From the IMG/VR virus record IMGVR_UViG_2737471841_000006, positions 1-21,794 of that record: a stretch of 21,794 bases of DNA. One strand, 5' to 3'. Under the pieces are notes generated by a model. The model made no database searches. It was not told where the DNA came from and worked only from the letters and a program-made list of their open reading frames with translations. Numbering within the stretch: the first letter of the stretch is position 1; every line of letters starts with the position of its first letter. The DNA is from a virus (taxonomy: Duplodnaviria; Heunggongvirae; Uroviricota; Caudoviricetes). Made by a program: the position numbers and the translations under genes. This document shows positions 1 through 21,794 of the stretch, in pieces.

Positions 1-1236
1 CTACGATAACCGCGCATTCAACATGGCTACCTGTTCGTCGTTCATGTCATCAATCCACATACCGTAAATTTCATACACCATCTGCGCAGTTTCATGCCCC
101 ATCTGGCTGGCTATAAACGCCGGGTTCGCTCCTGCCGTCAACAGCCAGCAGGCAAAAGTATGCCGCGTATGGTACGGATTACGGCGGCGAATACCAGCAC
201 GTTTTACTGCTGCATTCCATCTCGCACCCAAACTGCTTACCGAGTAATAAGGTTTCTGTTTTCCGTTACACACTCTGGGCATGAAAACAAAATGCAGTTT
301 TTGCTTTTCGGTTCTGCCGTACTCCCGATGGTAAAAAGTGATTTCGCCTTTGCGATGATGCCCGGTCAGTTTGTATTGCTCCTTCAGTGCTTCAAGAGCA
401 GGCTGCAGTAGCGTTACTGTCCGGATCCCGGCATTTGTTTTTGGGGGACCGAACATATCAAGTATCGTCAGGTTTCTTCTGACATTCACTATTCCCTTCT
501 CGAGATCCACATCCTCCCACGCCAGAGCTGCCAGTTCCCCGTGACGAAGTCCTGAGTAAACGGCAAATTTCCACAAGTTCTGGCTCTGTCCTTTTTCACT
601 TTCCATTAATGCATTGAATTCTGTTTTAGATAACGGATCAGGCTTTATTCTGTTTCGCTGTAATTTTTTTACTCCTTCAAATGGTTTGGTTGATATAAAT
701 CCCGACTGATACGCAAAACGTAACAGCGAACAGAGCAGGGCGATATAGTTATCAACTGTGCGCACGGTTCTTCCTTTTTTGTTGGATCTTGGATTATCCA
801 GGTAAAGCGTTTCTCCATGCAGCAGTTCATTCCGGTAGTTTAGGATATCGCTATAACGAATATGTGATATCGGGGTACTTTCACAAATTATTATTCTGAG
901 TGTTTTTAATTGTGATTTCGTTTTCTTCATTGTATTTGTTGTTAACTCTGTCTCTTTAATTTTTGTCCAGATATCACAAAGCTCCCCGAACGTTTTTATG
1001 ACTCTCGTTGTCACCATTTTTGCCCCAGTGCTGGACTGGGGAAAACGTCTTAAATACTCAAATTCACCGGAGTTTATTTCATGAACTATCAGCGCTCTTA
1101 AATTTCCGGCCTTTTTAATATTACTGTTTGTAATCTCCCAGCCTTTTAATGTTTCCCGACATCGTTTTCCTCGAAACATGAACCAGATGCGAATGTTTCT
1201 ACCTCTAATCTCGACACCTGTTGGTAATTTAGACAT
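1..1236 (-). CDS. intR: Tyrosine-type site-specific integrase (Rac prophage IntR-like), complete 411 aa
   Basis: 411-aa minus-strand ORF with ATG at 1236..1234 and TAG stop at 3..1 (window begins on the stop). C-terminal region has the tyrosine-recombinase signature (..HTRHTFACWLLTAGANPAFIASQMGHETAQMVYEIYGMW..). Matches my recollection of K-12 IntR in length and sequence. Confidence 0.92.
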   Translation of the reverse strand: MSKLPTGVEIRGRNIRIWFMFRGKRCRETLKGWEITNSNIKKAGNLRALIVHEINSGEFEYLRRFPQSSTGAKMVTTRVIKTFGELCDIWTKIKETELTTNTMKKTKSQLKTLRIIICESTPISHIRYSDILNYRNELLHGETLYLDNPRSNKKGRTVRTVDNYIALLCSLLRFAYQSGFISTKPFEGVKKLQRNRIKPDPLSKTEFNALMESEKGQSQNLWKFAVYSGLRHGELAALAWEDVDLEKGIVNVRRNLTILDMFGPPKTNAGIRTVTLLQPALEALKEQYKLTGHHRKGEITFYHREYGRTEKQKLHFVFMPRVCNGKQKPYYSVSSLGARWNAAVKRAGIRRRNPYHTRHTFACWLLTAGANPAFIASQMGHETAQMVYEIYGMWIDDMNDEQVAMLNARLS

Positions 1237-1237
1237 A

Positions 1238-1453
1238 TCATGAGTCTTTGATAAACTGATTTATCTTTGGATAGTTGTACCAGATAATCCCTCGTTTGCT
1301 GTCTGGCTTACCTAAAGGAGATACTCGTTTGAAGTGGAAGCCCTCCACCCAACAGTTCTGGCGGTATGCTTCAATTTGTCTGGCCCCCAGACCAGTGCGA
1401 AGCATCAGGCCGTATTCAACCATCCACTCTTCATTAAAGATTACTTGTGCCAT
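1238..1453 (-). CDS. ydaQ: Excisionase-like small DNA-binding protein (Rac xis / YdaQ-like), about 71 aa
   Basis: Small ORF immediately upstream of int on the same strand; its TGA stop (1240..1238) sits one nt from the int ATG. Start chosen at [10 protein letters not shown] (ATG 1453..1451); the track ORF extends to 1477 as an alternative start. Confidence 0.7.
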
Positions 1454-1552
1454 CGCATCACCTCTGGCAGGCGCCAATGTTAGACTGAAATTGACGCCTG
1501 ATGTTGATTATTAATAATCAGCTATGAAGTTTTAATTTGAATACAATGCAAT

Positions 1553-1741
1553 TCACGAGGACTGAAGTTTCTCGCAATTAAAATTTATCAGTTTTACTTT
1601 CTGCTCTCTGGAAACGCCTGCTTCTTTTTTACCTGAGAGCATTTTTTCGCATTCTGATTTCGTTAGTTTAGATTTTGAATATCTTGTCCAGTTAGTAGGA
1701 GTGCCACCTTCCTTTTCAATTGTAGCGGTAATTTTATACAT
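1553..1741 (-). CDS. ydaC: Rac prophage YdaC-like small protein
   Basis: Minus-strand ORF downstream of ralR. Start placed at ATG 1741..1739 (MYKITATIEKEGG..) because a GGAGG Shine-Dalgarno lies 7 nt upstream inside the last ralR codons. Alternative starts at 1753 or 1813. Confidence 0.5.
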   Translation of the reverse strand: MYKITATIEKEGGTPTNWTRYSKSKLTKSECEKMLSGKKEAGVSREQKVKLINFNCEKLQSS

Positions 1742-1940
1742 GAACGCCTCCATTAATATTTTCAGTGGTTCGTTTATTCCATCTTTCGAGCGCTTCTTTT
1801 TCACTTCCACCATAGCCAGTTCGGGATTCGCATCCGTTGCATTTTGCCCGGTAATATCCTGAAATGTCTTTCACCGTTACTGATGGACAACCACAAAACG
1901 GACATGGTTTAACATCGTCATATCTCAAAGTTTTTGTCAT
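1734..1940 (-). CDS. ralR: Restriction alleviation protein RalR/Lar, about 68 aa, with CPFCG..CNGC zinc-ribbon-like motif
   Basis: ORF MTKTLRYDDVKPCPFCGCPSVTVKDISGYYRAKCNGCESRTGYGGSEKEALERWNKRT.. matches the K-12 Rac RalR/Lar sequence as I recall it. ATG at 1940..1938; sits between recT and ydaC as in Rac. Confidence 0.75.
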   Translation of the reverse strand: MTKTLRYDDVKPCPFCGCPSVTVKDISGYYRAKCNGCESRTGYGGSEKEALERWNKRTTENINGGVHV

Positions 1941-1984
1941 AAAAACTATCTCACGTTGGCGGTGCATTACACCGCCAGGCTGGA

Positions 1985-2818
1985 TTATTCTTCTGGATTA
2001 TCGATTACACTGTATTCCCCGGCTATAACCGATATGTCGTCTGGATTAATTGTTTCCACCTCTTTTCCATCCATCGATACTGCACGCTGGATTTCAATAG
2101 ATACCGGCAGATACTTGAACAGTTTTCGTATCACTGTCTTTTTGGCCATGTCTTCAAAGTGTTCATCCCAGATGGACGACGCCCCTTTTGACGCTGCGTT
2201 TTTTGCCGCCTTGCTGTGTGTGTCGCGAACTTTTTCTACTTGTTTGCTGGTCATGACTTCAAACTGCACTCCTCCGTCTTTCAGTTTTGCAACAGCATAG
2301 ACATGGGTTATAGGGGCATCTTCGTTTTCACCGGGACGATGAACCAGTTTTTCATCAAGGCCAAGTTCATAGCTGAATTCATCACATTCACGGACAACAC
2401 GAGCTGACAGACTGATGATTTGACCTGATCGACGGGCAAGGTCGATCATGCCGCGATAACCGATGATCAGCTGTACGTTCTTCTTACCGTTTTTTGCTTT
2501 TCCGTTGCCGAACGGTAGCAGATATGCATGACCGAGGGCGCTACCTGGCTCAAGTCCGAGCTGTGAACACTGTACGATGGCACCGATAAAACTCGTCGAG
2601 TCACAGTTTCTTAGTTCCGGTACTTTACGGATTTCTGTTGTAGCAATGCGGATCATGCGTTCCGCTGTCATGTGACGTGGCAGAGCTGCTGCCAGTTGCG
2701 CTTTCATTGCCGGGCTGTTAATCACGCACAGCACATCCTTATCGTTAACTGCTGCTGGTGCACGGTTTCCCTGAGTTTTTTGCAGATCGGCTTTTGCGAT
2801 AGGTGGTTGCTTAGTCAT
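1985..2818 (-). CDS. recT: Recombinase RecT (single-strand annealing protein)
   Basis: ORF beginning [24 protein letters not shown].. and ending ..[11 protein letters not shown], recognisable as RecT. ATG 2818..2816 overlaps the recE stop (2813..2811) by 8 nt, the classic recE/recT coupling. Track ORF extends to 2875. Confidence 0.93.
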
Positions 2819-5462
2819 TTGCATACTCCTTAGCCCAGCGGGGCAGTGATAACGTCTTAATAGCTGGCCATTCATCGGTATTTAGGCAGTCAGCCAGGGT
2901 CCGCAGATTGCGGTGATATTCCTGCTGGCCTGCCAGTTTTGCTTCTTCGCCCATCATGAAAATCTCAACCGGATAACGTCCGCATTCAACAGTTGTGCTG
3001 GCAACCAGAAAAACGAAAGTTGGCTGCACACCAAACTGTGCTTCATAACCGTCACTGTAGAATGCATCCTGAACGTGATAGCGGTAGTCGTAATAAGCCA
3101 TTTTGAATCGTTGAATATCCGCTGTGGTTTTCACGTCCATGATCCAGTGAAATTCAGGAATAATTTTGTCCGGACGGCACCGACACAAAATTCCTGTTTC
3201 CGGATCTTCCCAGTAAATTGATGATTCAGCGTGTCCGGCGCTTTCAACAAGCCATTGCCCCAGCGGCAAAGCCATAACGCTTTGATACATGAGTTCAATT
3301 TTCCGGCCTTCTTCCGCAGTGATAACCGTTTTTCCTGTGCTTGCGCATTCCATCAGAAACGCTTTCTCTTCTTCTTTTCCGGCGTTTGTACGGCGGTTAA
3401 ATTCAGGTGCTACGATAAAGCGGTTACTGAATTCTTCCGGTTCAAGTACCCGGCAGTGGAAAGCGGTTCCTAAATCGAGCGTTTTTGTCTTTGTAGTGTC
3501 CACGGGGGCATTTTTACGCCACAAATACAGTGCCGGAGTATCAGCAATGTCATCGAGCTGAGACTTACTGACACCGGGACCCGCGTGGTAATTCTCATTC
3601 GAAATTCCGTAATAAATACCTGGCTCTATGTCTTCTACGATTACGGGATCTGCGACTTCGCCAGTTTCATCACTGCAATCGCGATGCGGATCGCTGCCAG
3701 CATTCTCATTGTGCGGATGTTCAGCGCCTTCCATTTCCTCCGGATCTTTTTCCTTAGCTTCAACCTGATTCTCTTCACCGAATGTTTCCTGGTATGTTGC
3801 GTCGCCCATCACCGCACCACAGTCAGGGCAGTTATCCCCGCCAGTCTGACCGCAGGCATTGCAGACTATTTCCGGTTCCTGTTGCACTACTGGCTCAGGT
3901 TGTTTCGCATCCGGGCTGATTTTTTCCGTTTCTGGCTGGTTCTGGTACACAGAATCGCGAGTCTGGATCCCCTTAACCCATTTCGGATCGTTCGGGTCGC
4001 TAATTCCGTCAACAAATTCACCACGTGATGCAGCAAGCAATTTATCGGCATCGACAGGATTTTTTGATGGAATGTTTTTCCGGGCTTCATGGAGTTCTGC
4101 CCGCAGTTCCTGATATTTCGCATCAACAGAATTTACCTGTGACTGAGCATCCAGCGGCTGCGTGTTCTGATGATGTTCAGTTGCATTCGGTTCCACTGTT
4201 TCAGCCGTTGCCTGTTCATCTGCCATTGCGCCAGATGGTTGTGGCTTTTCTTCATCGTCCTGTTTTCCTTCTTCTGTTACTCGCTGCGGCATCGGGGCCG
4301 AGGAGCGACCGCAGGCAATATCCACGATTTCCGGATCAGGGTTGGCATGATCGATTTCAGTCAGTACTTTGTTCAGATATTCAGTGACGTGTGCGGGGAT
4401 GACCTCGATCCCAATTGGTGCTTCTTTCACGGACGCAACCACGATGGCGCGGGAATAATCCAGCCCGCCAGGCATGGTGATGAATTTGTCGCGGAAAACA
4501 GAAAAGGGTGGTTTATTTTCAGCGATAATTTCCTCAATGCGTTTAGCGTGTGCCGGATGAAGGTTATAGATGTCCACGTCCATTGAACGGGCCAGTACGC
4601 CAGTGGCTACATCGCGCGCCAGTGACGTCAGATCGTGGACGAAACCTTCGCCGCGATCGGTGAGGTTCCCGCCGCCAGCATTAGCACCGGAAGCCGTGCG
4701 AGTGATGCGTGAAACACGATTCCCTTTTCGCCATTCTTTTGTCAGAAGACCGCGATCAATGTGTTCGGTATCCAGCCAGGCTGAAATGAAATTCTTAAAT
4801 TCATAGGGCTGATGTTTTTTCGTGATAGAGAACACTGCCTTAATTGCATCAGTCAGGCGGAGCAGGGCGGCATTATCCAGAGTTGTCGGTTCTGCCATGC
4901 TGCGTATGGCCAACAGCAGATTCTGGACATAGCTGTTTTCCTGATCCATCTCAAGAGCAGTAATGTGTTTGCGTTGTTCACGGGTGGCATGGTGCAGGTA
5001 TTTTCGATCCCCGGCTGCATACGTAAAAATGTGCAGAAGACGCTGCGTAAACCGCAAAGTGGCTACAGAGACTTCGCAATCCGGGCAATCCCCGTGAGCG
5101 CCTGCCAGTGTGTTTTCTTCCTGCCCTCCCGTCAGTTCTTCGGTTTCCTGGGCATTCTCCTGATGGTGAGCGTCGTCTGGTGCTGCTCCCGGTTTTAGTT
5201 CCCATGTCATGGAGTCTTTGCTGAGTTGATAGCGTTCACTCCAGGTAAAATCGATCTCACCTTCAGGGGGCAGGTCATTAACGACAGGAAAATTAGTGGC
5301 AACAGCTTTAAAATAGCTGCTCAGTTTTTTACCTGATTTGACGATCAGGTAGTCCAGAGTGGCGCAGGTCGATTCAAAATCGTCGCTTGCCCACAGGACG
5401 ACGTCAGGTTCACCGGATGATTTTTTCGCTTTCCGTAACAGGAAGAGTGGTTTTGCGCTCAT
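2811..5462 (-). CDS. recE: Exodeoxyribonuclease VIII (RecE), 883 aa
   Basis: Large minus-strand ORF; N-terminus [26 protein letters not shown].. and C-terminus ..[31 protein letters not shown] match RecE as I recall it. Central region appears divergent (mosaic) relative to my memory of the K-12 protein. Confidence 0.93.
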
Positions 5463-5563
5463 TGTTTTTTAACCTCAACTCAGATTAAAATTCGTTTTGT
5501 TCAGTGAATGATCTTGCCGGATACACACTGTTCATAGCCTGCGCCATACGCAGGCTATTTCTT

Positions 5564-5839
5564 TCAGATTTCACCTTTTAATTTCATTGCAATCAGCGTT
5601 GCCAGAAATGCGGCTTTTTTTTCTGCGGGCAGATTCTTACCAATGTGCACCAGACTCATTTTTTTGACACCTTCGTTAAGTGTTTTAACGTTGCCTGATG
5701 GACCATCGATATCAACCACAGTGAATGGGGTTTCTTTATTTTGTGTTTTAATCACGTGGCCAATGCGTTTTCCTTCCAGATAAACCTCGTGAACAATGTT
5801 ATCAGTAGTAACAACAGTGGATTCATAATTGGCAATCAT
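5564..5839 (-). CDS. racC: Rac prophage RacC-like protein, 91 aa
   Basis: ORF MIANYESTVVTTDNIVHEVYLEGKRIGHVIKTQNKETPF.. with AAGGAG Shine-Dalgarno 6 nt upstream of ATG 5839..5837. Track ORF extends to 5887. Confidence 0.75.
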   Translation of the reverse strand: MIANYESTVVTTDNIVHEVYLEGKRIGHVIKTQNKETPFTVVDIDGPSGNVKTLNEGVKKMSLVHIGKNLPAEKKAAFLATLIAMKLKGEI

Positions 5840-5913
5840 GTTTTTCTCCTTAATTAAGGTTGAGCGAATCCCTGCCATTGTTGGCATAAATTCAGTTTCG
5901 AGTAGTCAGTTAA

Positions 5914-6084
5914 TTAAAGTTCGTGTGCCATCTGGTGTTTTTCGGCGCAACTTTCACTACAATATTTTTTCATTTCCGTCGTTGGGATAACTCCACGCAT
6001 GAAATGAAGTGGTATTTTAATACTTTTGCTTTCTTGAATTTCTTTATTGCAAAGGTGGTAAGCACATTTGATTTTCTTAGCCAT
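5914..6084 (-). CDS. ydaE: Small Cys-rich (zinc-binding-like) protein YdaE-like, 56 aa; not in the supplied ORF track (<60 aa)
   Basis: Hand translation of the minus strand from ATG 6084..6082 gives [58 protein letters not shown], with TAA at 5916..5914. The ATG overlaps the kilR TGA (TGATG). Position between kilR and racC matches Rac gene order. Confidence 0.65.
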   Translation of the reverse strand: MAKKIKCAYHLCNKEIQESKSIKIPLHFMRGVIPTTEMKKYCSESCAEKHQMAHEL

Positions 6085-6305
6085 CACCATGATTCCGCTT
6101 TTACAGGTAAACCATCACGACCGAGGAAGACTTTAATCATGCAGTCAGAAATGCATGTTTTTGTAGTCAGGCTACGAATATAAAGTTTTCGCTTTTTAAT
6201 ATTGTTTGCCGAGGCGATATATGTCCGACCTTCATGAAGAACATAATCGCCAGGGGTTACACACTGACGTGGTATTTCATCAGTTCCGAAGTGATGAGCA
6301 ATCAT
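6084..6305 (-). CDS. kilR: Killing protein KilR (FtsZ-targeting cell division inhibitor), 73 aa
   Basis: [76 protein letters not shown] matches K-12 KilR as I recall it. GGAG lies 6 nt upstream of ATG 6305..6303. Two further in-frame ATGs at 6311 and 6317. Confidence 0.8.
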
Positions 6306-6744
6306 AATCATCTCCATTTTTTCAAATGAACTTTGTTGATGCGGTGCCTAGTGCCTCCAGGTGATGTTAACCAGTTAACAATTAACACCGGATACAAATA
6401 CCCCCCCAAACTAATATAGAGTTTTTTAACTGTTCCGCGTGCGCTTAGCCGCATTCACCGCATCACAAAATTCACTTTAAAAAGGGCGGACATCAGTCGA
6501 ACTTCAAGAAAAAACCGATGCCGCCAAAGACTACACACAGCAATGTCGTTATTCACAACCGGAGGCGCACTCCCACCATTTATATTTAACAGACAAGACC
6601 GACTCTTTATTGATACCGGAAATGCGCCTTCGTGTTGTGCCCGGTTTTATTTCACCACCTCCGGGCTTCGGTGGTCTCGGCTATACCCCTACAGCGAGAG
6701 CTTGTGTTAACATTTCAATACCCTTACAGTCGAGAGTTATTGAA

Positions 6745-7234
6745 ATGTTGGATGTATTTACTCCATTGTTGAAACTTTTTGCTAAAGAGCCACATCGAAA
6801 GACTTATGTACACGATTATCATTTTTGGCCTCACTCTCTGGCTGATACCGAAAGAGTTTGCTGTCGTATTTAATGCTTATACTGAAATAACCTGGCTCTT
6901 TCAGATTATAGTTTTTGCCTTTTCTTTCGTGGTTGCCATTTCCTTCTCAAGATTGCGAGCACATATTCAAAAACATTATTCATTGCTACCAGAGCAACGA
7001 GTATTGCTTCGTTTATCTGAGAAAGAAATCGCTGTATTTAAAGATTTCCTTAAAACAGGAAATCTTATTATCACTTCTCCTTGCCGTAACCCGGTTATGA
7101 AAAAATTAGAACGGAAGGGCATCATTCAACATCAGAGTGATGGCGCAAACTGTTCTTATTATCTCGTCACCGAAAAATACTCCCACTTTATGAAGTTATT
7201 CTGGAACAGTAGGAGCAGACGTTTTAATCGTTAG
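6745..7234 (+). pseudogene. sieB: Superinfection exclusion protein B (sieB), reading frame broken by an apparent 1-nt insertion near 6792-6796
   Basis: MLDVFTPLLKLFAKEP (frame of ATG 6745) switches frame and continues as ..IERLMYTIIIFGLTLWLIPKEF..SRSRRFNR in the 6779..7234 ORF. 16 + 1 + 145 residues gives 162 aa, the intact SieB length. First in-frame ATG after the shift is at 6806. Confidence 0.6.
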
Positions 7235-7386
7235 CTTACTGTGTACTTCTCCAACCAGCGACGCGCGCCAACTTCGGTTTTAAACGTTTTGCTTTTGGTA
7301 TACGTCATGGCGGTGAACGTTCCATCCTGGTTGGGGAACACGCCACACACCAGGGATTCGTTGTTGCTAAGATCGATAGTATCCAT
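7231..7386 (-). CDS. ydaF: Rac prophage small protein YdaF-like, 51 aa
   Basis: ORF MDTIDLSNNESLVCGVFPNQDGTFTAMTYTKSKTFKTEVGARRWLEKYTVS from ATG 7386..7384, with AAGGGA upstream. TAA stop at 7233..7231 overlaps the sieB TAG (7232..7234) on the opposite strand. Confidence 0.65.
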   Translation of the reverse strand: MDTIDLSNNESLVCGVFPNQDGTFTAMTYTKSKTFKTEVGARRWLEKYTVS

Positions 7387-7517
7387 GTTGACCTCATTTT
7401 CCCTTAACGCTGGGGGAATTGGCTTCATAGTTGCTCCGTATCGTGGAGCCTACGACCTGCTTTTAACCACATCAGGTGAGGTGATATCCTTACAAATGGT
7501 AATTTGCTGTAAGGATA

Positions 7518-7796
7518 TTAATTATGGATATTAAATTTCGCTGTCCTCATTGCCGATCTCGCTACATTGAGATCGACGAGCACTCTGGCTCTGACAATGA
7601 TCGTTTTATCTGCGGTGATTGTTTTGCGGAAATCAAAGATTCTGATTTCAGTGAACACTTTAATAAAACAATCAATAAAATCATCCGGACAGTTAAAAAC
7701 CGCAGGAACAAGTAGTTTGTATAACTTCTCAATCTGATGTCTCAGGGGGCTGGTATCTATTTTTAACACCAGTCCCTGCTTTTCATCTGCGATCAT
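7518..7796 (-). CDS. ydaG: YdaG-like protein, 92 aa here; first gene of the putative leftward early operon
   Basis: ORF MIADEKQGLVLKIDTSPLRHQIEKLYKLLVPAVFNCPDDFIDCF.. with TAAGGGA 7 nt upstream of ATG 7796..7794. Lies directly downstream of the PL-like promoter and operator repeats. A plus-strand ORF fully overlaps it (see findings), so the true coding strand is uncertain. Confidence 0.45.
   Translation of the reverse strand: MIADEKQGLVLKIDTSPLRHQIEKLYKLLVPAVFNCPDDFIDCFIKVFTEIRIFDFRKTITADKTIIVRARVLVDLNVARSAMRTAKFNIHN
7524..7715 (+). CDS. Candidate 63-aa zinc-ribbon mini-protein antisense to the ydaG-like ORF
   Basis: ORF MDIKFRCPHCRSRYIEIDEHSGSDNDRFICGDCFAEIKDSDFSEHFNKTINKIIRTVKNRRNK. Has a CxxC-x17-CxxC arrangement, a basic C-terminal tail, and AAGGA Shine-Dalgarno 8 nt upstream of the ATG. 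Called on sequence features only. Confidence 0.35.
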   Translation: MDIKFRCPHCRSRYIEIDEHSGSDNDRFICGDCFAEIKDSDFSEHFNKTINKIIRTVKNRRNK

Positions 7797-7867
7797 CTTC
7801 GTATCCCCTTAACGCCGGGTGGCGGAACTGTTTGCTGAGAACACCGTGCGGTGTTTTGATGGGATGT

Positions 7868-7896
7868 AATTTAGTTTTCTCATTGTTTTTGGTCAA
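7868..7896 (-). promoter_or_regulatory. Putative sigma70 leftward early promoter (PL-like): -35 TTGACC, 17-nt spacer, -10 TAAATT on the minus strand
   Basis: Minus strand reads TTGACC(7896..7891)-17 nt-TAAATT(7873..7868), about 70 nt upstream of the ydaG-like ATG. Operator-like repeats lie in the spacer and over the -35. Confidence 0.35.
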
Positions 7897-7932
7897 GTGT
7901 TTTTGATGAGAAAACTCAATATTTGACTCAAG
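7871..7932. promoter_or_regulatory. Left operator-like cluster: repeated TGAGAAAACT / CTCAA(T/G) motifs (putative RacR binding sites)
   Basis: 7871-7885 ttagttttctcattg (reverse complement caatgagaaaactaa); 7906-7920 atgagaaaactcaat; 7927-7932 ctcaag. The 17-mer tgagaaaactcaatatt recurs exactly at 8443-8459 on the other side of racR. Confidence 0.4.
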
Positions 7933-7983
7933 ATAAAGCCAATACATTGAAATGTAAGGCTTTAAAAATTTGTGATGGGGTGA

Positions 7984-8391
7984 TTATTGATGTTTGTTAC
8001 GCTTGCGAGCTTCTAATAGCTCAGTAAATAGGCGATTAAAATTCTCAACTCGAGCGCTGAGTTCACTGATTTGTGCTTGTTGTTCGGATTTTGGAAGTGC
8101 GCGATACAGTCGCAACATCTCCAGTTCATCTTCCGATAAGTCTAAGGTGCTATTGAGTGAAACTGGGGCATCCGGAGTTTTATCCTCATCACCGAACAGT
8201 ATCCAGGTCGGTGAGCATTGTAATACCTCGGCGAGTCTATGCAAATTTTGCCCGCGCGGGGCTGTATGGTCACTTTCCCATAATGAAATTGATGAGCCAG
8301 AAACGCCAGCAGCTTTGCTTAAACCACTTTGACTTAAGCCTACCTGCTTGCGTCTTTCTCTAATTCGTTGACCTAAAGTTTTCTCGTTCAT
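7984..8391 (-). CDS. racR: Prophage repressor RacR-like (XRE-family helix-turn-helix), 135 aa from this start
   Basis: ORF MNEKTLGQRIRERRKQVGLSQSGLSKAAGVSGSSISLWESDHTAPRGQNLHRLAEVLQCSPTWILFGDED.. has a typical XRE HTH at the N-terminus. Divergent from the cro-like ydaS and flanked by operator-like repeats. Upstream in-frame ATG at 8442 (152 aa) is an alternative start; neither has a clear Shine-Dalgarno. Confidence 0.75.
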   Translation of the reverse strand: MNEKTLGQRIRERRKQVGLSQSGLSKAAGVSGSSISLWESDHTAPRGQNLHRLAEVLQCSPTWILFGDEDKTPDAPVSLNSTLDLSEDELEMLRLYRALPKSEQQAQISELSARVENFNRLFTELLEARKRNKHQ

Positions 8392-8412
8392 ATTTAGATA
8401 TCTTAATAACCC

Positions 8413-8458
8413 TTGACTTGAGATTCCTTGAGCGATTAACATTGAGAAAACTCAATAT
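8413..8458. promoter_or_regulatory. Right operator/promoter region: PR-like promoter (-35 TTGACT 8413-8418, -10 TAACAT 8437-8442) overlapped by palindrome ATTGAG-AAAA-CTCAAT (8441-8456)
   Basis: TTGAG half-sites at 8418, 8428 and 8442, with inverted CTCAAT at 8451-8456. GGAGG Shine-Dalgarno (8460-8464) and ydaS ATG (8469) follow immediately. Confidence 0.4.
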
Positions 8459-8468
8459 TGGAGGTGCA

Positions 8469-8597
8469 ATGTTTAAATCAGACGTAATTAATTATTACGG
8501 CACGAAAGCCAAAGTGGCGAAAGCTGCTGGCGTTGATCCATCTGCTGTTTCTCAATGGGGGGAAGCCGCAAACGATCGTCGGTTTCAAAATTGGTAA
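8469..8597 (+). pseudogene. ydaS: Cro-like HTH protein stub (YdaS-like), 42 aa; probably truncated at a deletion junction
   Basis: Hand translation gives MFKSDVINYYGTKAKVAKAAGVDPSAVSQWGEAANDRRFQNW then stop; not in the track (<60 aa). Good GGAGG Shine-Dalgarno. Only the HTH portion is present, a G6 run sits at 8557-8562, and a terminase frame takes over immediately. Confidence 0.5.
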
Positions 8598-9543
8598 TGC
8601 GCTGGTGGATGAACTGGACATTTTGCCGAAGGAAAAAGCCAGAACTGCGTGGCGCAAGATAATTGCGCGTATGCGTTATAAGGTTGATGGACTTCGCAAC
8701 GGTATTGACGTTACAACCACGCCAGAAGGATTCAAATTTGTCTACGAGCAGTTTGTTAAAGCCGTGCGTGAAAAAACAGAGTTGTCCTCACTGTATGGTC
8801 TGGTGCAGGCATCTACTTTCGATAATGAAAAGAACCTGCCAGCAGATTACATTCCTTCGCTTCTTGAATCATACCCTCCAGAGCTGATTAAAGCCTATCT
8901 TCGTGGACAGTTTACGAACCTGACAAGTGGTACTGTTTACCATCAGTTTGACCGGCAACTGAATAATTGCGAAGAAGTGGAGCAGCCTGGGGAGCCGATT
9001 TATATCGGGATGGATTTTAACGTTGGAAAGATGGCGGGGATCGTCCATGTGCTGCGTTTGGGTCTTCCATGTGCGGTAACTGAAATCATCAATGCCTACG
9101 ATACGCCGGATATGATCCGTATCATTAAAGAACGCTTCTGGCTGTATGACGGAAATGATTACCGGAAGGTGAGAGAAATTTATATTTATCCTGATGCCTC
9201 CGGGGATTCCCGAAAATCAAATAATGCAAGTGCGACGGATATTGCTCAGCTTAAACAGGCCGGTTTTAACGTTGTGGTGAACAGTTCGAACCCGCCAGTA
9301 AAAGATCGCGTTAACTCAATGAATGCAATGTTCTGCAATGCCAATGGCGAGCGTCGCTATAAAGTTAATGTGAAGCGTTGTCCGGTATATGCCGAATCTC
9401 TGGAGCAACAGGTCTGGGATGATAAGGGGGAGCCTGATAAAAAATCTGGCAACGATCACCCGAATGATGCAGGAGGTTATTTCATCGTTAAACAATTCCC
9501 TATTGTCAAACCGACCGGAAGAGTCACATCACTTCGGATTTAA
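8533..9543 (+). pseudogene. Terminase large subunit, N-terminally truncated fragment (Walker B-like segment plus complete nuclease domain; no Walker A)
   Basis: 336-aa frame with ALVDELD (Walker B-like) and nuclease-domain acidic motifs IYIGMDFNVG, IYPDASGD and GNDHPNDAGGY. No GxxxxGK(S/T) P-loop anywhere. Frame is open from 8488 with only a TTG at 8533. Sits directly after the cro-like stub, where replication and lysis genes would be expected. Confidence 0.6.
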
Positions 9544-9545
9544 TT

Positions 9546-9923
9546 ATGGCTGATATATCAACACCCAACCTCGACTATAACGATATGCTGGAGGCGTGGG
9601 ATATTAACGACGCACTGATGGGCGGTACGCTTGAAATGCGCAGGCAGGGAGAAAATTATCTCCCAAAATGGCCTAACGAAGATGAAGACGCTTATAAAAA
9701 ACGCCTGTCCGTGGCTACGCTACTTCCTGTGTATGAAGAAAGCATTAAGCAAAATATTGGGCGCATATTTGCAGAGCCGACAGTATTGAGTGAGGAAACG
9801 CCGGAAAAAATCAGGGAATATGCAGAAAATATCGACATGGAGGGGAGCCGACTGGATGTGTGGGCGCAGCAATTTTTCAGCCTCGCATTTCAGTATGGTG
9901 TGGCACATGCGCTGGTGGATTAA
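9546..9923 (+). CDS. Hypothetical 125-aa head-module protein; possibly the N-terminal stub of a portal protein
   Basis: ATG overlaps the terL stop (TAATTATG). Position (after terL, before scaffold-like and capsid genes) is where a 500-700 aa portal gene normally lies. No Shine-Dalgarno; followed by a strong intrinsic terminator. Confidence 0.35.
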   Translation: MADISTPNLDYNDMLEAWDINDALMGGTLEMRRQGENYLPKWPNEDEDAYKKRLSVATLLPVYEESIKQNIGRIFAEPTVLSEETPEKIREYAENIDMEGSRLDVWAQQFFSLAFQYGVAHALVD

Positions 9924-10012
9924 AGGCGAATGGTTGACACTGAAGCAACTCCGGGAGCGTGATGCTCAGGCATTCAGAAACGCAGGGATTTAAATAAATC
10001 ATTTATTACAAC

Positions 10013-10039
10013 AGGCTACCTTCGGGTGGCTTTTTTTTT
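10013..10039 (+). terminator. Rho-independent terminator (7-bp stem, UUCG tetraloop, U9 tail)
   Basis: aggctacc-ttcg-ggtggct followed by ttttttttt at 10031-10039. Confidence 0.6.
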
Positions 10040-10051
10040 GCTGCGATCCGG

Positions 10052-10861
10052 ATGGTGAGCAGCGTAACTGTCGGAAGACTTAAACCAGGTACTAATATGA
10101 AACTGAAAACGGTCGAGATTAACGGAAAACAATACGCAGAAATTGATACTGCTGGCCTTCCAGTTTATGTGCACGACGATGGTAAAGAAATCGGCTTCGA
10201 TGCACCGCTGGCGACAAAAAAAATTACAGAGCTTAATGGCGAGGCAAAAAATCATCGTCTGGCTAAAGAAGCTGCAGAGGAAAAACTGGCTAAGTTTGCC
10301 GCTATCGAAGACCCGAAGAAGGCAATCGAGGCACTGGAAATGCTGTCAAAAATCGACCAGAAAAAGCTGATCGATGCGGGACAGGTTGACCAGGTAAAGG
10401 CAGATATTACGAAAAACTTTCAGCAGCAATTAGACGAAGAAAAGCAACGCTCTCAGATGCTGGAGAAGCAGCTTTACGATTCCATGATTGGCGGTAGTTT
10501 TGCGGGGTCAAAATATATTGCCGATAAAATTGCGATCCCGGCAGATTTATTACAAGCCCGCTTCGGACAGGCATTCAAAGTGGAAGAAGGGAAGATAGTT
10601 GCCTATGACGCTTCCGGCAACAAAATTTATTCCCGCTCGAAGCCAGGCGAACTGGCGCAGTTTGATGAGGCGCTGGAGTTCCTCGTCGAAAATTACCCTC
10701 AGAAAGACTATATCCTGAAAGCCAGTGGTAACAATGGCGGCGGCTCTCGTCCGACACAGCATGATATTGGTCAGAAAACGATGAAACGCTCTGCTTTCGA
10801 TGCACTGGATGTTGCAGGTAAGCAAAATGCACTGAAAGACGGTATCACAATCGTTGATTAA
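10052..10861 (+). CDS. Putative capsid scaffolding protein (helical, charged, coiled-coil-like), 269 aa
   Basis: Lies immediately upstream of the major capsid gene. Composition is rich in E/K/A/Q with heptad-like stretches (..LAKEAAEEKLAKFAAIEDPKKAIEALEMLSKIDQKKLIDAGQVDQVKADITKNFQQQLDEEKQRSQMLEKQL..). Alternative start at ATG 10097 (MKLKT..). Confidence 0.45.
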   Translation: MVSSVTVGRLKPGTNMKLKTVEINGKQYAEIDTAGLPVYVHDDGKEIGFDAPLATKKITELNGEAKNHRLAKEAAEEKLAKFAAIEDPKKAIEALEMLSKIDQKKLIDAGQVDQVKADITKNFQQQLDEEKQRSQMLEKQLYDSMIGGSFAGSKYIADKIAIPADLLQARFGQAFKVEEGKIVAYDASGNKIYSRSKPGELAQFDEALEFLVENYPQKDYILKASGNNGGGSRPTQHDIGQKTMKRSAFDALDVAGKQNALKDGITIVD

Positions 10862-10960
10862 TACATTTGCCAGCTTCCGGATGGGAGCTGGTGTCAGGGC
10901 TGGATAGCTCACTACTCAATCCATTGAAAAATTACGCAAATTTTTAAGGAATATTTAATT

Positions 10961-12100
10961 ATGGCTGGAAATACCCTGACCGGGTTGATCCCGACTATTT
11001 ATACCGCCCTGAATGTTGTATCCCGTGAGCAGGTAGGTTTTATCCCTGCTGTAGCAAAAAACGCAAAAGCTGACGCCGCAGCAAAAGATCAGACGGTAAC
11101 CGCGCCAGTTGCACCTGAGGCGAAAACCGAAGATATCGTACCGGGGCCGTCAGCTCCGAATACCGGTGATCAAAATATTGGTACTGTTGATGTAAAAATA
11201 ACTAAATCCAAAATGGCACCGGTTAAATGGAATGGTGAAGAACAACTGGCTCTTGGCCCTTCCGGGACTTACAACACCATTCTGGCTGATCAGTTTAAGC
11301 AGGCTTTTCGCGCCCTTGCAAACGAGGTTGAGGCTGATCTTGGTGCGCTGTATTTCGGTACTTCCCGCGCCGTGGGAACTGCAGGGACAACGCCGTTTGG
11401 TGTTAAAGATGATCTTTCTGATGCTGCTTTGGCTCGCCAGGTTCTGGAGGATAACGGCGCACCGACAACCGATCTGCAGATGGTGCTTGGCTCCACTGCC
11501 ATTGCGAATTTGCGCGGAAAACAGTCTGTATTGTTTAAAGTGAATGAATCCGGCACTGAACAGCTACTGCGTGAGGGCGTGTTAGGGCGTCTGGAGGGAT
11601 TCAATATTCACAGTTCGGCAGGTGTAAAACGAGCGCCGAAGGTTGCTGCAACTGGTTATCTCGTGAATGGCGAGAAAAAAGAAGGCGATGTTCTTATTTC
11701 CATTGATACTGGTTCGGGGAGTATTTCGGCAGGTCAGATTGTTACGTTCGCTGGCGATCCGAATCAGTATGTTGTGGCAGCAGCGACCAGCAATCTGATT
11801 ACTCTTGCTGCGCCTGGACTGCGTCAGGATCTGGCCGATGATACTGTAATCACGGTTGTCGGCTCCTTTACTGCAAATATGGCGTTTGATCGCAACGCAT
11901 TTCTGCTGGCGTCCCGTACCCCGGCAATGCCGGAAGGTGGCGATAATGCTGATGATGTAATGAATGTTACGGACCCGATCTCAGGAATTACGTTCCAGAT
12001 TGCCCTGTATCGTCAGTATCGCCAGGTTCGCTATGAAGTTGGACTGGCATGGGGTGTTTCATCGGTGAAGCCGGCGCATGGTTGTCTGATTCTTGGTTAA
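10961..12100 (+). CDS. Putative major capsid (coat) protein, 379 aa
   Basis: Size and position between the scaffold-like gene and the head-tail connector genes. AAGGA upstream of the ATG. Followed by a hairpin terminator, as is common after highly expressed capsid genes. Confidence 0.6.
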   Translation: MAGNTLTGLIPTIYTALNVVSREQVGFIPAVAKNAKADAAAKDQTVTAPVAPEAKTEDIVPGPSAPNTGDQNIGTVDVKITKSKMAPVKWNGEEQLALGPSGTYNTILADQFKQAFRALANEVEADLGALYFGTSRAVGTAGTTPFGVKDDLSDAALARQVLEDNGAPTTDLQMVLGSTAIANLRGKQSVLFKVNESGTEQLLREGVLGRLEGFNIHSSAGVKRAPKVAATGYLVNGEKKEGDVLISIDTGSGSISAGQIVTFAGDPNQYVVAAATSNLITLAAPGLRQDLADDTVITVVGSFTANMAFDRNAFLLASRTPAMPEGGDNADDVMNVTDPISGITFQIALYRQYRQVRYEVGLAWGVSSVKPAHGCLILG

Positions 12101-12110
12101 ACATCCAAAC

Positions 12111-12131
12111 GGGGCTTCGGCCCCATTTTTT
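12111..12131 (+). terminator. Intrinsic terminator or attenuator after the capsid gene (GGGGC-UUCG-GCCCC then AUUUUUU)
   Basis: ggggcttcggcccc followed by attttttaa, 11 nt after the capsid stop and 13 nt before the next gene's ATG. Confidence 0.5.
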
Positions 12132-12143
12132 AATGGAGGGTAT

Positions 12144-12368
12144 ATGGCTGGATTAACTAAAGAGCAAAGAGCACAGCGTGAAGCCGCGCAAAAAAATGCA
12201 GTGGCGGAGCAGAATGTGGAGCAAATTCAGGATCCTCAAAAAACACAGATTGAGTTGGTGGTTATGATGACCGATCATCAGATGTTTCCCGGCGCACCAA
12301 CTATCGCTAATGTTCATCCTGAAGAAGTTGATAACTGGAAGGCTCTGGGCTGGAAAACTCAGGAGTAA
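12144..12368 (+). CDS. Small head-associated protein, 74 aa
   Basis: ATG 12144 preceded by GGAGGG Shine-Dalgarno (MAGLTKEQRAQREAAQKNAVAEQ..). Track ORF start at 12093 would overlap the capsid gene and terminator. Confidence 0.45.
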   Translation: MAGLTKEQRAQREAAQKNAVAEQNVEQIQDPQKTQIELVVMMTDHQMFPGAPTIANVHPEEVDNWKALGWKTQE

Positions 12369-12371
12369 CAC

Positions 12372-12767
12372 ATGATCACTTATGTGACCTGTGATGACGT
12401 TGATAATGCGCTTGGGAATGCCTGGGCGAGCGAGAACGCTAAAAATAAAGCTGTTTTAATGGCTAATGCCTGGCTTAATGGCTTCAACCTGAAAATTAAC
12501 CCATCCCGTATTCCGGAAGAGATAAAGCTTGCGGGAGCATATGCAGCCAGAAGTGCCTCTCTCGGTAAGTTGTTTCAGCAGAAAAATGATTCTGGCGTTG
12601 TTATCAGTAAAGCCGTGTCGGCTGACGGGATCAGTGTATCGAAATCATTTGCTCAGTTGCCAGCAAATAGTACTGCATTGCTTGAGCCCGATTTACAGCT
12701 TGCAATAGCACTGCTGAAACCGTACGGGCTTAGTCGCTCACAAGTCAGGGTTGTGAGGGGGGGATGA
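12372..12767 (+). CDS. Head-tail connector / adaptor protein (gp6-like), 131 aa
   Basis: AGGAG Shine-Dalgarno 6 nt upstream. Size and position are right for the first neck gene after capsid; N-terminal region looks like phage gp6-type connector proteins. Confidence 0.5.
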   Translation: MITYVTCDDVDNALGNAWASENAKNKAVLMANAWLNGFNLKINPSRIPEEIKLAGAYAARSASLGKLFQQKNDSGVVISKAVSADGISVSKSFAQLPANSTALLEPDLQLAIALLKPYGLSRSQVRVVRGG

Positions 12768-13150
12768 TGGGACTTCGTGAAGAGATTCAGTCAGAGGTTG
12801 CCGCTGCTTTTGATGAAGAGTTAGCGGACGCTGTGAGTGATTTTTCTGGTTCTTATTCTATGTACCGGTACTGGGATCCTGTGACGGAAACTGGTGACGA
12901 ATTCACAACAACCTATACCGGGCGAGGCGTGTTGGCACGTTATAAGCTGAACAGAATTGATGGGATTAATATTTTGCATGGTGACCTTAAATTAACCGTT
13001 CTGGTATGCGAGGTTACGGATAAACCCGCGGTCGGCCATATTATTGAGACTTATGATCCTGTATCAAGGCAGTTGCAACGATACGAGGTAATTACAGCGA
13101 GTGTAGATCCTTCCGCATCAGTTTACTCACTCCAGTTAAGGAGGACGTAA
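12764..13150 (+). CDS. Head closure / head-tail joining protein, 128 aa
   Basis: ATGA start/stop overlap with the upstream gene (translational coupling); neck-module position. Confidence 0.45.
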   Translation: MMGLREEIQSEVAAAFDEELADAVSDFSGSYSMYRYWDPVTETGDEFTTTYTGRGVLARYKLNRIDGINILHGDLKLTVLVCEVTDKPAVGHIIETYDPVSRQLQRYEVITASVDPSASVYSLQLRRT

Positions 13151-13531
13151 ATGGCAAAGGCATGGGATATAGAACCGTCAATATTTGCCGGGATGATTGA
13201 GGAAGATGTGGGACTGAAAATTCGCTACATCGCTATTCAGATTCTTACGGCCATTGATATTGCTGCTCCGGTTGATACCGGGCGTTTCAGAAATAACAAC
13301 CTGGTGTCGTTACAGCATCCCGATTTTGGTATATCTGATAACGTGGATCCGAACGGTACGATTGCGGTTCAGCGTGGGATCGGGGTTATTTCGAAAGCTG
13401 CAAATTACGGAATTATTTATATCCAGAATAACCTTCCTTATGCAGAGGTTCTTGAAAACGGTCATTCACAACAAGCGCCAACTGGCGTGTATGCCAATGC
13501 TTTTCATGGTGTTTTACAGGCTTACAAATGA
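13151..13531 (+). CDS. Neck protein of the HK97 gp10 family (tail completion / head-tail adaptor), 126 aa
   Basis: Contains DTGRFRNNN, resembling the DTGrLRnS signature of the HK97 gp10 family. AAGGAGG Shine-Dalgarno upstream. Confidence 0.5.
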   Translation: MAKAWDIEPSIFAGMIEEDVGLKIRYIAIQILTAIDIAAPVDTGRFRNNNLVSLQHPDFGISDNVDPNGTIAVQRGIGVISKAANYGIIYIQNNLPYAEVLENGHSQQAPTGVYANAFHGVLQAYK

Positions 13532-13920
13532 CGTTTACTGAAATCAGAAATGCTGTCATTTCCAGAATGACGGCACAGACGGTTATTGATGGAAAAGACG
13601 TATTGTATCCGAACGGGCCAACGTTCGATCCTTCCGGTAAGTTAATCTGGGCGCGGTTAAGTAATATCCCCGGTCTGGCCGGAGTTAACGAAATTGGCGC
13701 GGGGCCGGTTGTTTATCGCACGGGGATAATCATTATTCAGTTATTTGTCCCCGCTGGTTCTGGTTCAAAACTCATTACTGAGACGGCCGATACCTTGCGG
13801 GAGCTGTTTGAGTTTCAGGATGATGATCGTCTCAGTTACCAGGCCGTTTCCTCAATAGCTGTTGGCGAAAAGAATGGCTGGTTCCAGCTTAATCTTCAAA
13901 TTCCATATCGCGCACTCTAG
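13528..13920 (+). CDS. Tail terminator / tail completion protein, 130 aa
   Basis: ATGA overlap with the upstream gene; last small gene before the major tail gene. Confidence 0.45.
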   Translation: MTFTEIRNAVISRMTAQTVIDGKDVLYPNGPTFDPSGKLIWARLSNIPGLAGVNEIGAGPVVYRTGIIIIQLFVPAGSGSKLITETADTLRELFEFQDDDRLSYQAVSSIAVGEKNGWFQLNLQIPYRAL

Positions 13921-13946
13921 CGCAATTAATGACATAGGAGGCTCCT

Positions 13947-14909
13947 GTGAGTTCAGGTGCAAAGGTTATCTCGGCATTTATCCGGGAGACAGTTGCAGGC
14001 ACCACGCCAGCAAGTGGTGACTGGAGTTTATTAAAACGCACAAGCTGGGGAGTAAAACCCACCCAGAATAAAGGCGAAAATAATGAGATCGGCGGCTCCC
14101 GGATGGCTCAGGGGGCAACGCCTGGCACTGTGGATGTTGGCGGTGATGTTGGTACCAAATTTCGCTGGGGTCAACATGATGATTTTCTTGCATCCTGTTT
14201 CGGCGCGGAATGGTCAGGCGATTCTCTGACAATGGGAAATGAGCGAATAACATTTTCTCTGGCGACCTATGCGTCCGATGTCGGAATTGCCTCTGTCATC
14301 AGAGGAGCGCAGGTGGGGTCATGGAAAATGCAGATCCCTAACGATGGTGATATTACGGCGACCGTAACCTTTGCCGGGCTGGACTGGGAATCAAAGGCCG
14401 ATGATACGAATTTTATCACAGGCGAACCTGTGGATAGCGCAGGAGAGCTACGTTATTCGTTTAAGGAGGTTTCAGCAGTAAGCCTGAATGGTGTTGCCGG
14501 AGGTAACGGTTTTTGTATCGACAGTTTTGATATTCAGTTCGATAACAAACTCCAGACTCAGCGTTGTATCGGGACTGGCTCGCCTTATGCAGGAGCAAAT
14601 ATTCCTACTACCTTTACACCGTCCGGTACGGTGACGCTTTCATGGTCTAAAGCTGCGTGGGAAATCTGGAGTAAAACACTGACTGGAGAAACAGTTCCGT
14701 TCAGCTTCACGCTTTCGAATGGAGAGGGGGCATACACTTTCAGTTTTCCGAAGGTTCAGGTGTCAGGTGAATGGCCTGACGGTGGTAATACCGACATTAT
14801 CCAGGTTCAACTGAGTATTACCGCAGCAGATGAAGCGCCTACGATAACCAGAAAAAAAGCCTCTCCGGCTGCCGTGATCGCAAAAGCCAGTGCTGAGGCG
14901 ATTAGTTGA
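13947..14909 (+). CDS. Putative major tail (tube) protein, 320 aa, GTG start
   Basis: GTG 13947 preceded by AGGAGG with 5-nt spacing. Lies immediately upstream of the tail assembly chaperone and tape measure genes. Ser/Thr/Gly-rich composition; weak hairpin at 14923-14946 downstream. Confidence 0.55.
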   Translation: MSSGAKVISAFIRETVAGTTPASGDWSLLKRTSWGVKPTQNKGENNEIGGSRMAQGATPGTVDVGGDVGTKFRWGQHDDFLASCFGAEWSGDSLTMGNERITFSLATYASDVGIASVIRGAQVGSWKMQIPNDGDITATVTFAGLDWESKADDTNFITGEPVDSAGELRYSFKEVSAVSLNGVAGGNGFCIDSFDIQFDNKLQTQRCIGTGSPYAGANIPTTFTPSGTVTLSWSKAAWEIWSKTLTGETVPFSFTLSNGEGAYTFSFPKVQVSGEWPDGGNTDIIQVQLSITAADEAPTITRKKASPAAVIAKASAEAIS

Positions 14910-14955
14910 TTTTCCGTTATTTCCCCTGTGGTGTTGCACTACAGGGACGTTTTGA

Positions 14956-15417
14956 ATGAGGTTATGGATGTTTATTCTTAATCAGAAAATTATCATCGGT
15001 GGAGAACGCTGGTTTACGCCAATGAAGGACTTAAAACCTGTAGATGGGTTAAAACTGTTGGTGGCAAGCAGCGATAACGATCAGTATCGCTCCCGTAATG
15101 CATTAATCCGTCGTCACATAGAGAAAATGGATGCCAGTTTGCATGTCGGAACGAAAGAATTTGATATTGCAAAGGTCGACGAGGTGGATTCTGTTGATGA
15201 TTTACTTATTGATAACGCCGCTCGTTATTTACTGAAAGACTGGAAAGGGGTTGGTGAACTGGTGGATGGGGTTGAGGTCGCGCTGGAATATACACCAGAG
15301 CGAGGGGCCACGCTGCTCAAGCAGAATCCAGAGTTGTACTGGCAAATTCTTGCTGAAGCCGCCAGCATCGCCCAGGGAAAAGAGCAGCAGAAGCAGGATA
15401 CGATAAAAAAGCCATAG
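14956..15417 (+). CDS. Tail assembly chaperone (lambda gpG analogue), zero-frame product, 153 aa
   Basis: Gene directly upstream of the tape measure module, ending 6 nt after a canonical slippery heptamer. AGGGA 8 nt upstream of the ATG. Alternative starts at 14968 or 15022. Confidence 0.6.
   Translation: MRLWMFILNQKIIIGGERWFTPMKDLKPVDGLKLLVASSDNDQYRSRNALIRRHIEKMDASLHVGTKEFDIAKVDEVDSVDDLLIDNAARYLLKDWKGVGELVDGVEVALEYTPERGATLLKQNPELYWQILAEAASIAQGKEQQKQDTIKKP

Positions 15418-21794: not shown

What the first reader, a model, noticed from the sequence alone, without database searches (positions are those of the whole stretch)
6686..6749. sieB start codon buried in a 12-bp perfect inverted repeat, preceded by a 16-bp direct repeat
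aacatttcaata (6709-6720) and tattgaaatgtt (6738-6749) form a 12-bp perfect inverted repeat with a 17-nt spacer; the right arm contains the sieB ATG (6745-6747). Two direct repeats CCCYTACAG(T)CGAGAG lie at 6686-6700 and 6721-6736, the second inside the loop. As RNA this would sequester the initiation codon; as DNA it could be a protein-binding site. Either way it suggests regulated expression of the exclusion gene.
Basis: seen in the sequence. Interest (0 to 1): 0.5.

Follow-up and report, generated by a model that had tools for sequence, protein, structure and literature searches.

The report
Antisense-RNA and promoter cassette at sieB
The inverted and direct repeats at the start of the prophage exclusion gene sieB are real and conserved, but they belong to a promoter-plus-antisense-RNA cassette already known from phage P22 (the sas RNA), not to a hairpin in the sieB messenger itself.

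Summary
The window is a Rac-type cryptic prophage of E. coli.

They sit in a ~130-nt non-coding block that is 64-70% identical to the regions upstream of sieB in P22 and lambda, while the SieB proteins are 27% identical or undetectably similar. In P22 this block holds the mapped sieB promoter and RNA start. Its complement is the antisense RNA sas, which blocks SieB translation but spares the in-frame Esc.

By homology, the window's -10 is TAACAT (6708-6713) and the RNA start is A6720. The left arm is therefore promoter DNA, absent from the sieB mRNA. The hairpin fits best as the 5' stem-loop of a sas-like minus-strand RNA (about 6749 to 6620). DR2 lies in its loop, and DR1 in the loop of a second hairpin.

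Arm pairing is kept by both-side changes in diverged loci. Three more helices also covary.

sieB here is frameshifted (extra A at 6794), but the Esc-equivalent ORF is intact.

Verdict: a new member of a known kind, of moderate interest.

The parts
6709..6720 (.). Left arm of the inverted repeat (AACATTTCAATA). It covers positions 2-6 of the predicted -10 hexamer, the discriminator and the predicted +1.
   Evidence: promoter geometry by homology with P22
6738..6749 (.). Right arm of the inverted repeat (TATTGAAATGTT). It contains the sieB ATG (6745-6747). Its outer end, 6749, equals ATG+4, the position of the 5' end of P22 sas.
6683..6700 (.). Direct repeat 1 (ATACCCCTACAGCGAGAG). It lies in the -35 region of the sieB promoter. 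On the minus-strand RNA its core forms the loop of hairpin C.
6718..6736 (.). Direct repeat 2 (ATACCCTTACAGTCGAGAG). From A6720 it forms the first nucleotides of the predicted sieB mRNA, including the Shine-Dalgarno-like GAGAG (6732-6736). On the minus-strand RNA it is the loop of hairpin 1.
6705..6713 (+). Predicted sieB promoter core: TG (6705-6706), one base, then the -10 hexamer TAACAT (6708-6713), which makes an extended -10. A T-A-n-n-n-T hexamer ends 7 nt before the A of DR2 in all 39 sequence types.
   Evidence: (P22 promoter and RNA start); not detected by the simple consensus scan
6720..6720 (+). Predicted sieB RNA start. It is homologous to the mapped P22 start, the A of the second ACCCCTACAG.
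   Evidence: an inference for Rac, not measured
6620..6749 (-). Predicted sas-like antisense RNA. It runs from the 5' hairpin 1 (the inverted repeat) through hairpin C to stems A and B. The ends are taken by homology with the 127-nt P22 sas reads, and the 3' end is approximate.
6675..6699 (-). Hairpin C: TCTC-G-GCT (6675-6682) pairs with AGC-GAGA (6693-6699). The core of DR1 is in the loop.
6654..6675 (-). Stem B: ACCACC (6654-6659) pairs with GGTGGT (6670-6675). It interleaves with stem A in the geometry of an H-type pseudoknot.
6639..6666 (-). Stem A: GCCCGG (6639-6644) pairs with CCGGGC (6661-6666).
6745..7234 (+). sieB, frameshifted by an extra A at 6794. The frame from ATG 6745 stops at 6873.
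6806..7234 (+). Intact 142-aa ORF starting at the conserved internal Met (Met21 of K-12 SieB), the equivalent of P22 Esc. It carries the full SieB Pfam domain.

Best explanation
The repeats are part of a conserved, bidirectional regulatory cassette that is homologous to the sieB promoter and sas region of phage P22.

On the plus strand the cassette holds the sieB promoter: the DR1 region around -35, the extended -10 TGnTAACAT at 6705-6713, and the RNA start at A6720, which is the A of DR2. It gives an mRNA with a 25-nt leader.

On the minus strand the same DNA, transcribed as part of the leftward early (pL-type) transcript or from a promoter of its own, gives a sas-like antisense RNA of about 130 nt. 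Its 5' end lies at about 6749. In that RNA the inverted repeat forms the 5'-terminal stem-loop. The 5' arm and the loop are complementary to the first 30 nt of the sieB mRNA (6720-6749), which include the Shine-Dalgarno-like GAGAG and the AUG. The 3' arm is the complement of the promoter's -10 and discriminator and has no partner in the mRNA. The complement of DR2 sits in the loop, where it can meet the free 5' end of the mRNA. The complement of DR1 sits in the loop of a second hairpin. Two interleaved helices (A and B) close the RNA.

Pairing of this RNA with the sieB mRNA would block initiation at AUG 6745 and leave the internal start at 6806 (the Esc equivalent) free. This is the translational switch described for P22.

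Shown here: homology of the block, conservation of the promoter geometry, covariation of the helices, and better folding on the minus strand.

Inferred: that Rac makes this RNA, where its ends lie, and the switch itself.
For: 1. The block at window 6630-6749 is 64% identical to P22 and 70% identical to lambda. The alignment scores are 8-11 sd above shuffles. The SieB proteins are only 27% identical (lambda) or not detectably similar (P22).

2. The curated P22 record places the sieB promoter and the sieB RNA start (the A of the second ACCCCTACAG) inside this block, and annotates Esc as an in-frame CDS from codon 25.

3. The sequenced P22 sas RNA (127 nt; PMC13397905, Table 2) maps to the minus strand from ATG+4 leftwards across the whole block and overlaps the mRNA by 36 nt.

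4. P22 sas and the Rac equivalent fold into the same architecture of hairpin 1, hairpin C and stem A.

5. A T-A-n-n-n-T hexamer ends 7 nt before DR2 in all 39 sequence types.

6. Arm covariation. In eight distinct Rac-type sequences, with the register fixed by the -10 hexamer and the ATG, 76 of 96 cells are Watson-Crick, against 26-38 of 96 in registers slid by 1-3. Both-side changes occur at six pairs. Across 25 families, own-partner duplexes beat permuted partners in all 20000 permutations.

7. Stems A, B and C pass the same test, with 0-5 of 20000 permutations as good. Their variants are fully compensated.

8. Hairpin 1 is more stable on the minus strand in 12 of 16 types (mean -12.0 against -9.1 kcal/mol). 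For the window, z is -5.4 on the minus strand and -3.2 on the plus strand.

9. Met21 is invariant, the Pfam SieB domain starts there, and the ORF from it is intact in the window.

10. Reviews describe sas as the antisense RNA that switches translation from SieB to Esc.
Against: - No transcript data for Rac were found. The RNA start, the existence of the antisense RNA and its ends are all transferred from P22.
- No sigma-70-like promoter was found on the minus strand inside the 5' part of sieB, so the origin of the 5' end is open: its own promoter, or processing of the leftward transcript.
- The 3' end has no U-tract terminator.
- Wobble-type substitutions do not settle the strand. In the Rac-type stem there are 4 G-U-compatible cells on each strand. 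In stems A, B and C about 9 events favour the minus strand and about 4 the plus strand (read).
- Some families have little or no hairpin 1: lambda, L206, L255, L246 and the Yersinia locus L010.
- K-12 itself carries a mismatch in the stem.
- Why the same 10-11 nt sequence is kept in two loops is not explained.
- The invariance of the direct repeats among the loci from the pattern scans is partly by construction.
- sieB is a pseudogene here, so the element may no longer act in this particular prophage.
Confidence: 0.62

Rival explanations
1. Fold-back inhibition of read-through transcripts on the plus strand, as in IS10 and IS50. Plus-strand RNAs that start upstream of the sieB promoter contain both arms and hide the AUG. 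Only transcripts that start at the promoter inside the hairpin would then be translated. This could operate alongside the antisense RNA.
For: The geometry is exactly right: the left arm lies over the -10 and discriminator, and the right arm over the AUG. The plus-strand hairpin is stable in the window (-14.3 kcal/mol, z = -2.75). Some families pair better on the plus strand: L012, L188 and L373. Own-partner complementarity is also significant on the plus strand. The comparison with IS10 rests on my own knowledge of Davis, Simons and Kleckner 1985.
Against: No plus-strand gene or promoter lies upstream, because kilR, ydaE, racC and recE all read the other way. The hairpin is weaker on the plus strand in 12 of 16 types. 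The inner helix needs G-U pairs that exist only on the minus strand.
Confidence: 0.17
2. One reading: the hairpin forms in the normal sieB mRNA and sequesters the initiation codon, acting as a translational operator.
For: The 12-bp stem contains the AUG. The plus-strand fold is -14.3 kcal/mol. The arms covary.
Against: By homology with the mapped P22 RNA start, and given the invariant position of the -10 hexamer, the mRNA starts at 6720 and lacks the left arm. The mRNA from 6720 has no unusual structure.
Confidence: 0.07
3. DNA-level sites. The palindrome or the two direct repeats, which flank the -10 about 35 bp apart, bind a protein (a repressor or activator of the sieB promoter).
For: The direct repeats lie at about -35 and at +1, typical places for regulators. 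Their core is nearly invariant across phages. No other strong copy exists in the window.
Against: The cassette is shared by phages with different immunity repressors (lambda, P22, Rac), so any such protein would have to be a host factor or a conserved unknown one. The arm sequences differ widely between families while their partners change with them, which is the signature of base pairing rather than of one recognition sequence. Each direct-repeat core falls in a hairpin loop of the minus-strand RNA.
Confidence: 0.08
4. Chance repeats with no function.
For: 15 of 300 shuffled windows contain a 12-bp perfect inverted repeat. Short two-copy direct repeats are often chance matches (note).
Against: The block is conserved at 64-70% identity where the adjacent proteins have diverged to 27% or less. 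Both-side changes keep the stem. The permutation tests give 0 of 20000.
Confidence: 0.02

Closest known systems
Phage P22 sieB / esc / sas (Ranade and Poteete 1993; P22 record BK000583; sas reads in PMC13397905)
   Same: The non-coding block is homologous (64% identity). It has the same order of elements: interleaved stems, a hairpin with ACCCCTACAG in its loop, the -10, ACCCCTACAG at +1, then the sieB ATG. There is an in-frame internal Met at the start of the SieB domain. The P22 antisense RNA starts at ATG+4, which corresponds to the outer end of the window's right arm.
   Different: The hairpin-1 stem uses different sequences: ATCGG/CCGAT plus ACUCU/AGAGU in P22, against a 12-bp AACAUUUCAAUA stem in the window. 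The leader is 25 nt rather than 31 nt. The SieB proteins are not detectably similar by BLASTP. Nothing has been measured for Rac. In this window SieB is frameshifted.
Phage lambda sieB upstream region
   Same: 70% identical block with both direct repeats, stems A, B and C, and TAAACT at the same distance from DR2. The start of the protein aligns with the Rac SieB N-terminus.
   Different: Hairpin 1 is weak in lambda (-6.6 kcal/mol, z = +0.7). The GenBank record starts sieB at an upstream TTG.
IS10 RNA-IN / RNA-OUT and fold-back inhibition (from my own knowledge, not tested here)
   Same: The promoter for the mRNA lies inside an inverted repeat. The antisense RNA is a stem-loop whose loop and 5' arm are complementary to the 5' end and start codon of the mRNA. 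Outside transcripts would fold back over the start codon.
   Different: There is no sequence relation. The gene is a phage exclusion gene, not a transposase. The outcome proposed here is a switch between two start codons rather than simple repression. The antisense RNA here carries extra 3' domains (hairpin C and stems A and B).
DicF and the dicB operon of prophage Qin
   Same: A small RNA lies in the non-coding stretch of a leftward prophage operon, upstream of a cell-division inhibitor. A DicF-like sequence sits 80 nt downstream of the block on the same strand, at 6484-6539.
   Different: DicF acts in trans on ftsZ and is unrelated in sequence to the block. It is a neighbour, not the same element.

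Membership tests
P22-type sieB promoter / sas antisense RNA cassette | Sequence homology of the non-coding block to the P22 sas region | tested here: met
   64% identity over 129 aligned columns, score 23 against a shuffle mean of -19.6 (sd 5.3). Multiple alignments.
P22-type sieB promoter / sas antisense RNA cassette | Lies immediately upstream of, and overlapping, the start codon of a SieB-family gene, antisense to the leftward early operon | tested here: met
   The SieB Pfam domain matches at E = 1.5e-31. The gene order kilR - block - sieB - ydaF - repressor is shown.
P22-type sieB promoter / sas antisense RNA cassette | -10 hexamer and RNA start at the P22 positions, with the start at the A of the second ACCCYTACAG | tested here: met
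   TAACAT at 6708-6713 ends 7 nt before A6720. The same geometry is seen in all 39 types. This concerns sequence position only; the start itself was not measured.
P22-type sieB promoter / sas antisense RNA cassette | A minus-strand RNA of about 105-127 nt is actually made | not testable with these tools
   Only the P22 reads are available. Searches of E. coli supplementary tables gave gene-level counts only.
P22-type sieB promoter / sas antisense RNA cassette | In-frame internal start giving an Esc-like product | tested here: met
   Met21 is invariant in five diverged homologues. The Pfam domain starts there. ORF 6806-7234 is intact and matches SieB at E = 6.7e-30. Translation from this codon was not tested.
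P22-type sieB promoter / sas antisense RNA cassette | The antisense RNA blocks SieB synthesis but not Esc synthesis | not testable with these tools
   This needs translational fusions or protein assays.
Start-codon-sequestering hairpin in the mRNA (translational operator) | Both arms lie within the mature mRNA | tested here: not met
   The left arm 6709-6720 overlaps the predicted -10 and ends at the predicted +1. This rests on homology, not on a measured 5' end.
Intrinsic terminator | G+C-rich stem followed by a T run | tested here: not met
   The scan finds no terminator at 6600-6760 on either strand. The inverted-repeat arms are A+T-rich, and no T run follows on either strand.
Any Rfam family | Match to a curated covariance model | tested here: not met
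   No match over the block at E up to 1 in the window, lambda or P22.

The most novel reading that the evidence does not exclude
The block is a widespread, portable and highly structured promoter-plus-antisense-RNA module, a 'sas family' absent from Rfam. It has four covarying helices, including an H-type pseudoknot at the 3' end, and two hairpin loops that display the same 10-11 nt sequence, which is complementary to the 5' end of the mRNA it controls. It stands in front of at least three unrelated families of prophage accessory genes (SieB-like, phrog_1244 and an 80-aa family) in lambda, P22, K-12 Rac and many other lambdoid prophages. The twin loops would be a specific device, either a double kissing site or a protein-recognition motif, and not just a leftover of duplication.
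Probability: 0.35. Interest if true: 0.6.

Novelty: new member of a known kind. Interest (0 to 1): 0.42.

Why it matters
It identifies, in the best-studied bacterium (the Rac prophage of E. coli K-12 and its relatives) and in lambda, the counterpart of an antisense RNA switch that has been studied only in P22 and has no Rfam model. It gives a testable structure for that RNA: a 5' hairpin that presents the anti-5'-end sequence, a second hairpin with the same loop sequence, and interleaved 3' helices. It also shows that the same cassette drives other, uncharacterised prophage genes. For annotation, the repeats at sieB should be read as a promoter plus an antisense RNA gene, not as an mRNA operator. 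The sieB allele in this window is probably SieB-minus and Esc-plus.

Tried and rejected
- The Rfam scans of the window, lambda and P22 gave nothing over the block.
- tblastn of Rac SieB against the phage collection found only three Rac-like phages. The genome, viral and metagenome protein scans returned almost only identical Rac copies. Diversity came instead from four diverged proteins, a blastn search with the lambda block and two DNA pattern scans. Those pattern scans were filtered with an nhmmer profile because most raw matches were chance hits.
- MAFFT alignment A4 puts the Rac-type 3' halves of stems A and C out of register, so I did not use the count of structure pairs on it. I counted pairs with fixed anchors and ran permutation tests in scripts instead.
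- The attempt to decide the strand from G-U against C-A substitutions was inconclusive.
- The simple sigma-70 scan found neither the sieB promoter, which has a poor -35, nor a minus-strand promoter for the antisense RNA.
- The two Ranade and Poteete 1993 papers and a review of cis-antisense RNAs are not held. What I say about them beyond the cited reviews and the P22 annotation comes from memory.
- Supplementary tables of three E. coli transcriptome papers gave no start or end positions for sieB.
- I rejected a terminator reading because there is no T run. I rejected a nut/boxA reading because there is no resemblance.

Full report
**Where we are.** The window is a Rac-type cryptic prophage of E. 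coli. A 1-kb query around the finding matches E. coli chromosomes at 93-99.7% identity, under genes annotated kilR, sieB and ydaF. The K-12 and SA31-1 records give the order recE, racC, ydaE, kilR (all leftward), sieB (rightward), ydaF, then the repressor. This matches the ORFs in the window.

**The observation.**
- The inverted repeat 6709-6720 / 6738-6749 is 12/12 complementary with a 17-nt spacer (I4).
- It is the only perfect inverted repeat of that size in the window. 15 of 300 dinucleotide-preserving shuffles contain one, so alone it is only mildly unusual.
- The two direct repeats are as described and extend 3 nt further left, to 6683-6700 and 6718-6736.
- ATG 6745 is the annotated sieB start. 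The first 26 residues are conserved even in a 34%-identical homologue.
- One correction: sieB here has an extra A at 6794 relative to K-12. The frame from ATG 6745 therefore ends at 6873, and the closest genome annotates the gene as frameshifted.

**What the region is.** Diverged sieB loci fetched through their proteins keep the direct-repeat cores and a pairing between the left-arm and right-arm positions. They also keep a block of about 130 nt upstream of the ATG.

The same block is present upstream of sieB in lambda and P22. The window is 70% identical to lambda and 64% identical to P22 over this block, with alignment scores 8-11 standard deviations above shuffles. The proteins are much less alike: Rac SieB is 27% identical to lambda SieB and not detectably similar to P22 SieB by BLASTP. 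A non-coding stretch that is better conserved than the gene beside it is under its own selection.

**The P22 record explains the block.** The curated record BK000583 annotates three things inside it:
- the sieB promoter;
- the sieB RNA start, at the A of the second ACCCCTACAG;
- Esc, an in-frame CDS starting at codon 25 of sieB.

A recent small-RNA sequencing study lists the known P22 antisense RNA sas as a 127-nt minus-strand RNA (PMC13397905, Table 2). Its sequence maps from ATG+4 leftwards over the whole block and overlaps the mRNA by 36 nt. Reviews describe sas as the antisense RNA that switches translation between the two products of sieB (PMC12197685, PMC7067206). Rfam has no model for it.

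**Transfer to the window.** About 40 distinct versions of the block were collected by two DNA pattern scans filtered with an nhmmer profile. In all 39 versions with an assignable start codon, a T-A-n-n-n-T hexamer ends 7 nt before the A of the second repeat.

In the window this hexamer is TAACAT (6708-6713), preceded by TG at 6705-6706, which makes an extended -10. The predicted RNA start is A6720. The consequences are:
- The left arm of the inverted repeat (6709-6720) is the -10 and discriminator of the sieB promoter, and it is not part of the sieB mRNA.
- DR2 forms the first nucleotides of the mRNA. DR1 lies in the -35 region.
- The mRNA from 6720 folds no better than shuffled sequence (z = -0.04).
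- These points rest on homology. No Rac transcript ends were found in the literature I could reach.

**Is the pairing selected?** In eight distinct Rac-type sequences I fixed the register by the -10 hexamer and the ATG.
- 76 of 96 cells are Watson-Crick, against 26-38 of 96 when the register is slid by 1-3 nt.
- Six of the twelve pairs show changes on both sides, for example A-T to G-C, C-G to T-A and T-A to A-T.
- Across 25 families, the duplex between a family's own -10 region and its own start-codon region is stronger than with permuted partners. None of 20000 permutations reached the observed mean, on either strand.
- The hairpin is not universal. It is weak in lambda, the Yersinia locus and a few others. 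K-12 has one mismatch.

**Which strand?**
- Wobble-type cells are balanced in the Rac-type stem, 4 per strand.
- The whole hairpin is more stable on the minus strand in 12 of 16 types (mean -12.0 against -9.1 kcal/mol). For the window, z is -5.4 on the minus strand and -3.2 on the plus strand.
- The reason is that the GGGG of the DR2 complement pairs with CUCU, the complement of the Shine-Dalgarno-like GAGAG. That pairing needs G-U pairs, which are possible only on the minus strand.
- P22 sas and the Rac equivalent fold into the same three-part architecture.
- The outer end of the window's right arm, 6749, is ATG+4, the position of the P22 sas 5' end.
- No plus-strand gene lies upstream that could supply transcripts containing both arms.

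**The rest of the block.** Three further helices are supported.
- Stem C (TCTC-G-GCT / AGC-GAGA, 6675-6699) encloses the core of DR1.
- Stems A (GCCCGG / CCGGGC) and B (ACCACC / GGTGGT) interleave in the order B5', A5', B3', A3' on the minus strand. This is the geometry of an H-type pseudoknot with an A-rich third loop.
- All three have fully compensated variants. For stem A: GCCTG/CAGGC and GCCGG/CCGGC. For stem B: CCCTC/GAGGG, TCACG/CGTGA and CGGGA/TCCCG. For stem C: CTTGTT/AACAAG, TTTTG/CAAAA and TTCTCT/AGAGAA.
- All three pass the partner-permutation test, with 0-5 of 20000 permutations as good.
- Stems A and B are somewhat more stable on the minus strand, and stem C on the plus strand.
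- Whether A and B form together or are alternatives was not tested.

**Mechanism proposed.** The minus-strand RNA, about 6749 to 6620, carries the inverted repeat as its 5' stem-loop. Its 5' arm and loop are complementary to the first 30 nt of the sieB mRNA, which include GAGAG and the AUG. Its 3' arm has no partner in the mRNA.

The loop presents the complement of the mRNA's 5' end. This is the arrangement known from IS10 RNA-OUT and RNA-IN (from my own knowledge). Pairing would block initiation at 6745 and leave the internal AUG at 6806 free, as reported for P22 SieB and Esc.

The same inverted repeat would also fold back over the AUG in any plus-strand read-through transcript. That is a possible second role and my main rival explanation.

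Two points remain open: why the same 10-11 nt is kept in two loops, and how the 5' end of the antisense RNA is made. No minus-strand promoter was found.

**Caveats.** The invariance of the direct repeats among the loci from the pattern scans is partly by construction. One diverged SieB locus, L143, lacks both repeats but keeps TGnTAGCAT and a GCATTT/AAATGC pairing with the start codon. The boundaries of P22 sas come from small-RNA reads and differ from the 105 nt quoted in a review.

**Verdict.** The element is the Rac member of the P22 sieB promoter and sas family: a new member of a known kind, of moderate interest.

Noticed in passing
window 6794 (extra A); 6745-6873; 6806-7234: The sieB frameshift lies between the SieB start codon and the conserved internal Met (the Esc equivalent). 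Full-length SieB is lost, but the 142-aa ORF with the complete SieB Pfam domain is intact, so this would be a SieB-minus, Esc-plus allele. The same extra A occurs in SA31-1 (L002) and in L135. L135 carries the K-12-type arm (GATATG), so the insertion is seen on two backgrounds.
   Followed up: partly
window 6484-6539 (-) and 6332-6472 (-): There is a DicF-like sequence (44.9 bits, gathering score 48, E = 7e-8) and an STnc100-like sequence (39.6 bits, gathering score 47). Both lie on the minus strand between the block and kilR. The leftward operon therefore seems to carry a string of small-RNA-like elements upstream of the cell-division inhibitor, as dicF does upstream of dicB in prophage Qin.
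   Followed up: no
loci L258, L181, L198, L206, L238, L286, L188, L246, L255 (phrog_1244) and L149, L177 (80-aa ORF): The same promoter and antisense block stands in front of genes that are not sieB. One is a family of about 160 aa with a coiled-coil region and CxxC...CxxC motifs (phrog_1244, unknown function). Another is an unannotated family of about 80 aa. The block behaves as a portable cassette for prophage accessory genes.
   Followed up: partly
window 6639-6675 and the homologous positions in all loci: Stems A and B interleave in the geometry of an H-type pseudoknot, with an A-rich loop of 6-9 nt. Both covary. No U-tract follows, so the 3' end of the antisense RNA may be protected by this fold rather than by a terminator hairpin.
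   Followed up: partly
locus L320 (IMGVR_UViG_2778261452_000004): The block is nearly identical to the window's up to ATGTT, with the perfect GAAATG arm. The coding sequence then switches to a different SieB subfamily (MLESLLTLAKFF...). A recombination junction therefore lies right at the end of the right arm.
   Followed up: no
locus L147 (lambda) 683-700: The lambda RefSeq record starts sieB at a TTG (34482). The start that is homologous to Rac, and conserved at the protein level (MDPLVILGRVFSNEPLERTMY), is the ATG 15 nt downstream. An in-frame ATG also lies 3 nt after the TTG.
   Followed up: no
window 8533-9543 (+): A terminase large-subunit ORF that lacks the first ~86 positions of the N-terminal Pfam domain follows directly after the repressor/cro-like region. 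The prophage therefore carries a large internal deletion or rearrangement joining the immunity region to a packaging gene.
   Followed up: no
loci L036, L017, L019 and others (E. coli Rac variants): Within E. coli, the dominant K-12-type allele has a T-T mismatch in the middle of the 12-bp stem (GATATG). The perfect stem (GAAATG) is the minority form: the window, L002, L128, L131 and L320.
   Followed up: no

Follow-up and report, generated by a model that had tools for sequence, protein, structure and literature searches.

KilS and an STnc100-like folded RNA in the kilR-sieB spacer of a Rac-type prophage of Escherichia coli

The spacer between the divergent genes kilR and sieB of a Rac-type prophage probably is the minus-strand regulatory leader of the leftward kilR unit, made up of the small RNA (sRNA) KilS and a folded RNA, with the sieB promoter at the far end. 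The window, that is, the whole stretch of DNA that was analyzed, consists of 21,794 nucleotides (IMGVR_UViG_2737471841_000006:1-21794), and all coordinates below are window coordinates unless K-12, a model or another contig is named. An earlier note on the window, made from the sequence alone, had guessed that the spacer could hold an sRNA, and it does: an ortholog of KilS is present, at the position and on the strand at which this RNA is annotated in K-12. The sRNA of the spacer is, then, already known, the copy in the window is an allele of KilS, and the sequence cues picked out in the note are incidental.

KilR and DicB are prophage proteins that arrest the division of E. coli under oxidative, quinolone and beta-lactam stress, and the silencing and release of their mRNAs are only partly understood. 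An sRNA, a terminator and a folded RNA located in front of both kilR and dicB provide a concrete, mutable target for studying this control. Two features appear to be undescribed, namely, an RprA-like seed carried by a DicF scaffold and, in front of kilR and dicB, an STnc100-like leader containing a pseudoknot absent from the Rfam model; both are refinements of known kinds. The most far-reaching form of the proposal, namely, that KilS is an RprA seed mimic built on a DicF scaffold and that a core-only STnc100 subfamily with a pseudoknot gates kilR and dicB after an upstream terminator, is put forward tentatively, as possible rather than likely.

Genomic context of the spacer

The window represents a Rac-type prophage of E. 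coli. The antitoxin sRNA RalA is present at full length (1557-1735, plus strand; Rfam RF02694, 218 bits), a match that confirms a RalR/RalA module of the Rac type, and racR is carried as well. The recE ORF encodes 883 aa compared with 866 aa in K-12 (the latter from the K-12 coordinates).

With the start of kilR placed by homology to K-12, the spacer spans positions 6306-6745 (Table 1). The earlier note had described 427 bp of it (6318-6744) as a region without a convincing ORF between divergently oriented genes, and both parts of this description are borne out: kilR is on the minus strand and sieB on the plus strand, and the three short ORFs of the spacer, of 55, 48 and 87 aa, have no match in Pfam. 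The 48-aa minus-strand ORF, the only one over the conserved part, is interrupted in K-12 Rac according to the alignment. On these grounds, all three were rejected as genes.

Poor conservation among related prophages, which the note had named as grounds for dismissing an sRNA, is not what we found. Identity to the flagged interval reaches 99.8% in E. coli E21845/O/A and is about 91% in K-12-type Rac; the interval is matched in part by 4442 of the 5426 complete E. coli genomes, and over at least 80% of its length by 1762 of these. This conservation is far beyond chance and is accompanied by compensatory base-pair changes. Among the matches listed, the RefSeq PGAP records carry no feature under the match, and kilS is named only in the curated K-12 MG1655 record.

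Table 1. Positions of genes, RNA elements and putative control signals in and around the kilR-sieB spacer of the window
Feature	Position	Strand	Basis or remark
recE	2811-5462	-	883-aa ORF
kilR	6084-6305	-	95% identity to K-12 KilR
kilR start codon, ATG	6305-6303	-	equivalent of the K-12 start
kilR Shine-Dalgarno sequence, GGAG	6315-6312	-	read from the sequence
STnc100-like structured kilR leader, 165 nt	6483..6319	-	Rfam, fold, covariation
Leader P1 and extension	arms 6483-6456 and 6346-6319	-	28-nt arms; inverted repeats I1, I4
Leader GGUGAAU junction	6459-6453	-	
Leader P2, UAAGC loop	6452-6437	-	
Leader segment A	6432-6426	-	
Leader variable region	after segment A	-	contains G7 run
Leader hairpin B/B'	6389-6382 and 6370-6363	-	loop A' (6378-6372) complementary to A
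Leader P5, AGGCA loop	6361-6347	-	
CGCAT(T)CAC copy 1	6450-6458		CGCATTCAC
CGCAT(T)CAC copy 2	6459-6466		CGCATCAC
CGCAT(T)CAC copy 3	6468-6475		weak
KilS ortholog, 98 nt	6576..6479	-	aligns with K-12 1418502..1418405
KilS terminator hairpin (GGCGGCAUCGGU...ACUGAUGUCCGCC)	6525..6485	-	homologous to the DicF terminator
RprA-like KilS seed (GUGAAUAACGACAUUGCUGUGUGUAGUCUUUG)	6556..6525	-	local alignment to K-12 RprA nt 48-79
Predicted KilS extended -10 promoter	6591..6583	-	TGtTAAATA here, TGtTAAATT in K-12
Divergent control region, Rac-specific	6577..6704		separates the promoters of KilS and sieB; holds the stem-loop at 6654-6675
Candidate sieB promoter, extended -10 TGtTAACAT	6705-6713	+	looser scan; weak prediction
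Perfect 12-bp inverted repeat I3, AACATTTCAATA / TATTGAAATGTT	6709-6720 and 6738-6749		17 bp apart
sieB	6746-7234	+	product matches Pfam PF14163

KilS in the window

In the K-12 MG1655 record, the ncRNA kilS (b4833, 1418405-1418502) lies between kilR and sieB on the kilR strand. It was predicted from RIL-seq data, verified by northern blotting and found to be Hfq-dependent and enriched in stationary phase (Bar et al. 2021, PMC8175672). The RNA encoded in the window, located about 175 nt upstream of the kilR start on the kilR strand, matches the location of K-12 KilS and is 94.3% identical to it over 122 nt, promoter included. Besides locus, strand and length, the two alleles have the 5' hairpin, the seed core and the terminator in common. 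In the window copy, the 5' hairpin is followed by a single-stranded seed and then by an intrinsic terminator with a U5 tail. KilS together with its promoter was found in 1575 of the 5426 complete E. coli genomes (about 29%).

For K-12 KilS, an own promoter has been proposed, and the supplement of the same study places the transcription start at 1418502 and an RNase E site at 1418471 (PMC8175672). The hexamer of the predicted extended -10 element lies at -12 to -7 relative to this start; in the window, it is one base off the K-12 hexamer, without the final T (TAAATA versus TAAATT), and the promoter has no good -35 element. The exact start of KilS in the window allele is presumed from that in K-12. 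The K-12 RNase E site corresponds to window position ~6545, directly 5' of the RprA-like seed, and cleavage there would leave an RNA of ~66 nt starting with the seed.

The terminator of KilS is intact in the window, as indicated by the fold and by a comparison of 9 variants. The terminator stem carries two wobble-compatible changes with respect to K-12; across the 9 variants, the terminator pairs are kept via compensatory changes, and the loop between them is exchanged as a whole. The seed block is the most conserved single-stranded part of the RNA, and the block ACAUUGCUGUGUGUAGU hardly varies among these variants. A permissive Rfam scan of the window yielded three minus-strand matches, to DicF, to STnc100 and, partially, to RprA.

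An RprA-like seed

The similarity of KilS to the core-genome sRNA RprA is confined to the seed, which closely resembles the 3' half of the seed region of RprA. The local alignment with nt 48-79 of RprA includes 30 identities out of 33 and an exact 20-mer (6544..6525); the score of 47 compares with a mean of 14.6 and a maximum of 29 among 5000 shuffles, corresponding to a Gumbel p of 6e-9, or 2.5e-5 after multiplication by the 4227 Rfam families. The seed ends with UAGUCUUUGG in the window and with UAGUCCUGG in K-12 KilS, so that the window allele is even more RprA-like than that of K-12. In both KilS and RprA (RF00034), the shared 33-nt single-stranded stretch lies directly 5' of the terminator, whereas the 5' hairpins and the terminator itself differ between the two RNAs. 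The match of the window to the RprA model (30.8 bits, E 0.27) does not reach the gathering score of 70, as only nt 48-79 of RprA are shared. In the MFE fold of KilS, the seed is partly paired, with an unpaired probability of about 0.3. The RNase E site adjoins the shared stretch in KilS, and processing reportedly activates RprA as well.

KilS lacks the UCCCCU and the uninterrupted AACGAAUU of RprA, which pair with the rpoS leader, and the duplex predicted with this leader is weak (-15 kcal/mol for KilS versus -30 kcal/mol for RprA). In view of the weak predicted pairing and the absence of UCCCCU, the possibility that KilS is an RprA-like activator of rpoS was rejected; activation in that manner appears unlikely. 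Most likely, we infer, KilS base-pairs with a subset of the RprA targets. The one RIL-seq partner of KilS in K-12 is yncL (PMC8175672), which is also among the RprA targets common to RIL-seq and TRIC-seq, and the same 10+6-bp pairing at positions -42 to -18 of yncL is predicted for both sRNAs. The energy of the KilS-yncL duplex is not significant, being reached by 84-89 of 1000 shuffled seeds, so that the argument for this pairing rests on the shared target and the shared seed.

The same identity opens the way to a different reading, namely, that KilS is a mere by-product of a cis-acting attenuator that silences kilR, without any function in trans, in which case the RprA-like stretch would be a recombination scar and the RIL-seq signal would come from RprA reads. 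The run of bases identical in KilS and RprA is 16-20 nt long and the RIL-seq reads are 25 nt, so that KilS-yncL chimeras could be RprA reads that were mis-mapped; furthermore, only 3 interactions, with 235 chimeric fragments, were recorded for sieB.kilR.IGR (PMC8175672), the yncL duplex energy is not significant, and toxic KilR is known to be held off by transcription termination. However, KilS is Hfq-dependent and accumulates in stationary phase, the RNase E site lies directly 5' of the seed, and the seed is kept across divergent phages even where the promoter, the 5' hairpin and the terminator loop are replaced. Taken together, these observations make the by-product reading doubtful, if possible, and we favor base-pairing of KilS in trans. 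The bases that distinguish KilS from RprA are the extra C in AACGACAUU and CCUGG/UUUGG versus UUUGCCC. The identity of the seeds flags a possible read-mapping artefact in data of the RIL-seq type and, at the same time, leads one to expect cross-talk that links a core envelope-stress sRNA to a cryptic prophage. If the prediction holds, Rac-type prophages could draw on some members of the RprA regulon, or compete for them, yncL being one and others perhaps among them.

A related case among prophage sRNAs is StxS of the Stx phages, which, like KilS, results from termination upstream of a silent toxic operon and pairs via a seed shared with core-genome sRNAs including RprA (PMC7547250). Transcription of StxS starts at the late promoter PR' and stops early, at tR', and this sRNA activates rpoS (PMC7547250), whereas KilS belongs to the early-left region and its predicted pairing with rpoS is weak.

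Possible seed exchange in the DicF/KilS slot

The Rfam model of DicF (RF00039) matches 6539..6484 with 44.9 bits (E 3e-8), below the gathering score of 48; K-12 KilS scores 39.1 bits, compared with 76.7 bits for true DicF. The alignment between DicF and KilS is limited to the 18-nt terminator arm UUUGGCGGyAUCrGUUUU. The ftsZ-targeting 5' seed of DicF, UUUCUGGUGACGUUUGG, is absent from KilS, where it is replaced by an unrelated seed. A three-way alignment that combines the window with Rac and Qin of K-12 shows that the terminators of KilS and DicF are homologous, as are the ~170 nt behind them, which in Qin make up the dicF-dicB spacer; the homology extends to the start codon, whereas the sequences 5' of the terminator differ. 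Thus, KilS is a positional homolog of DicF with another seed. In Qin, DicF occupies the same slot of the early-left operon, with the same folded spacer of ~170 nt behind it and then a gene for a small division inhibitor, dicB in the place of kilR.

Some of the IMG/VR contigs carry mosaics of these elements. In one (L023), the DicF seed is joined to a KilS-type terminator upstream of a leader-type element, and in another (L126), a third, unrelated seed (CUCCAUGUUGAUUGGUACC) is found on the same scaffold, which suggests seed swapping in the DicF/KilS slot. A further contig (L006) encodes KilS-like RNAs that are devoid of the Rac promoter and are located inside an N-dependent operon. If the mosaics are interpreted correctly, the slot would be a cassette in which lambdoid phages swap seeds. 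In the literature that was searched, no connection of KilS with DicF, RprA or STnc100 was found. Prophage sequences resembling dicF were reportedly described by Faubladier and Bouche in 1994.

A structured STnc100-like leader of kilR

Between the KilS terminator and kilR lie 174 nt that form a stable fold (MFE -59 kcal/mol, z -5.7; 0 of 200 shuffles). The Rfam model of STnc100 (RF02076) matches 6472..6332 with 39.6 bits (E 8e-7), and the match covers only positions 22-154 of the model, leaving the part that corresponds to the 3' tail and terminator (about 155-206) outside. The gathering score of 47 is not reached by the window or by the elements of Qin (34.4 bits), phage P7 (43.0 bits) and phage phiSTEC1589 (30.8 bits); all leader-type copies that were scored lie between 30.8 and 43 bits. 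The elements of the STnc100 core fold, that is, the closing helix, the GGUGAAU junction, P2, the B hairpin and P5 with the AGGCA loop, are all present in the leader. The common architecture, from 5' to 3', is P1, GGUGAAU, P2 (UNNGC loop), segment A, a variable region, B-B' with loop A', and P5 (AGGCA). STnc100/PasD (RF02076; Zhu, Shabalina and Storz, bioRxiv 2026) has the same core and the invariant motifs GGUGAAU, the UNNGC loop of P2 and UCACCNGGAGGCACNNGGCACC, and has in common with the leader a covarying closing helix and B hairpin.

When RNAalifold was applied to leader-type sequences, 11 in number and including those of Rac, Qin, P7 and Klebsiella, P1, P2, B-B' and P5 were recovered. For the leader type, 97.1% of the cells are paired, compared with 25-44% in slid controls; 9 pairs are changed on both sides (a count matched by 1 of 500 shuffles), and the covariation score is 0.200 versus 0.096 (0 of 500 shuffles). 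Supported by these compensatory changes, the kilR leader is a divergent, sub-threshold member of the Rfam family STnc100. It differs from canonical STnc100 in the closing helix, which is extended to about 28 bp and spans the region from the U-tract of KilS to 3 nt before the kilR Shine-Dalgarno sequence, and in its location: leader-type elements are positioned in the 5' UTR before kilR, dicB or terB, whereas canonical copies are stand-alone genes. The same leader element is found upstream of dicB in Qin and of terB/tciB in phage P7.

The complementarity between segment A and loop A' would form a pseudoknot that is absent from the Rfam STnc100 consensus structure line. Among the leader-type sequences, A-A' is invariant and, because the pairing never varies within this type, the support for it comes from the family level only. 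We examined 95 representatives with less than 88% identity from phage and Enterobacterales contigs, among the matches listed: the complementarity of cognate A and A' amounts, on average, to 6.19 nt versus 4.64 nt for permuted pairs (z 14.4, 0 of 2000), with z 1.1 for a negative control. In nearly all of these representatives (L007-L249), the penultimate hairpin has a loop that complements the strand adjoining P2 on its 3' side, and 77 distinct A-A' sequence pairs occur among the 95 listed.

Could the conserved 165 bp be an element of DNA, such as a boundary of lambdoid recombination or modules or a protein-binding site, rather than an RNA? Mosaic junctions, at which the same block is combined with different upstream seeds and different downstream genes (kilR, dicB, terB), and the almost invariant sequences of P2 and P5 would be compatible with this interpretation, which is nevertheless very improbable, given that P1, B-B' and P5 are kept paired by compensatory double changes, that A and its cognate A' match far better than permuted pairs do and that the orientation of the element is always that of the downstream gene.

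Less improbable, though still unlikely, is that the folded element is cut out of read-through transcripts and, as a stable sRNA whose seed is the variable region, acts in trans like canonical STnc100/PasD, instead of regulating kilR in cis. The function of STnc100 is called unclear in the literature; PasD and STnc100 are Hfq-associated, and targets have been described. Canonical members stand alone, and many of them directly follow a promoter and precede a terminator by 30-80 nt; for 88 of the 153 canonical copies among the matches listed, a terminator lies at most 200 nt away. The long closing helix of the leader type would permit excision, and the internal region is hypervariable between Rac, Qin and the window. 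Against this, the 3' single-stranded tail and the terminator are missing in the leader-type copies (0 of 25 among the matches listed have an own promoter just upstream or a terminator within 200 nt), and none of the sRNAs annotated in K-12 maps between kilS and kilR or between dicF and dicB. We therefore prefer to view the folded RNA as a cis-acting leader. A C4/IsrK-type antisense RNA and a put-like antiterminator were considered as identities of the leader and set aside; Rfam C4 has no match, either in the window at E up to 10 or, at the gathering score, in 12 STnc100-bearing loci.

None of the three features that the earlier note had singled out in the spacer is a functional unit. The C7 run exists, at 6401-6407 rather than at 6403-6409; at this site, the alignment has GGGTGGG/GGGTGGA on the RNA strand in K-12 Rac and Qin, and the run, a single, non-conserved substitution in a variable loop, was rejected as a slippage tract for lack of conservation. 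The triplet of CGCAT(T)CAC-like repeats could be located as two copies and a weak third, but a repeat finder (seed 7, length 9) detects no direct repeats in the spacer. On the minus strand, the copies read GUGAAU, GUGAUGCG and GUGAAUGCG and belong to the 5' sides of P1 and of the GGUGAAU junction plus P2 in the structured RNA, that is, to helix sequence, so that the triplet was rejected as a repeat unit. The stem-loop at 6654-6675 does have a 6-bp stem, but its stability is no better than that of shuffled sequences (z -0.37 on the plus strand and -1.85 on the minus strand), and it was discarded for this chance-level stability.

A proposed model of kilR control

According to the literature, NusG/Rho silence kilR, and the silencing is lifted once OxyS brings NusG down; nalidixic acid and azlocillin induce kilR and dicB together. 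Between 7500 and 6250 on the minus strand, we found no rut-like stretch that is C-rich and G-poor (C>G); a Rho utilization site in this region was accordingly rejected and, for the same reason, the reported Rho/NusG silencing of kilR was not placed on the sequence.

Under the proposed mechanism, transcription would start at ~6576 from the extended -10 element at about 6591-6583, and most of the transcripts would end at the intrinsic terminator (6525-6479), producing the 98-nt, Hfq-dependent KilS. Such termination would keep the toxic FtsZ inhibitor KilR off, with the KilS terminator serving as an attenuator, and the released KilS might act in trans through the RprA-like seed, yncL being the partner identified by RIL-seq in K-12. 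Transcripts that read through the terminator, or those that arrive from upstream under relaxed Rho/NusG termination, would carry the 165-nt folded RNA, in which the closing helix of ~28 bp would bring the 3' end of KilS beside the kilR ribosome-binding site. The folded element could then control the processing, stability or translation of the kilR mRNA, and cleavage of the long helix by RNase III is the leading idea. The same control may apply to dicB in Qin. The leader of gene N of phage lambda is sensitive to RNase III and contains a long-range helix directly upstream of the ribosome-binding site of an early-left gene; it is used here as a working analogy for the ~28-bp helix, although the N and kilR leaders show no sequence similarity.

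The sieB side of the spacer

In the earlier note, the emphasis was on sieB, the promoter of which the spacer was thought to hold by necessity. Nearly all recognizable signal, however, is on the kilR (minus) strand; a consensus scan finds no plus-strand promoter in 6318-6744, and a looser scan yields only the weak extended -10 candidate, so that the sieB promoter at this site is a tentative prediction. The perfect 12-bp inverted repeat overlaps the candidate promoter and ends on the sieB ATG (6746); as RNA, it has a fold z of -2.75, and it could be an operator or a translational hairpin. Between the promoters of KilS and sieB, the control region is specific to Rac: positions 6577-6744 are 97% identical to K-12 Rac, and the region 6577..6704 is absent from Qin and from phage phiSTEC1589, in which KilS-like RNAs lie inside an N-dependent operon.

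It is improbable that the spacer is an ordinary divergent promoter region, consisting mainly of the sieB promoter and operators. A promoter is required for sieB, and the weak extended -10 element and the inverted repeat at 6705-6749 could belong to it, but they cover only the last ~45 bp, the consensus scan is negative throughout, and the other ~270 bp are explained by minus-strand RNAs.

Compared with K-12, sieB of the window has a 1-nt insertion near 6794 (CCACATCG versus CCAC-TCG), because of which the frame that starts with the ATG at 6746 ends at 6873. A frame with the SieB domain (PF14163) intact begins only at an internal ATG, at 6806 (142 aa). The window sieB is either a pseudogene, a gene for an Esc-like short product or the result of a sequencing error.

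STnc100 elements in other phages and bacteria

Scanning with the motif TCACCNGGAGGCACNNGGCACC retrieved at least 120 stretches each from IMG/VR and from GTDB genomes. The genome matches listed span many genera of Enterobacterales, and most of the listed matches are canonical STnc100, often in tandem arrays adjoining tRNA genes. In IMG/VR, such arrays, with 3-5 STnc100 units per ~1.2 kb near tRNA genes, are present in L014 (2265-3380), L021 (342-1038) and L070 (4349-5513). In L022 (5290-5630), a class of STnc100 starts right after a near-consensus promoter (TTGAAA-17-TAAATT) and is followed by strong terminators and then by holin and lysozyme genes, which is the position of the PR'-tR' late leader RNA. 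In phage P7 (L004), a tRNA-Sec-like match (2304-2388; 46.6 bits versus the gathering score of 47) has the annotated tRNA-Thr on one side and, on the other, the leader-type STnc100 element that belongs to the ban operon.

Follow-up and report, generated by a model that had tools for sequence, protein, structure and literature searches.

The sieB gene in the stretch of Caudoviricetes DNA analysed here (21,794 nucleotides, IMG/VR record IMGVR_UViG_2737471841_000006, hereafter "the window") is split between two reading frames, which raises the question of whether it is a sequencing artefact, an intact gene whose start has been misplaced, a gene in decay, or a gene reduced to a shorter product. SieB is among the oldest known prophage-encoded abortive-infection functions, and we know of no established mechanism for it. 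The reading we favour (probability about 0.8) is that the locus carries a recurrent loss-of-function allele of full-length SieB, which may still make an Esc-like protein.

Translation from the ATG at 6745–6747 gives MLDVFTPLLKLFAKEP, then continues as HRKTYV... to a TAA stop at 6871–6873, for a total of 42 amino acids. The remainder of SieB is encoded in the next frame, open from TTG 6779 or ATG 6806 to the TAG at 7232–7234 (151 and 142 amino acids, respectively). No full-length uninterrupted frame from the SieB start is thus present in the window, as a result of the +1 at 6794 and the stop at 6871–6873. In a comparison with the intact 162-amino-acid allele of strain STEC308, the extra A at 6794 (hereafter +A) is the sole difference in 181 nt: it changes codon 17 from CTC to CATC, in a context that is not homopolymeric, and on either side of it (16 residues upstream, 145 downstream) the protein is identical to that of STEC308. 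The first-pass annotation of this DNA, made from the letters alone, had proposed a single-nucleotide insertion at codon 17 that leaves 16 and 145 residues intact in different frames; the alignment bears out both points, and the coordinates that it gave (the start at 6745, the motif cacatcg at 6791–6797 and the internal ATG at 6806) are all exact. The features of the gene are the following:

6745–7234, plus strand: Rac-type sieB, frameshifted (a pseudogene for full-length SieB), from Pfam PF14163, the RefSeq label and alignment.
6794–6794, plus strand: extra A (CCAC[A]TCG) in codon 17, the sole indel relative to intact alleles.
6745–6873, plus strand: residual upstream frame, 16 native SieB codons followed by 26 out-of-frame codons, with the translation MLDVFTPLLKLFAKEPHRKTYV...
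6806–7234, plus strand: uninterrupted 142-codon frame that begins at Met21 and corresponds in position to P22 esc, from the open reading frame, Pfam and alignments.

The consequences of the insertion depend on which ATG is the start of SieB. At the protein level, the 20 codons that precede Met21 are conserved in Citrobacter and Yersinia homologues and also in family representatives with as little as about 22% identity. The N-terminal consensus is LFxNEPLERLMY, and the N-terminus of lambda SieB has the matching F-S-N-EPLER-T-MY. In the curated record of P22, the sieB CDS opens at the ATG homologous to that at 6745, and alignment to the promoter features of P22 places the equivalent of the RNA start, A6720, 25 nt upstream of ATG 6745. 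The Pfam SieB model starts exactly at Met21 of the window protein. Since the conservation of the N-terminus, the start of the P22 CDS and the alignment of the promoter and RNA start all fit ATG 6745, these comparisons lead us to conclude that this ATG is the real start and that +A truly destroys full-length SieB. A side observation concerns lambda: in the RefSeq record NC_001416, the annotated start of the sieB CDS (34482–35036) is a TTG located five codons upstream of ATG 34497. Because the latter aligns with the Rac-type start, in both DNA and protein alignments, the annotated lambda CDS probably starts too far upstream.

Upstream of the gene, the following elements were recognised by comparison with P22:

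6682–6720, plus strand: counterpart, by homology, of the mapped promoter of P22 sieB, from alignment to P22 and lambda and the features of the P22 record.
6682–6687, plus strand: −35-like TATACC, inferred by homology to the P22 promoter.
6706–6711, plus strand: TG-extended −10-like GTTAAC, inferred by homology to the P22 promoter.
6720, plus strand: A aligned by homology to the P22 RNA start.
6623–6749, minus strand: putative antisense RNA region homologous in sequence to P22 sas.

A consensus scan of the 6682–6720 region found no strong sigma-70 site. The sas-homologous block covers the start codon of sieB, its 5′ leader and its promoter, and does not extend to ATG 6806; it is non-coding and more conserved than the coding sequence when Rac-type, P22 and lambda sequences are compared. 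The published read sequence of P22 sas (PMC13397905, Table 2) is the reverse complement of the start, leader and promoter of P22 sieB. An Rfam search gave no match to a sas family, and the four sequences available for a consensus structure of the sas region contained too little covariation to support one. All the recognisable parts of a P22-type switch appear to be present in the window, and only the SieB-specific coding segment is broken. We also note a direct repeat, CCCCTACAGCGAGAG (6686–6700) and CCCTTACAGTCGAGAG (6721–6736), the first copy of which is in the promoter spacer and the second where the sieB leader begins; both copies are kept in P22 and lambda, and the repeat could be a promoter element, a site of pairing with sas or a protein site.

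The sieB, esc and sas of the Salmonella phage P22 were reportedly described by Ranade and Poteete in 1993. In the RefSeq record of P22 (NC_002371), esc begins 72 nt (24 codons) into sieB, in frame, at codon 25. A protein alignment puts the first Met of P22 Esc two residues from the Rac-type Met21, and both directly precede the first hydrophobic helix. The internal ATG 6806, to which the first-pass annotation drew attention, is therefore the positional counterpart, within two residues, of a documented internal start. In an alignment of 16 diverse homologues, only six columns are invariant or nearly so, and Met21 is among them (nearly invariant in 16–19 homologues); the two family members that lack it, including P22, have a Met two residues later. 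The insertion at 6794 is 12 nt upstream of AUG 6806, whose predicted accessibility in the mRNA it does not affect (0.54 versus 0.52). Inspection of the sequence upstream of ATG 6806 revealed no clear Shine–Dalgarno sequence, only GAAAGA.

According to reviews, Esc is the product by which P22 bypasses SieB exclusion, and the antisense RNA sas, which they attribute to P22, is the switch from the translation of SieB to that of Esc. A curated interaction table lists Esc for lambda, citing two 1993 papers on P22. The idea that a product from ATG 6806 might resemble Esc thus gains positional support, while its original attribution to lambda was imprecise, since the experiments were done in P22. By analogy with P22, a short Esc-like product made from ATG 6806 is possible. 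Our search of the literature returned nothing relevant on the function, internal starts or pseudogenes of Rac sieB, nor any test of exclusion by a Rac-type SieB.

The 142-amino-acid frame matches the Pfam SieB family (PF14163) with 104 bits, for a cut-off of 26, over model positions 1–142 of 147; searches of NCBIfam and PADLOC gave no matching SieB model. Hydropathy peaks are centred near residues 32 and 57, and the AlphaFold model of a 75%-identical homologue (P0004, pLDDT 86) has helices at residues 17–33 and 51–78, followed by a winged-helix-like domain. As modelled, the 142-codon frame would encode two membrane helices and a cytoplasmic winged-helix-like domain. The gene order is kilR-like (minus), sieB (plus), ydaF/DUF1391 (minus), an unnamed open reading frame (minus), a Cro/CI-type helix-turn-helix repressor (minus) and a truncated Cro-like gene (plus). 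The succession of kilR, sieB, ydaF and repressor, with their orientations, matches that of lambda and P22, and sieB opposes the early-left operon.

The likeness to P22 extends to the Pfam family, to the position and orientation of sieB (flanked by the kil side and the N-analogue/repressor side and running against the early-left operon), to the homologous promoter, leader and sas region, and to an in-frame internal Met just before the first membrane helix (codon 25 in P22, codon 21 in the window). However, the two SieB proteins are only 19% identical, and the SieB-specific N-terminal segment is frameshifted in the window, unlike that of P22, so that nothing longer than the short form can be made. 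The lambda protein (NP_597779) is 26% identical over 110 residues, shares the NEPLER-MY motif and the internal Met, and is encoded at the same position adjoining N, but by a gene that is intact. The sieB of the K-12 Rac prophage (SIEB_ECOLI, 162 amino acids) belongs to the same prophage type and locus, with the same flanks, kilR and ydaF; it differs from the sieB of the window at 18 positions of the 514-nt gene region (96.5% identity), and it too is intact whereas that of the window is frameshifted.

The same insertion is found well beyond the window. An exact 61-mer across 6794 occurs in 16 of the 5,426 complete E. coli genomes, and four more complete genomes carry the +A allele with one substitution and equal length, which brings the total to 20 of 5,426. 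A second search, based on another query, led to the same 20 carriers, which come from varied hosts and countries. In addition, +A was present in all nine contigs that were fetched by means of the 142-amino-acid product, one of which (CP057470.1) is the same as the window over 989 nt. Because 20 independent complete genomes and these nine further assemblies carry it, +A at 6794 is a real heritable allele; in the window it is due neither to chance nor to sequencing. RefSeq labels sieB as "frameshifted" in all five carrier records whose annotation was examined (that of strain 442/2 reads "frameshifted; internal stop"), so that +A sieB is already flagged there as a pseudogene. The possibility of a sequencing error, which the first-pass annotation had left standing, is refuted by these independent assemblies and by the RefSeq label.

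One of the RefSeq genes, BWI90_RS07600 ("sieB, frameshifted") of strain 13P484A, is identical in sequence to that of the window, insertion included. The two loci differ by two substitutions about 130 nt upstream of the sieB ATG, and a deletion that runs from cro to the terminase in the window's prophage is absent from that of 13P484A. The exact 142-amino-acid product of ATG 6806 is found in 400 public contigs (483 index blocks), a count that is inflated by the behaviour of gene callers and by the choice of start site on intact genes, and the otherwise identical intact 162-amino-acid protein in 304. The two-frame sieB is common in one sub-lineage but is not the conserved state of the family. 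Annotation at the +A locus is divided: RefSeq/PGAP calls a frameshifted pseudogene, and elsewhere the same locus appears as an intact 142-amino-acid "superinfection exclusion B family protein". Even where the upstream 20 codons are intact, certain pipelines call the 142-amino-acid frame (for example, at locus L028).

The insertion is present on at least three sieB backbones, which differ from one another at 14–21 of 514 positions, and on two of them the +A allele is otherwise identical to an intact allele. The window-type backbone with A at 6786 (Lys14) accounts for 17 of the 20 carriers among complete genomes, and the same backbone with C at 6786 for the remaining three (RM9513, E1 and PRO_A-1462-6M-A_ESBL). 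On the K-12-type backbone, which has C at 6786, +A was found in 2 of 1,349 complete genomes and in several draft or metagenome contigs; a third type, with T at 6786, carries it in one IMG/VR contig. All four combinations of A or C at 6786 with or without the insertion at 6794 are found, although the two sites are only 8 nt apart. Since these four combinations coexist with a T-type allele that has the insertion, recurrent mutation, reversion or very short conversion tracts are needed, and +A must have reached several backbones either by arising independently or through conversion patches of less than about 25–67 nt. No template for +A of 6 nt or more, direct or inverted, was found within about 200 nt. 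An origin from a quasi-palindrome was considered and dropped, the only candidate being a 5-nt complement (GATGT/ACATC).

Samples that do not depend on the position of the lesion were collected using anchored two-gap patterns with a middle anchor, which span the whole of sieB; the scan was repeated with another middle anchor because the first overlapped a T-run hotspot. The IMG/VR sample contains three lesions in 121 loci, and all three are +A. Three of the 40 loci of the metagenome sample are lesioned: one is on a contig already counted as an IMG/VR +A locus, one (L239) has a −1 in the T-run of codons 10–11, and one (L254) is on a low-coverage contig and was judged unreliable. No lesion was found in codons 21–162 in either sample (121 and 40 loci). 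The four distinct and reliable lesioned loci all have their lesion in the first 60 of 489 nt, for which the chance is about 2e-4 according to a statistic that was chosen after the data had been seen and that treats the loci as independent. What was unexpected is that the identical insertion occurs on unrelated backbones, that it is the dominant lesion in unbiased samples and that it has been compensated once, as described below.

The K-12 backbone also shows other lesions of the N-terminal segment that spare the 142-amino-acid frame, namely an ATG changed to ACG, a T-run lengthened by one base (+1) and a codon 16 that lacks a C. Of the six homopolymer runs with 5 bases or more, all but one are in the Esc part of the gene. 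An uninformative query for lesions of the T6 run gave no match in complete genomes. A 101-amino-acid "SieB family protein", called from a GTG start and found in 52 contigs, goes back to four or more distinct indels in the Esc part: the K-12-type loci L268–L271 carry four small ones, at two T5 runs and an adjacent GCC (equivalent to 6822–6826 and 6912–6919), which are independent lesions.

The changes that followed the frameshift were also considered. The 142-codon frame of the frameshifted lineages has accumulated no synonymous and four non-synonymous changes, one of which is a stop (W30* and Y58C in 442/2, T90A in RM9513, N86G and T90A in E1). For two intact alleles compared with each other, the counts are 13 synonymous and 4 non-synonymous, and another intact allele (E21845) shows 0 and 2. 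The comparison of 0:4 with 13:4, which involves small numbers and sets recent polymorphism against older divergence, suggests relaxed constraint on the 142-codon frame and speaks against constraint on an Esc-like product. In strain QML220601 (NZ_CP132063.1, L019), the commonest +A backbone has in addition lost A6802, which restores the 162-amino-acid frame and replaces Leu-Glu-Arg with His-Arg-Lys (LER to HRK) in the conserved EPLER motif. The compensated protein is found in 62 public contigs, and RefSeq annotates the gene as an intact sieB. Nine other conceivable frame-restoring proteins are absent from a collection of 15 billion sequences. The fact that a single compensating event, at A6802, brought back the long form weakly suggests that selection favours full-length SieB rather than the short form.

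These observations can be set against the explanations listed at the outset. That the extra A is a sequencing or assembly error confined to the window can be dismissed for practical purposes: single-base indels are frequent errors, but this prior is all that speaks for it, and it is opposed by the non-homopolymer context, by the occurrence of the allele in 20 complete genomes and hundreds of contigs on several haplotypes, and by the secondary changes present in derived +A alleles. We regard it as very improbable that the true start of Rac-type sieB is ATG 6806, in which case the insertion would merely lie in the 5′ leader of an intact gene. The start of the Pfam model at Met21 and the calling of the 142-amino-acid frame by several pipelines even on intact genes (L028) would agree with such a start, but the upstream 20 codons are conserved as protein down to 22% identity, lambda included, the P22 CDS begins at the homologous upstream ATG, and the transcript start aligned with that of P22 is 25 nt upstream of ATG 6745. 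We find it just as hard to believe that 6794 is a reversible on/off site of the contingency type, or that ribosomes recode the +1 to give the full-length protein. The occurrence of intact and +A alleles on identical backbones, of all four 6786/6794 combinations within 8 nt, and of a compensating deletion nearby is what could be expected of such a site; however, there is no repeat tract and no template of at least 6 nt within about 200 nt, inspection of the sequence showed no evident slippery or stimulatory motif, and the nine other possible compensated proteins are missing from the 15 billion sequences.

It has also been considered that an Esc-only allele is under selection, that is, that E. 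coli populations repeatedly break only the N-terminal leader of SieB, mostly through the same +A, and preserve the rest (promoter, sas region, Met21 frame) because an activity of the Esc-like form itself can be selected. This form might counteract the SieB of other prophages, or act on its own, and this would explain the recurring N-terminal lesions: +A is present on at least three backbones, the lesions of the position-unbiased samples are all within codons 1–17 (3 of 3 in IMG/VR), other N-terminal lesions also leave the 142-amino-acid frame exact, and mutation bias alone would predict no N-terminal excess, since five of the six homopolymer runs are in the Esc part. We nevertheless consider this scenario unlikely. 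Lesions of the Esc part do exist (the at least four indels behind the 101-amino-acid product in 52 contigs), the contig counts of the 142-amino-acid product are inflated by gene calling, there is no signal of purifying selection after the frameshift and one lineage has acquired a stop, the long form was restored by a compensating deletion, and one exact mutation that arose three times is better explained by a mutational hotspot than by selection acting on a broad target. Were it true, the Esc-like form could, for example, counter SieB-type abortive infection due to lambdoid phages, whether co-resident or incoming, and the A6802 deletion would mark selection swinging back to the long form.

On present evidence, a mutational hotspot and ordinary prophage decay adequately explain the recurrent +A, and the state of the rest of the prophage fits this reading. 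The window matches related Rac-type prophages up to position 8564 and then continues in the middle of the large-terminase gene (junction 8564/8565). The Cro-like open reading frame at 8469–8597 keeps only 32 of the 60 model positions, and the terminase fragment (8533–9543) covers only positions 87–213 of the Pfam Terminase_6N model. The deletion removed the replication, late-regulation, lysis and small-terminase regions, so that the prophage is defective, and the simplest view is therefore that the sieB lesion is one of several decay lesions, though one that recurs to an unusual degree. At the other end, a full-length match to RalA (Rfam RF02694) is found at 1557–1735 on the plus strand, with 218 bits for a gathering score of 170; RalA is the antitoxin small RNA of the RalR/RalA pair of Rac, and it adjoins the integrase end of the prophage.

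In the mechanism that we propose, +A falls in the 20-codon N-terminal segment that is unique to full-length SieB, upstream of Met21. Ribosomes starting at AUG 6745 would produce a 42-residue nonsense peptide, and full-length SieB, by analogy with P22 a protein that aborts the growth of superinfecting phages, would be lost. The promoter-like region, the sas-homologous region, the internal AUG and its upstream context, and the 142-codon frame are untouched, so that if internal initiation occurs as in P22, the locus would make only an Esc-like short form. We infer from this that exclusion would be lost, that the 142-amino-acid product may be synthesised, and that it might have some anti-SieB activity.

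If the locus is only the outcome of decay, it is still a reminder of how inconsistently such genes are annotated, as a pseudogene or as an intact 142-amino-acid "SieB family protein". The +A allele provides a natural genotype, predicted to be SieB-minus, in which the Esc frame is kept, and the intact sister allele, the +A allele and the LER to HRK revertant form a ready-made allelic series, which could probe the role of the 20-residue N-terminus and the generality of internal initiation in the SieB family.

What the first reader, a model, noticed from the sequence alone, without database searches (positions are those of the whole stretch)
7231..7234. Convergent sieB and ydaF share overlapping stop codons (TTAG)
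sieB (+) ends with TAG at 7232-7234 and ydaF (-) ends with TAA at 7233-7231. The genes meet tail-to-tail with no terminator between them, implying transcriptional interference between sieB and the leftward early operon.
Basis: seen in the sequence. Interest (0 to 1): 0.28.

Follow-up and report, generated by a model that had tools for sequence, protein, structure and literature searches.

The report
Overlapping stops of sieB and ydaF
Two convergent genes of a defective Rac-type prophage, sieB and ydaF, really do share the four bases TTAG as overlapping stop codons. This junction is already annotated in E. coli K-12 and already listed as an overlapping-transcript pair, so it is an ordinary, known feature.

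Summary
TTAG at 7231-7234 holds the TAG stop of the sieB frame (+) and the TAA stop of ydaF (-). RefSeq annotates the same 4-nt overlap in E. coli K-12 (b1353/b4527). It is invariant in 79 of 80 viral-contig relatives and in five E. coli chromosomes checked.

It is the joint where sieB, a low-GC prophage accessory gene, sits antisense directly behind ydaF. ydaF is the first gene downstream of the repressor gene, in the position lambda N holds. Lambda (sieB/N, 0-nt gap) and P22 (sieB/24, 20-nt gap) have the same layout. More distant SieB loci have gaps of about 50-400 nt, so the overlap itself looks like a by-product of a compact mosaic joint.

- A 2025 RNA-seq survey (ExcludonFinder) already lists sieB-ydaF among the convergent pairs with overlapping transcription in MG1655.
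- Interference itself is untested.
- A marginal terminator hairpin lies inside the sieB 3' end.
- kilR has its own start site.
- sieB and the leftward operon are probably active at different times.

In this window sieB carries a +1 frameshift at 6794. Only a 142-codon form starting at Met21 stays open, and Met21 aligns with the start of P22 Esc. This allele is common in E. coli.

Verdict: already known, low interest.

The parts
7231..7234 (.). TTAG: overlapping stop codons (sieB TAG 7232-7234 on +; ydaF TAA = complement of 7231-7233)
   Evidence: same junction
6806..7234 (+). Intact part of sieB: 142-codon ORF from Met21, covering the whole Pfam SieB domain. Met21 aligns with the P22 Esc start (Met25).
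   Evidence: identical to P0030, which is on record in 483 blocks of the collection
6745..6873 (+). Broken 5' part of full-length sieB: ATG 6745, extra A at 6794 (+1 frameshift), premature stop at 6871-6873
   Evidence: absent from 80 IMG/VR relatives but present in L094-L099
7231..7386 (-). ydaF (DUF1391), 51 codons. An alternative upstream ATG at 7428 would give 65 aa.
   Evidence: homologues of 50-52 aa in other phages
7169..7217 (-). Candidate intrinsic terminator for ydaF, embedded in the last ~20 codons of sieB: 10-bp stem, long loop, then UAUUUUUCGG
   Evidence: (dG -15.5 kcal/mol, z -2.0, 6/200 shuffles as good): marginal
6625..6755 (-). Segment homologous to the P22/lambda sieB promoter and sas antisense-RNA region. 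It has two CTGTA(G/A)GGGT boxes and an ACCACC..GGTGGT hairpin.
   Evidence: structure inconclusive
6707..6751 (+). Hairpin in the sieB leader whose 3' arm contains the full-length start codon (ATG 6745)
   Evidence: dG -14.3, z -2.75, 1/200 shuffles
6478..6577 (-). Homologue of K-12 sRNA KilS / kilR 5' UTR, with a strong intrinsic terminator (hairpin 6484-6525 plus U-tract)
   Evidence: dG -18.8, z -4.2, 0/200
7518..7796 (-). 92-codon ORF that PGAP calls as a hypothetical protein between the repressor and ydaF. It competes with a + strand 63-codon CxxC..CxxC ORF at 7524-7715. Which one is real is unresolved.
7745..7787 (+). First plausible + strand terminator-like hairpin downstream of sieB, about 510 nt past its stop
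   Evidence: dG -16.5, z -2.15, 8/200
7868..7896 (-). Sigma-70-like promoter match (TTGACC-17-TAAATT) downstream of the repressor gene: candidate early-left promoter
   Evidence: consensus match only; 6 found against 6.3 expected in the region
7984..8391 (-). HTH_3 repressor gene (CI/RacR position)

Best explanation
This is the compact 3'-to-3' joint between two transcription units of a Rac-type prophage.

sieB is a low-GC, prophage-type accessory gene ('moron'). It lies antisense inside the repressor-controlled early-left region, immediately behind ydaF, the first gene of that region. The mosaic boundary lies about 15 nt inside the ydaF 3' end. The last 4-5 codons of ydaF and its stop therefore come with the sieB side of the joint. 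The two stops happen to interlock as TTAG, which only needs a T before TAG.

Because no intergenic DNA is left, each transcript must end inside or beyond its partner. This makes a convergent, 3'-overlapping pair (a 'convergent excludon').
- ydaF transcripts may stop at a weak hairpin about 60 nt into sieB.
- sieB transcripts are predicted to run antisense across all of ydaF.

The expected result is mutual dampening by RNA polymerase collision and by antisense pairing with RNase III cleavage. sieB should win while the repressor keeps leftward transcription low, and leftward transcription should win after derepression.

Shown: the anatomy, its conservation, the mosaic boundary, and published transcript overlap in K-12.
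Inferred: where transcripts end in this strain, and any regulatory effect.
For: - Stops and ORFs. Family matches.
- Identical junction in K-12, E21845, 79/80 relatives and 5 chromosomes.
- ydaF homologues are the first gene after the repressor in mEp460, HannyBb and Serratia phage OS31, where sieB is absent and co-directional genes follow.
- YdaF length is constant at 50-52 aa. Only the last 4-5 residues differ between sieB-linked and sieB-free versions, and DNA homology to the sieB-free phages starts at about window 7250.
- GC content steps from 37.2% (sieB) to 48.7% (ydaF) at the joint.
- Same layout in lambda (sieB 34482..35036 +, N 35037..35438 -) and P22 (sieB ..30336 +, gene 24 30357.. 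-).
- No + strand structure better than shuffles in the three stretches tested within about 240 nt after the sieB stop. Marginal - strand hairpin plus U5 inside sieB.
- sieB-ydaF is listed as a convergent excludon in MG1655 (PMC12288877).
- Head-on RNAP collision is documented as a termination route for convergent E. coli pairs (bioRxiv 10.1101/2022.10.23.513370).
Against: - No transcript data exist for this strain.
- The excludon listing is a coverage-based call with no experiment specific to this pair. Its supplements could not be read.
- More distant SieB loci have gaps of 167 nt and about 50-400 nt, so the overlap is not a conserved requirement of the family.
- Rho-dependent termination cannot be predicted here. 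No C>G bias was seen.
- kilR has its own promoter in K-12, so leftward flow across sieB may be small.
- This prophage is defective: cro is truncated and fused to a truncated terminase gene. The lytic-phase half of the model may never operate in this host.
Confidence: 0.6

Rival explanations
1. Neutral joint. The overlap and any read-through transcription are by-products of mosaic recombination and genome compaction and have no regulatory consequence. sieB and ydaF are simply expressed at different times.
For: - The overlap is cheap by chance once the genes abut.
- The gap varies from -4 to about 400 nt across SieB loci.
- All copies are identical by descent.
- The hairpin differences between the window and K-12 are synonymous changes that do not covary.
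Against: - The antisense position directly behind the first early-left gene recurs in lambda, P22 and Rac, although their SieB proteins are only about 27% identical.
- Transcript overlap is reported in most K-12 data sets.
Confidence: 0.3
2. P22-like sas/Esc switch. Leftward transcription entering sieB through the terminator-free joint yields, or boosts, an antisense RNA over the sieB leader. This RNA blocks translation of full-length SieB while the Met21 short form (Esc-like) continues, so the missing terminator is functionally required.
For: - The DNA upstream of sieB aligns with the P22 sas region and with lambda.
- The internal Met aligns with the P22 Esc start.
- A leader hairpin encloses the full-length ATG.
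- Secondary sources describe the sas switch and the in-frame Esc (PMC12197685; PMC3224144).
Against: - The origin of sas (own promoter or processed PL transcript) could not be checked because the primary papers are not held.
- The consensus structure is weak with almost no covariation.
- No Rfam family matches.
- No expression data exist for Rac.
Confidence: 0.12
3. Annotation artefact: ydaF is not a real gene, so the 'overlap' is one real stop next to a chance ORF.
For: ydaF is only 51 codons and has no known function.
Against: - Pfam DUF1391 E 2.1e-27 and PHROG 751 E 5.6e-34.
- Homologues at 55-64% identity with conserved length and position in Serratia, Pantoea and Salicola phages.
Confidence: 0.03

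Closest known systems
E. coli K-12 Rac prophage sieB (b1353) / ydaF (b4527), listed as a convergent excludon (ExcludonFinder, NAR 2025, PMC12288877)
   Same: Orthologous DNA with the identical TTAG junction and flanking sequence. Same gene order: kilR, KilS, sieB, ydaF.
   Different: - K-12 has an intact 162-codon sieB. The window has a +1 frameshift at 6794.
- Homology to K-12 ends at the ydaF start codon. K-12 has ydaG and racR to the right, whereas the window has a different ORF and repressor.
- The window's prophage has lost everything between cro and the middle of the terminase gene.
Phage lambda sieB / N junction
   Same: sieB lies antisense in the early-left operon, tail-to-tail with its first gene, with no intergenic DNA (0 nt). 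Both proteins match Pfam SieB. The NEPLER-MY motif around the internal Met and the upstream box CCCTACAGCGAGA are shared.
   Different: - The partner gene is N (an antiterminator), not a DUF1391 protein.
- The stops abut rather than overlap.
- The SieB proteins are only about 27% identical.
Phage P22 sieB-esc-sas module
   Same: - sieB converges on gene 24, the first early-left gene.
- An internal in-frame start (Esc, Met25) aligns with Rac Met21.
- The sas antisense region aligns with window 6625-6755.
   Different: - The gap at the 3' joint is 20 nt.
- sas, Esc and the translational switch have been demonstrated only in P22. Nothing has been tested for Rac.
- The window lacks an intact full-length SieB frame.

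Membership tests
Convergent excludon (3'-overlapping convergent transcription units) | Adjacent genes on opposite strands facing each other | tested here: met
Convergent excludon (3'-overlapping convergent transcription units) | Transcripts of the two genes overlap | not testable with these tools
   Reported for the K-12 orthologues in at least 50% of 58 RNA-seq sets (PMC12288877). No data for this strain.
Convergent excludon (3'-overlapping convergent transcription units) | Terminator of one gene lies inside the partner's transcription unit | tested here: inconclusive
   The - strand hairpin plus U5 at 7217-7169 is only marginal (z -2.0). The three + strand stretches tested across the ydaF antisense region and just beyond it (7235-7470) fold no better than shuffles.
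Convergent excludon (3'-overlapping convergent transcription units) | Mutually exclusive expression, RNase III dependence | not testable with these tools
   Needs expression experiments.
SieB superinfection-exclusion protein (Pfam PF14163) | Match to the family profile above the curated cut-off | tested here: met
   142-aa form: E 6.7e-30, 104 bits against a cut-off of 26, profile positions 1-142 of 147. PHROG 6399 E 4.7e-69 for the intact relative.
SieB superinfection-exclusion protein (Pfam PF14163) | Intact full-length reading frame | tested here: not met
   +1 frameshift at 6794. The ATG 6745 frame stops at 6873.
P22-type sieB-esc-sas module | Internal in-frame start giving an N-terminally shortened Esc | tested here: inconclusive
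   Met21 aligns with P22 Met25 (Esc) and with the start of the Pfam domain. Translation from it has not been tested.
P22-type sieB-esc-sas module | Antisense RNA (sas) across the sieB leader and start codon | tested here: inconclusive
   Sequence homology to the sas region is present. The consensus structure is weak (-6.5 kcal/mol, covariation term -0.2). There is no Rfam family and expression is unknown.
P22-type sieB-esc-sas module | sieB antisense within the early-left operon, tail-to-tail with its first gene | tested here: met
YdaF / DUF1391 (Pfam PF07151) | Match to the family profile above the curated cut-off | tested here: met
   E 2.1e-27, 95 bits against a cut-off of 27.3
Bidirectional intrinsic terminator between convergent genes | GC-rich hairpin flanked by an A-tract and a U-tract at the gene boundary | tested here: not met
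   There is no intergenic DNA. 7235-7300 folds no better than shuffles (z 0.37), and the scan found nothing at the joint.

The most novel reading that the evidence does not exclude
The terminator-free sieB/ydaF joint exists so that early-left transcription, from this prophage or a superinfecting relative, runs antisense through sieB to the conserved sas-like leader segment. There it would flip translation from full-length SieB to the Met21 short form, as in P22.

On this reading, the widespread frameshift allele seen here is a natural 'Esc-only' variant. Its carriers would no longer exclude phages and might even protect relatives from exclusion.
Probability: 0.12. Interest if true: 0.4.

Novelty: already known. 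Interest (0 to 1): 0.13.

Why it matters
It matters little as a discovery. The overlap is in the reference annotation of E. coli K-12, and the pair is already catalogued as having overlapping convergent transcription.

Its value is as an example of how accessory genes are slotted antisense into phage early operons with no spacer. It also gives a practical warning: annotation pipelines call the 142-residue short form as 'SieB' in hundreds of E. coli genomes where the full-length frame is broken.

If the short form acts like P22 Esc, such strains may lack SieB-type abortive infection, or even counteract it. That would be relevant to predicting phage susceptibility.

Tried and rejected
- Rfam at gathering thresholds over the whole window found only RalA (1557-1735). 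Nothing was found near the junction or for sas or KilS.
- The consensus promoter and terminator scan gave numbers close to shuffled expectation. I replaced it with an energy-based hairpin plus U-tract scan and shuffle-controlled folds.
- tblastn of Rac SieB against 50,697 phage records found only three near-identical prophage-derived phages. Lambda SieB finds the Rac type at only 26.7% identity and does not find P22. The lambda and P22 geometry was therefore read from their annotations.
- My first P22 coordinates were wrong because the source paper uses a different origin. I mapped sas by exact string match instead.
- The primary papers of Ranade & Poteete (1993) and the Thomason & Storz review are not held. 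The origin of sas is therefore unverified.
- The ExcludonFinder supplements are not held. Overlap length and nanopore confirmation for this pair are unknown.
- The 63-aa + ORF and the 92-aa - ORF at 7518-7796 have no tblastn matches in phages, so the coding strand is unresolved.
- RNAalifold on the sas-like alignment was inconclusive with 5 sequences.
- No complete E. coli genome in the collection covers more than 69% of window 6300-9600, so the source strain was not identified.
- The window's 151-aa TTG-started product is not on record. The 142-aa product is.
- I considered YdaF as an N-like antiterminator because of its position. I rejected this because it has no arginine-rich N-terminus and only the DUF1391 match.

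Full report
**1. Observation**

Window 7231-7234 reads TTAG.
- The + strand ORF 6779..7234 ends in TAG at 7232-7234.
- The - strand ORF 7231..7428 ends in TAA, the complement of 7231-7233.
- The + ORF matches Pfam SieB (E 6.7e-30 for the 142-aa form).
- The - ORF matches DUF1391/YdaF (E 2.1e-27). PHROGs agree.

RefSeq annotates the same 4-nt overlap in a 99.7%-identical relative, E. coli E21845 (sieB 7346..7834 +, ydaF 7831..7986 - in L001). It does the same in K-12 MG1655 (sieB 1418671..1419159, ydaF 1419156..1419311). The junction is present with a -4 gap in 79 of 80 IMG/VR relatives; the exception has a premature stop in ydaF. It is also present in five E. coli chromosomes whose gene calls show sieB 2501..2929 (+) and DUF1391 2926..3081 (-).

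**2. Is it more than chance?**

If a + strand gene ends in TAA or TAG, the - strand reads a stop in the -4 register whenever the preceding base is T or C. That frequency is 0.49 in this window. So once two convergent genes abut in the right frame, interlocked stops are cheap. Convergent overlaps are a known minority class, about 7% of 42,055 well-characterised overlaps in 338 genomes (PMC2478687). The many copies of this junction are identical by descent, so they do not count as independent evidence of selection. If the TAA were lost, ydaF would extend 23 codons into sieB.

**3. What the junction is**

ydaF homologues, all 50-52 aa, are the first gene downstream of the repressor gene in phages mEp460, HannyBb and Serratia phage OS31. 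That is the position lambda N occupies. In those phages ydaF is followed by co-directional genes with no sieB.

The match to those phages stops 4-5 residues before the YdaF C-terminus. DNA homology begins at about window 7250. sieB is 37.2% GC and ydaF is 48.7% GC. The joint is therefore a mosaic boundary. A low-GC sieB cassette sits antisense directly behind the first early-left gene, and the last few ydaF codons and its stop belong to the sieB side of the boundary.

| Locus | Converging partner of sieB | Gap between the stops |
|---|---|---|
| Rac type (this window) | ydaF | -4 nt |
| Lambda | N | 0 nt (sieB 34482..35036 +, N 35037..35438 -) |
| P22 | gene 24 | 20 nt (sieB 29758..30336 +, gene 24 30357..30659 -) |
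| Metagenomic relative, 34% identical (L092) | uncharacterised 162-aa gene | 167 nt |
| Yersinia type, 69% identical (L090) | repressor is the next called gene | 406 nt; an uncalled 37-aa ORF ends about 50 nt away |

Position and orientation are conserved across the family. The overlap itself is specific to the Rac lineage.

**4. Terminators**

A -4 junction cannot hold a terminator, so 'no terminator between them' is true by construction. The folds, with shuffled controls, are below.

| Region | Strand | dG (kcal/mol) | z | Shuffles as good | Reading |
|---|---|---|---|---|---|
| 7235-7300 | + | -10.6 | 0.37 | 125/200 | none |
| 7318-7370 | + | -13.4 | 0.00 | 95/200 | none |
| 7410-7470 | + | -15.6 | -0.75 | 43/200 | none |
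| 7738-7792 (hairpin 7745-7778, then CUUUUCAU) | + | -16.5 | -2.15 | 8/200 | first plausible + strand candidate |
| 7165-7230 (hairpin 7217-7177, then UAUUUUUCGG) | - | -15.5 | -2.0 | 6/200 | marginal |

The - strand hairpin lies inside the last ~20 codons of sieB. Its differences from K-12 are synonymous sieB changes that do not covary. No C>G bias suggesting Rho loading was seen on either strand. The prediction is that sieB RNA runs antisense across all of ydaF, while ydaF RNA may stop about 60 nt into sieB.

**5. What is already known about transcription here**

ExcludonFinder (NAR 2025, PMC12288877) lists sieB-ydaF among 165 convergent pairs with overlapping transcription units in at least 50% of 58 MG1655 RNA-seq data sets. 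Of the 165, 146 have predicted terminators lying inside the partner's unit.

Head-on RNA polymerase collision is documented as a termination mechanism at convergent E. coli gene pairs (bioRxiv 10.1101/2022.10.23.513370). No experiment shows reciprocal repression for this particular pair.

**6. Limits of the 'leftward early operon' reading**

- K-12 annotates an sRNA, KilS, as the kilR 5' UTR (1418502 to 1418405, - strand), and it can be transcribed from its own promoter.
- The window keeps this region nearly unchanged, including a strong terminator (hairpin 6484-6525, z -4.2, 0/200 shuffles).
- kilR and the genes beyond it therefore need not depend on transcription that crosses sieB.
- This prophage is also defective. 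The Cro-like ORF is cut after profile position 32 of 60 and is followed by a terminase large-subunit ORF that lacks its first ~86 profile positions.
- Whether sieB and leftward transcription are ever strongly active together in this host is unknown.

**7. sieB in this window is not intact**

Compared with E21845 and K-12, the window has an extra A at 6794 (CCACATCGA against CCAC-TCGA). The full-length frame from ATG 6745 stops at 6873. The frame that reaches the TAG is open from ATG 6806, which is Met21.

The Pfam SieB domain starts exactly at Met21. Met21 aligns with P22 Met25, the annotated start of Esc, the in-frame SieB inhibitor (PMC3224144).

- The frameshift is absent from 80 IMG/VR relatives.
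- The 142-aa product is identical to P0030, which is on record in 483 blocks of the collection, including complete E. coli chromosomes, and is named 'superinfection exclusion B family protein'.
- Six loci checked carry the same insertion.
- A 162-aa allele, P0031 (62 contigs), reads ...AKEPHRKLMYT.... That is the same +1 followed 9 nt later by a -1 that restores the frame.

**8. Link to the P22 sieB-esc-sas system**

The published P22 sas sequence (PMC13397905) maps to the - strand of P22 at 29636-29762. It starts 5 nt inside the sieB ORF and covers its start codon, leader and promoter. Lambda has nearly identical DNA there. The window, K-12 and the Yersinia-type locus align to it over about 110 nt. 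The shared features are two CTGTA(G/A)GGGT boxes, an ACCACC..GGTGG hairpin and an A-rich tail. This holds although the lambda and Rac SieB proteins are only about 27% identical.

The consensus structure is weak (-6.5 kcal/mol, almost no covariation), so only sequence conservation is established. A + strand hairpin at 6707-6751 encloses the full-length start codon (z -2.75). A P22-like translational switch in Rac is thus plausible. Whether it depends on leftward read-through from the 3' joint could not be checked, because the primary papers are not held.

**9. Verdict**

- Observation: confirmed.
- Interpretation: partly supported. The architecture and the transcript overlap hold. Interference itself, and the claim about the operon, are unproven.
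- Novelty: already known. The overlap is in the K-12 annotation, the pair is in the 2025 excludon list, and the classic lambda and P22 layouts match it.
- Best explanation (confidence about 0.6): a compact mosaic joint that forces 3'-overlapping convergent transcription. The TTAG overlap is incidental.
- Main rival (0.3): the same joint with no regulatory consequence.
- Most novel reading not excluded (about 0.12): the terminator-free joint feeds a sas-like switch, and the common frameshift allele is an Esc-only variant.

Noticed in passing
window 6745-6873 and 6806-7234 (extra A at 6794): sieB carries a +1 frameshift. Only the Met21-started 142-aa form is open, and Met21 aligns with the P22 Esc start. 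This exact product (P0030) is on record in 483 blocks of the collection, including complete E. coli chromosomes, and is annotated there as SieB. A compensated allele (P0031, 162 aa, ...AKEPHRKLMYT...) restores the frame 9 nt downstream.
   Followed up: yes
window 6625-6755, - strand: The DNA upstream of sieB aligns with the P22 sas antisense-RNA / sieB promoter region and with lambda. It shares two CTGTA(G/A)GGGT boxes and an ACCACC..GGTGG hairpin, although the SieB proteins are only about 27% identical. Structure support is inconclusive.
   Followed up: partly
window 6707-6751, + strand: A 13-bp hairpin (dG -14.3, z -2.75) pairs the full-length sieB start codon (ATG 6745) with upstream leader sequence. 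The second conserved box sits in its loop. It is a possible translational control element.
   Followed up: partly
window 6478-6577, - strand: Homologue of the K-12 sRNA KilS (kilR 5' UTR), with a strong intrinsic terminator (hairpin 6484-6525, dG -18.8, z -4.2). It has no Rfam family.
   Followed up: partly
window 7460-7476, + strand: A 17-nt exact match (CTTTTAACCACATCAGG) to the lambda segment just upstream of sieB lies between ydaF and the next ORF (0.02 matches expected by chance). It may be a short conserved linker at a mosaic boundary, or a second copy of the sas 3' hairpin element.
   Followed up: partly
window 7485-7517: A perfect 10-bp inverted repeat (TATCCTTACA ... TGTAAGGATA) with a 13-nt spacer lies just upstream of the + strand ORF start at 7524 and overlaps its AAGGA ribosome-binding site. 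It could be an operator or a translational hairpin.
   Followed up: no
window 7518-7796: Two ORFs compete on opposite strands. PGAP calls the 92-aa - strand ORF, which has no family hits. The + strand 63-aa ORF (7524-7715) has a CxxC...CxxC zinc-ribbon pattern, a good ribosome-binding site, weak Lar_restr_allev and PHROG 5602 hits, and a terminator-like hairpin after it (7745-7787). Neither has tblastn matches in the phage collection.
   Followed up: partly
window ~8564 (ORFs 8418-8597 and 8533-9543): There is a prophage deletion. The Cro-like gene is cut after about half of its domain, and the sequence continues into a terminase large-subunit ORF that lacks its N-terminal ~86 profile positions. 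The whole early-right, replication and lysis region present in E. coli E21845 is missing.
   Followed up: partly
window 1557-1735, + strand: RalA, the antitoxin sRNA of the RalR type I toxin-antitoxin system, is present (Rfam RF02694, 218 bits against a gathering score of 170).
   Followed up: no
window 7387-7428, - strand: ydaF has an in-frame upstream ATG at 7428 with a GGAG ribosome-binding site, which would give 65 aa instead of the annotated 51 aa. PHROG 751 matches YdaF at profile positions 20-68 of 70, so some family members are longer at the N-terminus.
   Followed up: no
L090 3046-3159, - strand (Yersinia-type sieB locus): An uncalled 37-aa arginine-rich ORF (MTQQTQVPQPSVKGNSKQAGRPRSSRQRRMKSWMICW) converges on sieB and ends about 50 nt from the sieB stop. 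Its arginine-rich stretch resembles that of an N-type antiterminator.
   Followed up: no

Follow-up and report, generated by a model that had tools for sequence, protein, structure and literature searches.

Which protein acts on the repeated motifs found at a leftward promoter just downstream of the repressor gene in this prophage, and which genes does that promoter drive? The window (the whole stretch of DNA analysed, 21,794 nt) had been read in an earlier note as carrying racR beside operators through which RacR directly silences kilR and recET. The evidence assembled here points to a different repressor: with a probability of roughly 0.8, positions 7868-7919 would be the left operator/promoter (OL/PL) of a lambdoid immunity module in which the 135-aa DicA / P22 C2-type protein of 7984-8391 acts as repressor. 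Feature coordinates are collected in Table 1.

By its surroundings the window is a Rac-family prophage. A region of 99.8% identity in E. coli E21845/O/A adjoins ttcA, the Rac attachment site, and carries intR, xisR, ralR, recT, recE, kilR, sieB and ydaF; tblastn of K-12 proteins against the window recovers YdaF (90%), KilR (95%), RacC (90%) and YdaE (66%). The attachment site in a nearly identical strain, this Rac-type gene complement and a repressor gene in the position held by racR in K-12 all fit the idea that the sites are RacR operators from which RacR silences kilR and recET, yet the protein encoded next to them is a DicA homologue. It is 55% identical to Qin DicA over 127 of its 135 residues (E = 2e-49), with the C-terminal half conserved too, and it matches Pfam HTH_3 (E = 2e-15); its closest solved relative is the P22 C2 N-terminal domain (PDB 1adr/2r1j; residues 1-72, E ~1e-16). 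BLASTP against K-12 RacR detects no similarity (E = 2.9), and tblastn with the K-12 proteins finds no homologue of RacR, YdaS or YdaG in the window. The RacR operator has been published as (T/A)TAGGC-n3-GCCTA(T/A) (PMC9638921), and its heptamer, ATTAGGC / GCCTAAT, is absent throughout the window. With neither the protein nor its operator heptamer present, both the racR label and the proposed silencing by RacR at this locus fall, and we regard RacR control of these sites as very improbable. The window is instead a mosaic in which a DicA-type immunity module adjoins a Rac-type left arm (ydaF, kilR, recET, int). The racR slot of mosaic Rac-like prophages can thus hold an unrelated repressor, which corrects annotation by gene position and means that predictions on RacR-controlled genes do not carry over.

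The repeats themselves are defined by a 10-mer, TGAGAAAACT, with three exact copies in the 21.8-kb window, at 7873-7882 (-), 7907-7916 (+) and 8443-8452 (+), with a one-mismatch copy at 8377-8386. Exact copies of a longer 17-mer, TGAGAAAACTCAATATT, stand at 7907-7923 and 8443-8459, for which about 0.1 matches are expected by chance (no shuffle reached 3). The 17-mer had been proposed as the repeated motif, but across 12 related loci this window alone has two copies of it, indicating that its extra ATATT is incidental; what recurs is a 14-bp inverted repeat, TTGAG-AAAA-CTCAA (TTGAG-N4-CTCAA). Twelve sites in the window lie within two mismatches of TTGAGNNNNCTCAA, and five of the 12 fall within ~590 bp around the repressor gene, a clustering for which our own binomial estimate from those counts is ~1e-5. 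If up to three mismatches are allowed, enrichment disappears window-wide (69 found, 93 expected), which is what would be seen if the repeats were chance matches in AT-rich intergenic DNA, as is the chance-level 5-mer at 7927-7932. Against such an origin stand the exact 17-mer pair, the near-consensus cluster around the repressor gene, the conservation of the sites across genera, and an inverted match in which 17 of 19 positions of 7869-7887, over OL1, are complementary to the rightward operator stretch 8438-8456. A chance origin can be dismissed for OL1, OL2 and the rightward site, and as a general account of the repeats its probability is practically negligible. OL1, with two mismatches to TTGAGN4CTCAA, is oriented opposite to OL2 and to the rightward operator. 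Together these three copies flank the repressor gene, and the rest of the window has nothing comparable.

Table 1. Features of the putative immunity region, with the number of alignment columns that are invariant across 12 loci of the same operator type
Feature	Coordinates	Strand	Description	Invariant columns
Predicted transcript leader	7797..7861	(-)	Inferred +1 at ~7861/7860; ends before first ATG at 7796	
-10 hexamer of leftward promoter	7868..7873	(-)	TAAATT; consensus scan	
OL1	7870..7883	(-)	Reads ATGAGAAAACTAAA on the minus strand; in promoter spacer, outer arm overlaps -10	12/14
Rest of leftward promoter spacer				0/7
-35 hexamer of leftward PL-like/dicBp-like promoter	7891..7896	(-)	TTGACC; consensus scan	
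Stretch between -35 and OL2				0/9
OL2	7906..7919	(+)	Reads ATGAGAAAACTCAA; begins 10 bp upstream of -35; 1 mismatch to consensus	11/14
17 bp beyond OL2			Includes 7927-7932	0/17
Hairpin after repressor stop codon	7934..7964	(-)	-11.3 kcal/mol, z = -3.45; U-rich 3' side	
Repressor gene, DicA / P22 C2 type	7984..8391	(-)	135 aa; BLASTP, Pfam and PDB matches	
Weak operator-like site	8393..8406	(+)	TTTAGATATCTTAA; 2 mismatches to consensus; where Qin Oa sits	
Rightward PR-like promoter	8413..8442	(+)	TTGACT (8413-8418), 18 bp, TAACAT (8437-8442); consensus scan	
Rightward operator, counterpart of Qin Oc	8442..8455	(+)	Perfect TTGAGAAAACTCAA, 0 mismatches; 16-bp palindrome spans 8441-8456	
Truncated cro-like gene	8469..8597	(+)	Pfam P22_Cro, E = 1e-11; first 32 of 75 residues native	

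Both clear left sites were compared with those of relatives. The comparison set comprised 12 loci with this operator type (11 distinct left-region sequences), drawn from Qin-like prophages of O157:H7 and other E. coli, phage mEp460, two metagenome bins, Buttiauxella ferragutiae and B. gaviniae, the two Buttiauxella repressors being ~75% identical to that of the window. OL1 and OL2 are nearly invariant while the stretches around them retain no invariant column (Table 1), and in B. ferragutiae OL2 is a perfect palindrome. All 12 loci have exactly three sites with an AAAA centre, in identical orientations, at a spacing of 35-36 bp between the centres of OL1 and OL2 and of 533-536 bp from OL2 to the rightward site. 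Of the three motif copies described earlier on the left side, those now delimited as OL1 and OL2 hold up, and the third, CTCAAG at 7927-7932, does not: it is a bare, chance-level 5-6-mer with none of its six columns invariant in the 12 relatives, and was rejected. A further candidate at 7883-7896, over the -35, was likewise rejected as a three-mismatch match in a variable stretch. The placement claimed for the motifs is also half right, in that the promoter spacer does hold OL1, which reaches into the -10, whereas no copy covers the -35, OL2 standing 10 bp upstream of it.

The leftward promoter named in the earlier note is present, with a 17-bp spacer between its two hexamers. Promoter-like matches in the region are not above chance in a hexamer consensus scan (5 found, 3.4 expected), and what supports the promoter is its conservation and its dicBp homology, not the hexamer match by itself. 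Eight loci, which between them have three different operator specificities, preserve both the -35 hexamer and the 17-bp spacing, and the -10 of relatives reads TAAATT, TAATCT or TAACCT at the same position. In these 8 loci, with their three operator sequences, the entire layout is kept, running from the -35 through a 17-bp spacer with an operator and the -10 to 5-6 nt and a CATCAA. Where the repressor is another variant (Qin, Citrobacter sp. NCU1, C. braakii), this layout persists and the operator has changed on both sides of the gene together, as expected of a repressor and its own sites. Promoter and leader are, judged by alignment, homologous to Qin dicBp, a DicA-repressed promoter.

Downstream of the -10, a match of 93% to the Qin dicA-ydfA spacer, the leader of the dicB operon, covers 7804-7861 and is the sole K-12 match to the left intergenic region. 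This homology starts exactly at the conserved CATCAA, 5-6 nt after the -10, which indicates that the immunity-specific DNA ends at the predicted transcript start, placed at ~7861/7860. The leader (7797-7861, minus strand) is common to prophages of different immunity. An Rfam scan of 7200-8700 gave no match at E up to 1, and the leader folded alone does no better than its shuffles (z = -0.05). Across six leaders RNAalifold retained no more than a 4-bp hairpin, owing to a MAFFT misalignment of the first leader hairpin, which reads AACACCG-CA-CGGTGTT in E. coli and AATCAC(T)-loop-(A)GTGATT in Buttiauxella and Citrobacter, its position kept and its sequence changed; this covariation rests on a visual reading of the leader alignment and amounts to essentially one evolutionary event. 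A ribosome-binding module, CCCCTTAACGCC(G)GGG... (7797-7830), precedes the first leftward ATG, recurs as a degenerate repeat before ydaF (7386-7420) and is found before ydaG in K-12 Rac as well. The repetition suggests that the 7400-7800 block was inserted between leader and ydaF. On the other flank of the promoter, the hairpin after the repressor stop codon is kept among E. coli relatives and is probably a terminator insulating the leftward promoter from the repressor transcript.

On the far side of the repressor gene, the perfect rightward operator extends over the transcription start and the last part of the -10 of the rightward promoter. Neither the E. coli relatives nor B. ferragutiae show any change in it, and B. 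gaviniae has a single one (CTCAG). The rightward -35 has a core, TTGAC, that is invariant in 12 relatives, the sixth base of the hexamer being C in the two Buttiauxella loci, and the -10 region is variable. The weak site lies just upstream of the repressor start codon, 2 bp beyond the ATG at 8391-8389 on the repressor's own strand; it is invariant in 12 relatives, is kept also in C. braakii despite a different main operator there, and matches 13 of the 14 bases of the P22 operator consensus core, TTAAGATATCTTAA (PMC5175364). Its role may be weak autoregulation or preferential Cro binding.

The gene divergent from the repressor belongs to the P22_Cro family, which raises the alternative that the Cro-like protein is the main ligand of the sites, or that they serve the switch only via Cro and not via the repressor. 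In lambdoid switches Cro and repressor use common operators. Overlapping footprints of PaaR2 and YdaS have been described in CP-933P (PMC8630535). Here, however, the cro-like gene is cut after residue 32, so its product cannot be a working ligand in the window, and in Qin it is DicA that binds the equivalent site and represses dicBp, deletion of dicC being without effect (PMC3441716; PMC10448788). We consider a principal role for Cro quite unlikely. With the cro-like partner destroyed, the repressor would be the sole guard on the leftward promoter, and the switch would be held permanently in repression.

Within 8469-8600 the truncated gene joins, at a junction near 8564/8565, a terminase large-subunit gene without its ~100 N-terminal residues, indicating that everything from the early-right region through replication and lysis to the small terminase was lost in a single deletion. 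A 40-nt inverted repeat (8277-8316 and 8520-8559, 70% complementary) between the repressor and cro-like coding regions appears to reflect similar helix-turn-helix peptides encoded on opposite strands; it places an operator-like TTTCTCAATG within the cro-like gene.

Such damage invites the reading that the motifs are relics of a decayed prophage, persisting by descent at a promoter and operators that no longer function: the prophage is defective, its cro-like gene is fused to a shortened terminase gene, and replication and lysis regions are missing. The repressor ORF is nevertheless intact, the region is 99.8% identical to an undeleted prophage, and the sites have been kept in different genera even as the DNA beside them diverged. 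The downstream kilR homologue moreover encodes a protein that is toxic in K-12 (PMC12482147), and repression would be expected to stay under selection on that account. Decay as the explanation of the sites is in our judgement quite unlikely.

What the leftward promoter would drive differs in part from the list given earlier, which began with ydaG: tblastn finds no ydaG in the window, and the first place, ahead of ydaF, is taken either by an unrelated 92-aa ORF or by an antisense zinc-ribbon gene. The latter gene is a 63-aa ORF (7524-7715, +) with two CxxC pairs, weak zinc-ribbon and Lar-like Pfam matches and a good ribosome-binding site; downstream of it a strong hairpin (7745-7777; z = -3.2) leads into a U-run. 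The ORF, convergent with the leftward promoter, resembles a self-contained gene that was inserted here. RefSeq annotates in its place the antisense 92-aa ORF (7518-7796), which has no Pfam match. A terminator scan found no strong minus-strand terminator between 7860 and recT, and the leftward transcript would probably continue past ydaF into kilR, ydaE, racC, recE and recT. Its path crosses the convergent small gene with the 7745-7777 hairpin, and sieB, which lies on the strand opposite to the leftward genes. In K-12 Rac, under a different repressor, depletion of RacR raises ydaG, ydaF, kilR, ydaE and racC 40-70-fold (PMC11014345).

Taken together, the proposed OL/PL and its DicA-type repressor would work as follows. 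Repressor dimers are predicted to bind the two 14-bp inverted repeats through half-sites TT(G/T)AG about a 4-bp A-tract centre, in a P22 C2-like 5-N4-5 geometry, and a dimer on OL1, occupying the spacer and the -10, would be expected to obstruct RNA polymerase. OL2 stands at a constant distance of 35-36 bp from OL1; its contribution is probably to raise occupancy, whether through cooperative binding or through a DNA loop to the perfect rightward site 536 bp away. Since 35-36 bp is not a whole number of helical turns, simple side-by-side cooperativity between OL1 and OL2 is not obvious. In the Qin in vivo assay only Oc was bound and the weaker Om and Oa were not (PMC3441716), which suggests that weaker sites such as OL1, with its two mismatches, may bind poorly alone. 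On loss of the repressor, transcription would start near 7861 and proceed leftward via the conserved leader into ydaF. A bolder extension, which we think unlikely, is that the TTGAG-N4-CTCAA module represents a distinct immunity specificity of non-cleavable DicA-type repressors, and that the ~65-nt leader shared by heteroimmune Qin- and Rac-type operons could be a cis-acting RNA (antitermination or processing) helping transcripts to reach kilR/recET or dicB without an N gene.

In its 607-bp form the module is complete in 797 of 5426 complete E. coli genomes (~15%), O157:H7 strains included; in most of the 797 it is ~90% identical and stands before ydfA-dicB, and the variant at >=99% identity occurs in only 10 of the complete genomes. 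Phages mEp460 and HannyBb carry the module as well. As a DicA-type immunity module it is of a known kind, and its mechanism is the textbook arrangement, an ordinary module that holds nothing surprising for phage biologists; its operator sequence, TTGAG-N4-CTCAA, was not found in the literature searched. A concrete operator sequence and promoter are now given for it, and the genes it is predicted to control have toxic or recombination functions (kilR and recET in the window, dicB elsewhere).

Among known systems, lambda supplies the general plan, and the lambda OL/PL-like architecture recognised earlier is borne out. As with lambda CI, the repressor gene lies between divergent early promoters (7896-7868 and 8413-8442), in a geometry conserved among relatives, and the same operator overlaps both (7870-7883 and 7906-7919 at the leftward promoter, downstream of the repressor gene, mirrored by 8442-8455 at the rightward one). 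The left operon carries kil and recombination genes in both, and the divergent cro-like gene, of the P22_Cro family, is present if truncated. The repressor is of another family than CI, and the window has no N gene, recognisable nut site or RecA-cleavable domain. P22 and lambda operators form an adjacent triplet. In the window, the left side has instead two clear sites, 36 bp apart and flanking the -35, and the right side has one strong and one weak site.

P22 C2 (PDB 2R1J) offers a homologous N-terminal DNA-binding domain, a P22_Cro-family partner and 5-bp half-sites 4 bp apart, TTAAG-N4-CTTAA (PMC5175364); this repressor, DicA and P22 C2 have the 5-N4-5 geometry in common and differ in their half-sites. 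The residues aligned with Val33 and Gln37 of the P22 C2 recognition helix are Ser and Leu, and the helix reads SGSSISLWE here and SHVSVSQWE in Qin DicA, differences from both proteins that fit a changed half-site and specificity. P22 C2 has 216 residues (PMC10448788) and the window's repressor only 135, a length like that of DicA, which implies that it would be without the C-terminal self-cleavage region; its C-terminus is DicA-like, and no self-cleaving (RecA-dependent) domain was found in it. DicA has been reported to be without the Ala-Gly cleavage bond (PMC10448788).

With K-12 Rac the window shares the genomic position in the racR slot and the overall logic, and differs in having an unrelated repressor and operator sequence. 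Downstream of racR in K-12 MG1655, RacR-type palindromes TAGGCTATGCCTA and TAGGTAATGCCTA (TAGGC-n3-GCCTA) flank a TTGACA -35, one of them in the 17-bp spacer before a TATAGT, and a 35-nt stretch at this locus is 83% complementary to the racR-ydaS intergenic region (8631-8682 and 9283-9341 in the coordinates of the K-12 Rac sequence). The idea of a left operator for RacR may thus hold for K-12 itself, where RacR sites are described, in the literature searched, only in the racR-ydaS intergenic region.

CP-933P of E. coli O157:H7 offers a parallel in approach: PaaR2 acts in a cryptic lambdoid prophage with a left promoter, PL933P, whose OL sites resemble the right-hand ones and were predicted from sequence before repression was shown (PMC8630535). 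It was rejected as the same module, as its repressor and its operator, of GTTTAGTAA-type repeats, differ and a toxin-antitoxin pair follows its repressor gene. A study of DicC in O157:H7 (PMC6915034) was set aside too, its primers showing a different DicC (MLKIDAI...).

A close counterpart is the DicA/DicC immunity locus of the cryptic Qin prophage of E. coli K-12, whose repressor is also 135 aa long and 55% identical. The two have the same 5-N4-5 inverted repeat at the same place on the rightward promoter, 8441-8456 aligning with the 20-bp Oc, TTGTTAGTCATAACTAACAA; on the left each has a TTGACC -35 and a 17-bp spacer that contains an operator, the outer arm of which provides the TAA of the -10, and in each another operator stands 10 bp upstream of the -35. 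Also common to both are a leader of 93% identity and a DUF1391 gene downstream (ydfA in Qin, ydaF in the window). Qin DicA binds Oc in vivo, a single base change abolishing binding (PMC3441716), and deletion of dicA raises dicBp activity 22-fold (PMC10448788). An RNase III position in Qin is given as '813/814' in a numbering of unstated origin (PMC10448788). The systems differ in their half-sites, TTAGT (TTAGT-N4-ACTAA) in Qin and TTGAG in the window, which would imply a different immunity specificity, and in what follows on the left: dicF and dicB in Qin, and in the window a gene-sized insert between leader and ydaF and then the Rac genes ydaF, kilR, ydaE, racC, recE and recT. The window's cro-like partner, moreover, is truncated. 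Relatives of the module that are ~91% identical do stand before dicB.

Follow-up and report, generated by a model that had tools for sequence, protein, structure and literature searches.

The 16-bp palindrome ATTGAGAAAACTCAAT (ATTGAG-AAAA-CTCAAT), at positions 8441-8456 of the 21,794-nt stretch of Caudoviricetes DNA analysed here (IMG/VR record IMGVR_UViG_2737471841_000006; the whole stretch is called the window), is very probably OR1, the predicted promoter-proximal right operator of a P22-immC-like, DicA/DicC-type switch in a Rac-site prophage. The window's module belongs, as a hetero-immune member, to a known kind, that of DicA/DicC and P22 immC, and the finding leaves the understanding of such switches unchanged and holds no surprise for the specialist. 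What a known operator gives is prediction, both of homo-immune phages and of the promoters that are silenced, including one driving kilR.

Palindromes around the repressor gene

The palindrome lies where a preliminary description of the sequence had placed it, and the local geometry given there was borne out. It covers the final 2 nt of the -10 of a PR-like promoter together with the expected start point, and it ends 3 nt before the Shine-Dalgarno sequence (GGAGG, 8460-8464) of a cro-type gene whose ATG lies at 8469 (Table 1). The identical 17-mer that had been reported from a left operator was likewise recovered: TGAGAAAACTCAATATT occurs exactly at 7907-7923 and at 8443-8459, on either side of the repressor gene, and when up to 3 mismatches were allowed it gave 3 matches in the window, a count reached in 0 of 100 shuffles. 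Two sites had been missed, namely the palindrome at the OR3 position (8392-8407) and OL1 over the -10 of PL (7869-7884).

Table 1. Features of the immunity region and its surroundings, in window coordinates; promoters are from a consensus scan
Feature	Positions	Strand	Description
PL leftward operon	downstream of PL	-	92-aa ORF, ydaF-like gene, kilR, recE, recT, ralR, xis, int
PL-like promoter	7868-7896	-	-35 TTGACC (7896-7891), 17-nt spacer, -10 TAAATT (7873-7868)
OL1	7869-7884		ATTTAG-TTTT-CTCATT; inverted copy of OR1 over the PL spacer and -10; P22 OL1 position
OL2	7905-7920		GATGAG-AAAA-CTCAAT; just upstream of the PL -35; includes the left copy of the 17-mer (7907-7923)
DicA-family repressor gene	7984-8391	-	135 aa, counted from the ORF's second ATG; recognition helix VSGSSISLWE
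OR3-position palindrome	8392-8407		ATTTAGATATCTTAAT; abuts the repressor start codon; each half-site one base off OR1
PR-like promoter	8413-8442	+	-35 TTGACT (8413-8418), 18-nt spacer, -10 TAACAT (8437-8442)
OR2-position element	8417-8432		18-mer 8416-8433, ACTTGAG/ATTC/CTTGAGC; contains both extra TTGAG copies
OR1 (predicted)	8441-8456		the palindrome under study; between the PR -10 and the Shine-Dalgarno; conserved core 8441-8455
Truncated dicC/P22-cro-type gene	8469-8597	+	32 native residues followed by an out-of-frame tail of 10
Deletion junction	8559-8564		GGxGAA microhomology; cro codon 32 fused to mid-gene sequence of the terminase large subunit

Symmetry by itself carries little weight. 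Eleven perfect 6+4+6 palindromes were counted in the window, which makes the palindrome alone statistically unremarkable and is what speaks for a chance AT-rich palindrome without function, and the pattern ATTGAGN4CTCAAT, when up to 3 mismatches are allowed, matches 12 times against 12.3 expected, which is chance level; rarity of the palindrome was dropped as evidence on both counts. The placement of the better matches is another matter, in that four of the seven matches with up to 2 mismatches fall inside 7869-8456 (2.7% of the window), where the background rate of the rest of the window would lead one, by our own arithmetic, to expect about 0.08 further matches. These four are the OL1, OL2, OR3-position and OR1 elements of Table 1; all have A/T-only centres, and they bracket the repressor gene. 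Clustering and conservation thus exceed chance, whereas the palindrome by itself does not. Against an accidental origin stand also the exact 17-mer duplicate flanking the repressor gene and a core that is conserved against variable flanks, kept across genera and co-varying across repressor classes, and we consider such an origin hardly credible.

On the left, OL1 shows complementarity of 89% to 8438-8456 (19 nt) and of 93% to 7906-7920 (15 nt). A symmetric third operator was sought on both sides, and the OR2 and OL3 positions yielded half-sites only, the latter being CTCAAG at 7927-7932; palindromes are present at the OR1, OR3, OL1 and OL2 positions, as against the three symmetric 18-bp operators that P22 has at each promoter. 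The consensus scan of the intergenic region found no convincing sigma-70 match for the repressor gene's own promoter. A near-leaderless start of the repressor transcript from the sequence TAAGAT was considered by eye and found to be unsupported.

Besides the copy at 8442 within the palindrome, TTGAG occurs at 8418 and 8428, and the preliminary description took these two as phased half-sites spaced at about one helical turn. Both are indeed present, the first overlapping the -35 of PR, but the element that contains them is asymmetric: the consensus fits its left half only, and its right half is a direct copy of the left and not an inverted one. Nor are the copies conserved outside E. coli, since in Buttiauxella both are lost (CCTGAG and CTTGCG) though OR1 is kept. 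Among E. coli relatives, position 8432 is G or A (pi 0.31), and TTGAG at 8428 becomes TTGAA in many. The 18-mer aligns with P22 OR2 (ACTAAAG/ATTC/CTTTAGT), the ATTC centre being common to both. We regard 8417-8432 as a degenerate candidate site at the OR2 position and not as evidence for phased binding.

As the palindrome would form part of the PR transcript, 3 nt ahead of the Shine-Dalgarno, it might instead act in RNA, as a leader hairpin controlling the translation or stability of cro. The leader, however, folds no better than shuffled sequences (z = -1.28), its minimum-energy structure does not contain the palindrome's hairpin, and Rfam gives no match at the palindrome, the sole Rfam hit in the window being RalA at 1557-1735. 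Furthermore, the left copy sits upstream of the PL -35 and so outside the PL transcript, and it has an imperfect stem (GATGAG/CTCAAT). A role in RNA is on these grounds very improbable. RNAalifold was run on the PL leader hairpin, where the stems were mis-registered in the alignment.

Identity of the immunity genes and of the prophage

The preliminary description named the repressor RacR and the rightward gene ydaS, as in K-12 Rac, and direct comparison refuted both names on gene identity. The repressor scores 231.6 bits against the NCBIfam DicA model NF007257 (cut-off 101), covering positions 1-135 of 135, and is 55% identical to K-12 DicA, whereas BLASTP found no similarity to RacR (best E = 2.9). 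Its residues 1-72 match structures of P22 C2 (PDB 1adr, E = 2.7e-16; 2r1j, E = 1.3e-15), and tblastn matches of the protein to C2-type repressors span residues 1-72 only. It is built of this C2-like N-terminal helix-turn-helix domain and a short C-terminal domain; Pfam gives helix-turn-helix families only, and no S24 peptidase or LexA-like autocleavage domain was found in it.

The rightward gene passes the Pfam P22_Cro threshold with 44.7 bits, while YdaS_toxin, with 18.6 bits, falls short of its cut-off of 30, and identity to YdaS amounts to 33% over 43 aa. The window's copy reaches 54 bits against the NCBIfam DicC cut-off of 130, aligning with profile positions 1-36 of 75. In the prophage of E. 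coli E21845/O/A (L001) the gene is intact, and its 75-aa product scores 145.4 bits with the DicC model NF007282 (cut-off 130) and is 59% identical to K-12 DicC. Judged by these profile matches, the gene is of dicC/P22-cro type. In the window it is a truncated pseudogene. The junction that truncates it was recognised from the matches on its two sides: 1-8564 matches L001 at 99.5% and 8559-9922 matches another locus, L097, at 99.9%, with about 16.5 kb missing between them. None of 5,426 complete E. coli genomes contains this junction.

The E21845/O/A prophage, to which window positions 1-8564 are 99.5% identical, lies beside ttcA and carries intR, xisR, ralR, recT, recE, kilR, sieB and ydaF. With Rac-type genes beside ttcA, it is therefore a Rac-site prophage, and by this sequence identity the window's source prophage is of the same Rac-site (ttcA) type, with immunity genes that differ from those of K-12 Rac. 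Such a backbone, in which the two genes hold the map places of racR and ydaS, is what recommends a RacR operator controlling ydaS. The K-12 racR-ydaS region does have divergent genes for a repressor and a Cro-like protein with multiple operators (PMC11879457). The kinship ends with the backbone, however: the repressor is unrelated to RacR and the rightward gene belongs to the DicC/P22_Cro family, as set out above, and the K-12 racR-ydaS intergenic region, with which the names invite comparison, holds no related operator sequence, there being no match to TTGAGN4CTCAA within 2 mismatches. The immunity module of the window is a mosaic replacement. Rac-site prophages are mosaics, and racR and ydaS can therefore not be assigned from map position; a RacR operator at this place is to our mind next to impossible.

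Conservation and co-variation with the recognition helix

Conservation was assessed in 80 IMG/VR loci whose repressor is 95-99% identical to the window's, which reduce to 46 distinct immunity regions. Across these 46 relatives the OR1 core (8441-8455) is nearly invariant, while positions 8438-8440 and 8456-8457 vary, the final base of the 16-mer (8456) thus lying outside the conserved core. OL1 and OL2 are likewise conserved islands flanked by variable columns, and only one of the 16 columns of the OR3-position palindrome, the last, varies (mean pi 0.003). Mean pi of the operator columns is 0.003-0.08, as against 0.136 in other non-coding columns (Mann-Whitney p = 2e-6) and 0.068 at third codon positions of the repressor gene. 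That the palindrome is conserved among homologous immunity regions, on which the preliminary description had staked its reading, holds in a wider set too: of 82 related loci, all share one recognition helix and 79 have the 14-bp core TTGAGAAAACTCAA intact.

The pattern extends beyond E. coli. In two Buttiauxella species whose repressors are 74-75% identical to the window's, the OR1 core is kept at both OR and OL while the flanks have diverged; B. ferragutiae (L086) has the full ATTGAGAAAACTCAAT exactly at OR and at OL (in the OL2 position), and B. gaviniae (L087) keeps the OR1 core through CTCA. The OR3-position sequence ATTTAGATATCTTAAT is exact in both Buttiauxella and one base off in C. braakii. 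Within E. coli this DicA-type immunity class is common, and it occurs in two isolated phages as well: 797 of 5,426 complete E. coli genomes contain 80% or more of the 841-bp stretch 7780-8620 that spans the module, and the module recurs in HannyBb and mEp460_ev081 with 91% nucleotide identity.

Comparison of more distant repressors made it possible to ask whether operator and protein change together. A scan of GTDB genomes with a DicA alignment returned only 9 loci, including Buttiauxella and Citrobacter, and since these were few, further repressor diversity was drawn from phage records by tblastn. Six repressor classes were compared as to the 7+4+7 palindromes at their OR1 positions, which differ from class to class. 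The recognition helix is VSGSSISLWE with half-site yATTGAG in the window's class, ISHATISLWE with TGTTGAG in the C. braakii class, ISHVSVSQWE with TGTTAGT in the class of K-12 Qin and Citrobacter NCU1, VAHVTISQWE with CCTTAGG in the PPompW class, VAHVTISQWE with TGTTAGA in the BUCT708 class and KSSVSVFKWE with wwCTAAC in the phiES15 class. When the OR1 of each class was matched to all left regions, its best match lay in its own or a same-class OL, with at most 3 of 14 mismatches, compared with 4-7 for the others. This co-variation is the strongest computational support for the view that the adjacent repressor reads OR1 and would act on both sides of its own gene.

Ser33 and Leu37 of the window's repressor correspond to Val33 and Gln37 of C2, and, going by what is known of recognition by P22 C2 and 434 repressor, residues 33 and 37 would set operator specificity. 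The six pairs of helix and operator are natural material for the recognition rules of repressors of the DicA and P22 C2 type, an example being TTAAG with Val33/Gln37 (C2) as against TTGAG with Ser33/Leu37 (the window), and they could serve as orthogonal repressor parts.

Known counterparts and the proposed switch

Colinear right control regions are found in the window, wild-type P22, K-12 Qin, PPompW, BUCT708, C. braakii and Buttiauxella, with a common order of repressor ATG, palindrome (OR3), TTGAC(T), a spacer (holding the OR2 position in the window, P22 and Qin), -10, palindrome (OR1), Shine-Dalgarno and cro ATG. The TTGAC of the PR -35 is invariant in seven immunity regions, including that of P22, and in nine loci the OR1 palindrome is centred 35.5-37.5 bp from where the -35 begins (35.5 in the window, 36.5 in K-12). 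The corresponding regions of P22virB-3 are annotated in its GenBank record (OQ031658.1) as the C2-binding operators OR1-3 and OL1-3.

To P22 immC the likeness takes in both the right and the left control regions, which are colinear in operator positions, in TTGACT and in the ATTC of the OR2 position. OL2 occupies the position of P22 OL2 (TTTGAAG/AAAA/CTTAAAT), and the sequence of the PL -35, GGTCAAGTG, is common to P22 PL, Qin dicBp and the window, sitting between two operators in each. The proteins agree as well, in the C2-homologous N-terminal domain of the repressor and in the P22_Cro assignment of the rightward gene. The half-sites differ, P22 having ATTTAAG (consensus ATTTAAG-N4-CTTAAAT) and the window a TTGAG/CTCAA core, mainly a change of A to G; the operator mutation of P22 virB-3 in OR1 is this same change of TTAAG to TTGAG, the window's natural core. 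Unlike in P22, the OR2-position site is not symmetric, and the 135-aa repressor ends in a short C-terminal domain without an S24 autocleavage domain, so that induction presumably does not proceed by RecA cleavage. For Qin DicA an antirepressor has been reported (PMC10448788).

Experimental precedent comes from Qin (Kim), a cryptic prophage of K-12. Both genes belong to the same families there (DicA and DicC, at 55% and 59% identity), the divergent intergenic region is likewise 77-83 bp long and the -35 is TTGACT. An inverted repeat around a 4-bp centre lies between -10 and Shine-Dalgarno, which is the position of Oc, and related sites surround the -35 of dicBp, which follows the repressor gene and is equivalent to PL. 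In K-12, Oc is a 20-bp inverted repeat (TTGTTAGTCATAACTAACAA) that DicA binds in an in vivo assay; a single A-to-C change in it abolishes binding, and from Oc DicA represses dicC and appears to activate dicA (PMC3441716). The window differs in half-site (yATTGAG as against TGTTAGT in Qin) and in centre (AAAA as against TATG), and its module lies in a Rac-site prophage with the dicC-like gene truncated. The recognition helices differ too (VSGSSISLWE and ISHVSVSQWE), and the two modules are therefore expected to be hetero-immune. With lambda the likeness is one of plan, operators flanking the repressor gene and controlling divergent PR and PL, with the promoter-proximal site fitting the consensus best; the proteins, however, are unrelated beyond the helix-turn-helix class, the lambda sites are 17-bp and of another consensus, and neither three equivalent sites nor cooperative binding is indicated in the window.

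From these parallels the following mode of action is proposed. A dimer of the DicA-family repressor would place one helix-turn-helix on each yATTGAG half-site and leave the A/T-only 4-bp centre uncontacted, in the manner of P22 C2 and 434 repressor. Bound at 8441-8456, it would cover the PR start point together with the end of the -10 and so block rightward early transcription, and, as K-12 DicA appears to do from Oc, it may at the same time stimulate the divergent repressor gene. This autoregulatory part is possible on that analogy, no convincing promoter for the repressor having been found. The same repressor on OL1 and OL2 would silence the PL operon, including kilR and recET; the gene content of this operon was taken from the near-identical annotated prophage. 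The preliminary description's proposal that one repressor could control both early promoters is supported by the recurrence of the site at PL, its conservation, its co-variation with the helix and its colinearity with P22 and Qin. Counts of consensus mismatches suggest that affinity would be highest at OR1 and OL2, then fall to OL1 and then to the OR3 position, and weaker or accessory sites are predicted at the OR3 and OR2 positions. The DicC/Cro-like protein of intact relatives probably acts through the same operators; in the window its gene is truncated, and therefore only the repressor arm of the switch would remain.

The Cro-like protein might alternatively be the palindrome's main reader, with the operators partitioned between this DicC-family protein and the DicA-family repressor. 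The helix-turn-helix motifs of the two window proteins are similar though not identical (KAAGVSGSSISLW in the repressor, KAAGVDPSAVSQW in Cro), and K-12 DicA reportedly binds one of three right-hand sites, leaving the others for another protein. Yet the one that it does bind, Oc, is the positional homologue of the palindrome, and the palindrome co-varies with the repressor's recognition helix and recurs over PL, a promoter that the repressor has to silence. Repressor and Cro of lambda and of P22, moreover, share all operators. A palindrome serving mainly Cro is accordingly improbable.

The OR3-position palindrome, which lies in the same place as P22 OR3 and Qin Oa, may be a weak repressor site, a weak Cro site or part of the repressor gene's own promoter. 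The element keeps a TTAG-type sequence across repressor classes with differing OR1, and its likeness between the window and C. braakii classes, whose OR1 sequences differ, fits poorly with a repressor site matched in specificity. K-12 DicA reportedly binds neither Oa nor Om in isolation (data not shown; PMC3441716), and because of this occupancy of the OR3-position and OR2-position sites in the window is doubtful. A search of the literature for the core sequence, or for work on the immunity of mEp460 or HannyBb, returned nothing relevant.

These observations leave some room, if rather little, for a partitioned-operator switch in which the DicA-type repressor would read OR1, OL1 and OL2 only and the OR3 element would be read by the Cro-like protein or by RNA polymerase. 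Were this unlikely arrangement true, the module left in the window would be a locked, repressor-only remnant that silences kilR and recET and gives immunity against phages of the HannyBb/mEp460 type. The RNA polymerase option corresponds to a near-leaderless promoter as in P22 PRM. The one oddity of the region is the OR3-position element itself, TTAG-type in classes that differ at OR1, the Qin counterpart of which is reportedly unbound by DicA.

Truncation of the cro-like gene

The cro-like gene (8469-8597) breaks off at codon 32, where it is fused to a point midway along the terminase large-subunit gene, with a GGxGAA microhomology at the junction of the deletion. Compared with the closely related E21845/O/A prophage, some 16.5 kb are absent, comprising the cII/ydaT-like gene, the genes for replication, toxins and lysis, and that for the small terminase. 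A search of 5,426 complete E. coli genomes found the deletion junction in none of them.

Within the cro-like coding region lies a leftward promoter-like site reminiscent of the reverse promoters PRE and PracR4, carried here in a window from which the gene for the cII/ydaT-like activator has been deleted. The parts of the repressor gene (8277-8316) and the cro-like gene (8520-8559) that code for the helix-turn-helix are 70% complementary over 40 nt, because the homologous motifs KAAGVSGSSISLW and KAAGVDPSAVSQW lie on opposite coding strands.

Coordinates of the features described in this part
Feature	Position	Strand	Remarks
RalA antitoxin sRNA	1557-1735	plus	Rfam RF02694, 218 bits
PL leader (5' leader of the leftward operon)	7800-7866	minus	hairpin at 7840-7855
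Hairpin AAAGCC...GGCTTT	7935-7967	minus	invariant; between repressor stop codon and OL2 (predicted left operator)
Promoter-like site TCGCCA / 18 nt / AATAAT	8491-8520	minus	leftward; within cro-like coding region
Cro-like/terminase fusion, with 8469-8597	8533-9543		junction at 8559-8564

Operator-like sequences on either side of OR1

The element ATTTAGATATCTTAAT (8392-8407) abuts the repressor start codon, and among 46 distinct variants of the immunity region its variation is confined to the last base. Buttiauxella has the same sequence, and C. braakii, which has a different OR1 (the predicted main right operator), differs by a single base. The half-sites are of TTAG type, like those of the Oa/OR3 elements found at this position across all repressor classes. 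Rather than binding the repressor, the element may be a site for Cro or part of the repressor gene's own promoter, which is possibly near-leaderless.

A further likeness to OR1 occurs in the cro-like coding region, where TTTCTCAATG (8548-8557) is the exact reverse complement of the operator's CATTGAGAAA. As this half-site stands alone and codes for the recognition helix (VSQW), the match is probably a coincidence of coding.

Over a 961-bp immunity stretch that takes in c2, the two control regions and the beginning of cro, P22 virB-3 departs from the wild type at three operator bases. The one in OR1 turns TTAAG into TTGAG and so yields the half-site core natural to the window's operators.

Leader, hairpins and RalA

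The leader of PL, the leftward early promoter, is kept across immunity classes, and some 2,900 E. coli genomes, K-12 Qin among them, carry part of it. In Buttiauxella, Citrobacter and phiES15 the hairpin AACACCG..CGGTGTT gives way to AATCACT..AGTGATT, a change that amounts by eye to four compensatory pairs; RNAalifold set the stems out of register. The leader matches no Rfam family and may contain a nut-like element or one involved in RNA processing. The hairpin downstream of the repressor gene may be a terminator that shields PL from repressor-gene transcription, though its T-tract is weak. The RalA sRNA is located opposite ralR, as expected of a Rac-type prophage.

Follow-up and report, generated by a model that had tools for sequence, protein, structure and literature searches.

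The window, i.e. the whole stretch of 21,794 nucleotides of viral DNA analyzed here, starts at the stop codon of intR, and on the source contig (L007) a ttcA-type gene (PF01171) lies directly upstream. Our intact reference is the ttcA-integrated (Rac-site) full-size lambdoid prophage of E. coli E21845/O/A (NZ_CP076272.1, locus L003), with which the IntR-type tyrosine integrase IntR and the XisR protein share 100% identity; by these features the element belongs to the Rac-site group. The early-left genes ralR-recT-recE-kilR, sieB and a divergent repressor/cro pair are all present, and all are full length except for a frameshifted sieB and a truncated cro. Among the remaining genes intR, xisR, ralR, recT, recE, kilR, the repressor, the major capsid, tail tube and lom genes and the tape measure are full length with 98-100% amino acid identity to the reference; sieB alone departs from this, its match beginning at residue 17. 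In sieB (window 6745-7234) a 1-bp insertion near 6793 (CACATCG versus CAC-TCG in E21845/O/A) shifts the frame after about 16 codons; the product called there by gene callers has 142 aa and begins at an internal start codon. The sieB of the related prophage 13P484A is likewise flagged as frameshifted in RefSeq. The CI/RacR-type HTH repressor (7987-8391, minus strand) is intact and 100% identical at the amino acid level to WP_001406916.1 of the intact prophage. RefSeq relatives annotate it with 135 aa, the longest ORF is 7984-8442 (152 aa), and Pfam returns HTH_3 (2.4e-15) together with a weak Phage_CI_repr match. Between repressor and cro a consensus scan, the only basis for this feature, finds a candidate PR-like promoter (TTGACT-18-TAACAT, 8413-8442, plus strand), whose putative function is suggested by its location upstream of cro.

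On the plus strand, cro is reduced to codons 1-32 of 75 (8469-8564), identical to intact cro until 8564, the equivalent of L003 11306. The first-pass annotation had read 42 codons of a cro-like HTH protein of the YdaS family here. An ORF of that length does run from an ATG at 8469 to a TAA at 8595-8597 (product MFKSDVINYYGTKAKVAKAAGVDPSAVSQWGEAANDRRFQNW, followed by the stop), but alignment assigns only its first 32 codons to Cro. The last ten codons (AANDRRFQNW) and the stop, at 8565-8597 on the plus strand, are translated from DNA of the terL block; since the two reading frames differ by one base, the ORF consists of 32 Cro codons and ten out-of-frame terL codons. The family label does not hold either. 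Against Pfam P22_Cro (PF14549, cut-off 30.2 bits) the stub covers profile positions 2-32 of 60 with 44.7 bits and the intact 75-aa Cro scores 66.5 bits, whereas for YdaS_toxin (PF15943, cut-off 30 bits) the stub reaches 18.6 and the intact protein 21.7 bits, both under the cut-off. Membership in PF15943 was therefore rejected, and the name YdaS would suit this Cro only as a positional analogue. The helix-turn-helix is kept in the remnant while the C-terminal 43 codons (33-75) are gone, which leaves the domain of about 60 positions incomplete. A G6 homopolymer (GGGGGG, 8557-8562, plus strand) spells part of the native codons W30-G31-E32 and abuts the crossover. The first-pass annotation had placed this run at or near the junction; that location stands, but the run is already found in intact L003 cro (CAATGGGGGGAACTGG) and was neither made by the junction nor is it the shared microhomology, which is GAA.

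Directly to the right follows the terL remnant, codons 108-433 at 8563-9543 on the plus strand (tblastn residues 108-433, 100% identity). Its frame is open from 8488, reads GKPQTIVGFKIGNALVDELD from about 8560 onwards and stops at 9541-9543. Of the 433 residues of intact TerL, 25-32 form Walker A (AGFGSGKT) and 120-124 Walker B (ALVDE). Walker A has gone with the deleted 107 codons; Walker B and the RNaseH-like nuclease domain survive in the remnant. In Pfam terms only positions 89-213 of 215 of Terminase_6N are covered, i.e. the ATPase domain is incomplete, as opposed to positions 1-154 of 155 of Terminase_6C (E = 1e-10). We found no ATG near the start of the frame and no in-frame start with a ribosome-binding site in the remnant; the starts that have been assigned are TTG 8533 (ORF list) and GTG 8605 (gene callers). 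The earlier description of a terminase gene without N-terminus, ATG or Walker A is thus borne out, and the stub ORF, the open terL frame and the G-run all lie where it had placed them. Neither the cro' ORF nor the terL fragment would be expected to be functional.

When the region is searched by megablast against complete genomes, the match breaks exactly at the G-run: up to 8564 the hits are to a repressor/Cro pair, and from window 8559 on to terL and portal of many prophages with up to 99.9-100% identity. Both halves of the junction were found in one prophage, that of E21845/O/A, where they lie about 16.5 kb apart (megablast, 5,426 complete E. coli genomes). Compared with L003 by BLAST over its full length, the window falls into four collinear blocks of 96-99.9% identity separated by gaps of 16,542, 2,055 and 3,664 bp. 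Block 1 pairs window 1-8564 with L003 2744-11306 (99.5%), block 2 window 8559-9922 with L003 27843-29206 (99.9%), block 3 window 9921-20018 with L003 31260-41357 (99.8%) and block 4 window 20017-21794 with L003 45020-46797 (96.0%). The window is an L003-type prophage minus three internal segments, and we refer to the three joints as J1, J2 and J3.

J1 joins cro codon 32 to terL codons 107/108, out of frame, with 16,542 bp missing relative to L003. The left parent reads CAATGGGGGGAA followed by CTGG (CTGGTT when extended), the right parent GATGGAGAA followed by GCCGC (in a longer view GATCGATGGAGAA followed by GCCGCA), and the window itself CAATGGGGGGAAGCCGCA. The G at 8561 occurs in the left parent only and the G at 8565 in the right parent only, so the crossover lies inside the GAA at 8562-8564, which a three-way alignment finds in both parents and to which no strand applies. 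In cro this GAA is codon 32 (E32); in terL it is made up of the third base of codon 107 and the first two bases of codon 108. Aligning the region to an intact relative, which the first-pass annotation had proposed as a check, has accordingly placed the breakpoint and revealed a 3-nt microhomology. Interrupted homology flanks the GAA (ATGG...GAA, or GGnGAA at 5 of 6 positions). Under a random model a 3-nt microhomology has P ~0.05 and the three junctions together (3, 2 and 2 nt) P ~0.014, so a single 3-nt match is only modestly above chance; the break itself, placed within 3 nt by pairwise alignment to an intact relative, is not a chance pattern. The pattern of J1-J3 fits microhomology-mediated illegitimate joining, a mechanism suggested by the anatomy of the junctions. 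An IS-mediated or site-specific deletion was considered and rejected, as J1 shows neither an IS remnant nor inverted or att-like repeats.

The missing L003 interval, with functions taken from RefSeq annotation and PHROGs, starts with cro codons 33-75 and ydaT, which encodes a CII-like activator (phrog_163), and continues with the replication genes (an O-like initiator, phrog_2509, and a DnaC-like loader, phrog_50), several small genes, hokD among them, and a Q-like antiterminator for late-gene activation (phrog_753). Two holins and a GH108 endolysin (phrog_315) make up the lysis genes. The toxin cargo comprises a subtilase-family AB5 toxin pair and an LT-II-type enterotoxin A/B pair, and near the packaging genes ynaK (ParB-like), a GREB1/TAGT-like gene, terS (phrog_51) and terL codons 1-107 are lost. 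Replication, antitermination, lysis and small-terminase genes had been noted as absent from the sequence alone, and all of them fall within this 16,542-bp gap. They are not located elsewhere in the element, because the four collinear blocks cover all 21,794 bases. Natural short forms do not account for the stubs either, as the full-length homologues have 75 aa for Cro (462 contigs) and 433 aa for TerL. On its gene content the element is a cryptic or defective prophage, in which genes for replication, late activation, lysis, packaging, portal and tail tip are gone. The earlier proposal that it had lost replication, lysis and packaging but kept RecET and its immunity switch is right as to the losses, RecET and the repressor; the switch is only half kept, because Cro is truncated and the repressor half survives. 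In L003 the subtilase-family AB5 toxin (EplBA) and the LT-II-type enterotoxin A/B genes lie around the lysis genes at 18862-23067. The window element is a remnant of this prophage family without toxin genes. Prophages that share the immunity region of the window carry differing cargo, and the ancestor of the window element may or may not have carried the toxins.

The two other joints are of the same kind. At J2 (9921/9922) a deletion of 2,055 bp, with TA as microhomology, has taken the rest of the portal gene and nearly all of the minor head gene, which have PHROG portal and head morphogenesis matches, respectively, when intact. What is left is a portal (DUF4055) stub of 125 of 468 codons (9546-9923, plus strand), which ends at J2, and the last ~26 codons of the minor head (Mu F-like) gene (window 9921-10050). 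J3 (20017-20018, unstranded) has lost 3,664 bp, again with TA as microhomology, and joins codon 94 of a tail M-like gene to codon 521 of gpJ (window 19736-20029 and 20017-21794), removing the L-, K- and I-like genes and the 5' half of gpJ. No assembly other than the source yielded its chimeric 97-aa product, which lies there on a contig that ends 2 nt after the window. The gpJ part is 96% identical to the reference prophage and 100% identical to gpJ elsewhere in another genome (Ceylon31), which suggests either a mosaic tail gene or a join that may have involved the gpJ of another prophage.

The endpoint of J2 lies 4 nt to the 3' side of the Chi site GCTGGTGG at window 9911-9918, with GCTGGTGG-ATTA joined to AAGG. 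In a separate deletion in a ~97% identical Rac-like lineage the same portal position is joined to host sitB (GCTGGTGG-ACTA to GCGG), and both Chi-adjacent joints have TA at +3/+4 after Chi as microhomology; the sitB event was found via the identical 125-aa product, a search biased towards exactly the same position. The shared portal endpoint also occurs at the end of the 125-aa stub in L006, L008, L009 and L012-L015, at L018 4352-4370 and at L019 5990-6010. The Chi at J2 is oriented such that RecBCD arriving from the deleted side recognizes it, and L003 has only 7 Chi sites in this orientation in 47 kb. According to Taylor and Smith (1985), the final RecBCD cut on the 3'-ended strand reportedly falls 4-6 nt beyond Chi on its 3' side. 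The J2 endpoint looks like the end of a Chi-arrested RecBCD resection that may then have been captured by end-joining. This explanation is restricted to J2; a Chi origin was rejected for J1 and J3, neither of which has a Chi in an orientation able to protect the retained end, and the Chi at 8601-8608, 37 nt to the right of J1, points the wrong way. That same Chi encodes the Walker B of terL (GCG CTG GTG GAT = ALVD), and the portal Chi encodes the same ALVD. In L003 five same-orientation Chi sites cluster in terL, portal and minor head gene (27885-30354), versus one in the rest of the prophage.

A look-up of the 125-aa portal stub also led to two sister elements, L010 (GCA_005400305.1) and L011 (ERR3333576), which match the window at every shared base (13.7 kb in L010, 13.5 kb in L011); the sole listed mismatch, at 8561, falls within the junction zone. 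Both have J2 and the same SieB gene call (142 aa). Since J2 is common to the window, L010 and L011, it is at least as old as J1. The early deletion of the sisters is a different one: L003 11412 is joined to 24571 with loss of 13,160 bp, from cro codon 67 to ynaK, with TA microhomology. A 92-aa Cro fusion results, with ynaK', the TAGT-like gene, terS and a full-length terL still in place. Measured against these sisters, the gap at J1 shrinks to 3,382 bp. L010 additionally has a tape-measure-to-tail-fibre deletion with TG microhomology; junction coordinates in L010 are 5742-5743 and 17056-17057. TA occurs at three of five independent junctions (J2, J3 and the cro-ynaK joint of L010), with GAA at J1 and TG at the third junction of L010; a TA-specific cutting activity was dismissed as too weakly founded on these numbers.

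How far can J1 be trusted, and could it be more than debris? The window comes from a draft assembly of short reads, where it matches JUDJ01000023.1 (GCA_000798295.1) with 100% identity, beginning at the stop codon of intR and ending 2 nt short of the end of the contig. A chimeric contig join at a short repeat, with the intervening prophage DNA still in the genome, would come to mind for such a contig. It is nevertheless highly improbable. The exact 42-aa chimera is also present on Logan contigs from SRR2239585 and SRR29037622, although the two runs could share a strain or project with the NCBI assembly. The SRR2239585 contig (L004, 12,138 nt) covers window 6460-18597, including J1 and J2, at 100% identity, and the SRR29037622 contig (L005) spans J1. 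Because J1 recurs in these separately built assemblies of two SRA runs as well as in the NCBI assembly, and because a k-mer assembler would not join sequences via 3 shared bases, far under any assembler k-mer, a misassembly is unlikely on this indirect, assembly-level support; the element moreover has two further clean deletions, one of them also seen in other assemblies. J1 is rare all the same. By exact sequence, the 42-aa stub occurs on 3 contigs and the 92-aa fusion on 17, compared with 462 contigs that have the intact 75-aa Cro; megablast with junction-spanning queries found none of J1, J2, J3 and the L010-type junction in 5,426 complete E. coli genomes, and the exact 33-nt J1 string has no match in GTDB species-representative genomes, which means no more than that the source is not one of these representatives. 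J1 is new only insofar as it is absent from all complete RefSeq E. coli genomes. A functional product can be imagined at the joint: the terL frame (GGG AAG) is offset by one base to the right of the cro frame (TGG GGG GAA), such that the loss of one G brings them in frame. A +1 ribosomal slip or a G6-to-G5 mutation would then fuse Cro(1-31) to TerL(108-433), an HTH-nuclease protein under PR and the repressor; alternatively the element might be a satellite-like derivative. We find this hardly credible. There is no sign of selection or conservation, the stub being present on only 3 contigs, and the Cro part would be without its C-terminal helices and the TerL part without half of its ATPase domain, while portal and gpJ are also truncated, unlike in a working satellite. 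That J1 is an adaptive domestication and not neutral debris, with the G6 possibly acting as a slippage switch to such a fusion, we regard as very unlikely, too. If it were true, the Cro truncation together with the loss of YdaT, replication and lysis would make loss of the repressor non-lethal, and it would place the late operon (capsid, tail tube, the outer-membrane protein Lom, tape measure) directly under PR and the repressor.

Whether J1 arose in one step or two is a closer question. A single 16.5-kb deletion from an intact early region, independent of the 13.2-kb deletion of the sisters, involves the same number of events as a nested history, and its 16,542-bp gap is measured directly against L003. 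Where the portal had already been lost, selection against lethal early and lysis genes could also bring about such deletions more than once, each starting immediately right of the repressor gene. Against this, the single deletion needs an ancestor with J2 and an intact early region, and no such element was seen in the 5,426 complete genomes or in the contigs examined. Furthermore, the shared DNA holds no real base differences from L010 and L011, which leaves very little time for two separate large deletions. We consider the single deletion a possible but rather doubtful course of events, and it seems somewhat more probable that J1 was built by two nested deletions. The first would have been the 13.2-kb cro-to-ynaK deletion, as in an L011-like ancestor. 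The second, of another 3,382 bp, would have reached from cro codon 32 to terL codon 107/108 and erased the older junction, terS and the 5' end of terL. The nested order is not provable, because the second deletion would erase the first junction.

With either number of steps, J1 is almost certainly a genuine scar of an illegitimate, microhomology-mediated deletion in a Rac-like (ttcA/intR-integrated) lambdoid prophage of E. coli. The two ends were joined at the common GAA, flanked by imperfect homology (ATGG..GAA), and the joint has left a 42-codon chimeric cro' ORF and a terL fragment without promoter, start codon or Walker A. Together with J2 and J3, this makes the element a locked-in cryptic prophage that keeps integrase, excisionase, RecET, RalR, KilR and the repressor. 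The comparison with intact relatives supports the earlier interpretation of the cro/terL joint as a deletion scar. Stepwise deletional decay of prophages is textbook knowledge, and J1 is real but ordinary, a case of routine prophage decay.

The element resembles known systems in several respects. Rac of K-12, with the gene order that we take to be intR-ydaQ-ralR-recET-racC-kilR-sieB-racR-ydaS-ydaT and so on, presumably also retains ydaU and ydaV. Like the window element, Rac is integrated beside ttcA, carries intR, xisR, ralR, recT, recE, ydaE, kilR, sieB and ydaF as well as a divergent repressor/Cro pair, and is defective via internal deletions (Jobling 2018, PMC5917428). The two differ in immunity type, which in the window involves a Cro of the P22_Cro family, and in their breakpoints: K-12 Rac keeps ydaS and ydaT and is without head genes, whereas the window is without the genes from ydaT through terS and keeps capsid, tail tube and tape measure. 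Full-size Rac-like prophages with LT-II and AB5 toxins are described from type II ETEC, e.g. E21845/O/A, NADC1036 and 442/2, in PMC5917428 (citing Jobling 2016). They share 99.5-99.9% nucleotide identity across the retained window DNA and provide the intact reference for J1-J3, but they hold the 16.5-kb early/lysis/toxin/terS segment and have complete portal, minor head and tail-tip genes. An intact terL-portal-head module, 96.6% identical, is also present in isolated phages, namely Escherichia phages with names in vB_EcoS- and Salmonella phage SPF_0923. For alternative end-joining (A-EJ), or short-homology illegitimate recombination, in E. coli, PMC6990116 (citing Chayot et al. 2010) and PMC3375238 give a microhomology of 1-9 nt used after end resection. 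The junctions of the present lineage, with 2-3 nt, are similar, with the difference that here the anatomy of the junctions alone points to the mechanism. A phage satellite (PICI or capsid-forming PICI) was rejected in view of terL, portal, M-like gene and gpJ being truncated mid-gene and the near-100% identity to a full prophage.

What does the scar mean? Intact parent, probable intermediate and final form are all available at near-identical sequence, making this a well-resolved case of stepwise decay. For annotation, the 42-aa 'Cro' and 312-aa 'terminase' calls in the window and in related assemblies are pseudogene fragments, and the element should be scored as a predicted non-inducible cryptic prophage. 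As the segment missing here encodes LT-II and subtilase-family toxins in the nearest intact relatives, such deletions can silently yield a harmless remnant of a toxin-converting phage. Finally, the Chi-anchored endpoint of J2 suggests that RecBCD and Chi may set where prophage deletions stop.

Follow-up and report, generated by a model that had tools for sequence, protein, structure and literature searches.

Decay of cryptic prophages by internal deletion has been reported (PMC6379469, PMC2669165). Broken ends in Escherichia coli are joined by a pathway that requires RecBCD but not RecA and relies on 1–3 (up to 9) nt of microhomology (bioRxiv 10.1101/605246; see also PMC3375238); the alternative end-joining (A-EJ) events of Chayot et al. 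2010, as far as the available part of bioRxiv 10.1101/605246 recounts them, were laboratory events that followed an induced break, and a fixed Chi end point is not reported there. Purified RecBCD cuts 4–6 nt to the 3′ side of the Chi octamer, 5′-GCTGGTGG-3′, most often 3′ of nucleotides 4, 5 and 6; the cut is made only when the enzyme unwinds the DNA from right to left, occurs in 10–40% of passages and is favoured by A at nucleotides 4–7, whereas T, C and C at nucleotides 5–7 are listed as disfavoured (PMC5041463). A literature search for Chi cut sites linked to natural deletion junctions found no paper.

The locus described here lies in a stretch of 21,794 nt (IMG/VR record IMGVR_UViG_2737471841_000006, positions 1 to 21,794; hereafter the window), which was 100% identical to contig JUDJ01000023.1 of assembly GCA_000798295.1 (our locus L004). 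The whole window is a Rac-like prophage carrying intR, recT/recE, sieB and a cI-type repressor gene, followed by head and tail genes. The features around the truncated portal gene are collected in Table 1. The true start of the scaffold-like gene is likely the ATG at 10097 (254 aa), with the longest ORF beginning at 10052; PGAP annotates the same gene in the intact relative L001 (see below) as a 765-nt CDS.

Table 1. Features of the portal region in window coordinates
Feature	Position	Strand	Basis
terL′, 3′ two thirds of the large terminase gene	8559–9543	+	Pfam Terminase_6N from profile position 87 only, plus Terminase_6C
Portal gene stub, 125 aa, very probable pseudogene	9546–9923	+	ATG 9546, TAA 9921–9923; phrog_145 match; alignment to L001
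Chi octamer 5′-GCTGGTGG-3′, in stub codons A-L-V-D	9911–9918	+	Pattern search
Deletion junction A, TA dinucleotide, 2-nt microhomology	9921–9922	.	TA shared by both parents; 2,055 bp (L001 10365–12419) missing
Minor head gene tail, last 71 nt (22 codons plus stop TAA 9991–9993)	9923–9993	+	Alignment to L001
AT palindrome AATAAAT-C-ATTTATT, overlapping the minor head stop codon	9993–10007	.	Sequence read
Rho-independent-terminator-like hairpin with T9, between the minor head and scaffold genes	10013–10039	+	8-bp stem, TTCG loop
DUF6651/scaffold-like gene	10097–10861	+	Pfam DUF6651 (E 2.6e-61); phrog_784 from residue 16; phrog_206 head scaffolding

The truncated portal gene and its intact relatives

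The segment from terL to the stub shared 99.9% identity with a prophage of E. coli E21845/O/A (L001) and 96.8% with phage vB_EcoS-666R9 (L002). Both of these carry the intact gene order terS, terL (433 aa), DUF4055 portal (468 aa), minor head gene (370 aa) and DUF6651 gene; in the intact head module, the major capsid gene comes after the scaffold gene. The stub begins 2 nt past the terL stop codon, as intact portal genes do, and its position directly 3′ of terL and 5′ of the Mu-F-like minor head gene matches the order in L001, L002 and a further intact relative, L015. Its neighbours in the window encode an N-terminally shortened large terminase, a DUF6651/scaffold-like protein, a P22-type major capsid protein and a head-tail adaptor. 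A PHROG search with the 125-aa product matched positions 7–130 of 493 in the phrog_145 portal profile (E 1.4e-44), that is, its N-terminal quarter, and the product was identical to residues 1–125 of the 468-aa DUF4055 portal of the intact prophage L001; both results bear out the suspicion, first raised from the sequence alone, that the ORF is a portal gene stub. The full-length L001 protein aligned with phrog_145 along its entire length (E 1.7e-163), and its residues 49–456 matched solved portal structures (E 1e-17). Pfam returned no match for the stub, because the sole Pfam domain of the portal, DUF4055 (aa 249–386 of the intact protein), sits past residue 249; the portal assignment was settled by PHROGs.

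A full-length portal, as needed for the dodecameric ring, has about 470 aa with the DUF4055 core, and the stub has 125 aa only. PGAP labels an equivalent stub as ‘DUF4055 ... incomplete, missing C-terminus’, and the protein cluster containing the stub has a 468-aa protein as its representative. The sequence-only reading had allowed for a complete small protein, with the portal encoded elsewhere in intact relatives. The opposite was found. All homologues of equal length were deletion products (types A, B and D, see below) whose stop codon was made by the junction and was not native. The stub is thus a gene fragment rather than a portal family member in the functional sense, and it is very probable that this ORF is a portal pseudogene, the remnant of an internal deletion with no job as a gene.

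Alignment by blastn placed window positions 8559–9922 on L001 9001–10364 (99.9% identity) and window positions 9921–16867 on L001 12418–19364 (99.8% identity). One deletion of 2,055 bp had therefore joined portal codon 126 (TA^T, the caret marking the join here and below) to a TA just short of the 3′ end of the minor head gene. At this junction, designated A, the intact portal side reads ...GCTGGTGGATTA^TCCACG, the intact minor head gene side ...CACCGATA^AAGGCG (longer readout, ...CACCGATA^AAGGCGAATGG) and the window ...GCTGGTGGATTAAAGGCG (longer readout, ...GCTGGTGGATTAAAGGCGAATGG). Portal codon 126 was changed from TAT to TAA at the junction (GAT TA^A), with no foreign residue added. The deletion took portal codons 126–468 and all of the minor head gene except its last 71 nt, which are out of frame relative to the stub; in L001, this gene (CDS 11378–12490, encoding the 370-aa protein) belongs to Phage_Mu_F/phrog_241, head morphogenesis. 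The portal region was uninterrupted in 741 of the 752 complete E. coli genomes carrying it, which indicates that the stub is the derived state. With a short shared TA, no long repeat and no insertion sequence (IS) left behind, junction A fits microhomology end joining.

The sequence-only reading had judged the slot too small for a portal and had asked whether about 1.5 kb was missing at 9924–10012. Intact relatives do hold additional DNA there, so that the internal deletion was confirmed by the alignment, but the size and place had to be revised: 2,055 bp are missing, including the Phage_Mu_F gene, and the break (9921/9923) falls within the stop codon that closes the ORF. Junction A had 0 carriers among the complete RefSeq E. 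coli genomes, and neither a junction-A 30-mer nor a degenerate junction pattern was found in GTDB species representatives and JGI metagenomes. A search of IMG/VR returned one type-B locus (see below) and one diverged intact portal only.

The ORF, the AT palindrome and the terminator were all present at the positions originally reported for them. The terminator-like hairpin (10013–10032; arms AGGCTACC and GGTGGCTT, followed by nine T at 10031–10039) sits 20 nt past the minor head stop codon; with its GC-containing stem, direct U run and location downstream of a stop, it has the sequence characters of a putative Rho-independent terminator. The RNA fold of 9985–10045 (61 nt) had an energy of -12.5 kcal/mol (z = -2.2 versus shuffles), and a terminator pattern scan of 8000–12500 gave 8 sites against 4.5 ± 2.1 expected, which is not significant alone. 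Palindrome, hairpin and T run were identical in L001; in L002 and L015, the palindrome was invariant, with one change at the stem end (T to C) and one A inserted in the T run. Because these elements are near-invariant in three intact relatives, they belong to the intact phage and were not made by the deletion. Judged by this sequence comparison, the palindrome and predicted terminator are part of the phage's own intergenic region 5′ of the scaffold gene and have no connection with the deletion, and the ‘strong terminator inside the head module’, although correctly spotted, is a normal part of the intact phage and not a sign of deletion. Relatives appear to encode a DUF1133/antitermination-Q-like protein, which makes read-through likely; presumably, the predicted terminator is read through by Q-type late antitermination in the intact phage.

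Two loci (L007 and L008) carried junction A together with intact terS and terL, indicating that the portal deletion came first. It is therefore older than the extra deletion in the window, which joined a remnant of a cro-like gene to terL codon ~106 at 8558/8559, with a 6-nt overlap (GGGGAA) relative to L007, and eliminated every replication and lysis gene together with the Walker A motif. As a result, terL′ is without its first ~105 codons, including Walker A (GSGKT); in the intact 433-aa TerL, GFGSGKT falls within the part missing from the window. It was also noticed that the window joins gpM to the interior of gpJ near 20013–20017. A prophage without a portal cannot assemble or fill heads, and this one is additionally without the 5′ end of terL, the early-right and lysis regions and part of the tail genes. 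The portal stub is an ordinary decay step in a multiply deleted, defective E. coli prophage.

Breakpoints in the portal gene

Look-up of the exact 125-aa product, a procedure that favours identical end points, found it in many assemblies and in differing contexts, with 133 index blocks listing the identical product for one allele and 121 for the other. Two further deletion types were identified in this way: 1) in type B, the stub directly meets sitB, which lies in the opposite orientation and has sitA, uspF, ompN and ydbK beyond it; the lost DNA begins at portal codon 126, spans the tail genes, sitD and sitC and includes the 3′ part of sitB, and 2) in type D, reached through the other 125-aa allele (P0185), the deletion has fused the stub to a side tail fibre gene within a prophage remnant adjoining ybhB-bioA (bio locus). 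Junction B reads ...GGTGGACTA^GCGGCC (longer readout, ...GCTGGTGGACTA^GCGGCCCATC) and its parent, intact sitB, ...GTGCCCATA^GCGGCCCATC, with TA as microhomology at the same portal TA. Junction D reads ...GGTGGACTA^ACGGGAAA (longer readout, ...GCTGGTGGACTA^ACGGGAAATACACC); its closest intact homologue reads ...CTGGCTA^GCGGGAAATACACC, so that the shared CTA is judged against a homologue of 93.6% identity. No IS was present at junctions A, B and D. The deletions differ in size and place, A being 2 kb, another more than 20 kb and the third in a prophage at another locus. Both new types were rare among complete RefSeq E. coli genomes: junction B occurred in 1 of 5,426, and the right-hand flank of D matched at most 5, one of them a confirmed type D. 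Extended homology was rejected as the cause of the recurrence, the agreement by eye being only 10 of 20 positions at junction A and at chance level at junction B.

In the 1,670 nt to the left of the junction, made up of terL and stub sequence, type A had 0 differences from intact L001 and type D had 0 differences from intact L002/L015, while type B had 15 and 47. The three deletions are therefore separate events on different intact alleles. A similarity search, which does not depend on the end point, revealed a fourth event, type C (L014). Its break lies 8 nt upstream (GCGCTG^), inside the Chi octamer, and is filled by 25 nt templated on a more distal part of the portal gene, each of the two joints showing a 2-nt overlap. 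It looks as if a 3′ end had primed synthesis and afterwards changed to another template. Counting all rearrangement end points in the first ~215 codons, four of about seven lie within 9 nt. We consider it highly probable that the same breakpoint arose independently in at least three prophage lineages and that it is a real hot spot.

Other disruptions of the portal gene were IS1 insertions at codons ~42 and ~89 (P0016, P0048) and fusions at codons 47, 58 and 138 and in the C-terminal part, and many of the truncated products were frameshifts. In P0192, the C-terminal part of the portal is fused in frame to a gpJ-like tail protein. P0014 (133 aa, from a diverged lineage) appeared to be a break two codons further on and was found to be a 1-nt frameshift. 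The 125-aa stubs predicted for ten diverged portal alleles were absent from the collection. A second recurrent breakpoint was observed in terS (cgaCTA^GCCGG), where it is used by two different deletions and has no Chi nearby.

Chi, RecBCD and other proposed explanations of the probable hot spot

Chi sites occur in the window on the + strand only, at 8601 (in terL) and at 9911, and the - strand has none. The site in the stub is oriented for recognition by RecBCD arriving from the right, which is the deleted side. [quoted passage not shown] By analogy with the published reactions, a double-strand break to the right of the portal gene would be resected by RecBCD, which would recognise this Chi and nick 3′ of the fourth nucleotide beyond it, leaving ...GCTGGTGGATTA-3′ in the L001-type allele; with both alleles taken together, such a nick would leave ...GCTGGTGGA(T/C)TA-3′, exactly the longest stretch of portal sequence that A, B and D can have retained. 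The terminal TA would then anneal to another TA and the ends would be ligated, as in RecBCD-dependent alternative end joining. A nick at a fixed offset from Chi would explain the identical left end of three independent deletions. We infer, tentatively, that Chi and RecBCD are the cause of the hot spot, an explanation built from known steps. It is equally only a possibility that these prophage deletions preserve, at nucleotide resolution, the end made by RecBCD at Chi in living cells.

Several findings speak against Chi. The L001-type progenitor has three more + strand Chi sites (L001 10414, 10821 and 11512) in the deleted DNA, and the L002/L015 type has one more (portal nt 834); an enzyme arriving from the right would meet all of these first. 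Immediately 3′ of the junction Chi the sequence runs A-T/C-T-A-T-C-C, so that the A at nucleotide 4 is followed by the disfavoured T, C and C. No junctions of this kind were seen at the other nearby Chi sites among the truncated products. For the Chi in terL (8601–8608), no truncated TerL products diverging at the site were found, a weakly informative result in that, with clustering at 90%, a stub is concealed by its full-length representative. As to the site at portal nt 834, the predicted 281-aa stub was represented by no deletion, only by a TAC-to-TAA point mutant (L031) and a contig end (L030); in L024–L027, too, contigs stop at Chi sites of this region. The absence of 125-aa stubs from the ten diverged portal alleles likewise counts against Chi, as does the bias of the exact-product look-up behind events B and D. 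No Chi lies close to the remaining deletion junctions of these loci. In its intact form, the breakpoint sequence moreover makes up a 13-nt palindrome, GTGGAT-T-ATCCAC, with an 8/9 match to the DnaA box, and Chi is therefore not the sole special feature there.

In a competing reading, the hot spot is real and Chi a bystander, GGA(T/C)TA^TCCAC being broken by another site-specific process: cleavage or stalling at the palindrome, illegitimate recombination mediated by gyrase at a strong gyrase/topoisomerase cleavage site, or cutting by an endonuclease of the phage or the host, terminase among them. That other Chi sites nearer the presumed break went unused agrees with it, as does the breakpoint in terS, which shows that recurrent TA-type break sites exist without Chi. 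The palindrome is centred on the junction, and a cut 5′ of the bottom-strand hairpin loop maps exactly to it. However, event A is the only one whose allele has a perfect palindrome, events B and D having arisen on GTGGAC-T-ATCCAC, and a stem of 5–6 bp is much too weak for known hairpin nucleases. We know of no sequence-specific nuclease for the breakpoint site, and a pac site within a portal gene would be unusual. Moreover, none of these processes predicts the 4-nt offset from Chi, which matches the published RecBCD cut positions (PMC5041463). On balance, we regard a bystander role of Chi as doubtful, while taking it as the most serious competitor of the RecBCD proposal.

Alternatively, an IS could have inserted once at this TA in each lineage, followed by an adjacent deletion or IS-IS recombination and then by precise excision, for example assisted by IEE. 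All junctions join TA to TA, IS1 has inserted elsewhere in the stub region (P0016, P0048), and E. coli is documented to undergo IEE-type excision accompanied by deletion of adjacent DNA (PMC9943667). Nevertheless, this course of events requires one insertion site in three alleles and clean loss of the IS every time, and no IS-bearing intermediate at the site was seen among the truncated products. In addition, the parental sites (TTAT/CTAT, ATAA and ATAG) are unlike the CTAG/YTAR targets of the IS families that duplicate TA. An IS origin is thus improbable.

It could also be argued that no hot spot exists and that three deletions share a nucleotide by chance, having been found through an exact-product look-up that can detect a deletion only if it ends at this TA with A or G as the next base, in a collection that holds very many E. 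coli assemblies. Chance would nevertheless have to produce two further exact coincidences in a gene of 1,407 nt, together with event C only 8 nt away and the clustering of end points described above, and we give this explanation little credence. Least of all do we favour a functional small protein, either a complete gene or a portal fragment under selection (e.g. dominant-negative against related phages): the product is indeed identical in many assemblies (the 133 and 121 blocks), but the stub is identical in nucleotide sequence to intact alleles, so that its conservation reflects recency and not selection, it consists of codons 1–125 of a longer gene with a junction-made stop and without the DUF4055 core, and selection could not fix an end point to the nucleotide.

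Comparison with known systems

The first 125 codons of the stub are identical (L001) or nearly so to those of intact DUF4055 portals of Rac-like lambdoid prophages and phages (E21845/O/A prophage, WP_032218064.1, NZ_CP076272; vB_EcoS-666R9, URC10149.1, ON470614), and the flanking terL, the scaffold and capsid genes and the intergenic terminator are the same in the phages encoding them; the window differs in being without codons 126–468, the DUF4055 core and the neighbouring Mu-F-like gene. The element resembles Rac of E. coli K-12 in its ttcA-adjacent integration site and in intR, recET, sieB and the cI-type repressor gene, and it resembles Rac and other ‘grounded’ cryptic prophages in having suffered several independent internal deletions, with loss of lysis, replication, packaging and tail functions. 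Whereas K-12 Rac has lost the whole head module, the element in the window keeps scaffold, capsid, head-tail and tail tube genes and the portal stub. As a type of feature, the stub is ordinary, one more inactivating deletion in a grounded Rac-like prophage, and its annotation can be corrected from ‘hypothetical protein’ to portal pseudogene.

The nucleotide-precise recurrence of a breakpoint beside Chi appears to be new, nothing about it having been found in the searchable literature. If the RecBCD proposal is true, Chi-cut 3′ ends would occasionally escape RecA-mediated repair and be joined via microhomology, Chi sites would allow one to predict where genome deletions and prophage decay have their left or right edges, and sequenced genomes would already record where RecBCD leaves 3′ ends in vivo. 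If Chi is not causal, a common E. coli prophage gene contains a nucleotide-precise fragile site that is unexplained.

The deletions are similar to those of RecBCD-dependent A-EJ in E. coli, which span kilobases to tens of kilobases and have 1–3 nt of microhomology at the joint, but they are natural events in which dependence on RecBCD is a matter of inference only, unlike the laboratory events. Compared with the nicks that RecBCD makes at Chi (Taylor, Amundsen and Smith 2016, PMC5041463), the outcome differs, since nicking normally leads to RecA loading and homologous repair and here a deletion was formed; the site also departs from a favoured Chi in its flank at nucleotides 5–7 and in having neighbouring Chi sites without such junctions. 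In the orientation of the octamer and the A at nucleotide 4 the breakpoint agrees with the published sites, and the retained 3′ end would fit a nick just past that nucleotide.

Chi-bearing repeat and palindrome at the portal breakpoint

The window has just two Chi sites, and both sit within a 14-nt direct repeat, ATGCGCTGGTGGAT, which has one copy in terL and one in the portal stub (see the table below). This repeat reflects the peptide ALVD, which is present in TerL and in the portal protein and is kept in diverged homologues of both. Bearing on window 9911-9926, the context AAAG is among the four with the highest Chi activity (PMC5041463). Comparison with the intact prophage of E. coli E21845/O/A (L001) revealed that the equivalent of window 9913-9922 forms a 13-nt palindrome, GTGGAT-T-ATCCAC, with the junction at its centre; the L001 allele shows perfect symmetry, and that of phage vB_EcoS-666R9 (L002) 5 of 6. 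It was also noticed that TTATCCACg, within the intact palindrome, matches the DnaA box consensus at 8 of 9 positions.

Deletions ending in terL, terS and the tail genes

Distinct from the portal deletion and larger, a deletion joined at 8558/8559 fuses the remnant of a cro/YdaS-like gene to terL at codon ~106, with an overlap of 6 nt (GGGGAA) as judged against L007, a locus in which terS and terL are intact. Through this deletion the entire replication, lysis and terS region is absent, and because of it the Walker A motif is missing from TerL. A second recurrent breakpoint was located in terS, where the site cgaCTA/GCCGGTTATGAGG is the shared end of two different deletions upstream of terS, their left ends lying at L002 2727 and L002 3577. 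One of these deletions has CTA as its microhomology; for the other it is TA, or TAGCCGG if an imperfect match is counted. No Chi was found within 100 nt of the breakpoint.

In the tail region, the minor tail gene gpM is joined to the tail tip gene gpJ near window 20013-20017; relative to the compared locus L013, ~3.7 kb comprising gpL, gpK, gpI and the 5′ part of gpJ was lost, and no Chi was found near the joint. A protein of 1262 aa from one E. coli assembly (P0192) has most of the portal fused in frame to a gpJ-like tail tip protein, and is a further large head-to-tail deletion.

Locations of breakpoint-associated features in the window and the compared loci (L-numbers)
Feature	Location	Remark
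14-nt direct repeat	window 8597-8610; window 9907-9920	terL; portal stub
Breakpoint palindrome, intact	L001 10355-10367	
Region of the cro/YdaS-like gene–terL joint	window 8469-8610	first ~30 codons of the cro/YdaS-like gene kept; ATG 8469
terS recurrent breakpoint	L002 4987/4988; L016 4000-4002; L003 8001-8007	
Region of the gpM–gpJ joint	window 19736-20033	gpM 97 aa in window; fused into gpJ interior
Complex deletion C	L014 1383-1432	
sitABCD/prophage right-end region	L003 10375-11606; L013 17779-21228	

Complex deletion and contig ends at portal Chi sites

In the complex deletion of one Logan assembly (L014), the portal gene is broken inside Chi (GCTG/GTGG), and the break is followed by 25 nt of filler, a copy of portal nt ~1119-1143, and then by a jump to the head-tail genes. 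A 2-nt overlap is present at each of the two joints, portal/filler and filler/head-tail; taken together, filler and overlaps are suggestive of a 3′ end that switched template.

Contigs of several unrelated assemblies terminate within or immediately past portal Chi sites: L024-L027 end in ...GCGCTG, ...GCGCTGG or ...GCGCTGGT, L030 ends at 6843, 2 nt past the Chi at portal nt 834, and a partial product of 146 aa (P0197) ends 4 nt past the Chi at nt 427. Such stops probably mark places where the assembly graph branches between related prophages that are co-resident.

Prophage cargo and neighbouring host genes

Toxin cargo lies upstream of the packaging genes in the intact relative from ETEC strain E21845/O/A (L001 20-4225), and includes a subtilase-family AB5 toxin (binding subunit and catalytic subunit EplA) as well as an enterotoxin A family pair positioned after the lysis genes. 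In many strains, the Rac-like prophage directly adjoins, at its right end, the iron/manganese transporter operon sitABCD. Deletion B, which joins the portal stub to sitB, cut sitB after ~105 codons and removed sitC and sitD; therefore, prophage decay in this case also destroyed a host transporter.
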